A stretch of 64,000 bases of DNA. It comes from Klebsormidium nitens. Lineage: Eukaryota; Plantae; Klebsormidiophyceae. The stretch is from positions 95,907-159,906 of the forward strand of contig DF237128.1 in the NCBI GenBank assembly GCA_000708835.1. The letters run 5' to 3'. The notes beneath the pieces are model-generated. The model saw nothing but the letters and a program-made list of their open reading frames with translations. It was not told the DNA's origin and did not search any database. Positions within the stretch are counted from its first letter, which is position 1, and each line of letters opens with the position of its first letter. This document shows positions 1 to 64,000 of the stretch, in pieces. A program made the translations under genes and the position numbers.

Positions 1-320
1 AACGCTGTCCTCCTATTGTTTACAGATAATCAGTGTCTTGCACGGTCTGAGTATTTCAACTTGTGAAAGTGGACTTCTTTCCAACTGTCTTGTATGTCAG
101 CGTGTGGGTGACTTGGGCTAAGCAAGTAGTAGGGGCAAGGATCTAGAGCACCTGAACGGGTAACACGATCCAAGTTATGGCAAGCTGAGGCTCGTTGGAT
201 AAAAAGGGCTCAACGGACAGATACAACCTGCCGCTCTTCCTTCCTCGTCTTCTTGGGAGGGTACTTCTGCCGGACTTGTCTCCTGTTATTTGTCACTTCA
301 TCATGTCTCTCTCAGTGCAG

Positions 321-2875
321 GGCCAGCATTGTGAAGGACCGGCAGACGCGAGAGAGCAAGGGCGTAGCCTTCATCCTGTTCTTGACTCGAGAAGATGCCT
401 TGAATGCAGTAAGGTGGCACCAAGATCTGTTTTTCGCTTTTGAACAGATCTTGCAGTAGCCACTCGAGTATGCTTGAACCATTGGATGAAGGAGAGGCTA
501 GAAAGGCCACCAGCTAAGCGCTTGTTGTAACAAGCTTGATTTGCCCCACCCCCAAACGTGGGGACGTAGCCAGGACGACTTGCTGGAATATGGCAGACTT
601 TTACTTCTTCGTCAGCAATTGCTATTGATATTTGGGAGCCAACAGCAAGGACTGTGAAAGGCTCCAGCTTTCGGATAGTCAAAGGAGGTCGATGGTCTCT
701 GCTTCCACCTTTGCGCACATTATCGTGATAGTTAATAGTGGTCGTTTTGTCCAATCTCAGTGCAAGATCATGAACGGCAAGGTCCTGAATGGGCGTACCA
801 TCAACGTCAGCATTGCGAAGGACAACGGACGAGCTGCAGAGTTCATCAAAAGAAGGGTGAGCGTGGGAAGTTTTGTACCAAGTACGGGGACTGCCCTATT
901 TCCAAATCCATTGGCTTGCGAAGACTTACGAGCTTTTGTTTATTGCGTGCGCCCTTACTTTGAATGCAGCCAATTTCGTTCTTTGTGCGACCTTCATCGC
1001 AGAGACTAGTTGGAAAACGGTACATCAAGTGACTGCAATCTCGATATCTCTACTTGTCATGTTCTATCAAAAGCTTTGAAGAATCTCAGCTTACTAGTCA
1101 TAGAGTCTGTTGAGCTGACAATTTTGCGCCAGAAGGTCACACATTATTCGTTGTTTGAATGTCGACTCATGCCAAGCACAATTTCCTTACGAGCAAGACA
1201 TTGAAAGCCACTGAAAGTTTCATTCCTATATGGAAATTTTCCGAAGAATACTCACGTCTGCACCTATCCGTGGCAGGAGTACGTGGACAAGAGCCGTTGC
1301 TACGAGTGCGGCAAGGAGGGCCACCTGTCGTACGAGTGCCCAAAAAACCAGGTAAGTTTTGGCAGCTCGTGTAGTTTTCCAGGTCCTGTTCTTGCAGGAA
1401 CTCCTGGGCTTGCTTCGGGCGAAGAAGTGCCCTGATTGGACACACCACAGCTTTAGTTTGGCAGCTGACGTGCTTGTTGTTTGTGATCTCCTTTGACTGG
1501 CGTTTCGTTGTATGCAATCGCCTGGCTGTCCATTTCGAGAAGCAAAGGGGGAGCGCTGAACAGATCCAAAGCAGAGAAACTGATTTCATTACCCCTCAGG
1601 TATTGAATAGCTTGGCTTTATATGTCTCCTTACCTTCGTCGTCATATCGTCAGCTCCTCACACAAATCTGCTCTTTTGCCCCAACCTTTGTGTCAAGCTC
1701 AGTTTCTATTCCCCTGACTCATGAGCGAGTTCGACTTCGTCAAATCATGGTACTCCTGGGCGTGCTCGTGTCTTGCGTCTCTGGCACAGCCTTTCGAACT
1801 TAACACAACCCTCTTTTGCGCTCGGCGTACCTTTCATCCAGACGCGCTGTCCACCGGGCTCGCGCGGTTGTCGTGGAAACCACCGATGGTGACACTTTGG
1901 ATTTCACCCTTGTTGGCCGCCCTTCCGCTCCTGCAGCTGGGTCCCCGCGAGCCTCCCGCGAAGAAGAGCCGTCGCGCCGCGCAGGAGGCGCACCTCGGTG
2001 CCAAGCAGCGAGCGCCTGCTTCGCACCCGCAGCCGGCCAACGACAGGTGAGGCTGCCGGGCAAAGGAAGGTGGTTACGTTTGGCAGTCTGAGCTCGATGG
2101 CTGTGAGGCGCAGCATTTACACACTGGGCCTGCTTGTTTTGTCTTTCCAAAGCCCCTGGTGACGCGGGCGCCATTTCGGAGATGCTAAAGAAAGGGGCCG
2201 TCACGGCTGTTACGTCAAGGTGTGGGCTCACCGCTCCTTGCCGATGCAGCGACGAGGACGAGAATCCAGACTTCGACGACGACGGCTGGGGGTCCGTCGT
2301 GGCGCCCAGGTGCGCGCTGCAGCTTTCCGGCTTTTGCCTGCTCTTGTCGTGCTTTGCAGGCTCTTGAATCTTGTGTGAATCTTCTTTGCGACGCCGTCAG
2401 CTCGTGGCTGGTCCATTGGCCTTTTCTTTTAGTAACAATGTTCTGTCGAGGCTCGTGGGATCACTCAGTGTTTTGTTGCCAAGGCGTTGGCAGCCAGTCT
2501 ATACTCGAACAGCAAAGTCCTCTTGGCAAGCCCGTGTGTTGGTGTCTGATGCTCGCTTGTCACTGCAGGCCATCGTTTTCGTCAGTACAGGGGACGCAGG
2601 GCGAGACAGAAGGCCGGAAGCCGGGGGGGCTGAAGGTACGACTCGATCTGCTTCAAATCTATGCTGGAGTGTTCGATCCGCAAAAGTCAGAAGCGCTGTG
2701 GTGGCAGCCTCGTAATTTGATTGCAAATTTGTTTCCTGCTCTTTGCATCCGGCAGATCCTTCGGCACCTGCTTAGCTGCGTCTTGACGACCATTTGAGAA
2801 TTTATGGGTCTGTTATTGCAACAGGGCCCCAAGAAAGCATCCGGCTACTTCAGCGACGAAAGTGGGGAGGATTGA
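321..2875 (+). CDS. ZCRB1: U11/U12 snRNP 31 kDa protein (RRM + CCHC zinc knuckle), 5' partial; exons about 321-408, 761-856, 1277-1351, 1937-2046, 2250-2309, 2586-2635, 2825-2875
   Basis: Spliced translation gives [20 protein letters not shown] (RNP1), [47 protein letters not shown] and C-terminal [10 protein letters not shown], matching ZCRB1 motifs as I recall them. All junctions are GT-AG and in phase. The start exon was not found and probably lies upstream of the window. Confidence 0.9.
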
Positions 2876-4101
2876 ATCAACGACGTGCCAGGACGGCTAG
2901 TTTGAGGAGTACACGTGTCGGACACATGCTGATCTTGAGCCGTCCAAGCCGCATACTGGCTTTCGCTCGTGTTTTTGTAACAGATTGAGCTGCGTTTGCA
3001 TTGTTTGTGCCCAATTCCGGACAGTCTGGCTCTCAGTCGTCTGGGGTAGTCAGCTTATGAGTACACGAGCATACCTTGTGTGACTCAACTTATTGATTTG
3101 ATCAGAGTAGGTAAACTTGACATGCTTCATTGCGCAAGTAAATGAAGGTATAGCTGACGCTTGTGCCCATGTGGCGACTTCCACACAATGATGAAACTTA
3201 AGTTGAAATGTTGCTCATACTATGATATATGTGCTCTTGTTGCGAATAAAATACTCAAAACCGTGCATATCTTTTGCAGGAGTCGAGTCCGCACCATACG
3301 TGTTGACTGGCACCCAATGATGGTTTGGAGAGTTAACCCGGGAAGTGCATGCTAGCTTCGCGCAAGGGCATCATAATATAAGCACTATCTATCAAGAGAG
3401 ATAATTGAGGAGAATCGGCCGGCCATGTACCATGTAAACGTGAACTGAAACTTAAAGGATTTTGTCATATGTTTCCATATACTTCCATATCCGCGGGGTC
3501 CATAATTGAAAATTGAAGAACGTTGATTCGAGAATACGTCTAGTCTGGCACCAAGCGGTCCATGCTATGTTTCTACAACAAAACCGTCCAGAGTTCAAAG
3601 AATGTTGCATGTGCTGTTCTTCTCCAGGGCATACGCACACCTTACTTGCCATGCACTGAGTGGACTAGACTTTCAACTTTCAAATATCTGTCAGCCTGGC
3701 AGCGCCGGCAATCTAGGTTCTTCGAGTGACTTGTCGGCAACGTTTCTATGCAGCCATGAGCTGGACAGTCTTGTCTAACCAAATGTACAGCCTTGTGATT
3801 GAAGTATCTACAGCCTTGTCACTCAGCAGTGCCACAATGTTAGCAGAGCCCCAGATGATTACGGTATAGAGCTTGTTGTAATCAAATCTGCTCAAGACAA
3901 CAGCAGAAGATCACTGGCTCAAAAACGCAAACTACTGTTCCTTTTTGCAGAATAATTCAATCGAATTTGTACAGTTGTTCGAGTACAGTTGTTCAAGTCA
4001 TAATGCTTCAATACAACACTATACAAAGACTGTACACCACACCCTCGACCCAGCTATTGCAACATCACAACTATGTAAGCAGGCCTGTCGCCAACGAAGC
4101 A

Positions 4102-5254
4102 CTACGCACGGGGCTGCTGAATGCGCTGGGCATGCACTCGGGGAATGCCGTTACGAAGGTACCGAGGGACCTTCTCATGGGCAGCAACAGGCTCTCCTTG
4201 AGCTGGCCTCATAGCTCGCCCGAGGAGCAGGCGAATGAGGCGTTTCTCATTGGCGGCATTGCTTCCCACTGCAATAAGAAAAGTAAAGTGATCAGTGTCC
4301 AACCCTTTGGTTTCAAACAGGAAAGAAGGTCACAATTTCAATGTTCCAGTGAAATTCACCAGAAGGCATACCGATCTCACTTGCAGAGGTTTATGCTCAA
4401 CCAGCACACGAGGAACTGCAGCTTGTCAGGAGTAACATTCACTATTTACCCCATCTGAGCTGTGTAAGAAACCTGCTGAGTCAAGCCTTCTGTTTGCTAC
4501 ATTGCATACAGAGGGTCAGATACAAGCAAGCATTTTCAACAAGGAGATTGCTACAGGATTCTCACCAACACTTGTGCAGCCCCGTTCAAGCTCCTCAGCC
4601 TCTTCCAAGTCAGCCAATTCCCGCTGCTGCCATTCAAGCTCCTCTGTAAGAACATGGAACAGTCAGTTTTGCATGTAATCTTCTTGGAGCCCTCATGGCA
4701 TATTAAGCATAATTCAGTGTCCAGATCAGCTGGATCCTGCCCATCTAATCCGCGTTGACTGTCGATCCTTTCATCTTCTTGAAAGCCTCATATTCTGCTT
4801 TTGATTTAGTGCCTAGAAACCTAGTGCCTGGAAACCAACAACTTGAAGATAATCTGTTCACTCCAATTGAGGCCATCAGCTCTGCAAGGGATCTCAGAAG
4901 CCAATCCTCCATTTTAAGCCTCAGTCATAGGAAGATTGCAGACTGATGCATGCAAGTTCTTGATACACCTGAAGCACGCAGTTCCTGATCAAATCTGAGG
5001 TCACCAACAGGACTGCCAATCAGCGTCATCACCAGGAGCATCTCACCAGCAGCCTTCAACTCGTCCATGTCTGCTCCTGACAATCCGCAGCCGTCGTCCA
5101 TCACTTCAAACCTCGTTCGCAGCCAAAAGTCCCCAAATGCAGCGTTCTCCTTGACCAGAGCATACCATTCAGGAGAAAAGTCCTCAGGCTTCAGAAATGC
5201 TTGCGGAACAAAGGACGGAGCATTGGGATTAAGGGCCATCTTGGGCACCGTCAT
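4102..5254 (-). CDS. ERD15: ERD15/CID1-like PAM2-motif protein; exons 5254-5047, 4643-4566, 4268-4102
   Basis: N-terminal LNPNAPSFVP (PAM2) followed by EDFSPEWYALV and C-terminal RIQQPRA*, the hallmarks of plant ERD15. Three exons join in phase through GT-AG introns. Confidence 0.85.
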
Positions 5255-5593
5255 TGGGAGATTGCTAAAGGGACCCTTGGTAGGTTGGAGTTGATCGGCG
5301 CAACTAAATAGTTGAGATAAACAGCTGCAACTTCTGGAGGCCACCCTTGATTGGAGCAAGGAGGGAGCGTGAAAGACGTTGTTGTGGAGCAATTCCTGGT
5401 GAATGAAACTTGAAATGCAGGTACGGTTTTAATACAGGTTTAACCAAATCAAGCGACGTATGATGGAAGGCTGTTCAAAACTGATATCAAGCGTTAGAAT
5501 CGTGGAGTGTTGGAAGGACGACTTGGGAGACGTCACGTTGACTTCCAGCTGCTGCGGAATGCAGCGCGGCAGAATTGCGAGGAGGTTTCCAAA

Positions 5594-5635
5594 GCCTAGG
5601 CCCTACTAGCCTCTATACCGTAGTAGGGCCTAGGC
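5594..5635. repeat. Perfect 15-bp inverted repeat with 12-nt spacer upstream of ERD15
   Basis: GCCTAGGCCCTACTA (5594-5608) and TAGTAGGGCCTAGGC (5621-5635) are exact reverse complements. Confidence 0.9.
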
Positions 5636-5699
5636 CCGGTTGAGTAAATTTGTTTGCAAGACGTCACGGATCTGGGTGCATCCGTGAATCATGCATAGG

Positions 5700-6610
5700 T
5701 AGGTAGTACATACCGCATACAGGCAGGCCGAATGCGCAGGCGGAGGTGTACAGGTACCGTATGCAGGCGGAGGTACCGTACCTGCAGCACTTCGAGCAAA
5801 AGATCAGTTTTCCACGTTGGATTCTTGTCGTCCACGTCAGATTTGCACCAAGGTAAGCAACCGGGAACCGGGTGGGGTTTATTGTTGGGTTTAATCAAGG
5901 GTAGGAACGGGTTCGGAGCGCGTGCATGATTTGTGGTCAAGGTGTTACTTGAGGTGCCCGGGGGAATCTGGATTTTTGACTAGATCTAGACTGCGCTGCA
6001 TGAGATGTGTACCGTACCAGGTAGGTACCTACGGAAGTACGGTATGTAGGTACTCGTGTCTTCTGAATCCAGGTCCGGTGGGCAACGGTGGTTACCAGTA
6101 CCTATGATGTAGGTACCTGACTACGGTACTAATGAACGGTACGCAGGTTCTGCCTGAGTAAGGTACAGACCGGATATGGGTATGTATGTACTTTGTTAAC
6201 CATTCTGCTGGCAACATCGAACGGTTCAGATTGCAGGGCGAATTTCTCAACGGTTCGATATGCATCGGGTCAGGAGTCAGGACCTGCAGTTCAATGAACC
6301 AAGCTCCAACTTGAACAGCTTGGTTCAACTGGGTACCTAGGTACGTAGTTTAGCGGTATGTGTACCGACTACCGTATACTGTACCAGCACTGCGGCCGGC
6401 CTGCATGCCTAGCTACCTACCGTAGGTAGGTAGATGCATTGTGCAATGCTGCAATCAAACCACTAGGTACCGTCTACGGTACTCGATATGTACGATAGGA
6501 CACCGTACTGGACGTAGGGTTGGGTATAGTCTATAGGTAGGTACATGCAAGTGTACCGGTAACTCGGGTCACGTGGTTCACGTGGTGCACGTGTTAGACA
6601 TGTACCTCAC
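5700..6610. repeat. GTAC/GGTACC/TAGGTA-dense low-complexity tract
   Basis: About 27 GTAC tetramers by hand count in about 0.9 kb, versus roughly 3-4 expected at random. Includes direct repeats (GCAGGCGGAGGT twice) and the palindrome CTACCTAC-C-GTAGGTAG at 6413-6429. Confidence 0.8.
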
Positions 6611-6613
6611 GTG
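6570..6613. promoter_or_regulatory. Cluster of four G-boxes (CACGTG), ABRE-like
   Basis: CACGTG at 6570, 6579, 6588 (9-bp period) and 6608, about 1.3 kb upstream of the ERD15 ATG. Function is inferred, not shown. Confidence 0.5.
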
Positions 6614-7632
6614 GACCGTGCTCTTATCAAGCCTTGAGCATTGAAGAGATCCAACACATGCTTTTCACCCGCTTCTCAATCCGATTCGTGAACGTTTTGG
6701 TGCAAATAGGACCTAAACCATCGTGGAACGAGCGTGGAACCCCTTGGCATCGACGGGTCCTAAACCAGTCGTTGTGTTTAGGACTTTTTAAAATTGCTGC
6801 TCTGCTGAGCCTCTTGTGTGCCTTACTGTGGGACCGTGACCACCGCTTTCGGTTGAAGCAGTGACAACCAGACAACACGGTCTCGATAGCGGGGGCCAGT
6901 GCCCGGCCAGTGCTTGTTTGAAAATATTCATTACATGTAGCATAAGAACACAAACGGATTTCAAGTTGGCCCCTCAGTTTCTTAGTCGAATAGTGCAAAT
7001 GCAAGTCTACGAGGACGGTTGTGCCGGGTTTCTGAAGGGGTCCCCAATTAAATGTCGAGATACCGCTTATACGACGTGTACGAGTCCGCGCACGCGCTGG
7101 CCGGGAATTGATATGAGTGTACCTGCACACGCGACTCCATGAATTTGCATATCATATCTATACGCATGGGCTAATTGAGCGTTGGGTATACACAAAGAAA
7201 AAACTCAATGTGCCGCGCTGTGCCTCCAGCCCATGAACACATCGGAGAAACCGGAGAAACTATGTGGGAGAATCGGCTCTACGCGCTTTACATGCGAATT
7301 AATTTGGCATGCTCTAACGCAATTGTCACGGACACATTCAAGCGTCCGACTTACGATAGTCATATGAAGGAATGTTGCCTACTAAGAAACGCATCGCGCA
7401 AGAATTGTGTGATACGTTTCAACCTGCCTTTGATCCTTGATGTCTACATTGATGTTAGAAATAACTTCTCAAAATAGACAATCCGCCTATGCTTGGACTG
7501 CATCACTGATAACCTCAATGACTTAATTGCCAAACTTCTGAAGTTGTTTCAAGGGTTTGTGACTAGTAAGCTAGTACACCTTGTCCAAAGCTAGCAGCTT
7601 TGACACGTTGCACCATGTGCGCAACGTTTCAC

Positions 7633-10600
7633 CTCGAAAATCAGATCTTCGTCTCCTTCGCTGCTGGCATAATCAATCAGTATCCGAACACCCTGTAGAA
7701 GGACCAATGGATCTGATGAGAAGGGACCTACGACGATAAGTGCTTTGCGCTTTGCGGTGGATTCGAAGATCCCCCGTAAGCCATGATGAGTAGTTTGGAC
7801 GTCATGCGCACATACAAGCGTCATTCGCTTCAATTGGGACCCAAACCGCATGCCAACGATAGCATGAAGAAGAAAGGAGTACGTTTATATCATCTCTGGG
7901 AGAGTGACATTTGCACCAGCCTTGCACGGCGTCATCCGCCAGGTTTTAGGGTAGCCCTCCGAGTTGCATCCAATTTGGCATCAGTTTAACGGGTTTTCGG
8001 GTTTTCTATCTCCCTGTGATTTCCATCGCCCAAATCTCTTGAAAATGATGCTTTTTGTCAAGCACGTTTGACGACAAAAATAATGATTGCTCTTAGTACG
8101 TGGTATCTTGACAATCACAAGGACAAACCTTGATCTCAAAACCTTGTCACGCATCATTTTTGATGCATACTTGTGTCCGATGCACACAAGATCGGAAAGA
8201 GCTTCGTTTGTGTGGTCAACTTCATCGGAGTACCATGTCGATCAAAAAAAAAAACCAAATCAAAGGGTCCAAAGGTCGAGATGGCAGTTACCTTGTTCAC
8301 ATCAGGCAGCTTGTAAGCAGCGATAACTGTGCTGAGGTAGGCCTCGTGCTACATAAGGGAACAAAACAAAAGTGAATGGTCTTTGACGAGGCTTGTGATT
8401 CATAACCTATGAGTCAACGATCCAGCTGAATCAGCATATTGCCAACGAGCTCGCATGATAGAAAGGGATTGAAAGCTACACGTAACATTCTTCCCGGCAA
8501 ACCATGTTGTGCCCTCAGTTCAGCGTCTCAAGGAGGTATATCGCAAGGCCTAATATTACAAAAAGTTCTGTCTGTCCAATGGCTTTTCAAAGCGACTCGT
8601 TATCAAAACTCGTCATAAGTGTTGCGACTTACTGCCTGCTCAATGGTGAACCGTTTTGCTGACTTGTCCTTCTTGCTGCACTGGATGCAACGAATCTGAA
8701 ACAAAAGCAAACAGGAGGGAGTGCAACCTGTCATGAGTTGCTGCACGGTCGTTAAACAGCCCTTAAACAGCACCGTACAGCGCCATATGTTTGAATCCTG
8801 AAGGGCACTGGAAGACCTCAAAGTTGGAAGCATCTCTCTCCAAGCTTCAAACGTAATCTACACAAAGGGCCCTGACTGGAAGCCCGCCGGAATCAGTTGA
8901 TAACAAAAACATGAGTCACGCCAACATTTGTGCTCAACCGCGCTGCAAATCAGGCTTGCTACATCCCTCACCTTCTTGAAGATAGCTTCATCATTTCCTT
9001 CATTTTTTGCATAAGATAGAAGGACCCGGAGTGCTTTGCCTGCAAAGCACATCCACGATTGCCACAGAAAAGATCAAGTTGGGGCTACTCTTAATAAAAG
9101 TTGACTTGTTGCAGGTAGACGCCAGAAAAGGGCGCCATCTTCATGCCACATCAGACAAGACGGTTGTTGAGCAGCAGGACAACGTGGGATCTAGGGATGC
9201 TTTGGAAAACAAGTCAGCGGACGGTTGACTCTGCTTCACTTTTGGATGCTATGCAAGTGCATAGTTACTCAGCTCACCATCATCCGGCAAGTTATGCTTT
9301 TGCGCCATGTCTCTTAGCCACTCAAAGTGGTCCTTCTCAAGTACTAGCTTTACATCCTTCTTGCTCTTTCCTTGCTTGCTCGCTGTATTTGCGCCAGACT
9401 GTTTTGAACGGAGAAGGAAAGGCTTTAAAGAAGGCTTTCAAAAGATTTCTGGTCTATCTTGAAGACCGCACCGATTTGACACAAAGATTTGCAGAATGAT
9501 GACACTGCATGATTGGGGCACATTATACAGACAATTTGCTAAACCGTGATCAATCATATCAGAAACCTGAGCAGATCAGCCAAAGCCTCATGGAAATCCA
9601 CGCGCGACCTGCAGAACCATTCACATTAACAATAGAATTGCAAGTAGATTGCATTCCAGAAAGCTCTTAGGCTAGCAGCTCCGCTACACTGAAAGCCACC
9701 AACAAGCTCATGGGAAGGCGGCAAGGTCGCAGTGAGTTGACTGCTTACTTCTTTTTTCCTGTTTCGCTCCATGAGTATGTAGGTGCCTATTGCTGCTGTA
9801 AGGAGCGCGGAAGCATATAGCAGGTGGCGGTCCTCCATGATGTTGCCCGCATCGCCCAGTTGCCACCAGCAGGCAGTGTTTTTCTGAGGTAAACCACCCG
9901 TCAACCTGGGTCCTCTCGTTGCTCACTCACTGGCAAAATGCAGCGTTTACAAGACTCAGAGGCATTGGCCCTCCACGCTGCCTCACTGGATAGCTAGTAG
10001 GTACCTGAAGCGATCTAGCCAAACTGAAGGCTCAGAACCAGAGCTGCACAACTTTGCGAATTCATACCGGTATTGAAGGATTCAGGCCTGCTTGATAGCA
10101 TGGTCACATCTACGCGTTTTGGAGTCCTGACGGTGAAATTTGGAGCTTTCTCGGTACCAAGCTCTCGATTTGATCGATGTTCGGTACCGAGAAACACACC
10201 CGACCCTAAACGCTGGGACTCCGCAAAAGTTCGGTACCGAGGTTTCGGTAGCTAGAGCTTCCGAAAAGACCCGTGCGTAGACTGGTACAATGATTACTAT
10301 CCCGGATATCACGGGAGCTTTCAATGTTCCCTCCTCGCTACCGAACTTCCAAAACTTGGTAGATGTGACCGGTAAGGCATTCTCGGTACCGTGAATTTGT
10401 TTGGCGCAATTCCCAAACTTTTTCCAAAGCTCAGATGTTGTGACCATGCTATGAAGTTGAAAGTAGGTCTACAGGCTAGGTAATAGATACGTTTTAACTT
10501 CCATCGCTGCGATGCCGGGACGGCCGGCGAGTTGGAGAAACGGCACCCAGCCTTTGTGATGATCCAGGGAAAACCAAGCTGGACGTTATAGAAAACGGCG

Positions 10601-11079
10601 AGCACCGTCTGTATACGAGTAATTAAAAGATTAAAATGTACGGTTAAATTGCTTGGTACAAAACAGGCCGGTGCAAAGCAGCAAGCTGCACAGCTGTCAA
10701 CGTGCTGATCAATCAACAAGCGATGGCGGATCAGCGTCCCATTGGCGTCGACTCTGACCTTCTTCCTTAATCCGTTCTACTACTACTAGTACTAGTACTA
10801 CTGCTGCCTTACCGTACTAGGAAAAGTCGGCTTGGCTGTCTTTGGTAGATGTTTAAAGGCTCTGCACAAGGGCTTTTGATCTCTTGATTCAATGAGTGGC
10901 ATAGGCAGCGAAATGAGGCCCTTTGAATGTCCTCACCCATTACAGTTCGTCTCTTTGTCAACCAGAAGTTGCTGGCAGTCCCTCCGTGGACACTTCGCGA
11001 GCTTGCATGTGCAAGCATTCGATGGGTTCTTCAGAGTGAAGGATCGGTGGGTATACTGGCGGACGGTTGAGAAACCGGC
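7633..11079 (-). CDS. Hypothetical multi-exon protein with no recognised family; both ends unresolved
   Basis: Candidate exons 11079-10937, 10882-10813, 9786-9749, 9608-9567, 9448-9354, 9039-8972 and 8695-8633 join in phase through GT-AG introns into one stop-free frame (AGFSTVRQY...CTCKLAKCPRRDC...VDFHEALADLLRNLLKAFFK...KALRVLLSYAKNEGNDEAIFKKIRCIQCSKK). A further exon at 7692-7633 resembles the 9039-8972 exon. One predicted intron is only 54 nt. Confidence 0.5.
10098..10449. mobile_element. MITE-like non-autonomous DNA element, 352 bp, 11-bp TIR, TA target duplication
   Basis: GCATGGTCACA (10098-10108) and TGTGACCATGC (10439-10449) are exact reverse complements, each flanked by TA. An inner inverted copy GGTCACATCTAC/GTAGATGTGACC lies at 10102-10113 and 10359-10370. 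Internal (T)TCGGTACC motifs repeat in both orientations. No credible coding ORF. Confidence 0.55.
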
Positions 11080-11839
11080 CTGCAGATTCTGCTGAAGAAG
11101 TTCGACATCTGTAGCAGGGACTGTTGTTGAAACGTTAATTGCGCCTGAGTGGCTACCTTTGCATTGACCCCCTGTAACTCGTAGGCGTGATTAACTTATG
11201 CATTGACTTCTGCATCACAATGTTGGCCCTGAACGATTTCTCTCCCAAAATCCTGGAGTAGTAGAGCCAAGCTGCCAGCTTTGTGTCATAGAGTGGCTGC
11301 CAAGGAAGTTTGTCACTGTATCATCTTAAGCTTGCTTGACTCACCTTGGGGGCCCTGAAATAAGCTTTTGAACACTGACGTCCATCCTCAAGTGTTTCAA
11401 GGTCACAACTTTCACATCAGACCTACAAACTTCCTTTTCAAGCTGACTGTAATGCAAGTGGGGAATGCTTTGAATGAAATTGGACTTTGTTTGCATGCAG
11501 GTTCAAAGACGCTCTTGAGGCTTGGGCAACACGGGGCACGGGGAAAAGGCACAGATTGTCTCTTAGTATCGTCTTGACCTTTAGGGTCTGAGTTTCTTAA
11601 AAGGGGTGGGATGGGAGGGTAAGGGGAGATGATGATGGCGCCTGGCCCTGAAGTTGGTGCTGGGAGGGCCAGCTGGGAGCGCTTTGCTTGAAGAGAGTTG
11701 CTAATACTGGACTGTACAGTAGACGTCAAGGATCGCACATCAGTAGTCTGGAGCTGAGCCCTGCCCCTTGGCGCTGGCCCCTCAATACCCGTTGATCGCA
11801 AGTTTAGCTAGAATCTTGTACTCAAATGCTATCAGTGGC

Positions 11840-14800
11840 ATGGCTTCTGAAAGAGAGCCCCTGGCTGAAACAGTTGGGCCTGTATTGAGGGATCATCCTG
11901 TCAATCCGTGTGTAGCAGAGGCTGCCATAGTACCCCAGTCTCGCCCGCTTGGCTTCCTGGAAGACCACAGAACTGCAGGACCCACACGCCCATACCCTCT
12001 GGGGGAAAGGTTTTACGGCCCCCCGCTGCTCTCCAGAATGAACTCCCCAGCAAGTATGGAAGCTGTAGGGGGGGTGGCTCAAGCGGCGACAGCGGGCCCT
12101 GAAACAGACCTGGTGAAAGGTCCTGCCAGCCCCCAGCCGGAGGTGCGTAGGCGGAAGTTCAAGCGGGCGCGTGTTGTGAAAGATATCAAGACAGTAGAGG
12201 TAGGGCCAGCTGGCAAGCAGGAGCAGGAGAACCCGTTGGAGAACGAGAGGGCAAAGATGAGCGCGAGTGTGCGGCGCTTTGTGGCGCGTGTGCAGGATGT
12301 CCAAGGTGGGTGGCATCTCCTGCTTGTGTTGCACCCCAGTACTTCGCTAAACTTGAGCAGCTTTGAGAGCCTTCCAGAGATGCAACAGTGCTGTGGCAGT
12401 TGACGGCTGAGTGTCTGCGTCAGTTCACAAGTCTGCTTCATGCACGAGGTACGAAGCCTCAAGGTAGGGGAGAAGGGGTTTTGAGGTTCCTGGTTGGCTA
12501 CTCGGGCTCTGGTAAGCGTTGACGTTTCCTGGCTGGACGAAGCTTAGACAATACAGAGCCAACAGAGGTTGCTTTCTGATTGCAGGTGACCGAAAGTTCT
12601 CAGAGTGGAAGGGGTCAGTGGTGGACTCGATTGTGGGGACGTTCCTGACACAGAATGTGTCCGATCACCTGTCCAGGCAAAGCCTTTTCTCGAATCCTTG
12701 AAGTATGTTACTAATTTGAACGTGCTCTGATTCGTGGTAGAAGTACAACAAAGTGAAAGGCCTTCAGTCGGCTGCCAAAGAGCTGCGTCGTTGCATACAG
12801 GTAACTCCAAGGAAAATAAGGACTTTGGGTTCCCTTTCCAGCTTTATGTAGCTTAGTTCTGAAAAGCAGATGCCTTCTTCCTGTTACCCAATCAGGCTGG
12901 TTATTATCCAGTACAAGAGATGTCTCTCGTTTCGAAGTGAACAATCCTTGGTGCTCTATCATCAACATGTTGCGCGTGCAATGACGTGATTTCTCTTTAT
13001 CCATCTTCTGACTACGTTGCCTAGCTCTGTTGCGGTGGTCCCCCTTCGCGTGACTGCTGACCAGGTTGTCGTCAATGCTTTCGGTGTCAGCCGACAGAGG
13101 GTTCAGCCCAGGCTTTTCTCCCTTGCAGTTCCGCTTACATGAATATTGCTGCACGCTGGCCAGTGTCTTCGGAGCAGCCCAGCGTCCACGATGGTTCTAA
13201 GGGGTCACCCCAGGGCGTCTGGGAACTTCGACCAGAAGCGGGCAGTGCTTTTGACGAAGTTCAAGGGGTTTCAAATCCGCAGCCAGCTGTTGACGCTGAG
13301 AGCGCGGGCGTTGCAGCTAGGCGAGCGGGGAATTCTGCCAGCCCTTTCGACGCTCTCTTCTCTCGTTGTCTTTTAGAAAGCGTTGGGGCTCCGGAGCCGT
13401 CAGCTCGCATTGCGGACGGGGCAGCGACGGTCACTCCGGCTTTGCATAATCAGAACGAGAAGCGGGACTTTTTTGAGCTCCGCACAGCTGGGAATGACGG
13501 GTCTTGGCAAGGGCGGTCGGGGGAAGAGTCGGGCTCGGAGCCTCAGGTTTGGAACATCGAAGAAGCAGGGGGAGTCATGGTGACGGGCTTGCCCGTCGGA
13601 TCCTCGTTTGGGCGAGGCACGTGTAATCCTGAGGACGTGCCACGTGGCAGAAAGCGGCTGCCCGTCTATGAGGACGGCGTCGATTGGGAGGGCGTCCGGG
13701 CGGCAAGCTTGGAGGACGTTGCGGACACAATCAAGGAGCGGGGCATGCACGTGATGCTGGCGCAGCGGTGAGTTGAACGAAGGAGGCAGAGCAAGTTTGA
13801 CACGAAGTTGGATACAATGTGTTCAAGGAGGAGAACTGATCGGACGAGGCAGCTCCCACCGACGTGCCTCGTCGACCACTGAACGAATCGGTAATTGGAA
13901 ACTTGTGGGGAAAAGTCGTGTCTTTGACCATCTTTCTGCTTCCCATATTCAGGTTCGTTTTCTGATCAGGGAATGGTTGTGTAAGATACTTCGCGCAAGT
14001 ACCTAGACTCAAAATGGCCCGCCTTTACTCGAGTACACCCTCTTCAGCCAGACAGCCAAGAGCCTTTTAACCCGCCCCATCCCTCTCGTGCAGGATCAAA
14101 TCGTTCCTGGACAAGGCAAAGGCCGAGCACGGCTGCCTCGATCTGGAGTGGCTGCGCGAGCGGCCGGCCGCGGAGGCGCGCGAGTACCTCAACGGCCTGC
14201 ACGGCCTAGGCATTAAGAGCACCGAGTGCATCCTGTTGCTCTGCTTGCACAAGCCCGCCTTCCCGGTGAGCCGGCCGTCGTTACCTTCGCTTTCTTTGTG
14301 GTGCTCTGAGGAAACAATACGAGTCCAAAAGGTTGAGAGGGTTGTCATCGCCTAAGTTGCTGCTTCTTTTCCGCTTTGGTCTTTAGCGAGCGTGGTCGAT
14401 TGCGGAACGAGCGTCGACATGAATTCTCAAGGGACGCAAAACCTCACGCTGTCTCTGTTCTCGCATACCCTTGCTGCCACATTCACTAAACCAGCACGAG
14501 CTCTTTCAACCATCCTTATCCTACTTCTCCGACGAACAAAGATGCATAGTCTCCGGATGATTCATCTGCTAGTCCTCTTACCGCCCGACAACACGAGCCA
14601 AAGCGCTTTTCTTTCCGGTTGATCCTCGCTTCTGGTCCGCTCTAAGGCTGGCGCTGAGCGTGCCCTTTCCCGTATGCAGGTGGACACCAACGTGGGCCGC
14701 ATCTGCGTGCGCCTGGGGTGGGTCCCCTTGGAGCCCCTCGACGAGGAGCTGCAGCTGCACCTGCTAGACCAGTGAGTGCCCGGGTGCCCCCCCCGGGCAG

Positions 14801-17800
14801 TCTGCCAAGTCCCAGCTTCTCAACAGAGCCAGGTATTTTTTGAAGTACGGCTCCAAGTCCCTGCTACTCTCGAGCGCGTCCGGCCTCAATCAGGGACAAC
14901 TGATCCAATTGCTTGCTTGTCATTTGTGAGAAGCACAAACCTCGATGTGTCTCTCCCTGTGCTTTTTGGCGAAAGGTGGATCTTTGTGGAGGTACATGGA
15001 CCTAGGTCCTAGTTGCTTTCGATCATTCCATTTAGTCATTGGGCATGACGAGTCACTTTTGCTAAGCGGACAGCCCTGACAATCAACAAAAGTACGCAGC
15101 AGAGAGGTGCAGTCCGGGCGATTGTCCGTCCACCCTTCTTGGATCTTATGCTCGCGGGTCTTGAGCAGGTACCCCATCCAGCAGCGGCTGCAGGAGTACC
15201 TGTGGCGGCGGCTGAGCCACCTAGATCAGCGGGAACTCTACGAGCTGCACTACCAGCTCATCACCTTCGGCAAGGTGGGAGCCGCCACGTGGCAACAGCC
15301 CACAAGCAGGGTACCCGTCCCAGCCACGAAAAGGTTGTTTGCACGTTGAAGGCAGGATTGTCCTGGAGCTGCGTTTGGGAACAGATCGGAGAGAGACGTT
15401 TTCTGACAGCTGTCATCCCGTTGCATTCTTGTTCTTAGGTGTTTTGCACGAAGCGGCAGCCCAACTGTTTGGCGTGCCCCATGCGAGATGAGTGCAAGCA
15501 CTATGCGAGCGCCAAGGCCCACAAGTGCGTGCCCTGACCCAGCTCCTATTATGTTCTGCCAGCATTTTTAAGCTGCAGCACCACGGACGTCTGATGCGTT
15601 TGAGGCATCAACAGTTGAAAGCCTTCGACCGGCTTTTTCGAGCACTTTCGTCGAAGTAGGTCACTTGACAGGAGGCTAGCAGCTCTTGAAGACGGCAGAG
15701 CCGTGCTCTTGAAGATCCGTCATCAAGTCTCCAAAACGGGGGAAATAGATTGCTCTTACCTCGGCCAAACAATCTGCTGCTTATCCTCATGACCATCTGT
15801 TGACCCCTCCTGTTGATGGATGCACAGGTTTTCGGCTGCTGTAAGCCTTCAGACCTGACGCCTTGTTTCCCTGTTTGGCAGGGAGCAAAAGCTGGCGCTG
15901 CCAGAAGCCAGCCCGCTTCCCGACCCGCGCACCCCGCCGCCAGTTTCCCCAAGCCCGTCCGCGCCCTCCCCTCCACCTCTTAAGAATCTCAAGGCACCGA
16001 CACCGAGATTCCAACCACACGGACTGGACAGACCACAATTTCCCACCCTGCAGCCAACGGAGCTCAGTCCACAGAAAGGCTACGAGCCCCATAACGTTGG
16101 CGAAGCAAGCGGGGAAGACGATCTCAGCCGCAACTGGGCCGTGCTGAGAGCAACCGGGGGCAGCCACCGGGCGTGGTACACGGAAGTCCGGGACACCGGG
16201 GCTCGGTTCCGACNNNNNNNNNNNNNNNNNNNNNNNNNNNNNNNNNNNNNNNNNNNNNNNNNNNNNNNNNNNNNNNNNNNNNNNNNNNNNNNNNNNNNNN
16301 NNNNNNNNNNNNNNNNNNNNNNNNNNNNNNNNNNNNNNNNNNNNNNNNNNNNNNNNNNNNNNNNNNNNNNNNNNNNNNNNNNNNNNNNNNNNNNNNNNNN
16401 NNNNNNNNNNNNNNNNNNNNNNNNNNNNNNNNNNNNNNNNNNNNNNNNNNNNNNNNNNNNNNNNNNNNNNNNNNNNNNNNNNNNNNNNNNNNNNNNNNNN
16501 NNNNNNNNNNNNNNNNNNNNNNNNNNNNNNNNNNNNNNNNNNNNNNNNNNNNNNNNNNNNNNNNNNNNNNNNNNNNNNNNNNNNNNNNNNNNNNNNNNNN
16601 NNNNNNNNNNNNNNNNNNNNNNNNNNNNNNNNNNNNNNNNNNNNNNNNNNNNNNNNNNNNNNNNNNNNNNNNNNNNNNNNNNNNNNNNNNNNNNNNNNNN
16701 NNNNGCCCGGACAAACGTCGGTCGGCAGCCTAGCGGCACCAGTCAGCGGTTTCGGAGAGGGAGATGCACGCACGGGGGCGCGCCAGTGCCCACAAGACTC
16801 CACCTCAGAACAGGGGTTGGCGCTCCTGAAGAAACTTCGTGAGATGGAGCCTGCGGTCTCGGCGTCGAGCCGGCTCCAGGCGAGAATCGTCCCAGATCCC
16901 GCAATTCTGGCCTTTGCATCCAACCTCCCCCCGCCCAAGCCGGCCAATATGTCGGGTGGAGAGCCTCCGGCGGGACCCGAGAAAGTGCCTTCTTTGAGGC
17001 CCTCCTTACGGGCACCGGCAGCCCCTCACCTACTGCCCCCGCTCGACAAACCGTCAAGCTTGCAGCTTTCTCAGGCAGGGAACCGCCTGGCCGATCTGCC
17101 CCGCTCGTTGACCACAGCCACAGTACGGGAGACTGCTCCACATACAGTGGTCGCCGCCGAGTTGCAACCTCGTCAGCTCAACAGCCCAGGAAAGATTCGT
17201 CAAGAGGAACGACCAGCGCTCACCGACCGCCCTGGTGCGGGCAGCCCCGGGAGCCATCTGGACAGCCCAGCTGTAGCGCACGCGCTGAGCAGACCTGTTG
17301 CGTGTGCAAAACCCAGCGGAGTTTCGCCACGCAGTGCTGCAGCGAGCGGCGGACCGTCGATTGACCGCCCGACAGGCCTCAAACGGTTTGCGGATCTTTC
17401 CATGGGCGCACAGCGGGCCCTCGTTGAGTTGGCGGTTGCGCTCTCGCAGCGTCAAGCCGTCGGCTTTTCTCCGCGCCTCAGTCCCCCCCCCTTGCCAGTC
17501 CCGATCGCCCCTACTTCGCCTCAGCCACAAACTCCCGGCAAAGGTCGCGGGCCAGCGCATGCGCAGGCCCTAGAAGGTCTCAAACGGGTCTGGAGCGCCC
17601 GTCTGACGGAGTTAGAAAAGGCGCCACTCCACAATGGCTCCGGGGGAACTGCTGTCAAAAACGCTTCGCCCAAATTGTCCGCTTTCAACGTCCCACCAAC
17701 CTCTTCCTCAAAGTCCAACTCAGTCAGTAAGATGACCCTGGAACAATCTACCGGGCAGGGACTTGCGAGTCCGTCCTTTTCGAGGGCGATCGTCCCCTAC

Positions 17801-20800
17801 CAAGGCTTTCCGTCCAACTCGCACCACGCTTCTCCAGTCAGCTCTCCGCTCCTGCACCCTTCTCTTTACGGCCAAGATCACCGCGCAGACCAGCCCAGCG
17901 TGACTGGGCTGCCGGACTTGAACATCCCTCTCAGTTTCCCCGACGAGGAGACCGCGCGGGGGCTGCGGGAGACCGTGAAGGGCGCGGCGCAGGACGCCCG
18001 GAAGCGGGGCATCGGCAGGAAGGTGCGCGTGCCCACCGTGTTCTGGGCGCTTCCTCTGAAGCGGCCCGAGAAGCTGCGCACGCTGCGCCACGCGGTGCGG
18101 CTGCCAGAGGACCACCCGCTGCTGCGGCAGGTGAGGAATGTCTAGGTAACGTTGAAAATGCTTTTTGGTGACTTGCTTTTCTTGCTACCGTCTGGGGACA
18201 GGGCAAAAACTCTTGTTCTGTTGGGTATGCTTACGACTTACTGTCGCGTAGTGCTAGAATGCGTTCTTCTGGGCAAAGTAGGGTTGCTCGATCCGCATCA
18301 ACCAAAAGCTTGCCCAGAACTGAGAAGGCGGTCTGTAACGGCTGCATATTGGGCACGTGCCTGTGCGACCCGAACTTCAAACCCAGATTGCTACTACAAG
18401 GTTTCGCTCTTGTATTGTGCAAACTGATCTCGTTTGGTTGATGTGCAGATTGGTTAAGGTCGATTGGTCGGTTGGTCCAAGCGTCATTTCTCGATACCCA
18501 ATCATACAAGCGGTCTGCATTGTCTTAAAATCTTGGGCGAAGAGAGACTTCCGTTTCTCGTCCTCCTTAGTCCTTCTAAGCCTGCTAATTCAAGTTGGAG
18601 GAAGATCGACTTCTGAAACTAGCAGGACCTCCCCAAAAGCATGACTCGAGAGGACAACTTGATTTCTTGCAGTTTGTAGATGAATCGAAGTCGTCAATCC
18701 GCAACGTGGTACCCTTGCAGTTTCAGCAACGGGAGGCAGACGACCCGTGCCCCTATTTCGCGGTCCTGTGGCCCGCCAGTCTCGACCCTGCATTCCCTAC
18801 GTTGTTGCCCGACCTCAACGAGATTCCACTAGAGTCCAGTGAAGCGGCCTCCGGCGACAGACAAACAGCCGGAGCCACGAAGGAGGTCCCCGAGCCTGTG
18901 TACCTGCAGGGCGGCCACCCAGCAGCAGACCTTGTTGTCTCGGACGTCAGCACGGTGCACGCGTTTCGGGAAGACGAAAGTCGGGGGGCAGATGTCTTTG
19001 AAACGCAGAGGCGACGCCAACTTGGCGCCACTCGGAGCTCGCTAGGGGTCGACACAGTGGCCTTGGCAGAACCTGCTGCTCCTTCACTACTCTGTCAAGA
19101 AAAGGAAGCCGGAGCCGGTCCTCTCAGTGCGGCCTTTTCGACCCGGCCTCCCACCGAGCTGTCGTTCAGAGAGCCCACGGCTGTCGATTCCAAGCCCAGC
19201 ATTCCCGTTACCCCTCCTGCGGAAGTCCCGAGCGAGATGACGTGTCACCATCTCATTGACACGGTACCAGAGGGGCGATGTGAGAGTTCAGGAGCAGCCC
19301 AGGTAGCTAGCGATGCCTTAGCGCTTACGGTACAGTCCGGGGTTGTAAGACGACCTCGGAGCGTGCGCGTGCGGTCAGGCCAGGGGGGCGGCTGGCGCAG
19401 CAACCTGAAGCCAGAGCCTTCTGGCACATGCCTTTTTCAAAGCGAGCCCCTTTTTTTGCCGCGAGAGATGAAGCAAGAAGCTGAGGAGACGCAACTGGTG
19501 ATCCAGACCCGCGGCGAGAAGAGGAGGTTGGCGGCGGCGACCACGGACGGGGACAAGTTGGCCCCAGACGGTGTGGTCAGGCTGGAGCGCATTCTGCTGG
19601 GGTCGCCCCGTAAGAGGCGGACCAGGGTTGCGTTTACGGAACCGGGGGTTGCAAGGCCGGACGCGAAAGAGAACGAGAGCGGGGGGTTCATTGAGCGTCA
19701 CGGAAGCGGGGCGGAACGGGAAGACAAACGGAAGGAACGAGCAGTTGTGGGGCAATCAGGGCGCCCGGCGGCATGCACGGTAAAGCAGGAGAGTAACGCG
19801 TCGGAGGTAGCCGATGAGGGGCGACACCGTGGGCCGGGAGAACGGAGCGAGAGGGATCAGCCGGCGGGCTGGCTGGTGCCGTTTAACAGGAGGTCGAGGG
19901 AGAGGACCCGGGCGATTTGCAAGTCGGGGGCCGCTGGAGACAAAGCTGCCAGTGGCGGTGCAGCGGGGGAGTGTGAGCACGGGGCGAAGAGGTTCCGAGC
20001 AGAGGTGCTTAATCTGTGGGAAGAACGGGGAGACGTTGCGACGGGAGACCACAAAACTGCTGGCCCCTGCGACGCGATAGACGCGAAGGGAAGCAAGGCA
20101 GCCAGGCAGCCCCCCTCCTTTGTGCCCGACTGCGAAGTCCGAGCCCTGGGTACTAGCGCTTGCCCAGCTGACGTTTCCGCAGCGGTGATCACCTACCGTG
20201 CCACGTGTCCCTCAGAGCAACCAATTGCTCAACTCGTCTCCACCCCTCCCCTTGACGGCACCTCCACTCCCGATGCCGCAGAGTGCGGCTTGGCAGCCCT
20301 TGACTGTCCCCCGCACGAAGGGGCGGCCTCAGCAACGGTCAAAGGTTTTCCGGATGCAACGGCACTTTACTCCGCGTCTCGACCTGCAATATCTCCAGAG
20401 ACGCCCTCCCTGTCCCGAGCAGCCAACAGCCCGCATCCCGCGGATGAAGCTTGCACCATCATGACCCCGGTCGCCTCCCAAGGGATCCCTCCTGACGTTC
20501 CTCCCCCTGCTGCCGACCTCATGCCGCCGTCGCCTCCGGTCAGCTGGCCGGCCACCCCGGAGAAGGTGCGGCCGGACAGGCCGCAAATGTCGCCGTCGCC
20601 TCCGACAGCGGGGACGGCAGCCCGTTCGGTTGATGGGCTTCAGGCAGTCCAGGACAGGACCCCGGGGGAGAGCACCGGGGAGAAAGCGCCGCCCGAGATG
20701 TCCGCGGCAAGCCCGTGCACGTGCAGCACGTGCTGCTGCAACGAGGGAGGCACGGTCTTCGTCACACTGCTGGTAAGCGTTTGGCAGGATCTCACATGAG

Positions 20801-21898
20801 CTGTCGGATGTGCTGGTCGCATCAAACTGCTTCAGATGCTCCCTGGAGTGTCACAGCACAGCGGAGACTCTTCTTTCGTCCATCTGCGGAATGACAAGAC
20901 GCCAATCAATTTGATTCGAGAACCTGAGGCTAGTTTAGGCTATGCAGTCCGCTAAAAAGAACCTGAGGGCTGCGCATTTGACGCCATTTTGCGCCACTCA
21001 TCAGCCTCCTTGATAGTCAGTGCTACCAAAAGGTCGCAATCCGCAAGCGACCTCCCCTTTGGCGCAGGTGCCGTGCCGCACGGCCATGTCCGGGCGCTTC
21101 CCCCTCAACGGCACCTACTTCCAGACTAACGAGCTCTTTGCGGACCACGCCACGTCGCAGCGCCCCCTCGCTGCGCCCGCGGCCGACTTTGCGGGCCTGC
21201 CGCGCAGTACGGTCCTGTTCGGGACAGGCGCCACCAACATGTTCAAGGCGGCCTCGCTGGAGGCCGTCAGAGAGGTCTTCCAGCACGGTGAGCGGAACCC
21301 TCGACTAGAATGGCGGCTGTTTCCCGTTCGCTTTGCTTCTGAATCTCTTCGGTTCCACAATCCGCTTAACCATGAGCGAAAATTGCTTCGTCGTTGCTGG
21401 TGTGCCTATGCCAAGTTGCATTAACGATTGACCGGTGCTTCGAGCGGTCCCTGGATAATGCGAGTTCCCGGGTAATCAGGCTCCCTTATTTTCGCTGCAC
21501 ACAGAAATAGATGAGCCGCTTCGAAGTATCCCTAATACGTGAGTGACTGCGAAGCACAAATCGGCCCCCATCAGTTGCATCATGGTACGCGGTACCATGA
21601 TGCAGGAGGAGTGGCGCTGCCTTGAAGTCGTCATGTCTACCGTTGAAAGCGTATACTTGACGAATGGATCGCTGGGGTCAGCAAAAGAGAACTAAATAAA
21701 GACGTCTGTTGTACCTTCTCAAAGCTGGCAAACACTTGTGAGGTGTATTGTTGGAAACGACATGAAGACCAGTGACGGGCACTAACACCCTTCGCAATTG
21801 CAGGATACATTTGTGTGCGGGGCTTTGACGTCAAGAGACGCACGCCCAAGCCTCTGTCGACCAGATTGCACGCCGGCACAAGTGTCAAGAAGAAATGA
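11840..21898 (+). CDS. DML: DEMETER/ROS1-family 5-methylcytosine DNA glycosylase/lyase, about 2,090 aa; exons 11840-12305, 12586-12676, 13129-13767, 14094-14265, 14680-14771, 15169-15274, 15439-15524, 15882-18130 (contains N gap), 18721-20772, 21068-21287, 21804-21898
   Basis: Domain A (FVARVQDVQGDRKFSEWKGSVVDSIVGTFLTQNVSDHLSSSAYM), HhH GLGIKS with catalytic Lys, FPVDTNVGRI with catalytic Asp, FeS motif CTKRQPNCLACPMRDEC, and C-terminal LRT...HPLL, DDPCPY, VPCRTAMSGRFPLNGTYFQTNELFADH and GYICVRGFD. The start codon is less certain than the rest. Confidence 0.95.
16214..16704. other. Assembly gap (491 N) inside the DML coding region
   Basis: Run of N. The reading frame is open on both sides but in different frames, so the gap length is approximate or hides an intron. 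Confidence 0.98.
21576..21604. repeat. Perfect 13-bp inverted repeat with 3-nt loop in the last DML intron
   Basis: TGCATCATGGTAC-GCG-GTACCATGATGCA. Confidence 0.9.
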
Positions 21899-23399
21899 AA
21901 TGAGCGAGTGTATTATAGAAGAGTCGTTTCCGACTCTGTGATTAAATGGTCTATTTGTTCAGGGCTCCTCAACCCATCGAAAGACTGCACATTAAGGTTA
22001 GGAATGTGCACGGTAGTGTACTGTAGCATACGGGCTGGTTTTGACACCACCTTCGAGAAGACAGTAGGTCTGTACAGTGTGTGTTACATAAGCCTTGAAG
22101 CAGATGAAACCGTAGAACAGTCAAGGACGTGGACTCGTCGGTAGGTGCATCGACATTTTAACGGAGTTAGTCAACAGACGAAGTATCAATAGCACGGGCC
22201 AATCATGATAGCACGAAAAGTTGGGCACACACAACAGCTGTAAGGACCAAGACCACTTCCATGTCGAGTAGATTTTCATCTGGGGTACTTAGCTCCTCAG
22301 GTAGCAGTATAAGTTAGAGATTCGTGGATGCTGCAATAGGTACGAGGATACGGAGACAAGTACGGTGCATCATTGTGCGACAGACTCAAGCTAGCTAGAG
22401 CGTTTGTACGTCTGCATTGTCGGGATCACAGATGATATGATATGCCGTATGAGTGACATGTAATTACGTATATGTTTTTCACTTTCACCGTCCAATCAAG
22501 GCACTTCGACTGTGCACCGACATGATATCGCACCGAGTGACCCATGACCACATTCTCAGAATTACAACTCTTGACTCGTTCAGAACATATATGACGAATG
22601 GAGCGGGCGGCCACCCGGGGTGAGCTTCCGAGGTTGGGGGCGCCCCTGCAAAAGTAGCTAGGACCATAATAATCGCAATGCATGGTGAATATTGCACGCA
22701 GGCTGTGTACTAAAAGAAACTCATAAAAGACCTGAGAGAAAACTAAATTGAACAGGGCGCTGCTACGTGTCATGCCGTACGTGCAAGCACAGGAGAATGC
22801 TGCACGTACTTGAACCGCGATAATTCTCGATATCAAGATGCATACGTTACGATCAACGCAATGATCATTATCATCAGAGATCAACATTGAAAGTTAAGTT
22901 GGATCGACCCTTGATTCCTAGCGCAGAATTAGTTAGGGCCGCAGCTGCGCGGCGCGGCGGCACTGGATTTTAACTTTTGCATTGGCATGATGCACAAATT
23001 GCTGAATATAGCGGCCGCCGGGCCGCATATTGCCCTGCATAATTCGACATATGGGCCAGACTCGGCTCAGATTCCAATATACAACATGATTGAGCGTCCA
23101 TATGTGCCCATCATTCCGCCTCATTGCCAATCACATGGACCGTCGGAATCATAAGTGAGCCGGCGCGTCGCTGGATGGAAGTGCTATCCAAAGATGAGCA
23201 GTATATAAAATTAACCAGCATTGTCGGTGCCTCTCTTTCTAGCTGACGTCCTCAAATTTGATCGTCTCTTTCGACTCATGTACGAGTCAGACTGCCCGCA
23301 ATCGCGTAGATAATACGTAAGAAAGTCCTGGGCGCAGCGCTTGTGCCCATGATTCATGTTCCACAACAGGGGAAAGTCCTGGCATTGCATGCCTCGAAG

Positions 23400-25558
23400 C
23401 TAGATAAACCTGAGCTCGGTCTCGGGGTTTGCCAAGAACCTCGCCTTGTGAACCTCCCAAAGGTCCAGGAGAGCCTTCTTGTACTGACTGTGAACCGAGT
23501 CGACCAGCAGCTTGCCTTCTTTTGACTCTATATCGCCCTCGAACTTCTGTACATGGAGTGGTGCCCCTACCACTATGTTCATGGGCACCGCATATGGTTG
23601 CATTTTTACAAAGGGCATGAAAAAGATGCCTCTTCCCTTGAAGTCGGGGAGTGTAACGCCCCAAACGGTGAGAAAGTACCTGATAAGGGCAGAAACGGTT
23701 CCGTAAGCAAAAGCAACAATCATGGTTCGGAATAAAGTCGACGAAGCAGAGAAAGGAGACATTGGCGTGTCTCCTCCAGTGGTGCAAAGATCCAACATTC
23801 AAGTAGGGTGAATGTTGTAGCTGCCTCTCATACCTTCCTGTCTCTTTTTGAGCAGGTGACTTTATCAAGTCCTCCTAAATTGTAAGGTTCCAAGTCTAAA
23901 AGATCGTAGTGTCTCGGTCCTGATATATCTTGGGAGGATCCACTGGCCACCAAAGCGCTAAACTTTCAAAGCCGTTCCATCAGAGTGCACAGATTGGCAC
24001 GATCACTTGGACGAGATTCGGAAGGGATTCCACGCGCAGAAGCCATGCTTCAGACAGTACCCTGAAGTGACCCTGAACAATGCCACTTTGATGAGGGTAT
24101 GCCCACCTTTGTATTCGTCCCCATACAGATGCTGGGTCGGTAAGGACTGTGTCATACACGTCGTTCTCTCCAAAACTAATGACTGGAACCAGGCTTGCCC
24201 CGGTCTCAAGCGCCACCTTGACGAAGCCTTTCCGTCGTTCGAGCACGAGGTTCACGGTCCCAGGCTTGGCATACAGACTTTCGCGGGCACCTCCCACTGT
24301 CAGGACAATGGACTGGCCCCTGCAGTTGGTCAAAGTTAGAAGCTGTAAATGGATACTTATCATGAACAGTAAGAGTCATGGACATCAACGAGATTGTTCA
24401 TTGGTGTCACCCTGTTGTCATAAGATGGAAGCCATATATGTCTTTGAAAACTAGACAAACAGCTCAGCTGAGGATACACAAGATAGTCGGCTTTTCCAGA
24501 ACGACGTCCGAGCAGCTCATTTACCCACTGCTCGTAAATGCTGAATGGCTTTCTCGAAGAATGCTTGAAACTAGAAAGGACATTACCTTGCAAGGAGACC
24601 GACGCATGTTTCTTTAGCCGAGTCGCAGACGCCATGCAGGAGGAGGAACTCCCGCAAGAAGGGTGTCCGGAAGTGCGGCGTGAGCGTGAGAAAGTGAGGG
24701 TTAACTCCTGGATACAACTGAGGAAAGGAAGTTGCATCTGTGGCGAAACCGAGCCAGGCACCCTGGGCAAGGATGCCGTGGGGGTGGACGGCAAAGAGGT
24801 AGGGCCGGCTCGGGTCCAAATCTGCTGTTCGTATCATCTGGGCAGGAAAGTAATCTCTCATCCACTTCCACACACTCAGCCTGCAAGGAAATGGAAAGAC
24901 CAATTTGGGGTTGAGCACCACCATCTTGCTGTGAACAAACACAGCCTCTCTTTGACTCCTCCGGGGGCAAGTGGGCAGCATTCTTCATTGCGACAATCCA
25001 CCACCTTGTGATCAGCTGGCAACATGGTAGACTCACACTTCTTGCGCAGGAACAGCTTATGAGAAGAGGAAATCTTGCAAACCTTCTTGTAGCATCAGCA
25101 TTGCCCAGCTTGGGTGCAGTGGTAAATTGCTCAGCGACATGAGCGGTTGCCCTCACCTCTTCAGTGGGGCAGGCCATGATCCAGAAGATGCTGCCTTCCT
25201 TCCAAACAGATAGATGTGGAGAAGATAACTGCACGACCAAATTCGCTGAGTGATCCCTCTGCATGCAAGGGCTCACATTGCTGAGAAAAGACTGCCCTCA
25301 AAATCAAAGCTCACCAGAGAAGACCATACCACTTTTGCCTTACTTACATAGAGCACAAGTTTCCATGATGCAACATGCACCCGAAAGCAAAGTAAATCTT
25401 CAAATCACTTACATCATCATAAAGAACCGGGTGTATCTGTGCAAGAGCAGAGCTGCCGCCAGTATGTAGCACCAAATTCCCCCAGCAAAGAATATGAGGT
25501 AGAAGCAAACTCCCCATTGCTCCAACAGGCCTGCTGCCCTTTCATTGGTCCGTTTCAT
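23400..25558 (-). CDS. DGAT2: Diacylglycerol acyltransferase type 2 (DGAT2/MOGAT family); exons 25558-25413, 25228-25157, 24880-24587, 24319-24107, 23679-23400
   Basis: N-terminal hydrophobic segment, then [50 protein letters not shown] and IVVGAPL. All junctions are in phase. Confidence 0.93.
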
Positions 25559-25910
25559 CTCCTTTGAATGTTTGACAGAACTAGGGCTTAGGGTGTTCAA
25601 ATTAGCGACAATAGCATATTAAGTACGAAGAATTTTGTGGAGCTGAGAGGACGCAATTTGCTGATCACTTGCCACCTAAAGTGTTGTAGTGCGTCCTACG
25701 GTGACCTCCTACCTAGGTCCTTTTGTCGCTGAAACAAGCCTGTTGCGAGCACTAGCACGGCCATGCATGGCTGGCCGATCGAGCTGGGTACCGTAGTTTC
25801 TAGAGCCAGCGCTAGCTGCGCGGGCATCGCGCGCCGCGCCTTTCCGCTCTTCCATATCCAAACCCCACAAGGGTTCGGTCGCGCGCGCAGAATTTAAACA
25901 TGATCGAGCC

Positions 25911-25977
25911 GTCCGTTGAGTTAGATTGACCGCTCTCCGTTGAGCCAAAACGGCAGCGCCGATTTCAAGTTTTGAAA
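25911..25977. promoter_or_regulatory. Three MSA-like (AACGG core) elements plus a CHR-like TTTGAA upstream of TPX2
   Basis: CTCAACGG on the minus strand twice (CCGTT at 25913 and 25937), AACGG at 25949, and TTTGAA near 25971, about 300 bp upstream of the TPX2 ATG. Plant G2/M genes are known to be regulated by MYB3R through MSA elements. Confidence 0.55.
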
Positions 25978-26253
25978 CGATGCATTTGCGAAGAAGGGAA
26001 GGGAGGGAGAAGGCGCGCTCCAGCCGGACAATTGGTTGGCAGTGGTGCGAGCAGGGCGATAGAAGACGTTCATACTCGCATGCCGTGTTCTCTGACCAAC
26101 TGCACTAGGGGTAATTCTAGGATCTAGGATCTAGGGCTGGGCTTGTGGATTTTTAATGTGTTGAGAGATAAAGAGGAGGCAGGAGGCACGTTTTGGACCT
26201 TAACAAGCAGGCATCGGAGTGCCAAGCGGCCCTTGCTGATTGCAGCTTGCTAG

Positions 26254-29200
26254 ATGATGGCAGGGACAGAAGCATCCACCATGGACATATTCCAGGAAGA
26301 CATTGTCCAAGATGGGGGCATAGATCCTGCATATGAATTCTGTGCACCAAAGTTTTTTGATTTCAGCAAGCCAGACGGTGACTTGGACCAGGAAGCGATG
26401 CAAGTAGACACATGGTTTGATATGAAAACGGTGCCAGATGAGATATCACGTAAGTTCTCTCTCTGTCTGTCAGCACATGTTTGGCACATTGCCGCGATCA
26501 ATGGCGTCTGATCGCTGAGATGCACGATGTTTGCTAAGGAGAGGTGGTAGACCAAAGTGAATCCATCATCATCATCTGAAGAACAAAATCTTTTGCCTTT
26601 GCAGCACAAGTTGCCGCCAAGAGGTCAAAGCAGATGCACACAGGAAGCACAAAGGTGAGGATATGCTCATAATGTCCTGGGAGGTGGATAAATGATAGAG
26701 TGTAAGTTTCACAGCGGATGGTTAAGTTGCTATTATATCCTGTGTTAATTTGTTGTCTTCAAGGAAGCTGTTGTGGAGTCTTTTGATTACTGAAGTACAG
26801 CGTGTCTCATGCAGCCCCTGACAAGGAGTGCAATGAAGATGAAAGCTGCAAAGACTCCAGCCAAAACTCCCCTGCAGGACAGGTAAACATATGGGTTCTT
26901 GCTGTGTAAGGGGAGATTTCATGCAGTGAAGTCTGCTTCTTGGAGGTGGACCACTGTGGTCGATCAGAATGTTTGAAGGGCCTCTGAGCAGCTTTTGATG
27001 CTTCCAGGTGTTTCATGTCTATTTCAGGCGCGCTGTCAGCCACAGCATGATGCTGAACACAAGGACAATTGCTTCGTTTGCAGGACCAATATGCAGGTCG
27101 CTCATCCGCTCTCATCCCCTGCCTATGGCAAGTCAGCAGCAAAGGCAGCCCTTTCTCAGCAGATCATGGTAGAAGAGTCAGCAGGACACACACTTCTTCA
27201 AGGCTCCGATAAGAAGACACCCGGTAGGAAGGAGGTTCTGGAAGCTTTGGCAGCTGAGCACAGACCCATAACTCGATCACTGGTGAAAGCAGGCAGAGAC
27301 ACAGACATGCTGGAAGCGACCATCGAGGAGGCCCAGAAGGCGCTGCTAACCCCGGAAATGTTGCCTGCAAAGCGTCTATACTCAGAGCTGCAGTGGAGCG
27401 AGCAGGCAGACAAGCAAGACACCCTAGTCACCGCTGTAAATCCCGAAAGGTAAGCTTTGTGCTCTTCCAATGCTCATACGGAAGCTGCTTGAATTGCATA
27501 AGCAGCCCAACAGACCTTCAGGGCTCAGCGTTCCTGCCTTCAGCCAGGTGAGGAATGCAGAAACTCACCAGGGATGTATGAGTTCAAAAGGTTCAGGCCA
27601 GGATGAGTCTCCGCTATTTGGATGCAACAAGAGATCCAGTACTTAGGGCCCCCACTGTCCTCACAACATCCATATTGTGACACAGGCAAGGAGAGCCTTC
27701 TACGTCGGGTACCAGAGCTTTGACGGGAGCTGCATCCCGGGTCAACGAGGATCAGGAGAGGGCAAGGAAGAAGAGGAAGGTATCCAAAGACCGACTTGAA
27801 GAGGTAGACCCTTCTCCCACAATCCGCTTCCGTCTCTTTATTGCTAGACCACAGGCCCATTGAGTTTTGTTTATCACTGACACTGAGACACGCATTGGAG
27901 TAAAAGTATCCACAACTCTCTTCCACATATAAATTTGAGAGAACCAATAAACTAGTGCCGAAGTAGGTCTCCCCCCTCCAGTGAAACGAGTAATCGGCTT
28001 GATTGCAAGAGCAGAGGCAAACAACCAGGAGTTGCGCTGGCCCTACTGAGGGGCACTGCCGATATTGCTGCCTGGGAAGCCATGTATTAGTTGCGCATAA
28101 TGAGCATGCTGGCGCCACCTGAGAGATGAAAATATCAAACTCTTTCTTGGCAGATCCTTGGCTCGCGGGGGCCTGTCCTTCCACCCAGGTCTGCTGCACC
28201 TCTCACCATCCCGCATGAAGTCCACTTTGCCACCGAAGACAGAGCCCATCTCCGTGGTGAAAGCCCAATGGAGTTGCGGAATGGCAAGTTCGTGTCGCTG
28301 GCCGAAAGTGTCCAGAAGTTCCAGAGCAAGACGCCCACGCGGTTCCACTCCAAGCCCCGCAACCAGGTGAGCTTTCAGCCCAATGTAACTCACCGCCTTC
28401 GTGGCTGGATTCGCAGATGGATAACTTAAGTAATGTTAGCGGAGCATATCTTGGGTTCTCTTGGGGACTGTTTCCAATCAAGAGGATGAGCTCTGGACGA
28501 TCTGATTTCAAACGCCAACTGTTTGCAGGACCGCCCTCAACCTGGGGCCAAAGTCGATCTTCCCCTGACCCGCCCAGTAGAGCCCCAGTTCTTGACTGCA
28601 ACCAGGGTCCGGATGACAAGGTAGGGCTCTCCTCAAAGAAAATGCAGCAGACGTTTCGAGGCAGTCCCGTCAGGGGTGGCCCGTTTCTTGTTCAAATTCT
28701 TCCGGGATAGACCGAGCAGGTCTTGGAGATGAATTCACCAAGGTGAGGGCCTCGGCTTAGGTGTTGCATTCTGACATGCCGATTGGATTGATCAGTAGCA
28801 TTTATTCCTGGTTGCAGGATCAAAAGCTCAGCCGAGATTGAGGAGGAGGAGCTGGCAGCCATGCCCAAGTTCAAAGCCCGACCTTACAGCGACAAGGTAA
28901 GCTTGAATGAGCCGGAGGCATTACTTTCGCTTTGGAAGACGGAAACTATATGCATAGAGCCCAATGACTGTATGTACGAGATACTGATAACATCCTCTTC
29001 TCCTCAAAGGCACATCAAGTTTGCTTCAAAGAACAGCTCTTGTCGTCACCTCGCAGGTACGGCGTGGTGAGAACCTGAGCATTGCCAAGCCGGCCCAACT
29101 TCACGTCACCCAGCCAGAGGAGTTCCACCTCCTTACTGACGAACGTGCCAAGCTGCGCTCGCCCGCCGTCCCAACAGAAGATGTGCGAGTCACCCGAGCC

Positions 29201-31932
29201 ATGGTAAGTTTTGCGATGCACTGATCCACCCAGACTGAATCCTGGTTATTGACAGATCTTCTGTCTCCGCTACACTCCTGACCGGGCAGAACACATATGT
29301 TTGTGCACGTGTGCATTTTAGCAACCAGAATAGACGACAAATTGCACTCAAGTGGTCTCGTCTCTGCAGGTGGTCCAGAAGGAGGCATCTCAAGGCAAGT
29401 TCGACCCGCTTCGGCTTACCGTGCCAAAGTCGCCCCAGCTGACGACGGCGTACAGGGCTCGACCAGCAAGGTAGGGGCGGCCTTCTGAAAAATAAATTCT
29501 GGGTCAACCGCTTAACAATTACTGCACTTCACGTCACTCTTCAACAATCTTGCCCCTAACTCAAAAGCATGGGGTACTCATGACTGTGCCTCCAAGCCTT
29601 TCGATTGGAATCTGGCGCCTCAGTCAAAGTGCTGACCCAGCACTTGTCTTTGCAGAGGCACGAGCTCCGAGGAAGCGGAGCTGGAAGAGATTCTGAAGCA
29701 CCCCAAGTTCAAGGCACGGCCGCTCGACCGGCGGGTGCTGGACAGCTGTGGCGAGATGGGGGTGCCCAAAGTGGTCCCCGCTCCGACTACCAAGCCAGAG
29801 GTGAGCTACGTACAAACTTGGCGGCGCAGACCAAGCTAAGTACCAGGGCCTTTGAATGGCCGTCAGTGAGAAACTCAGATTGACCTGCGAGGATAGCGAG
29901 AATGGGTCCGAGCACCCCCTGCGAGTTCCAAGAATGCTTTTGATTTGTCTGGGGCTATGGCGAATTAGGTCGACTCGGTATGCCCTTGAACGATGGGAAA
30001 AGCTAGACTTATCCTGATTGTGAACGGTGGCAGTCGGAATGTTGCGTCTCAAAGCCTGCTTTTAGTTCCGACTGACTGTGCTTGACGCTCTCGTCCCGTG
30101 CTTGTGCAGGGCTTCCAGCTGGCCACGGACAGCCGCCTGGGGAAGCATCCATCCGAGCTCCCTGATCTGCCCGCTCGGAAGCGGCAGGCCCTGGCCCCGC
30201 TGACACGCGAGTACGAGCTGCGCCCACGAGCGCACGTCACCGAACCAGAGCCCTTCCCGCTCAGGACCGAGGTGACCACCCGCAACTCAGTGCACCCCCT
30301 GAGAGTTGAATGCCTCTATGTCCAATCCACCTTCTGACAGAAGGGGCGTTGGACTACTTTTCTCCTTTTGAAGCGACGTTGAAAATGTCTCCGTCTGACA
30401 TCTTCTCTTAGATGAGTACTGTTGGGTCGGGCCTACTGTCTGACCGGGGCCATGTCGCGATGCGCAGGACCGCGGGGCACAGAAGCGCGCCGACTTCATG
30501 CAGCGCGTGGCTGCCCAGGAGGAGGCCGAGCGGCGCCAGCGGGAGCACGAGGCGCAGCCCCTGCCATACACCACAGACTATCCCGACGTGAGTGCCAGAA
30601 TGAGTGCAGTTGGTCCGGGTGCGAACTGCTTTTGTCGGCCTGTCAAGGCTGCGCCTGACCTCTGTATTCCGCTGGAGGTCGCTCTTTTTATACAGCAGGT
30701 GTCGAAGAAAGAGATTGAGTTGGCACTTCCCTTGGACTCGGCTAACTTTTGAGCCCTGTCAGCGGAGGGCCCTTCAGACGTTTATTAACGATCCAGCACT
30801 TCTCTTGCTGCCAGATCCCGAAGAAGCCGCCCACCAAGGAGCCGACGCAGCCGGAGCCGTTCCCGCTGGAGAGCGTGTGGCGGCACGAGGTGGAGGTGGC
30901 GGAGCGGCAGCGCCAGCTGGAGGAGCAGGCCCGGCGCGAGCGGCAGGCACACCAGTTCAAAGCGCAGCCGAACCTGTCGAAGGCGATCCCGCCGTTTGTG
31001 CCCGCGCGCTCCAGCCTGCCCCTCACGGAGAGCCGGGACGTGCCGCTGGAGACGGAGCGACGCGCCAAGGAGCGAGCCGAGTTCGATGCGGTGATGGCGG
31101 AGAAGGAGAAGATGGCGCAGGAGTACCGCCACGAGATGCAGGAGCACGTCAAGGTGGGTATACACCACGCTCTGATACACCCGCGCGCCTTGAGGTCGTG
31201 CCCGAGACTGGACGCTTGCTTGTTGCCGAAGACGATCTTGCAAAAAAAATGCACGACAAAGTGAAGGTGCCGCAGACTTGAAGAATTTTGACACCAGGTG
31301 TTGTTTGACATTAACCCCATCGCATATGATGAAAACGGACCAAAAATCTTCAGCCCTAACGTCTATATGAGTTCTTTCAGGAGTGCCGCTGAGTACCGTC
31401 AGGCCAGGTGGAGATACCTTTGCTTTTCAGGGATTTTGGCAGTATATGCCGCAACCTCAAACAGACTATGAACGCTTCGTAAGTGCCCTGCGAAGCTTGT
31501 TGCCGCCCGGTTTCCAATTGCCCCGTTGGCTGACTCGCATCACGGTTCTAGTCCTAAAGGCGACATTCGCTTGTGTACCTGCAGGCCGTGGAGGAAGAGG
31601 AGTTGAAAGCGCTGCGCAAAGAGATGGTTCCCAAGGCTCGCCCCGTCCCCAGCTTTGACAGGCCGTTCGTTCCTCAAAGGTATGTGGTCTTTTGACTGCA
31701 AAGAGATTGTACCCTCTGCAACTCTATTACGAACGACAAGGCTCGTATTTGGCTTCATCCATCATGAAGCAATTCAGCTGGTAATCCTTGTATTTGGATG
31801 TGGTCAGATCGCGCTTTGTTCCATGTCTCACGTGGCTTCTTTTCTGGCAGGTCTACCAAGGAGCCGACCGTGCCCTTGTCTCCGCCCATCACGCGTAAAC
31901 AACACCGGGATATGGGGGGCACGCTTAGATGA
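26254..31932 (+). CDS. TPX2: TPX2 spindle assembly factor (many exons)
   Basis: N-terminal Aurora-binding YEFCAPKFFDF...WFD, internal FKARP/FKAQP and FHLLTDERA repeats, and a C-terminal TPX2 domain ETERRAKERAEFD...EEELKALRKEMVPKARPVPSFDRPFVPQRSTKEPTVPLSP; stop at 31930-31932. Confidence 0.92.
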
Positions 31933-33541
31933 AGTGCGAAGCAGGGTTTACATAACCTGAAACCAGACGAGGTGGACTGGATTCGGTCGAAATAGTTTGG
32001 GTAACGACTGGCACGGACGGCTTAAACGATCTGAAACATCCTAGAAACCCTCAGCTGATTTGGTAACAGTTAGGTACATCGACCTGACTAACTTTATCCA
32101 TCTGCATGAAGTGACTCGTGCTTCCTTTATGCAAAACTTGTAAGCATCAAGCACGCGAGTGCATCCGGGAGAAGGATTGCAAAGCACCACCACTCAATGA
32201 AGCAAACGCCCTATTATTGTCAATCATGATCCAATGTTCCAATGATGGTTGACTTGGATCGAAAGAACGTACAATCGTGCCAACAATTTTGGTGAATGTC
32301 GCATTCATGCTGAGGTTGGTACAGGGATCAATCGAATCCGCTTCAAGTAGCTACAACTTAGTCAAGCTAGAAGCCATGAGGCTTTGCACGATCTCGAGGT
32401 ATTGCATAATTTGTATGGCTTCACTATGCTCTTGAATCAGTAAATGAGTTCTGGCGCGTTCGCATGGCAGGTAGCTATGGAGGGCTCAAAGCACGGGCAA
32501 TCAGTTGATCCAGCAAATCCACATGATGCATGAGCGTGCCTCTTCGTTGCAGTACGGTAGTTTTCGTTGAAAGATGAAGTGAGCCATGGGTTATTCGTTA
32601 ATAATGAAGAACGGCCGGCCAGCTTACATGTGTACGTCAAGCCAGCCTAGCGTTCTGGCGTCAGGCTAGGCGCCGTCGGGGCCCGGGCGTCGCCCAATGC
32701 GACCATGTCACGGTTGAAATCTCTCTCATGGATGTCAGTGCCTGGCCTCATGCACTGCAGCCCGCCGCGGCCGGCCGCCCCGCGAATTCAAATATCGAAG
32801 TCCTTCAATCACCTGTATCGACGGGTCAAGGCCTTCAAAAGTGAAATCGAGGGCCAAAAGCAATCATGTTTTTCGCACGCGCGCGATGTATGGTTGAAGC
32901 TCAATTAAATTATACAGCTAGGGACCTTCATCCGGTCAAGGCCTGTTGTCGGACTCGATTTCACGACAAGTTAATCGTGAAATACCTTCCTCCGGACCAG
33001 CGGACCTATCTAAGCCCTGCTCAGTTTTAAGGCCTCAGTCTTCTTTCAAACTTTTAAGTAGCCTAGGTCCTAGCCCCTAGCCCTGAGGTATGCCAAACTC
33101 TTGCTTGTAGTTCTCAATTACATCCATGATGCAGCTCTTTGAGCTGTGACACTGTGTCGGGTTGAGCTCGGAGGGTGGAGAACTGCTTCACTGTAATGCG
33201 GTACTTGACCGGGCACGAGAAGGACAACACTTGCAGGCTGCAACGACTCAAGAGCTTCCTCAGCTGTCTGAATCACCTGCAGTTAGTGGTTGAGCTCAGT
33301 CGATGCTTCTTTATGCCGGTCTTTATCACGTAGATCATGGTCTTTCATAGGGTGCGGGACAGTAAGAAGTCTTAGTCTAATACGGATCGCTGGCATGTAT
33401 GCGATCTTTTATTATTCGGGACACATGAAGGTCTCAAACAGCTCAACCCATCCTACTAGATTTTGAAGCACGTCTCAATAACTGCCCGGCACTTACAGCT
33501 TTCAGCTCTATAAGTTGTGCTGGCATCTCGCCAGCTGCACA

Positions 33542-36500
33542 ATGCCGAAGACCAATGTGCGTGTGTTCCTGCGGCTGCGGCCCACGGTCCACTCGTGTGA
33601 GTCCATTGTCCCGCAGCCGGACGGCAAGTCAGTCTGCATCCAAAACAGGAAAGGGGCCGCCCGGGTGACCGACGGGGCGCAGCAGGACAGCCTCCTCTTC
33701 AAATTCGATGGGGTTTATCAGGTGAGCTGGATACACATCCTCCAGGTCGTTGCAATTCGAGTCAACGTTTAGCTAATTAATGCGACCAGCTGATGATTAT
33801 TGCAAGATTTGCATTGAATCAAAGATGCATAAAGTGGAAAAATGTTGCAATAATCGCATTGACGTGGTGTTAGGTGCATTTAAGTGGCACAAGCTGTTCT
33901 CAGGTGGCGCCGCCACACCCCTCGGAACCAGCCGCCCTCCCAAGCTTCCGCCAGCGGACTTACCAAGCATCTGCATAACCACCACTTGGTCTTTGTGCAG
34001 AATGTGGGGCAAGACGCCATCTTTGACGAGAGCGCACGCGAGGTGGTGGACAGCGTGGTCAGCGGCTACAATGGCACCATCTTTGCATACGGCCAGACAG
34101 GGGCGGGGAAGACCCTCACCATGAGTGGAGACCCCAGGGTGAGCTGGTACTCCGCCACATGGCTTGCGTTGCCTCCCAACACTTTTCCTACGCGCCAACG
34201 CTCAGATTTGCTCTTTCCGAATTCTATAGGGCCCGCACATCGGGATCCCTCTCTATGCCAGAGGCAAGCTCCGTACAGACGGTCGACATACACACCAATT
34301 CGTCTTGCCAATCCTTCTGTTGATCAGTGCTTTGCTGCCTGCACAGGTTTTCAACCAGCGGGGCATCACACCACGGGCGCTTCACCAGATCTTCCGTGCG
34401 GCCGAGTCGAAGCCGGAGGGCAGCGTGCACGTGCGCGTATCATACCTCGAGATCTACAATGAGACTATGTACGACCTGCTGGCAGACGCGCCTGGGAGCA
34501 GCAACGGGCTGACCGTCACTGAGGATGCGAATGGAAGCGTAGAGGTGCGCTGCAGCAAAGGGGCGGTCAGCTGCCTTGAGAGGCACAACAATTGGCATGT
34601 CTACGGAAGGGCGATGGGGCGTCGTCTCTCCACGATGTCCTGGCAAATGCCCCGTGACGAGATTGTGGAAAAAGACAGCGCACCTTACGGCGCCAGGCTT
34701 CTTTTGCTGCGGGATCTTGCAAAGGCGCCAATCAAGGCAAAGCCCAATCTACCGCAGCGCAAAGTGACAAGAAATACATCGCAGCAGCGTTTCCACCCCT
34801 GCATCTCGTGACTGCGTGTGCCAGCCGCCCGTGCTATGTGTGCCTTCCCCTGATATTTTCGCACCCTGCTCCCCAGGTCCGCGGCCTCACGCGGCGCTCC
34901 GTCGCCTCCGAAGAACAGGCGCTGGCGTGCTTCTTTGAGGGCGAGGCCGCGCGCAGCACCGCCGCGCACTACCTGAACGCGGCCTCGAGCCGCTCGCACT
35001 GCATCTTCACCGTCCACGTGGAGGCCGAGGCGGGCGTCGGGGCCGCGGAGAAGGTGACGTCATCGAAGCTGCACCTGGTGGACCTGGCGGGGTCGGAGCG
35101 GCTCAAGAAGACGCACGTGACGGGGGAGAGCCTGCGCGAGGCGACGGCCATCAACAAGTCGCTCACGTTCCTGGAGCAGGTGGGCTGGGGAAGGAAAAGG
35201 CATTTCGTAATTAATTCGGGGTAGTTGAAAGTGGGCTCCGTTTAGAGTCGGTCCTCCAGGAAGTATGTAAAGTCAAGGAGAACATCAAAAAGGACCAGTC
35301 ATAGGAGGAAGGATGAAAGGAAGGAAGAGCGGGGCGATCGTGTAGCGGTGCAAAAGCCGATGTCGGCTGTCCGTCACCCTGCCCGAGTTGGACAGCTCCG
35401 GAGGGCGAGGTCTCATTCAAGGGTCGGCGTTGAAAGCATTCGAAACTGTTCGTCGAACTTTAAAACGGCGATCTCCTGATTGACGGCCAGCAAATTCTGC
35501 TCAAGGTAAAACTTCTCCCTGGCAAACGGGCAGGAAGCTTCACCTCCATATAAGCAACAACGCAAGCCTTGCCCTTTATTCCCTTGGACACTCATCTCCC
35601 AAACTCGCAGCCCTGAAGTTCTTTCTCGTACTGGCCAGGTGGTGAACGCCCTCGCCAAGAACCAGCCCCACGTGACTTTCCGGCAGACCAAGCTGACGTC
35701 CGTGCTGCGCGACGCGCTGGGCGGCAACTGCCGGACGGTGCTGCTGGCGTGCTGCTGGGCGGACGACGAGTTCCTGGAGGAGACGCTGAGCACGCTGCGC
35801 TTCGCCGCGCGCGTCAGGTCGCTCACTACAACTGCTACGGTCAGCGAGAAGACCGACCCGGCGACCGTCATACGGTAGGGGCCGGCCCCGCAAGTCGCCG
35901 TGCGGACACTTGGACTTTGCGTTATTGCTCAGAGGAGCATGCAGCGGGCTCCTCAGCGATCTGACTCCCTGCAAATGTCGAAGTGACGAGTCTTCATATC
36001 TGAAAGAGAGTTATTGCATTTCGCCCTCGACATGGCCGAAGTCAAGGGGTGCTCTCGCGGCCAGGTTATCGATTGCCGCAGTCATCACCTTGAAAACAAC
36101 AGCCTTTCACTTGCTTTGATAAACGATCCGCTGACCCCATAGCGTATGCACCGCAGGCGGCTGGAGCGGCAGGTGGTGGAGCTGAAGCAGGAGCTGGCCA
36201 TGAAGGACACGCTCAGCGGCAAGGGCCGCGTCTCGTACAGCGAGCCATCGTGAGCGCGCGCCGCATTCGCCCCCCCCCAAAATCTGTGTCTGATTTGTCT
36301 GCGGCTCGGATGAAGCTGTCTCCCTTTTCCTTCCCTCCGTTACTCTTCCCCTTTTGCTTCCCTCTTCAGTATTAGTTGATGCCCAGGGAAGCGGACATGA
36401 GGCGGCAGTGTGTGGAAAGGGAGCTTGCTGAGTATGTCTTGGCAAGTGAATGGTACGCGCGCTCTGACCCAGAGTCGCGATCCTGGCCCCTTGATCGGTT

Positions 36501-39500
36501 CAAGAGATCTGGATTGCTGCTCCCGGTCGCCGCGAATGACTTCACTCTACGTCCCTTGCTTATGACGAGGCTTTGTTTTCTGCAGGGAGGGAGATCTGCA
36601 GGAGCTGCGCGGAAAGATCAGCAGGTTCCTGACGGGTGACTGCGGCCTGGATGCCCTCCCCCTAGACTCCGTCAAGCAGGCAAGGCCGCAACTTGACGCC
36701 AATACTTTCACATTAAATCTCTCATCAAAGTGACACATGGGCAAGTCAGGGCGACGAGTGACGCACGATGCCCTCAGCACCTTTTCTAGAGGTGCAGATA
36801 CGATGCGAGTGCACGCAGCCATTTTGCTATCAGAACTCGTCTTTTGCAATGCATAATGCGAGGGTGACGTGTGCAGATCAAGGAGACGTACCGACTGTTC
36901 AAGGAACTACACGTAAAGGCTCGAACCGAGGTGAGCGCTTTTCCAGACCTTAGACAAATGAATAACCAATCCGCCTTTTGGTTATGGAGTCCCAGCCGAA
37001 GGTGAAGATCAATCCAATGTTCAAGCCGGTATAGTGCTTGAACATGTAACCCCTTGCAAAACTCTCTAAATGCAATGCGTCTTGTCTGCAACTTGCAGAA
37101 AATAGTGCAGGTTAGCTCGAACATTGTTTAGATCGGATGCACTTCGTGGTCCATATCGGTGCCGGCATTTCAAGAAGCTCTAAATACATTACCTGTCATG
37201 TAAGGACCGGGCCAATTCACCTTTGATGGGCTTCCTCAAGGCTTTCCCCTTTTGCGTGTGCAGCTTGAGAAAGACCTGGCTACCGCGCGCGGGTCCCGGC
37301 CCGTCAGCCAAGGAACGTTCCTGCAGAGTCCGGCCAGCGGGTCCGGATCCGCCAACGGAATAACGTCCGCACAGTCCAACGGAGTGGGCGAGGTCGAGCA
37401 GAACTCCAGCCGAGTGAGCGACCGAAAGAAACCCAGGCCCGGAATGATTGCAAAATAACATGCTTCGTTCAGTTTCTTGTCAGGTAAAGAGAAACTTTTC
37501 ACAGAGGTACCATGTAAGAATGTCACGAAAGGTGATTATTATACTCGGGAAAGTGCCAAACCATATGGACACTGTAGAAGTACACAAGTTTGAGCCCTTG
37601 GAAGAGATGCTCCCAAAAAACGAAGTCGTCGGATCTCAGTCGCAGCCTTGTCATCTCGTAAACTGTATGAGAGTCAAGAAAGTGAAGTGTAAACCAATAT
37701 ATTTTTGAGACCCACCTTTTACCAAAACCCTAACCCAAACGTTGACCTGCTCCGATTCTTAATCCGTTCGTTACCCCCAAATAAAGGCTACCCGTCTCAG
37801 TACGCTTACCCTATTATAATCTTGACTTATGATCTGTCTTTCTTGATATAATGTAGAGCTTCCCGGTGGGCGAGGCGCCGACGGAGGCGCGGCCCAAGGA
37901 CGCCGTCTATTTGGACCGCAGCACAGCGGGTGGGGCGGCCAGCCCAAAAGCGGCGCCGCTGAACGGAACCGCGTGGCGGAACGCGGATCCGCAGAACGGA
38001 TCGCCGGAAAGCCCCGCAGCCAGGGAGACCGAGGCAGAGCGGAAGAACAGGGTGAGGCAGCTCTTGTAGCGGTTCTGGTGGATGGTATGAACGCAAACGG
38101 GTAGCTAGATTCCTATTCTATTCTTCGTAAATATTGATCACCTTGGAGGTCACCTGAATATCCGGAAAGTGTTCGCTGCAACAATATCGAGTGCAGAAGA
38201 ACAGCGTGCGGCGCGGTATTCTACAGACCGCAGGGATTTGACGCGCAGATTTTCTGTTTCCGTGCAGGCATTTCTCCAGTACAAGCACGAGGAGCCGGAG
38301 GGCAGAGCGGCGAACGACCGCCTGCAAGAGCTGTCCAACAAGATCAGGTGCGGGAACCGCTTTTCTAGAGAAGCTAGCAACATCGAATTGCATGTTGCAA
38401 GTTTAACGCGAAGCTAACGAACCCTGTACCTTGGCGGCCTCCTGTATTCTTTCATCAATGAGGTTCATCGAGCCTGAAGCTGCCACGTGGCCTTGTTTTA
38501 GGGAGGCCCGGCTGACGGTGCGCGAGCTGGGGGGCAAGGTGAACGACGCGAAGCACGAGATCGACGCGCTGAAGCAGACGCTGGACGCGCGCAGAGGCGC
38601 CGGCCAGGGCGCGCGCGCGCCGCCCGGCGCCGACGTGCCGGAGGACGCGGTCGAGGTGCTGGACGAGGAGCAGTTCAAGCTGCTGCAACAGTGAGAAAAA
38701 CACCCTTTTCTGTCTTGAGTTATCCTGTTCAATGCGATTGCAAATATTGATTGAGTCTTCCTCGCGCTCTTATAAAGCGCTCTGTAGCTACCACTTCTGT
38801 GCTTATTTGCCTGCCAACCTAAGGCGGTGCACAAAGACGGTGGCTTGAGAGCTCGCAGATTTGCGTGATGACAGTGTTGGCGTTTTCTCTGATAAAAGCT
38901 TTTGTTTGGGGCTTGGCAGGAGTAAGGCGGCCAAGGCTGCGTACCGGCAGAGCTTCGACCAGCTGCGCGCGCTGCGGGCGGACTTGGAGCACATGGAGGC
39001 CGAGGTGAGGCGGGGGGGGTGCAGAAGATGGCTCGCAGCGTCGAGTCTTGAGCAATCCGAAAATACCGGGTGTATTTTTGTTGTCACACGATGGCTCAAC
39101 AAAATTCACCCGTCAAGTACTGAAATGGCTGGTTGGCAATAATGCTCCTTCCAAGGGTGAGAAATGAACGGATGTGCATCCAGAGTCTGTTATCATCTCG
39201 ACCAACGCATCATGGGCTGAATCAAATTTTGTGCGCGCGCAGGCCGCGCTGTGCCGGCAAACGCTGCTGGATGGCTTCGGGCGTTGGTTCGACTCCCAGG
39301 GCCTGTCCCCGAGCTCGAGGGAGGGTCCTGGAACCGGGAGCATCGAGGCGTTGCAACGCGCGGATGAAGGAGTAGAGTCAGAAACTTCTTTCATGGTAAG
39401 TTGCAGAATCAATCGTCGCGACCATGTTGGCAACTAGGATCTCAATGGCTTTGTCGAGATTTACCATTTTTCCGGCGTCTGGAGCATCCGACGTTTCTTG

Positions 39501-39741
39501 AAGCGGCCGCTCTGTCTTGATCCGGAAGTAAGATGACGTTTGGAAGTTGTTCAGATGCTGAATACAAAAGATAAGTGGAGTTGGAGGCCAAATCATTTCT
39601 AACAAGGCGAGTTTTTTGATTCCGGCATCTCTCTACACGCTGCAGGGCGATCATGAGTCGCATGCTTACTTTGCGGCCCAAAAGGCGGTGGGGACTCAGC
39701 GGGGTTCACCCACTCATAAGACGACGCGGCGGGTGCTCTAG
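33542..39741 (+). CDS. KIF9: Kinesin-9 family motor (KIF9/KLP1-like)
   Basis: VRVFLRLRP, P-loop FAYGQTGAGKT, switch I SSRSH, switch II LVDLAGSER, HVTFRQTKLTSVLRDALGGNC, and neck RLERQVVELKQELAMKDTL typical of kinesin-9. KIF9 rather than KIF6 is assigned by eye. Confidence 0.88.
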
Positions 39742-40850
39742 CCAGTAGCGTTTTGGGAGAGCCAGGATAAAAGACTGTCAGTTATTACACCGAAAACAAA
39801 ACATGAACATGAATTGTAGGATACCACAAGAGACCCGGCAGGGGATCGACTCAAAGTTTCTCGATATGTGATTGAAAATCGGTCAGCTCGCTGATCCTCC
39901 GAGTTCTGGCAGTTCCCATGCGGCGTTATTGTCCCTCAGCTTTTGCGTCTCATGTTACGAAGTATCATTCAACGGAACATGTTGAAGTAAACGTTCAGCC
40001 GCAGTTGGGCCGCAAAAGCTGCGGTCTTGTAGTGGCGTGTGATGTAGAAAGGCAGATTCGAAACACTCACCAGTGTTCGCTTATCAAGATATAGATTGTT
40101 CCATTGTTAGCATGCACCTCCGGCGAAGATACTGTGAACGGAGGTTTTGATTAAGCTGTCCGGCATGCAATATGTTCTGAATGAGATCTGCCCGGGCGAA
40201 GCATATATATATACATGCAAGCTAGAGCTCACGTACTAACGGAGCCAAAGTGCTCTACGTTTTTGATCACATTTCCAGAGCGATCAGATGCGAATAAATG
40301 GTCGATGTAGGGACTGAAGCGGAACGGCACATGCAGGCTTCCATGACATGATGCATTTAAAGTTGACGAGCTCCACTGAAGCACGTCTGTACAACAATAT
40401 CTTTCAGTGATCCTTAAGATTGTATGTATTCTGAAGCCTGGCCTTTCACTCCATTGTACGATCAAGTATATAGCATTCCTCAGGAATTCTAGGATCTTCT
40501 TAATTGGCCAATTGTATAGCCAGTGCCCATTTTTTTTAGATTCCTCATGTCCTGGCCCCAGTCTATCTATGTAATGTATAAGTAACTATCTGCTTGTCAA
40601 ATATATCCCCGTATATATGGTACTAAAAGTCCACCACTTACATCACCCACCGTTGCGCCACCTTAGCTCGGTAAGCGGGCTCCCCTATAAGCACTGAAGC
40701 AGTTGATTCAGCAGTATGTTATTGGTCAGTATCAGCACTTTTCTACCACAGTTTCTAGGGCATTAGTATATGTTAGCAGGCTGTAAGATCGAAAGAATCA
40801 GTAACGTGTACCCTACTGGAAAAGAGCCGCTTGACTACGAGTTCTCCCAG

Positions 40851-43800
40851 TCACGTCGGCACGGGCTTCCCTGCTGCCCCGCTCCGTTCCCGCTCCAGAT
40901 ACGCCAGCACGGCCACGATCAGCGCAATCACCCACAAAATCACAATCACGGCCGCTGTCCTCTCGCACGCCAGGCTGTCCCACCAACCCCAAACGTCCAC
41001 GTGGAGGGCTCGGCCCCCAACCTCGTTCAAAACCTCGCTTTCCACTTTCGTCATCTCCAAGAACTTCACCTCCTTCCTTTTAGCGCCCGAACGGCGCTTC
41101 GCTTTGCCTTTCTCCACCCCAGTGCCGCTCGTCTGGACCTTCCCGGTCTCCGCTTCGGCCATTTTGTGCGCGCGCGTTTCGACAGGCGCGGCCGCGTTGC
41201 GCGCCACGAAGGAGACCGTGGTTGGGGCCGTCAGCCGGGGACTCTCCGCCAGCACCAAGGACAGCCCCGGGGCATTGGCCCCGGGTGAGGGGCACACGTC
41301 GGCGTCGTACAGCGGGTTTTTAGACACCTTGAGTGCGAGCCCCGGCTTCTCCGATCGCCCAGTAGAGTCGACCTCCGCGCTTTGGACGGTTTTCCCTCCC
41401 GCCAAGAGGACCTCGACGGCGTTTGCGGGCAGCACCAGACCGTTCAGCTGCCAATCCAGGCCTACGCGCCCGCCCTTTCCCGATGCGACTCGCTTATCTT
41501 CTCCGCTCTTGCCCTCTTTTAGCTTGTCCTGAGACTTCTTTCCATCCCTCTTCCCCACTCCTTTATGTAGTCCTGCGCCGTCTGGCCCATCTTTCAGCCC
41601 TTCGCTCGATCCGCCGACGCAGATCTTCTCGGTGTCGTCAGGAACTTCCGCACCTGCCGCGCCGAGCTTGGTTCCCACGCTGCTGACGTCATCTTCCGGC
41701 GCTGGCAGACTCGCCCACACCTCTCGCTTCTTCAGTGACTCGGAGATGACGTGCTTATCGACCTCCGGCACCTCGACCTCGACCACCCGAACCTCTTCCG
41801 GTTCCGCGCCGCCCGCCACCCGAGGGGATTTTGCACCCGCGGCCAAGACCAGGGCGAACTCTTCCGGTTCCTCGACGAAGAACCGGGCATCCTCTTTGGA
41901 ACTCGGAGCATGATCATCCGCCTTTCCCAGCTCAATGACCTGCGGTGCTGCCGGCTCTTCTGCGAGCACACGGGGCGAATCCGCCGGTTTTCTCTCAACC
42001 GCCGGGGGAAGGAGAGCGACCTGGCGCCGGTCTTCGGCGACCTGGGTTCCGCTCGCTTCTCCCGCGGCCACCAGGGGCCATTCTCCCCGGACCGCAAGAG
42101 TACGCACCTTCACTGGGTCGTCGAACGGTAAGTCGGCCTTGCAGTTGAGGGCAGAGAGGATAAAATCCTGTGAGGAGAAGAGTAGCAGCTGACCATCACT
42201 ATCAGAGTATTTGTCTTCAAGGTTCATGAGCTGGTGTCTAATGAGTCATGAAGACAAATAAACAGATTCCTCAAGCTGGCCGTCGCACGTCTCGGATGGA
42301 TATCAATTGATTGAACGGAGGTTGGCGAAGCATTCGAGCCATTGGTGTTCGTGTAAGCATCATCTAAAACTCGTAAGCATACACAAGCAGCTCTTGAAGC
42401 CTGGAAATTGTCGTCGAGCTCCTCTATTCAGCCGTCCTGTCACATGGATTCCGCACATGTACACTCAACAAAGCCAGACATTCACGAACCTTGACGTGTC
42501 AAAAGCATCCGTTCCCAGCCGCTGGGACAGCCTCAGTCAGCCCGCATCGGCCGGCTCTCACCTCTTCTTTCTCAACGAGGGCACCAGATGCTGCCTGGCC
42601 CACAAGTTCCTCTTCAATCAGCTCACAGGCATCAGCCCCGCCCTTGACCCCATTAGACCCGGTCGTACCTCCGGCCAAAAGCTCCACGCCGTTCAAAAGC
42701 GACCCCCCTTCCACATAGTCGATCCCCCGGTCCTCTCCCCCGGGCACCAGCACACCATCCGTCCAGTCTTCGCTTGGCTCCTCGCTTTTCACCCCGAGCA
42801 CTGCCCGGTTCTCAGGGGTGGCCCCCTCCCCTAGTTCTCCCACCATCTCCTCTTCCAGGAAGTTGCTCAAGTCCTCCGAGAAGGGGACTCGCCCGGCCGA
42901 ACCGTCACGTTCTGCCACGGTTTCCTTCTCTGCGGTTGCCACGTAAGGCTCAGACGCTACTATAGCCACCGGCTCTTGTCTGACGGGCTCAACTTCGACC
43001 ACTGAGGAGCCCACGAGCTCGTTCGCGACGGCAGTCTCCTCGATCTGTTGAAAAGAACAGACATTGTCAGACGGCTGAGAATCACTTAGGCTCACCATTG
43101 CGCATTTCGCAATAAGACGACGGACCTACTTTACCTGGTCTTCAAGAAGGGAAGGTCAGGGTGTTGCCGAAAACCTATGCGACCTTCACGGAAGTCTGTT
43201 TGTTTTTGGACGAAGCGTCGAGCCCGCATTCTCTCGGGAAACAGCCCTCAAAGTAACCACAGATCATTCATTCCAAGAAGATTTAACAAGAGCGAGAGAC
43301 CAAGTCTGATTCGGGCGGGCTGGCTCTCTCTCGTTTCCTTTCCAAGCCATGTGCGCAGCCAAACTTTATCACACTGACCTTGTCTGACAATAGCGCAGCT
43401 CTTACCTTCTTAAAGCTAAGTTCAAGGGACTCGCAGAACTCCGTTGCAATAGGAACGGTCTCCAGCGCCAGCTCCAAAGCCGCGCCTTCCGTCATCAGCA
43501 GCGGATTGTCTGCCCTCTCTAGGCCGGCACAGTCGAGCTCGCTTAGGGCAGCGTCGGCCTCCAGCAACTCGGCATCAGTCTGAAGGGCGACTTCGTCCTT
43601 CTCCAGGGACAGCCTCTCTGGCTCAACGGCAAGGTGCCACGTCGCCGCATCCGACCAATCTTCTGCGACTTGGGCCCCAATCTCAGTCTCTGCCCCTGCG
43701 CCTCTCATTGCCCCTACGCCCACACTCATCACTGCTGTGTCCAGTTCTAGGACGGCCTCTTGCGGCGAGGTGTGAATGCTCTCCTCCACGGATTCTCCTT

Positions 43801-46003
43801 CCTGCGGGGCCTTCTCCTCGCTGATGTCACCGTCCTCCTGCAGTGACGTCACGGTTGAGCTCCAAATCTCTTCGTCTCCGTCTTCCACAGCCTTGCTTGC
43901 CATCGACCACGTTTCTTCTACCTCCGGTCTTTCTGGCTGCCCCGCAAAATCATCATCACCAGCCGACCACCCCTCCGGCGCCTCGTCTGTCTTCCACTGC
44001 CCCGGCGCCTCCGCCAAGTCCCACCCGATGCCCCACCTCTGCGCATCGCCCACTTCGAGCTTCTCTTTTTCCTCAATTTGCCGCATCCGCCAATCTGAGG
44101 CCTCGTCTCCCTCCATCTCGTCCTCATTCTCGAGCACAGAAACCACTGAGGTCCGCCCCTGCAAGGCCTCCCCTTTCTTCCCGTCCACCACCTGGATGAG
44201 CGAGTCTGCGGTTTCGGAAAGGGACTCTGTTCCCTCGTCCAAAAAGCTCTCCGCATCTTGGAACCCCACATCTGCCTCCTCTAAAGCGCTTTCGGGAGCC
44301 GTTCCGTTCTGCTCAACGAGCGCTGCCTCCACTTCGACTCCTGCTTTGCCTGGCCCATACACCGCCAAAAATGCTGGTTCAGCCGCAATCGCGCCCTCTG
44401 CCATTCCTTCGCAGATGATTGCTTCCTTGGCGGCTGCTTCTTTTTCTAGCTTCGACTCTTCCAACCCCTCAGAAGCGCCATTCTCCACCCCAGCAGCCTC
44501 ATTGGCAATCACCACAACAGGCACTGCCACTGTAATCTCCGTTTGCTCGCCCGCCAGCTCCAGAGCTTTGACTGGCCCGTCCAGGTACGCGTCTGCACTT
44601 GGCTCCGCCTCACTTTCTTGTGCCGTCTTCTTTGTCACGCTCCGTAGCCGCTTCCTCAGCTTCTTGACACGTGGCTTCTTTCCCAGCTGCTTTGCTTCCG
44701 ACCCTGTCTCCCCCGCTGCTTCCACCTCCTGCTTGACCACTTTAATATCGCTGTTCCCAGGCACGCAGTCTTCCCCTGCGACTGCGACAACGCTGTCTAC
44801 CCGTTTCACTACTTCCGTCTCTGCCTGAGCCAAAGTGCTCTCTCTCCTCTCCTCCGCTACCTCAGCATGCATGACAAAGCTGCCCCCTTCTCCTGTCCCA
44901 ACAAGCTCGCTGGCTCGGTTTGTAGAAACAAACTCAGAGTGGCTCTCCTGAGACCCCTCAGTTCCATTGTTGACCAACGTGGCATTGGCCTCCGGCCTCA
45001 ATTCCTTCATCCAATGCTGATGGCTGCCAAGCAGCTGAGTGCTGACTGCCACTTCAGCCGAAGGCAGACCCATGGCCTTCACAGGACTTGTACCTGCGGT
45101 GGGGCTGGGCGCCGGTCCTTCCAGCACAACAGCCAGACTCTGGACCATCTCCCCCTCTTGGGCAAACACTTCTTTGCTTTCGCCCTCACTGACAGTTCCC
45201 TTCTCGCCAGCTCCCAGCCCTGCTCGCTCTGCCAGCTTCTGATCTTTTGTTCGCTGTTCCTCGCTGTTCGTTCTGGCCTCTTCTCCGCTTCCTATGGCAG
45301 ATCCCTCTTCACCGCTTGCCTGGTTAGCTTCATCATTGATTCGCCGTGGCGTTTCCCGCCTCCTTCCAGACAGCCCCTTGTGCAGCGCATACAGCCCCGC
45401 CAATGCAACCAACCCAATCCCCACTTGCGGCAGCGGCACCTTGGACCCCTTCCTAATTGGTGGGACAACACCAGCTGGCTTTGGCCGGACTGGTTCTGCC
45501 GGCTTCACCGCATCAGGTTTCTTCACAGGAGTAGGGCTTGGATTGCTTTTGGCAGGTGCCGGTGGGGCCGTCTGCGCTGCGCTTATCGTGTGAACGGGCG
45601 CCGCAGCTGCCTGGAAGCTCTTCACAACGGACTCTCTGATGACGGTGCTCTGCTCTGATTCCTCAGCCGCGCTCATATGCACCCCGGTCGGGATCGAGAT
45701 CGTGACATTGATGTTGACGTCCTTCATCATGGGCTGCCTCTGCGTCGTCACCAATTTCTGGGTGGTCGTCAATTTTTCCATCGCCCCGTCCTGACTCGCC
45801 ACACTTTGCTTCTCTGGCGATGTGAATAGGCTCCTCACGCTCTCGAGCCCTCCTGCCAAGCCAACCGTCGGACCCCCCCTAGCTCTCAATCGATCAGCGC
45901 CCTCTTTGTCGAGGTACTCCACAACACCACCTGTGAGAGGCGTGACCGACCCAACAAGAGCAGACATAAATCCCCTCCGGCTGCCGAGCCTTGCTAGCAG
46001 CAT
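40851..46003 (-). CDS. Large (about 1,450 aa) Glu/Ala-rich, probably disordered protein with an internal and a C-terminal hydrophobic segment; exons about 46003-43406, 43044-42562, 42167-40851; start uncertain
   Basis: Three long acidic ORFs join in phase at AAG|GTAAGA, GAG|GTGAGA and CAG acceptors. Hydrophobic segments are VGIGLVALAGLYAL and AVIVILWVIALIVAVLAYL, the latter 15 aa from the stop. No family recognised. Confidence 0.7.
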
Positions 46004-49000
46004 GCTGTGGGCCGGCAGCAAGCCCCGGTGCTGCCGCGGGGGACTAGAATCCACGGCATTGTTTGAGCTTGACCCTCATATGCAGACAACAGGTTGATTC
46101 TCGCGTTCTTTATTCAGCAGATCTCGCGAGGAGAGAGCAATGCCGTGTACTTTTTGGACCGTCCATGTCAGCACTCTCCCCAAGGACGGTGGGCAACTCT
46201 CAGGATTGAAGATGGATTCCGGAAGGCAGTGAGAGCTAGCTCTCCAGCCCCGGAGCCTCCTTGGAACTGATTGGGCTCGAGCATGACTCCTGATCAGCTG
46301 ACACTGACAGCTGCCAGCCAGTCAAGGACCTTTCAAGACATGACGTTCAACGGGTTCAGAGGTAACCCTTTTAAGCAGGATCAAATAGCTTCAGTGGTTG
46401 GCCGACAGCTCCAATGCAGGGCAACTTTGCAGTTGGGGGTTGAAACGCTGCCAAGCACCACGTGACGCTTTTGTTGGCAAGCTAACATCCTATCCAGAGT
46501 AGTAACCTCCTACAACAGCAACCTCAGACGACCTCATTAGGTTCTTCAAAATGGATCTTTATAAAACAAGCTCGCATCTCTCGGGCAAAATGCTCAAACC
46601 CGGAGCAGCAGGTGTTAACTCTTGGGTTCTGTTGACAGTCAGGGTATCCCTGTGAGGCTGTCGCCGTCGAGCTGCACAAACCTATGGTGGCCGGGCCAGT
46701 TACAACTTACCAGTAGCTAGATCATGACTGCAGAGCGCGGCCACACGCCGGCCGAAGGCCACCAACCTCTGACTATCGATCACGCAGAATCAGCTCAGCT
46801 GGCTAGCAGCGTGTACACAAATGCATGCGCGCTGACGTTCCATTTCATCCCTCCCGGCGCGCGGCCGCGAAGCCGTGCGAACCGGGCCGCCCGACAGCGC
46901 GGCCGCCCGGGCCCCCGGGCCGGGCCCCGGCCCTTCCGTACAATCCAATCATGCCAGCATGTTGTCGGAACCGGCCGGGCCGCGGCCAGGACGGTCACAC
47001 GCACAAGGCGGCCGCGCGCATTGAGGCTTAAGCAGTGCATGCCGCGCATACAAAGCTTCGCAAGGCTTAGTGAGCCTGGCGTGCTGAAGCACCCCTTTCC
47101 GACACTCGGAGGCTTCTCAGAGACATAAATAGTGTGTTCAAGATTTCCTATTTTACAAAACTCGTACGCGGATAACACATGGGTATAGAAGGAGTCATTG
47201 TCGTGACCTGAGATTCTGCTGAAACTCAGAAGTTCTGCATTTGGCATGCGCCGAAACAGTCGAGAACGGGTCGAGAACGTCGTACTTGTTTCTCGCGATG
47301 GGCAACAAGAACGCAAACATTGTATCATCCATGAGGAAGCCTATGGCCGAACTGGTACATTGGCTATATGGCGTGCGAAAGGAGACGCGACCATTTCTTC
47401 ACACGTATACTCAGTAATTACACTGTCATGCTATATGACCCTAGCATATCAGTGGGCGCGTATCGATCAACCAGTGACTGGGTTACTAGCTTGTTTCTCA
47501 TGGTGCCCGATACCTTAACAACTGCTTGTATAGCAATGACAAATGTGCCGGTAAACATTTCCACCGTCCTTTCCTCTTCGTCGAATTTTGGCCGACATAT
47601 TGGCTAGCTGAACTGAACTAGAGTCGATTCGGTCGACGTGCTTTGCAAGCAGTTGCTCAGAATGACTATAGTCTATTCTGCAATACCTGAAGTGTCACTG
47701 AGCATGGCACGAACCCGAAAAGTAATCTAGACTTCCACGCGGAACGCCCGATTGCAAAAACATCCATCTGTATCCCGCTTCCGTCCGATCTTGCATCGTT
47801 GACCTCAAATCAAGTTTCAACCGCCGATATTACTAAAAGTGCCCGGTACTCGTAGCCGGTAGAGTTCGATTGTTGAAGGTCCTAATCTGAGGCCGACTGG
47901 AAGCACTCTGTAAACTTCAGCCAATGCGGGATGTAGCTCACACGTGCTCTGCCATTTTGAAGATCCGGCTTTCCGCGTGTTCCGTGGTAATCGCGGGCCA
48001 TCTCTTGTCGGCATAAGCCTCGAGGTACGGTGGACTACCACACTTGTTTTACAAGATTCGGCCACTTTCGTGTCCACCATGATGAGTACGGTGGACATCC
48101 AGTGCCCATGATGAATCCTCAACAAAGTACATCAAGCACCTCAGCTTTTACACAAGGGGCCTCACAATTGACCCCGAGCCCTATGAAGCCCGAATTGTGT
48201 CAACTTGCAATAAGATCTCCACTTGACCATGGTCTATTCAAGACAACCGACTTGACGGGCTAATTCGACTTTAGAGCCTCTCAAACGGCCCGAAGCGATG
48301 AAGATACTAGGGCAAGAGACATACTAAGAATATACAGGGTGGACTACTCCACAAGTTTTACAACTTCAATCTTTGTTCTTGCTCACAACGGAAAGCACCT
48401 ATCTATTGAGCAACAATCGACGTACGTGCTTGACGTCCTGCATCGGAGGCCGCTTCTTGAAGCGCCGTTCCGAATGGAAGCCAATGGTCCCGCGAGTAGC
48501 CCCTAAAGGTGGGGGGCCGGGACGTGCGAAAGGGGCTTGTCCGCTGCAGGTCAAGCGAAACTGTCAGCTGATGGGAGACTGGGGTGTGCAACGCCAATCG
48601 TAATGTGAACTAGTCCAACCCCAATCTTGGGAGTTTCAAATCTTCTACATTTTTCAGAATACACGAGTGAAGCGGTGACAAGAGGGGTATTTGTGACTCC
48701 TTGCTTCAGTCAATTGACAGTACCATCGTGTTGTAGCCTGAGGGGGGAGACGTGTCGCCAAAGACCTTGCTCTGCCGGCTGGCGGACGAGAGAATTCGGG
48801 AAATGCTATCGAAGAGTCACTGCAACGACGCTATAATCCCGTCAAACTACAAATTCTTGTTCTGGAACTATTTCCACACGCGCCAGTGGGCCTTGAGACA
48901 ACGGCAGGCAAAAGACCCTCTCGCGCACACAGCAAGAGAACGCTCCTCGCTAATCCCCAGATCAAAAGACCGAAGGCGAGTACTCAACGCTTACGACGCG

Positions 49001-49102
49001 AATCTGCACTTCAATTCGTAGACCAAAGCGACCAGAGAGAACCTCGTGCCCCACATCCAAATTTCATTAGATTTTCACGAAGGCAGACAGCTGGCTCTAC
49101 GG

Positions 49103-52100
49103 TTACACGCAGATCTCAGAGAGTGTTTGCCGCTCACATGACTTGGGCAGCGGGTGGTCCTTGGGGTCGAAAAGGATGGTGGTCTCCGCGATCTTGGCGG
49201 TCACGATGTAGGGGTCCATGTTGGACGCGGGCCGCCGGTCCTCGAAATAGCCGTACCCCTTCTGCGCGGTGTCGCGCCCGACGCGGATCGACGCACCCCG
49301 GTTGGCGACGCCCCACGAGAAGGACTCCATGGACGCGGTCTCGTGCTTGCCCGTCAGGCGGCGCTCGTTGCCCTCGCCGTAGCACTCGATGTGCTCCACG
49401 TGCTTGATCGCCAGCTTGCTGATCGCCTCCTCGATGGCCGCCATGCCGCCCTTCTCGCGCATCTCCTTGGTGCTGCACCGGGCGCGAGAGGGAGGGTGAG
49501 GGCGAAAGGGCACCGGGAGCAGTGCTGCTCTAATAGTGGTGACTGGATGAAATTATGAAGCTAAGAATAGATCTTGGAAAGGAACGGGGACGAGAGCTTC
49601 GAGATGCATTGACAGCCTTTCTACTGGCCCTCTTGAAGACTCCGACAGTGTGTAAAACTCGAGGATGCGACCTCGTTGTGATTTCGTGCAAATCTCTGCC
49701 AAAACTGTTGCAATGACGACAACTCCCAACGGACGTCAATAGAAAGCAAGTAAAGATACCAATTCAAACGAAGCAGATACATGATGGCGAAAATTTGTTG
49801 CCGGAGTCGTGTAGCATGAGACTCGCAAATTCTTTGAATTCTATAAAAGTTCACGAACTAGTCACAGCTTCGTTGTAAAGCGGGCGGACGAACATCCGAC
49901 TCGGGGAGCGAAAGGGACAGATGCCTTCGGTCGTGGCTATCTGAAAGAAGTGTCCATTAGACATTTCTATAGACATTTCTACACCCTCTTGACCAGGTTC
50001 TTGGGTTTTGAACGAATTCGAGTCAAGCTGGTCAATACCTGTAGTTGGTGTGGCAACCAGCACCGTTCCAGTCCCCAGGGATCGGCTTGGGGTCAAGAGT
50101 CAACACGACGTCCGCCATCTCCGTTACCCGCTGCGGTGACAGAACAAAATATCTTGATCGATTCATCCCCAGGTTGAGCACTAGCATGAAGGTGCCTCGA
50201 TTTGGAATGTCTGCATGTATATGTAGCAAGCCACCATATAATGTTAAGGCGCTCAGCTCAGATCTTATATAAGACGTTCGTCTGCAAAGGTTCGAAGCAG
50301 ATGGAAGGAGTTGGATGACTGCAGGATGGCGATGTTGACACAAGCGCACACTGCATGTTCAATTGCCAGAGCGGATCGGCTTTTACCCACAAACGGTGAG
50401 CACTCGATAGTCGAGGCTCGATCTGCCTCACCTCGAGAAGGTAGCGAGACATCCACAGCTGGTCGCCGGAATCGATTCCGACACAGGGGCCAACCTGGTA
50501 CTCCCACTGGCAGCGAGAAACAAGGGATCGTCAGTACGAGACGGGGGAATGGAGCCCAAGCATCACCAAGATCGAGACGTTTAGTACCGGGTTATGTCAC
50601 GTCTTGGGACCTGCCTTTGCTCGTGAGATCGTCGAAGTAAGAACAAGTGACCGTGAACGTGCCCCTGACTATTCTGCCCTGCTCTTTTCAGGGCTCCTTC
50701 TTTGAGAGCACAGTCAACATTGTTCATCAAGCTCCACATAATTCGGCCCCTGAAGTCGACTCCCAAAAAAGACGTCCGTGCTTGCTAATTGCGTGGTTGG
50801 AAGAGGAGGAGACGAGTTTAAGAGTATTCACAAATAAAGCCTTGTGTTGGACTGAATCAGACTCACTTCAGTCTTCCGCTTTTTCGTTTGGAATACAGAG
50901 AGCTCTAACAAGGGGCGTTTGTATCATTGATAACAATCACAACAGAAGAAGGTGAAAAGGAATTTCGTGCAAGCTGACCTGTCCGGGCATGACCTCCCCG
51001 TTAATTCCGCTGATGTTGATGCCCGCGTACAGGCATGCCTTGTAGTGCGCATTCACAATCTCACGGCCCCAAGCCTTGTCTGCGCCAACTCCGCAATAGT
51101 ACGGGCCCTGCAATGGTGCAGTCAACCTTGGCTTCAGCAGGGACAGCAGTGCATACTTCTCCTCGTTTTTGGGGTTTTGTCAGTTTCATGAATCCCAAAA
51201 CGAAGTCTTTGCAGTCAAGAGACATTTGTTAAACATAAGGACCTTCTGTTGGCCTGAAGAGCGGGGCTGAACAAGTACATACCACATCTTCAGAACAGAT
51301 GACAGATGGACAAGGTGGTGTTACCTGAGGACCTGGGTAGCCGCCCTTTGGCCAGCCGAGGGGCCAGTTGGTGCCGGCCTGATACAGGGTGTACTCCTGC
51401 TCAATCCCAAACCTGCACGGGGCGCCAAAAATATAAGAAATGCTAGGGCGACAGGGAGATCTCACACGCAAACAAGGGCCTTTCCGTCATGGAAAAAATC
51501 ATCTGCTAGTTATTTTTGTAAGAGCCACACGGCCACAGCAGTCACACCTCTGGGTATCAGAATGCTACATCAGTATGTTGGGAAGAAAATGGGAAATGAA
51601 GAAGGCGCTCTTTTCGCTTACCAGGGCACATGCTCCTTGACCTTCTCCAAGACCTCAGCAGCGGCAAATCTGTGGTTGGTTGGCAGGGGCTCGCCACCAG
51701 GGGTGTAGGTGTCGCACATCACCTGCGCAAGCCACCGCCGCAGGTTAGGCAAAGAGCTCGACGGGTGCATATGCAGATCCAGCCCAGACGGACCATCCAT
51801 GCAAAGTAGATTTGACAGCTTTTGAAAGAACTGCGACAGATTATGTTGACACACTTTGACCTTTTTATTTTTGACCTCTACACTTTGATCCTGCTTGTGA
51901 GAGCAATGCAACCGAGATGATGGCCAAAACGAGTGCGGAGCGCCAGCTCGCCTCTTGTGAAGCTCATCTGCATCCTTTGAGACCTTGCGCATATTGAGGC
52001 TATATTGCAGCTTCTTGTGGGTTCAAGTTGCTTACCAGGATGTTAGCGCCCTTCCTGAAAGGATCCCGGTAAATAGCCTGCGGCCTGCAGTAATGCAGAG

Positions 52101-53550
52101 GCTTGTCAAACCACTGGCAGTCGTGAAAATTCAGTGCAGAATTACTCTGGTTTGCAAACAAGGGCACAACTCAAGTTTTCCACTTTTGTCGAACTCGTGT
52201 CAGCAGTGCTAAGAAAGCTTGAGCGCAATGAGCAGAAGATCCTTCTCAAGATCTGACAACTGAGCGAGTAGAGGGATCGACTCTCACGTCAGATGCAATA
52301 CTTACTTGAGGATGACCTCACTATCGTCTCCGGGGGCCTGACCCGTGCTGGATCCATCGTAGTTCCAGTCTGGGAGCTTGGAAGGGTCGGTTACTGGGCC
52401 CTCGAGCGTCTGCAATGCCAAGGTCCTTGTCAACAAAGACAACATCCAATGTATAAGGTCTGCTAAATGAGAACCATAAAGTGTTACAAAAAAACAGGGA
52501 TCTACATGCGAAACTGACTGCAAAGAATGCTGAACAGGTCTCAACTCTGAATCCAGGTTGGGCTCTTGGTGCGTAGTTTCTTGCTTAAGGTGCCGGAGTT
52601 TTAAGACCAGACGATTGACCTGCAATGTTGAGATCTGGCGAGCAGCAAGCACATAGCGAATAGGACATTGATAAGAAGCAGTGCATGAGGTATTTCTCAC
52701 ATACTTCTGAAGCTGTCATGAATGGTGCATGTTCAGCCCTTGCACAAAATAAGATGTCAGAAAAAGATATTAAAAACATAAAGATATGAGTTTCTGAGGT
52801 CAATGAGCTCACTCTGGCTTTACTTCTTAGATCCAACTTGTGCCCACCGATCCTGCAGAAGAATTCACAGCTCTGCTTAAAGAAGAGAGTCCCCAGTCTG
52901 CAAGCCTCTTTAAGGCTTAGCTCATGGTTTCAGAAGAAACAAAGGGGCGCCGTCTATATTGTCTGCTGAGATTCAGATTAAACACAAACCAGAAGCTGCC
53001 TTGTCCAACTACTTCGAACTGATTCCCCTAGAGTTGAACAAGGTAAGATACAAACGATGAAGCAAAGGCAGACGCCAATTGAGGTCAGCTCATTTGTTCA
53101 GAACATTACCAGCTCGATGCAGCTCAATTCAGTGCCACCGATTCCTAAAGAGGTTCATTATTCGAAAATCGTTAGTTGATAACAGTAGAGCTGGCTTGCT
53201 TTTCCTCAAACACAAAATACAAGAAGTGTGACGAAAGGTGGCGGCGCATCAAGCTTGCCAGCTTGTCCGATGGAAAGGCTGAACCCAAGTCATAACATAT
53301 GTGGTCGGGTAAAAGCAACCAACTGAGTTGACAATCAGGAAGCTAGGGTGCTTTTGTTTCACAACAAAACTCTCTCTATGATAATGAATCAAATGCAAGT
53401 TCAATTTCACTGCTAGATCAGCTGCTTATGCTGCAGGCAATGTGCACCTCAGCTTCAGAGATCGCGTGCTTACCAAACATACTCCGCAATGATCTTGGTG
53501 ACTCCTTCCTTCTCAAGATCCATATTCATAAGATCCGCCAAGGTGGCCAT
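49103..53550 (-). CDS. GLN1: Glutamine synthetase (eukaryotic GSII type), 10 coding exons
   Basis: [84 protein letters not shown] and [15 protein letters not shown]. The N-terminus [12 protein letters not shown] resembles cytosolic GS1. Confidence 0.97.
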
Positions 53551-55173
53551 GTTTCTTCTGCTGATAAAGAGACCGGGAATGTTTGAGAGGAATGCTGCGG
53601 TGACCGATGCGATCCTCAGGTTGGGCAGTTCTACGGAATCGCCGCCAACTATGAGCACAGGAGACAAAGTCGCTGCTCAGCAGACAATGAAGCTACAAGA
53701 TTACCAATTCTTCGTGACAACCAGTTTCTCTGTGGCAATGCTGTACAATTGACGAAGGTTTGTGGAACTGAAGAAGGAAAGGTCTTGCAGAAGGAAGGTC
53801 GAATGCGCATGCAGGCGTACGTACCGACTCTGGAGTCTGTACCATAAGATCTACCTACCTAGGTACCTAGAAGATCTGAGCTCCTGCAACAGAGCATTGC
53901 AGGGCAGCTGTGCGCGAGACGCCATGGATGCGGCGCCCAGCGAACTGCGAGTTCTCTTCTTCACTTGCTGACAAGGACAAGGTTGAAGGCAGTCTTCTGA
54001 GCACTAGAATTCAACACGTGTGATTATGCCATGTGGACCTCGTGATAATTGTCGAGATACCCTAACCGTCGATGGCTGCAGATTCAACTAAAATATCCTC
54101 AACTTTACCAACTTTTGTGCAATGATTGCAGGTACGTCAGCAGATTTGTGAGCCGTCTATGTGCTTCATTTATCGACGGTGAAACCAAGCGCATCGAGAG
54201 GCAGGGGGATCACGCAGGAATTCGACAGGGCGCAGCTAGAAAACAAGTCCTGTTGCTGGACAATCCATCAAGCGGATGGGCCCAGGTTCAGCGTCTCCAT
54301 ATAAAAACAGGAGTAGTTCTCTCCTTGATCTCAGACGATCATGTACAGAAGACCGAGTACTGTATTGCACAGCAAAGTGCCACAGCTTCAAATCTGCCGA
54401 TCTGCAGTTTTGCAATATATTTACATATGTACAGTATTAAACCACCACCCAAGGTATAAATACTCCTGGTAACCAGGAATGCTCATAATCAAGTTCGCAA
54501 CTTGAAAATCGCGACGGGTGCACACTGGACGCACACGTAAAGAAGGTACCCTTGCCTACATAAAAACAGACTGTTTCTGCACGAATTGAGCGGCGGTTTC
54601 GACCTGGCCTTGTTAGTACCACTATGATAGAGTTCTAGAAAGCAAAACCGCCGAAACCGGTGAAGTAATGCTTTAGTTTCTTTGATGTATGAGGTCAAAA
54701 ATGCACAAGCTGGAAGCGAGCGCCTTCGGGCCGAAATTTGAATTTCGGTGGCCCTTGGCGCGAATGCCAGCCGGTTTGCCCCGAGATATACCCGGGATGG
54801 TGGTTTAAGCGGCTGGCGAGCAATATTCGGCGGCGAACATCTCCTTACAACCAGAGTGCGCACACAGGCTAGCTTCAGCAAAATTAAGCCAGAAAACAGC
54901 CTTTGAATCTCATCGATCATCAGGTGCATGCAACAGTGACCATTGCAAATTGCCACATTCTCCACCTCAACTTCTCGCTTCTCTCCCGTGGCATCCAGAG
55001 GGCTGTTTTGCTCTCGTGTAAATCCCTAGTCTCCGATACAAACAGTAGCGTCCGCTTCATAACCTAGGATAATGGCGAAACTGTATCGATGTCTCTTGCG
55101 ATTTTTCGAATTTGTTAGATTGGAGGAAGCTCAAAGGGGGTATCTGTCTATATGGCTCGGGTTGATGGGTTAA

Positions 55174-58100
55174 CTACACTTTCCAACCGTGATCTCTGGC
55201 GACTCGGGTGAAGGCAGCTTTCGCTTCCGCTTCCGAGTACTCAATTCCGCTCTGGAGGGAAGTCTGGTCCAAGCGCGCGTTTCCGCTCATCATCTCGGCA
55301 ATTATCTGCGGAGAAATAGCACACCAACCGTTGGTGACGTTTCTCGTCAACTTGAACGCACACATTCAGTCGCGTCTGCATCCTCACCAGTGGTTACACA
55401 AAGTGCGATACAATGATTGATATCATAACAGTGTGACATACAATTACAACAAAAGCGGTAAAGCGGTTCGGCGCACCCTTCTCCCCGCCTTGTGCGCCTG
55501 CTAGATAAATCTATATTATTGAATTAAACTTAAATCTCTCACCTGTACAAGCACGCTTTCGAGCGCGTATGCGGGGGTCCAGCCGCTTGCGGTCAGCAGC
55601 TCCATGCAGATGCTGCCGCCGACGGTCACGTGCCCAGTGTGGAAGGCGAAGCGCGGGGAGACGACGCGGATGAAGGGCGGCTGCCACGGGAAATCGGACG
55701 GGAAGCGGATCTCCAGGAGCACGGGCACTTCGGCCACGTGGCGCGCCTTGGCCGCCTTTTGCAGGTCCTGCAGGGAGGGACACATGTCAGCGCTCGCTAG
55801 AGATTGGCGCGTGGAGCGAGTGGACGTCTTCCTTTGGGGAGGCTAGTTGTCAAAGAAGGAAGACGGACTGCACCATCCTGAGGTCCGCTCAAGATGATCT
55901 CGTCGCAGATCTGGCAAAAATTGCACCAGCCAAGTCACCTGGCCTCCTTCCTCCCACGTTAGGCATGGCATGTTTCCAAGACGATCCGCTCTAAGGAGAA
56001 TCACAGCAAGATTAGCGAGCTAGAAACGGCAATCCTAGCCCCCCTCACGCACCCCTTCCAGCGTGGACCCCGCGAACAGGCTGGGCCGTAGCTTGACCCG
56101 CCACTTGTACAGGTCCTCCTCGTCCACGTCTACCTCGAACCCCCCGGCCGGCAGCGAGCTCTTCCCTTTGCCCCCCCGGCCCGTTTGCAGGGCCATCATC
56201 TTTGCCAGCTCCTTTTGGATTGCCTGCGTCGCGCTAGCCGAACCCCCGGCTGGGGTCTTTGCCTTAACCCCTCGAAGCCTGCGCCGAGGCGCGCCGCTCC
56301 GCCTCCTGCTCAGCTCGCTCTTTTCGGCCTCGCGCTCAGCGGCCGCGGCGGCTTGGGCCGCGGCCTCGGCGGCCGCCTGCCGCGCCGCCCGCTTCCGCGC
56401 GGTGTGCCGCGCGACCTGCCGTGCGAACCGCGCCTCGCGCACGCTTTCGGTGACGTTTCGGAAGTGCTCGCTCAGGCTGACATTGTCCAGCTTGTCGTCA
56501 GCGATGTTGTGCGCCTGCAACAAAGGATGCAGACGGGAGGAAGTCAGGTGCCTCGAAACTTTCTCAGTGCTTTCGGGGCAGACTGGCCAGTTTATATTCT
56601 TCTCCTTCAGCTCAGCCATGAAGGCAGCCACTTTTACCAGGCCAGATGCACGTCAAGATATATGGTCAGGTGTCACTTTGTCGGCATTTTTCAGCAGCCA
56701 ATGGCTCAAAATGGACAAAGACAACGGAGTGCCATCCCCTTCGACACCGTCTGTGACAGAATCGAAGTCTGCCGAATACGTTGACAGGAGCTTCTCCGAC
56801 GAGTATCCGAGACGGCGATGACTCCAGAGGGATACCTAAGGCTGCGGCTGGTTTGTCACAGGCAGGACTCTTGCCTACCTCAACTTCTCGTCCGGTCGTC
56901 CGGGTACCTGAACCGACAAGTCACCTGAGCTCGGTGTCTATTCTCAGCGACCAAGAAATTACGGTCCGGTCTCTGCGAGTGTTCTCACCCCGCTGACGGT
57001 CGCCCCGTCATAGACCAGCAGGTACCGGATGACGACGTGGTCCTCCTTGCCGGGGGGCACCACGAAGCAGAACGTCCCGTGCGTGCTGGCCGCGCCTTTC
57101 ACCACTTCGCAGATGGCCAGGCACGTGAAGCCGGACTTGTACGTGCCATTGGCCCACCCCGTCAGCGAGTGGCGCGCGCAGTATCCGAGGGAGGTGGTCA
57201 GAGCGGGCGCCAGGTAAATGCCAGCGCCGTGGGCAGCGCCGTACATCTGGTAGCTTCGGGGGGTAAAGGATGACGGACGCTTTGTCAGCGGCAATAGCGT
57301 ATGCTCCGGGAAAGACATTGTGAACGCAAGTGTTGGGCGGTGGGGTCGACGCAGAAGCACGAGGCCGCACTGGCACGGCAACCTCGATCTTGTTGGCTTG
57401 TGAGACTTTATTAGATTGGACTCGCAAGTAAATATTCGATGATCTGCTTATGAGTAGATACAAGGTAAGCAACCACAGACATGATAATGCGTCCAACCTG
57501 AGGCAAAACAAATCCAATCAAGATCCAGTCGGCGCAGACTCTAGTCGATGCAATCTGACAGACACGTCCTTCCTGTAGACCGGTGTAGCGGCGCTTCAGC
57601 TGTGTTCAGTCCACAGCATGCCCCTACGTCATTTGTCGCTTCAATGACAAACGTGCCGCAGATTACGCACCCGTTCATTCTAGCCCAACGAAGCCTTATA
57701 CCAGCGACTCAACGTGTGTGTATCGCGGCCCATAAACCCGTTGCCCAGTCTCACCTGGTGCCGCTCATGGATCGCAGGCCGTTGCGCAGGATTGAGTACC
57801 AGTTCTCGCCGCTGCTCCCGTGGAACGCGAAGAACGAGCCCTTGCTCGCGCGCAGCGCCGCAAACGCGGCCTCCTTCTCGGGGTCCGCCGTCAGCACCAC
57901 GAACTGCGCCGCCGTGTTGGTTAGCGGGAGCAGGTCCGGGTCGGTCAGGTGGCGCAGCGACAGCCGGTTGGAAGAAAGGACGAAGCGGACCAGGTCGTAC
58001 GGAAACATCTCGCGGTCGCGCTCCTTGGGGTCGCGCGTCGGGGTGCTCGGCGCGGGCAGGCCCTGCGCCCGGGAGATGAAGATGAGTGAGGGAGTGACGT

Positions 58101-61100
58101 TGGAGCGGCTCAGAAGTAAAGCGGGGAATGAGGAGTTCGTGGCACGATGTACTATGGTAGCGAAAAAGCACAGAGACGGATACAACCTCAGCATGTGGCC
58201 AGGCGAGCAAAGAAAGAAGTAAGGCCCCAACACCACAATTTGACGCATGGAAACCCGATGGGAATCCGCGCAGTTCGAAATTCAAACCACCGCGATCGTC
58301 TTCTGCCCCGCAACCTCTCTATGGCGACGACTGCGGATCTTGCTCCTTCAGATCAGCCGGAGCGTCAATCATTCCGCCGAACTTCACCCTTACGTGTTCT
58401 GGATTTTTGGCCGCGCGCTGCTTGGCCCGCACGAGCTGCATCCTGTACGCGGGCCGGTTGTACCAGCCGTTGACGAAGGCGGTGATGAGCGCGGCCTCGG
58501 AGCGGCAGCCCGTCAGCTCCTTGAGGGGGGGCACCGCCTCCAGCGCCTCCTTCAGCTGCGCGATCATCTTGATTGCCTTCTCGGTGGAACCCCCGGCGGC
58601 GGCCTGGAAGGCATAGTTCGTGAGAAGCTACCAATCGCTGTTGCTCTTCACTTTCATTTTAGAACCAACCAAAGCAATCTCTGTAGGTCCAGTTCCGGCC
58701 CATGTACGATCAGTCAGGCCAGAATGGGTCAGTGCACGAATCGAGGGCGAAGCGTGTGCGATTCGAAGTGGTTGACCTTCAGCAAATTGGACAACCTGCT
58801 GACATCCTGAGCAATAACGAAGGAAATGCTGCCGAGGTTGTGTAGAACCGTCCAAATCACCATCTGACCATGTGTGAGGACCCAAAATCCGCTAACCTCA
58901 GCTTGTGGCTCCAACTGCTATAAACGCCCCTATACTGTAGAGATACCGACATAATCTGCCCTAACGCTAAGATTTGATAGTGATTTGCAACTTCAGGAGG
59001 ATTAGCCGCCCGGCAAACTTGAAAATCCTCGATTTCGGAAATCTGCCGCTGAAGGCAGGTTAGCCTGACACTATCCAACCAAACACGGACCGTCAACTAC
59101 GCCCCTTACCTGTGCATTAGCGGCCACCGGTTTGTGGGCTCCGCTGCCAGATGCCGCGTTGGGGCTCGAGTTAAACCAGCCGGCTCGGCCGCGGTTCTCG
59201 CGGCCCTCCAGGAGGAACGACGGGAACGGCTCAAAGACAGCCTCGGCGCGCCCGCTCGCGGCCGCGTTGGCCGCCATCGCGAGCTCCAGCTCAACGAGCT
59301 CCGCGTTCTCGAGCACCTCCGGCAAGATGGCCGCGCCCAGGCCCAGCTCCTCGAACCTGCGGCAGAGACATAACAGCGCGGGGTCAGAGCGGGGTCTCAA
59401 GTGGAAGGGAGATGAGGGTTGCTCTTGGTTTTCTGCAAGGGTCCTCAACATCGCTACTCTCAGGATCGCTGAAAGCTTCTTGGTTGCTGTTGAGCGAGCA
59501 TGCACGCTCTTGCAACGGAATGACTCGGGGACATATCTCCACAGATNNNNNNNNNNNNNNNNNNNNNNNNNNNNNNNNNNNNNNNNNNNNNNNNNNNNNN
59601 NNNNNNNNNNNNNNNNNNNNNNNNNNNNNNNNNNNNNNNNNNNNNNNNNNNNNNNNNNNNNNNNNNNNNNNNNNNNNNNNNNNNNNNNNNNNNNNNNNNN
59701 NNNNNNNNNNNNNNNNNNNNNNNNNNNNNNNNNNNNNNNNNNNNNNNNNNNNNNNNNNNNNNNNNNNNNNNNNNNNNNNNNNNNNNNNNNNNNNNNNNNN
59801 NNNNNNNNNNNNNNNNNNNNNNNNNNNNNNNNNNNNNNNNNNNNNNNNNNNNNNNNNNNNNNNNNNNNNNNNNNNNNNNNNNNNNNNNNNNNNNNNNNNN
59901 NNNNNNNNNNNNNNNNNNNNNNNNNNNNNNNNNNNNNNNNNNNNNNNNNNNNNNNNNNNNNNNNNNNNNNNNNNNNNNNNNNNNNNNNNNNNNNNNNNNN
60001 NNNNNNNNNNNNNNNNNNNNNNNNNNNNNNNNNNNNNNNNNNNNNNNNNNNNNNNNNNNNAACGGAATGACTCGGGGACATATCTCCACAGATCTTTCAG
60101 TTGTGCTGCAGCAAAGCGAGATGAAGCACAAAGTGCTGCGCAAGTCGCTCATTAAGCGCGAGTTTTTCCAATCACAGACAATACCTACTCCCTCGCCCTC
60201 TCGAGAGATTTGCACACGGCCTCACCTGTAGAGGCACAGATCGTTGTTGCACGGCCGCAGGCGCATCCCCGGGCTCGCATGCGGCTGCCTGCACACGGGG
60301 CACCACGTGGCAACCTTTCCGAGCTTGGCGCCGACCATCTGCAGGGCGGCCGTGAACACGTTCCCCTCCACCGCCAGAGCCTCGTCCGTGCACCCCAACT
60401 CCGCCCGGTTGATTGCCCCGAGCTCTTCCTCCAGCTCCGCATCAGTGCGCCGGCAGTGCACTAGGGCGTTCAGGTCGAGCGGGGCGCTCTCTGCTGACGT
60501 GGCGCGCGCGTGGCGCACCAGCAGGGACGCGCGAGCGTGCTCGGCGCCGACGGACATGAGCGTGAGGATCGACTTTTCGTCGTCCAGGTGTGGGGAGCGG
60601 ATGCGGGCGTGGGCGCGGAAGAAGCGGTGGATCAGCTCGGGGACCAGCACCTGCGCAAAACACACAAGCTAGGTTATGGAAACTGAGATTCGGGACGCTA
60701 CCAGTCTAACCTAACTTTGGTGTCGACGTTCGTCTTTTGACGTGGCAGCGAATTAGGGGGACGACTCGCAAAAGCTCCTGCATACCTTGAAAAAGAGCAC
60801 TTTATCTAGAGACGTTTGATAACGGGGACAGTTTCACTCCCTCCTTTCCAGCGAGGAGTGGACAATCGGAAGATCTCTGGACAGAACACCATAGGATCGC
60901 CCTGAAGAACAACTGCTGGAAGTGGCCCCTCACGCAACCTTGCCCGGAGAGAACGCAGCATGGCATCGACGAGGGATCATTTGCCTGCACCTCGCTGCGA
61001 CGTTCGCATAGAAGCTGTACCAGCTCAACAGGTGAAAAGGGACCCAAATAAGAGCCAAAAGAAGGTCCAGCAACACGCCGACACCCAAGGACCTTACATG

Positions 61101-63578
61101 ACAAAGTTGAAATGGCCAAGAGCTCGAAATGTCTTCCGAGGTTTGGTACTATTCATCGCCTCGTCCCGGGAACAAGCTGTTACCTTGGATCCGTACGCGC
61201 TCCTCTCGTTCTTCCCCGGCGTGTCCTGGTCCTGATTGTCGCCATCCCTGACCCCCGACTCCCGCCGGCTCGTGCTGACGTCCTGGGTCACGTGGACCTG
61301 CTCAGGCGCCAGCTTCTTCGTAGCTGGGAGGACGGGATCCACCCAGAGAGACGAGGAGAAGGCCAGGCTCGCAACTAGGGGTTCTTCGTAAATCTGCATC
61401 CACGGTAGCACACATGAGCTCGGACAAAAAGGTTCTCGCTTGCAGAATGTACTGAAACGAGGGCCGCTTGAGTACACTGCTATGATGGCTGGACACCCTA
61501 AAGCTTGCGAATGCATACCCTTTCGTCAAGAAGATTCTCTTGACATGTCTTCGATATAATGTTCGCTGGCAGATCTTTCCCAATCCCTCCATGCTGAATT
61601 CGAAAGCAGGGTAAAGGGATACAGCTGCTGCACTCAGGAAGCACCCTTCGGGGCAACTTACCAGGCCGAGCGCGAGAGCGTCCGCCTTTTCCATGAAGCC
61701 TTGCAAGTCCCAGGACAACTTGACACGCAGCAGGTCCGGGATAGCCTCAACGCTGCACCACTGCAGGATACCATACGTGCTCCCTGGAGACAAAGCGGCA
61801 GGCTGTGTGAGCGGTCTCGACTTGTGCTGCTTCAGCTGAGGGCACGAAGGGAGATATGAGACAGGAGGACATTCAGGGCCTCTCTGCCATTTAGATTTCA
61901 AACGCAAGAAGAAAGCAATTCAAGCGAGAGCTCGGCTTAGTGTTGACGACTTACATCTCCAAACGGACCATACAAATTATTCTCTTTCAAAGGCCTTGGG
62001 AGATCCGCCTCAGTTGCATCTATTCCTGGTCTTGGATCATATTGCAGAAATCAAGCAGGCAAGGGAGAAGAAGGTTTTGATGCAAATCAAAGCAGAAAAT
62101 TAGGTACAGTCTCGTTCACCTTCCGCAAACACCTCATCTGCTTCTCCTGCCTCTGCACACTGACACCGCGCCTCCTCTGCAACCTTGTACAGGTACGAGG
62201 CCTTGCGTACCCGCAACTCCCTCTCGCTGACAATGTCGTCTCCTTTAAAAACAAGGACGTGAGTGGTTCAGTCTTGACACTGATAATCACTATGTTTACA
62301 TCTGAGATGTCACGTGTGGGGTGAGGACACACTGTAAGGAGAAGATCATCATTTGCTGTATGCTACTAGAAGTGACGGGCCTCTTGTGTACCTTTCCAGG
62401 AACATTCAAAAGTGCAGTCAAGTTGTTGGATGACTGTGACATGGGGCTTGCCTTGTAAAGATGATACACAACAAGCAGAAGCAAAAGGGGCACAGCCCCA
62501 GATTGCCCAGGAAGATCAATACCGAGACTGCAGATGTTACCTGTGGCCATGTCATAGCCATAGAAGTCTGGCGCTTCATCGTCTGAGTCTTCGCCCTCAT
62601 CGGACATGTCGGACACCTCTTCAGGGTCGTAAGCGTCGTCTGCCTCCTCTTCCTCATCTTCACTTGCCCCGCCTGCAGGCGTTCTTGGCTGCTCTGGCCT
62701 GCTTTGCGTGTCTACAGTACCTACCAGTTTCTCCATAAGGACTGGCACGGTGCAGTCAGCAGGGACTAGCCGCTCCAGCTTCTCGTTGATCCTCTGCAAC
62801 GAAAAAAAGGATTTGCATCTGTGGCTCCTTTGTGGCCGTGTTTGAGCATGGCCCGCAGCCAGCAAAAACCCTCAGGGATTGCAGTCCTCTGCTCATGTCT
62901 TGACTAGGGAGAAGTGATTTGTCATTGTTGGACCACTTTGGTTGGGAAATGGTTGCGCTTTTGCATCATTTTGTCTGGACCAATTTCAGCTGGTAGAGAT
63001 GGTATCAGATTGTCAAAATGCAAAACCTTGAAAGCTTTGAACTGCAGCGCTATCTGACACATCTACCCTCTATGTGCAAGGGCTGCCCTAGACAACATCA
63101 AGAGCCACATTCTGAGGCTTTTAGGCCATCTGTGCTTGTTTTCCAAGCTTTGCTTGAAATCTTGCCTGGTTTCTGAACAAAGCCAAGCAAACGGTTTGCA
63201 AAACAGACATCATCTACATAGTGTGGAGCTGCACTAACATTACAGTTGCAAGGAAGCGCTTGAGCATACCTGTAACATATCTTCCATCTGGCCCTCATAG
63301 GTGGCTGCAGTGACAAAAAACTGGTCTCCATCGTCAATGTCCTTCCCTGTTCTGTGGCCAGACATGAAGGCTGCCGGCAAGGACACACTTAGCTGTCTCC
63401 CAGCCACTGAGATCTTCATGGAGTCTGACCCCACACCCAAGACTTTGACAGTGTCACCATCAGTACCGTCAACCCAGGCTTTGACCTGCTTCTCAATTTC
63501 TCTGCAGCGCTCCGTCACAGCCATCTTCTTGCTGGGTCTTCTTTTCAATCTCTTGATCCAAGTGCGCAGCCGCTGCAT
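55174..63578 (-). CDS. PARP6/8/16-like ADP-ribosyltransferase fused to a C-terminal UBE2Q-like ubiquitin-conjugating (E2) domain
   Basis: Cys-rich CPVCRQPH...PCNNDLCLYRFEELG and VELELAM...FEPFP resemble the PARP6/8 pre-catalytic region. Catalytic FAFHGSSGENWYSILRNGL, YGAAHGAGIYLA and VVIRYLLVY are followed by a helical linker and IQKELAKM...DLYKWRVKL...EIRFPSDFPWQPPFIRVVSP...GHVTVGGSICMELLTASGW...EAKAAFTRVARDHGW*. The start may be 63578 or the next Met. Confidence 0.88.
59547..60060. other. Assembly gap (514 N) in a PARP-gene intron, flanked by a 33-nt exact duplication
   Basis: AACGGAATGACTCGGGGACATATCTCCACAGAT occurs at 59514-59546 and again at 60061-60093. Confidence 0.95.
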
Positions 63579-64000
63579 ACCCTAAGTCAGAACATTGTAC
63601 AGAGCGATGCTCAAACTGCTGAAGTCATAGCTCAACACCCTTCAAGGTGCATGTCCTCGCGACCATCTATGTAGCAACAACCAGTTGCAGTCCTGCAAGA
63701 TCTTGAAAAGGATGTTCATAAAATGAAAACACGTTTCCAGAATAGGAAAGGCACATCAGACTGAACAAGGCAGAGCTTGCCTTCCCATGCAGCGTTTGTT
63801 CAGAAAATACTTACACTATCAGTAGTGACTATGGTATTAGTGTGAGTAGTTTCGGTCATTCCCTCACCTCTTAGGCCGGATTCCGTGGGCATTGAAGGGG
63901 ATCCCTGGCCGGGACAGCAGCGCCTGCAATTGCACACCACCAGACTAGTACCGCCGATCGCGGAGAGCCGTCCGATCCTGTGTCCATGTGCTTAATCACA

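What the first reader, a model, noticed from the sequence alone, without database searches (positions are those of the whole stretch)
55174..63578. Single polypeptide joining a mono-ADP-ribosyltransferase to a catalytically intact ubiquitin E2
In-phase splicing links a PARP6/8-like region and ART domain through an Ala/Arg-rich helical linker to a UBE2Q-like UBC domain that retains its active-site Cys (GGSICMELL). From memory, PARP clade-6 proteins with a C-terminal UBC domain have been noted in surveys of fungi and some non-seed plants but not seed plants, and I know of no established mechanism for them. The fusion suggests coupled ADP-ribosylation and ubiquitination of one substrate, or hybrid ADPr-Ub marks, in an early-diverging green lineage. 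This is the best candidate in the window for an uncharacterised system.
Basis: partly seen in the sequence, partly recalled or inferred. Interest (0 to 1): 0.72.

Follow-up and report, generated by a model that had tools for sequence, protein, structure and literature searches.

The report
Known PARP–E2 fusion gene in Klebsormidium
This is a real, expressed 13-exon gene of the streptophyte alga Klebsormidium nitens. Its single protein joins a PARP6/8-type mono-ADP-ribosyltransferase to a UBE2Q-type ubiquitin E2. This "PARP-Ubc" family is already described in fungi, mosses and green algae, but its biochemistry is still untested.

Summary
On the minus strand, 13 GT-AG exons (CDS 55174-63524) translate exactly to the public K. 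nitens protein GAQ84192.1 (1078 aa).

- **Gap:** the assembly gap (59547-60060) lies inside intron 6. It has identical 33-nt flanks, and spliced contigs of four runs from four studies skip it.
- **One transcript:** the same contigs join the last ART exon to the linker exon, and that exon to the two UBC exons.
- **Domains:** N-terminal RWD-like fold, C4 zinc finger, helical extension plus ART (closest to PARP16), a 58-residue helix, and a UBC domain closest to UBE2Q1/Q2.
- **Catalytic residues:** His696 and Tyr731 are invariant in 33 homologues. The third triad position is Cys780, not Glu. The E2 Cys1014 is kept in 32 of 33 homologues. FHTGH replaces HPN.
- **Relatives:** homologues with both domains occur in Mesotaenium, Closterium, Coleochaete, mosses, a liverwort and ferns. 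A conifer homologue lacks the UBC.
- **Literature:** the architecture is published (Citarelli 2010; Perina 2014; fungal "PARP-Ubc"/fPARP2), and no activity has been shown.
- **Assembly error:** the "Arg-rich" part of the linker comes from two compensating indels in the assembly.

Verdict: a new member of a known, uncharacterised family, of moderate interest. The scan had not noted this architecture elsewhere in the genome.

The parts
55174..63524 (-). Whole coding region of the PARP-UBC gene (13 exons, 12 GT-AG introns, 1078 codons plus a stop at 55174-55176). The mRNA runs past both ends: the 3'UTR goes below 55100 and the 5'UTR lies above 63524.
   Evidence: The joined exons are identical to GAQ84192.1. 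Eight exons are bounded by RNA joints. RNA contigs run about 1250 nt upstream of 60652, which fits 963 nt of upstream CDS plus a 5'UTR.
62701..63524 (-). Residues 1-116: N-terminal RWD/UBC-like domain (exons 1-2).
   Evidence: AF2 pLDDT is about 80-95. VIA-align gives Z 8.5 to a SEA-complex RWD, 7.4 and 7.1 to listerin RWDs, and 6.5 to the RNF25 and RWDD1 RWD domains. Nearly all of the top 50 rows are RWD or E2 folds.
62232..62697 (-). Residues 118-173: acidic stretch predicted to be disordered (Asp/Glu-rich).
   Evidence: pLDDT is below 50 in both models. The composition is visible in the translation.
61277..62225 (-). Residues 176-290: a second alpha/beta module whose fold was not assigned (exons 3-5).
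   Evidence: pLDDT is about 80-96. The fold searches were filled by residues 1-125, so this part is untested.
60234..60302 (-). C4 zinc-finger motif C438-x2-C441-x13-C455-x4-C460 (PARP6/8-type C4*).
   Evidence: All four Cys are invariant in 33 homologues. The motif fits CX2CX9-19CX4C of Perina 2014 (PMC4245714).
56500..60242 (-). Residues 458-811: helical extension plus ART catalytic domain (exons 6-11). His696 = 57820-57822, Tyr731 = 57214-57216, third triad position Cys780 = 57067-57069.
   Evidence: Pfam PARP 1.5e-9. PARP16 4f0d matches at 1.6e-7 with His aligned to its catalytic His. Foldseek to PARP16 gives TM 0.75-0.78. H696 and Y731 are invariant. RNA contigs show no differing letters in exon 10.
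56302..56475 (-). Residues 820-877: one long predicted alpha-helix linking the ART and the UBC.
   Evidence: DSSP on the AF2 model gives H820-877 with pLDDT about 74-96.
56273..56318 (-). Stretch read in the wrong frame in the assembly. RNA contigs have one base less at 56273 and an extra T after 56318, which changes 16 residues of the linker.
   Evidence: table 4: both differences stand in the contigs of X1, X7 and X13; in X17 only the first does, because its contig ends at 56314. Recalculated.
55177..56160 (-). Residues 925-1078: UBC (E2) domain of the UBE2Q type (exons 11-13). Active-site Cys1014 = 55606-55608, His1006 = 55630-55632, His1074 and Trp1076 = 55183-55191.
   Evidence: Pfam UQ_con 3e-9. 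UBE2Q1 2qgx matches at 3.7e-25 over 147 residues. Foldseek TM is 0.87-0.88 at rmsd 2.5-2.8 A. Cys is present in 32 of 33 homologues and H1006 is invariant.
59547..60060 (.). Assembly gap (514 N) inside intron 6, flanked by identical 33-nt copies at 59514-59546 and 60061-60093.
   Evidence: The intron is spliced out in four runs (joint 59354>60224, cut +2).
57254..57754 (-). Intron 9, held unspliced at high relative depth in all four runs. Read-through meets a stop after one codon.
   Evidence: Contig 57226-57784 has depth 260.7 in X1, against 483-595 for neighbouring exon bins and 4-17 for other introns. The stop is shown.

Best explanation
**Shown.** The locus is the Klebsormidium nitens member of the PARP-Ubc family (clade-6 PARP with a C-terminal UBCc domain; fungal name fPARP2). 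One spliced mRNA encodes a 1078-residue protein with these parts, in order:
- an RWD-like domain, an acidic disordered stretch and a second alpha/beta module;
- a C4* zinc finger;
- a helical extension plus ART domain;
- a helix of about 58 residues;
- a UBE2Q-type UBC domain.

**Inferred from conserved residues.**
- The ART binds NAD+ through His696 and Tyr731. It has no catalytic Glu (Cys780 sits at that position), so it should transfer single ADP-ribose units, as other clade-6 PARPs are thought to do.
- The UBC domain keeps Cys1014 and a complete E2 fold, so E1 should charge it with ubiquitin.
- Like UBE2Q1/Q2, it lacks the Pro and Asn of the HPN motif (it has FHTGH instead). It keeps the equivalents of the UBE2Q1 determinants His409 and Trp414 (His1074, Trp1076).

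**Proposed, not shown.** The most likely working model is a bifunctional writer. The N-terminal RWD and zinc-finger modules and the ART select and mono-ADP-ribosylate a target, or the protein itself. The tethered E2~Ub, held on a rigid helical arm, then ubiquitylates the same target in cis. By analogy with UBE2Q this may happen without an E3 and on hydroxyl groups. Whether the acceptor is a Ser/Thr/Lys side chain or the ADP-ribose itself is open.
For: **Gene and transcript**
- The spliced model is identical to GAQ84192.1.
- GT-AG joints link ART exon 10, linker exon 11 and UBC exons 12-13 in four runs from four studies. One X1 contig covers the whole of exon 11.

**Domains**
- Pfam PARP and UQ_con both score above their cut-offs.
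- PARP16 and UBE2Q1/Q2 are the best solved relatives, both by sequence and by fold (TM 0.75-0.78 and 0.87-0.88).
- The RWD-like fold of residues 1-120 scores Z 6-8.5.

**Selection on catalytic residues in 33 homologues**
- H696, Y731, the four zinc-finger Cys and H1006 are invariant.
- C1014 is present in 32 of 33.
- GGSICM, H1074 and W1076 are invariant or nearly so.

**A conserved fusion, not an annotation accident**
- All nine closest long representatives carry PARP plus UQ_con.
- About 40 further proteins do so too, from Mesotaenium, Closterium, Coleochaete, Physcomitrium, Ceratodon, Calypogeia, Adiantum and Ceratopteris.
- On a tree of the ZnF-to-ART region, all 48 UBC-bearing proteins fall in one set of 59 rows with 100% SH-aLRT support. 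This needs 8 label changes, against 39.5 for shuffled labels.

**UBE2Q chemistry.** UBE2Q1/Q2 discharge ubiquitin to Ser, Thr, glycerol and glucose, lack HPN, and depend on Y343, H409 and W414 (bioRxiv 10.1101/2023.03.05.531151).
Against: - No enzymatic activity has been measured for any PARP-Ubc protein, fungal ones included (PMC13720257).
- The third ART position is Cys here and Ile in most homologues. Its effect is unknown.
- UBE2Q1 Tyr343 is replaced by an invariant His, so the UBE2Q-like ester chemistry may not carry over.
- The loop residues that canonical E2s use to bind RING E3s are kept (aromatic in FPW/FPF, and TPA/SPA; from my own knowledge, read off). Ordinary E3-dependent action is therefore not excluded.
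- A large share of transcripts may retain intron 9 and encode only a truncated, ART-dead N-terminal part.
- No PAE or coordinates were available, so nothing is known about contacts between the ART and the UBC.
- RNA support rests on assembled contigs whose library type is only guessed. Their spliced form is the argument that they are RNA.
Confidence: 0.75

Rival explanations
1. Self-contained writer of the hybrid ADP-ribose-ubiquitin ester. The ART places mono-ADP-ribose on a target, and the tethered UBE2Q-like E2~Ub esterifies ubiquitin onto a ribose hydroxyl of that ADP-ribose without an E3. In animals this job is done by DELTEX E3s working with PARPs.
For: - UBE2Q1/Q2 transfer ubiquitin to sugar and other hydroxyl groups without an E3 (10.1101/2023.03.05.531151).
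- Ester-linked ubiquitin on protein-bound mono-ADP-ribose exists in cells (PMC12000418).
- The E2 here is of the UBE2Q type, lacks the HPN Asn needed for isopeptide formation, and keeps the His and Trp determinants.
- The ART-E2 order and the helical tether are conserved across streptophytes.
Against: - This is purely inferential. No ADPr-Ub product has been reported for any PARP-Ubc protein.
- UBE2Q1 Tyr343 is His here.
- The acceptor preference of this E2 clade is unknown.
Confidence: 0.18
2. The two activities are ordinary and only loosely coupled. The E2 works with RING or U-box E3s on Lys residues. The ART either marks substrates for that ubiquitylation or regulates the E2 by automodification, which would include controlling the protein's own turnover.
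For: - E3-contact loop residues of canonical E2s are retained (FPW/FPF and TPA/SPA; their role is from my own knowledge).
- RWD domains are proposed E2-interacting modules (PMC10450202, PMC13720257).
- Some homologues add a UBA domain, which points to ubiquitin binding.
Against: The HPN Asn that canonical E2s use for Lys attack is missing throughout the family. UBE2Q1/Q2, the closest E2s, react poorly with Lys.
Confidence: 0.3
3. One or both domains are non-catalytic. For example, the UBC could act as a ubiquitin- or E2-binding module like a UEV or RWD domain, or the ART could act as an NAD+/ADP-ribose sensor.
For: - No activity has been shown for the family.
- One homologue (Coleochaete P0009) has Tyr in place of the E2 Cys.
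- K. nitens has an unusual Cys at the third ART position.
- Paralogues and a conifer orthologue do without the UBC.
Against: Cys1014 is kept in 32 of 33 homologues, with an invariant GGSICM context. H696 and Y731 are invariant. UEV-type domains typically lose the Cys.
Confidence: 0.1
4. Artefact: two neighbouring genes (a PARP and an E2), or a mis-join across the assembly gap, read as one gene.
For: There is an N gap within the finding. Only contigs, not raw reads, were available.
Against: - The gap is intronic, has duplicated flanks, and is spliced out in four runs.
- Spliced joints connect the ART exon to the linker and UBC exons in phase, with no stop.
- The same collinear architecture occurs in more than 40 proteins of other species.
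Confidence: 0.02

Closest known systems
Fungal PARP-Ubc / fPARP2 (clade 6A of Citarelli 2010; e.g. Aspergillus fumigatus Af-PARP2)
   Same: The domain order is the same: RWD-like N-terminus, C4* zinc finger, helical extension, Glu-less ART and a C-terminal UBCc of the UBE2Q subfamily with its Cys. The size is similar (fungal mean about 1154 aa against 1078 here). Function is untested in both (PMC2964712, PMC13720257, bioRxiv 10.64898/2026.07.25.740670).
   Different: - This is a streptophyte protein.
[quoted passage not shown]
- No named fungal sequence was retrieved here, so common origin with the fungal fusion was not tested by a tree.
- The 2026 preprint calls the fusion fungus-specific, which and Perina 2014 contradict.
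Physcomitrium patens and other streptophyte PARP-UBC proteins (P0157, P0003 Mesotaenium, P0005 Adiantum and others)
   Same: These are orthologue-level relatives: 31-38% identity over the full length and about 50-54% in the ART. They have the same PF00644 + PF00179 architecture and the same invariant residues. The moss protein was noted by Perina 2014.
   Different: K. nitens has Cys rather than Ile at the third ART triad position. Some lineages have paralogues or orthologues without the UBC (Physcomitrium P0071, Cryptomeria P0213).
Human PARP6 / PARP8 (and PARP16)
   Same: They are clade-6 ARTs with His-Tyr and no Glu. They have the helical extension, and in PARP6/8 the C4* zinc finger and RWD domain(s) (PMC10450202). 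PARP16 is the best solved match.
   Different: The human proteins end shortly after the ART and have no E2 domain. PARP16 has a transmembrane helix instead.
Human UBE2Q1 / UBE2Q2
   Same: They are the best sequence and fold match for the UBC domain (3.7e-25; TM 0.88). They share the active-site context GG(A/S)ICMELLT..GW, the lack of the HPN motif, and the equivalents of His409 and Trp414. UBE2Q also has an N-terminal RWD.
   Different: UBE2Q has no ART. Its Tyr343 is an invariant His here, inside a two-residue-longer FHTGH loop, and the C-terminal H..GW loop is three residues shorter.
DELTEX E3s with PARPs (e.g. DTX3L-PARP9; MARUbylation)
   Same: They are a functional analogy only: an ADP-ribosyltransferase physically coupled to ubiquitin-transfer machinery. 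That pairing produces ubiquitin esterified to ADP-ribose (PMC12000418).
   Different: It is a separate-subunit complex built on a RING-DTC E3, not an E2. There is no homology beyond the PARP fold, and nothing shows that PARP-Ubc makes this mark.

Membership tests
Clade-6 PARPs (PARP6/8/16-like mono-ARTs) | PARP-type ART fold with the NAD+-binding His and Tyr, and no catalytic Glu at the third triad position | tested here: met
   Pfam PF00644 scores 38.1 bits against a cut-off of 26.7. His696 aligns with the PARP16 catalytic His. H696 and Y731 are invariant. The third position is Cys780 here and Ile in most homologues. Foldseek to PARP16 gives TM 0.75-0.78.
Clade-6 PARPs (PARP6/8/16-like mono-ARTs) | Helical extension (HE / ARTD15_N) preceding the ART | tested here: met
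   The Foldseek alignment to PARP16 chains covers about 343 columns including the helical part. The Pfam ARTD15_N hit is weak and below its cut-off (0.0086).
PARP6/8 subfamily | C4* zinc finger CX2CX9-19CX4C upstream of the HE | tested here: met
   C438-x2-C441-x13-C455-x4-C460, with all four Cys invariant in 33 homologues. Zinc binding itself was not tested.
PARP6/8 subfamily | N-terminal RWD domain(s) | tested here: inconclusive
   The model of residues 1-120 matches RWD and E2 folds at Z 6-8.5, with rmsd 3-4 A over 90-110 residues. These dominate the top 50 rows, but such Z values are in the range the tool calls 'middling'. Pfam RWD did not hit. Foldseek E-values were no better than 0.15. 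The second module (176-290) is untested.
PARP-Ubc / fPARP2 architecture | UBCc domain C-terminal to the ART on the same polypeptide, with the active-site Cys | tested here: met
   One open frame runs across RNA-supported joints. PF00179 scores 37 bits against a cut-off of 27. Cys1014 sits in GGSICMELL.
PARP-Ubc / fPARP2 architecture | Common descent with the fungal fusion (one clade) | not tested
   No named fungal sequence was retrieved. The tree shows one UBC-bearing clade among the 135 nearest relatives, but most rows have no taxon.
UBE2Q subfamily of E2 enzymes | UBC fold closest to UBE2Q, with catalytic Cys and without the HPN motif | tested here: met
   2qgx at 3.7e-25 and 1zuo at 3.3e-23, against about 1e-6 for UBE2D-type E2s. 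TM is 0.87-0.88. FHTGH replaces HPN: the His is kept, and the Pro and Asn are absent.
UBE2Q subfamily of E2 enzymes | Non-sequential Y343 / H409 / W414 activity determinants of UBE2Q1 | tested here: not met
   By alignment, Tyr343 corresponds to the invariant His1006. His409 corresponds to His1074 and Trp414 to Trp1076, allowing a 3-residue shorter loop. That extension beyond the printed alignment is my inference. Two of the three determinants are kept.
Bifunctional ART + E2 enzyme (activity) | NAD+-dependent mono-ADP-ribosylation and an E1-dependent ubiquitin thioester on Cys1014 | not testable with these tools
   This needs recombinant protein assays. None is reported for any family member.

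The most novel reading that the evidence does not exclude
PARP-Ubc proteins, including this algal one, are single-chain, E3-independent writers of the hybrid ADP-ribose-ubiquitin ester. The ART would install mono-ADP-ribose, and the tethered UBE2Q-type E2 would esterify ubiquitin onto it. That would make 'MARUbylation' an ancient eukaryotic mark, predating the animal DELTEX-based route and shared by fungi and streptophytes. A weaker corollary is that PARP6/8 (RWD..ART) and perhaps UBE2Q (RWD..UBC) are derivatives of such a fusion that lost one module.
Probability: 0.15. Interest if true: 0.85.

Novelty: new member of a known kind. Interest (0 to 1): 0.36.

Why it matters
The locus itself is ordinary in one sense. 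The gene is already annotated (GAQ84192.1), and its PARP-plus-UBCc architecture has been in the literature since 2010-2014.

Its value lies in the context it adds.
- **The fusion is older and wider than fungi.** It is expressed and under selection in a streptophyte alga, and it is widespread in Zygnematophyceae, Coleochaete, bryophytes and ferns. This contradicts a recent statement that it is fungus-specific. It fits an old fusion that was later trimmed: the conifer homologue and a moss paralogue lack the UBC.
- **A sharper hypothesis is now possible.** Two recent lines of work make the long-standing question of what a PARP fused to an E2 does directly testable. One is the E3-independent, hydroxyl-directed chemistry of UBE2Q. 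The other is the discovery of ubiquitin esterified to protein-bound ADP-ribose. The test needs a simple recombinant system.
- **A practical correction.** The public protein has 16 frameshifted residues in the linker, and intron 9 retention may produce a truncated isoform. Both matter for anyone cloning the gene.

Tried and rejected
- **Exon-by-exon Pfam.** The PARP hits on single exons were weak and below cut-off. The domain only scored properly on the full public protein.
- **PDB search with ART exon 10 alone.** It gave only chance antibody hits.
- **A possible extra exon at 61940-62050.** It has an open frame and a good GTAAGT donor, so I considered it. I rejected it because its phase does not fit exon 4 and the model identical to GAQ84192.1 omits it. 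No RNA joints were available for exons 1-5, because the single read-laying run covered 55100-60700 only.
- **Foldseek on the N-terminal model.** Nothing scored at E<=0.001. VIA-align was needed.
- **Rfam scan of 54.5-64 kb.** I looked for an intron-hosted RNA that could explain the abundant intron 9 contig. There were no hits.
- **Taxon names for metagenomic PARP-UBC homologues.** The cluster look-ups returned no organism names, so the wider distribution outside streptophytes and the relation to fungi remain open.
- **Word search with Mesotaenium P0003, region 500-1142.** Only 45 of the 8000 candidates scored reached E<=1e-5. I suspect, without testing it, that low-complexity linker words filled the candidate list. 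I repeated the search on the ART region of P0151, which still returned no fungal proteins.
- **Earlier scan notes.** They held only this same finding.
- **Joined model.** I did not send a hand-joined spliced protein to any search tool. The joined frame was checked only locally. The identical public protein id was used afterwards.

Full report
**What is in the sequence**

The finding lies on the minus strand. Stop-to-stop open frames and splice-site inspection showed a multi-exon gene. I then used homologous proteins found with one exon in a local tblastn against the window. One of them, P0151, matched every exon at about 100% identity. A 13-exon model with GT-AG borders translates to exactly the 1078 residues of P0151.

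P0151 is GAQ84192.1 / UniRef100_A0A1Y1I2K5, "protein with ubiquitin conjugating enzyme domain" of Klebsormidium nitens. The window is therefore K. nitens DNA, and the gene is already annotated. The CDS runs from 63524 (Met1) to the stop at 55174-55176. Met1 of the annotation aligns with Met1 of the homologues.

**The assembly gap (tested first)**

The 33 bases before the gap (59514-59546) are identical to the 33 bases after it (60061-60093). This is what two overlapping contig ends look like when a scaffolder has failed to merge them.

The gap lies entirely within intron 6 (59357-60225). Exon 6 ends in ..CLY plus two bases, and exon 7 continues in phase with (R)FEELGLG. Spliced contigs of four runs skip from 59354 to 60224 (cut +2). 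The coding sequence is therefore continuous and in frame whatever the true gap length is. If the flanks are collapsed, the intron would be about 322 nt. That figure is an inference.

**One transcript or two**

The index search found 20 runs from seven studies that hold the stretch or part of it, 18 of them with 0.43-0.84 of the sampled words. I laid four runs from four studies, carrying two organism labels, on 55100-60700.

- All contigs were at least 99% identical to the window.
- Seven joints were seen, and every one has CT..AC on the plus strand (GT..AG on the gene's strand). After the stated cut shifts they coincide with the annotated exon borders.
- The joint 56513>56988 links ART exon 10 to linker exon 11, with 121-126 nt on the shorter side in three runs.
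- One X1 contig covers the whole of exon 11 (56052-56515).
- The joints 55766>56052 and 55305>55543 link exon 11 to UBC exons 12 and 13 on single contigs in X7, X13 and X17.
- Contigs of 2.4 kb run from exon 9 to about 1250 nt upstream of 60652. This fits the 963 nt of upstream CDS plus a 5'UTR.
- The eight exons joined at these borders give one open frame of 757 codons ending at the annotated stop.

The library type of the runs is only guessed as RNA. The spliced form of the contigs is the argument that they are RNA.

**A correction to the linker**

The contigs of X1, X7 and X13 lack one base at 56273 and carry an extra T after 56318; the X17 contig ends at 56314 and shows only the first difference (table 4). 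Recomputing the exon gives ..AEKKRAEQEAERRASAQASGVK.. in place of the assembly's ..AEKSELSRRRSGAPRRRLRGVK... Strain differences cannot be fully excluded.

**Domains**

- **Pfam** on P0151 finds PARP (1.5e-9, residues 680-748) and UQ_con (3e-9, residues 978-1042), both above their curated cut-offs.
- **ART region by sequence.** It matches only PARP16 well among solved structures (1.6e-7). FAFHGS aligns with the PARP16 segment that holds its catalytic His.
- **UBC region by sequence.** It matches UBE2Q1 (2qgx, 3.7e-25, 147 residues) and UBE2Q2 (1zuo, 3.3e-23). This is far better than other E2s, which score about 1e-6.
- **Full-length AlphaFold2 model**, built on 33 homologues (mean pLDDT 78.7, pTM 0.61). 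It gives confident blocks at 1-116, 176-290, 318-517, 556-811 and 899-1078. It gives disordered stretches at 118-173, 291-314, 519-553 and 874-895, and a single helix at 820-877.
- **Foldseek** matches the model to PARP16 (TM by target 0.75-0.78) and to UBE2Q1/Q2 (TM 0.87-0.88, rmsd 2.5-2.8 A).
- **N-terminal model** (residues 1-316, pLDDT 80). It gave no strong Foldseek hit. With VIA-align, residues 1-120 match RWD and E2 folds almost exclusively: a SEA-complex RWD at Z 8.5, listerin RWDs at 7.4 and 7.1, UFC1 at 7.4, the Knl1 RWD at about 7, and the RNF25, RWDD1 and GCN2 RWDs at 6.2-6.5. This is consistent with the RWD domains described for PARP6/8 and fPARP2 (PMC10450202, PMC13720257), but the Z values are moderate. 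The module at 176-290 was not assigned.

**Catalytic residues and selection**

The alignment covers 33 full-length homologues that carry both domains.

- **Zinc finger.** The four Cys (C438-x2-C441-x13-C455-x4-C460) are invariant. The spacing fits the CX2CX9-19CX4C motif of Perina 2014.
- **ART.** His696 and Tyr731 are invariant. The third triad column is Ile in most sequences and Cys780 in K. nitens. No differing letters were seen in the RNA contigs over exon 10. It is never Glu, so mono-ADP-ribosylation is expected. That rule comes from the PARP literature, as cited in PMC13720257.
- **E2.** Cys1014 is present in 32 of 33 sequences; Coleochaete P0009 has Tyr. The context TGHVTVGGSICME is nearly invariant. 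The canonical HPN motif is replaced by FHTGH.
- **UBE2Q1 determinants.** These were reported as Y343, H409 and W414 (bioRxiv 10.1101/2023.03.05.531151). Tyr343 corresponds to the invariant His1006. His409 and Trp414 correspond to the near-invariant His1074 and Trp1076 if the loop is three residues shorter. The printed alignment stops just before this point, so that last step is my inference.

**Relatives**

- An exhaustive HMMER search with ART exon 9 found 855 proteins at E<=0.001.
- The nine closest long representatives all carry PARP plus UQ_con, collinear with the window's exons.
- Word searches added named proteins with PF00644 + PF00179 from Mesotaenium endlicherianum, Closterium, Physcomitrium patens, Ceratodon purpureus, Calypogeia fissa, Adiantum (two species) and Ceratopteris richardii. 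Coleochaete scutata was identified by a cluster look-up. There were also many metagenomic proteins, some with a UBA domain.
- HMMs built locally from the alignment classed 53 of the 188 proteins then stored as ART+UBC, 103 as ZnF+ART without a UBC (five of them also with the N-terminal module), and 32 as ART alone.
- On an IQ-TREE tree of the ZnF-to-ART region (135 rows), all 48 UBC-bearing proteins fall in one set of 59 rows with 100% SH-aLRT support. This needs 8 label changes, against 39.5 for shuffled labels. The fusion thus marks one subfamily among the nearest relatives. Some of the 11 rows without a UBC inside that set may be fragments. P0002, for example, is a transcriptome ORF that ends 62 residues after the ART.
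- A conifer, Cryptomeria japonica, has a homologue with the RWD-like, ZnF and ART parts. All three annotated isoforms (695-732 aa) lack a UBC. Physcomitrium also has a second paralogue without a UBC (P0071).
- The fusion was therefore not seen in any seed plant. The clade-6 core is nevertheless not absent from all seed plants. Absence from angiosperms was not tested.

**Literature**

- Citarelli et al. 2010 (PMC2964712) described clade 6A fungal PARPs with a C-terminal UBCc that keeps its Cys. They noted clade 6 proteins in Physcomitrella, and said that no streptophyte algal genome was then available.
- Perina et al. 2014 (PMC4245714) state that PARP6/8 homologues of Ascomycota, Basidiomycota, Physcomitrella and Chlamydomonas have an added UBCc domain.
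- A 2026 preprint (10.64898/2026.07.25.740670) names the protein PARP-Ubc and assigns its E2 to the UBE2Q subfamily. It finds the protein in 322 of 534 fungal genomes but calls the fusion fungus-specific. The data here and Perina 2014 contradict that last point.
- A 2026 review (PMC13720257) gives the fPARP2 domain scheme as RWD, C4*, HE, ART and E2. It says experimental validation of the domains' roles is outstanding.
- No paper in the library discusses the Klebsormidium protein.

**How it most likely works**

Shown: one mRNA and one polypeptide, intact folds, and conserved catalytic residues in both domains.

Inferred: the ART mono-ADP-ribosylates, and the E2 is charged by E1 on Cys1014.

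Proposed: the long helix (about 58 residues) holds the E2~Ub at a fixed reach from the ART, so that both act on the same target in cis.

Two findings in the literature make one specific version attractive. UBE2Q1/Q2 discharge ubiquitin without an E3 onto Ser, Thr, glycerol, glucose and maltoheptaose. Ubiquitin esterified to protein-bound mono-ADP-ribose exists in cells (PMC12000418). A tethered UBE2Q-type E2 could therefore ubiquitylate the ADP-ribose placed by its own ART.

I rate that specific version at about 0.15-0.2. It competes with ordinary E3-assisted or Ser/Thr-directed ubiquitylation of ART targets, and with a regulatory or non-catalytic role for one of the domains. Points against it are the Tyr343-to-His change and the retained E3-contact loop residues.

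**Seen in passing**

Intron 9 splits the ART between His696 and Tyr731. It is present as an unspliced contig (57226-57784) in all four runs, at roughly half the depth of the exon contigs. Other introns appear at 4-17 in X1, and intron 11 at 4.4 in X7; the remaining introns are not covered in X7, X13 or X17. Read-through meets a stop after one codon. Contig depths are crude, so this is a lead and not a measurement. Rfam found no RNA family in the region.

- Exons were searched by reference.
- No hand-joined protein was sent to a search tool. The joined frame was checked only in local scripts.
- The identical public protein id was used for the family, structure and homology tools.

**Verdict**

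The gene is a real, expressed member of the known but biochemically uncharacterised PARP-Ubc family. It is not a new kind of system.

Noticed in passing
window 57254-57754 (intron 9): An unspliced contig spanning the whole intron (57226-57784) occurs in all four RNA-like runs, at about half the depth of the flanking exon contigs. Other introns are at background in the same runs. Retention would stop translation one codon into the intron, giving a protein without Tyr731, the rest of the ART, or the E2. This could be regulated intron retention.
   Followed up: partly
window 56273 and 56318 (exon 11): The RNA contigs of X1, X7 and X13 differ from the assembly by one missing base and one extra T, 45 nt apart; the X17 contig ends at 56314 and shows only the first. 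The public protein GAQ84192.1 therefore carries 16 frameshifted residues in the linker (SELSRRRSGAPRRRLR in place of KRAEQEAERRASAQAS).
   Followed up: yes
window 59514-59546 and 60061-60093: The identical 33-nt copies on both sides of the 514-N gap suggest overlapping contig ends and a spurious gap. A second gap at 16214-16704 in the window was not examined.
   Followed up: partly
P0213/P0220/P0221 (Cryptomeria japonica XP_057817025.2, XP_057817024.2, XP_057817026.2): A conifer, which is a seed plant, has a clade-6 PARP with the RWD-like N-terminus, the C4 zinc finger and the ART, but no UBC domain in any of its three annotated isoforms. The PARP6/8-like core is therefore not confined to non-seed plants, even though the E2 fusion was not seen in one.
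   Followed up: partly
P0071 (Physcomitrium patens XP_024362076.1, 939 aa): The moss has a second paralogue with the N-terminal module, ZnF and ART, but a non-E2 C-terminal tail. It exists alongside the PARP-UBC protein P0157.
   Followed up: no
P0004, P0022, P0130, P0162-P0170, P0174, P0218: Several transcriptome and metagenomic PARP-UBC homologues carry a UBA domain upstream of the zinc finger. This is a further link to ubiquitin. P0219, from Diplonema japonicum, has PARP plus UBA without a detected UBC.
   Followed up: no
bioRxiv 10.64898/2026.07.25.740670: The preprint states that the PARP6-UBCc fusion is present only in fungi. The streptophyte proteins found here, and Perina 2014, contradict that.
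   Followed up: yes
window ~49100-52700, minus strand: ORF pieces downstream of the gene contain motifs that I recall from glutamine synthetase (e.g. [17 protein letters not shown]). No tool was run on them.
   Followed up: no
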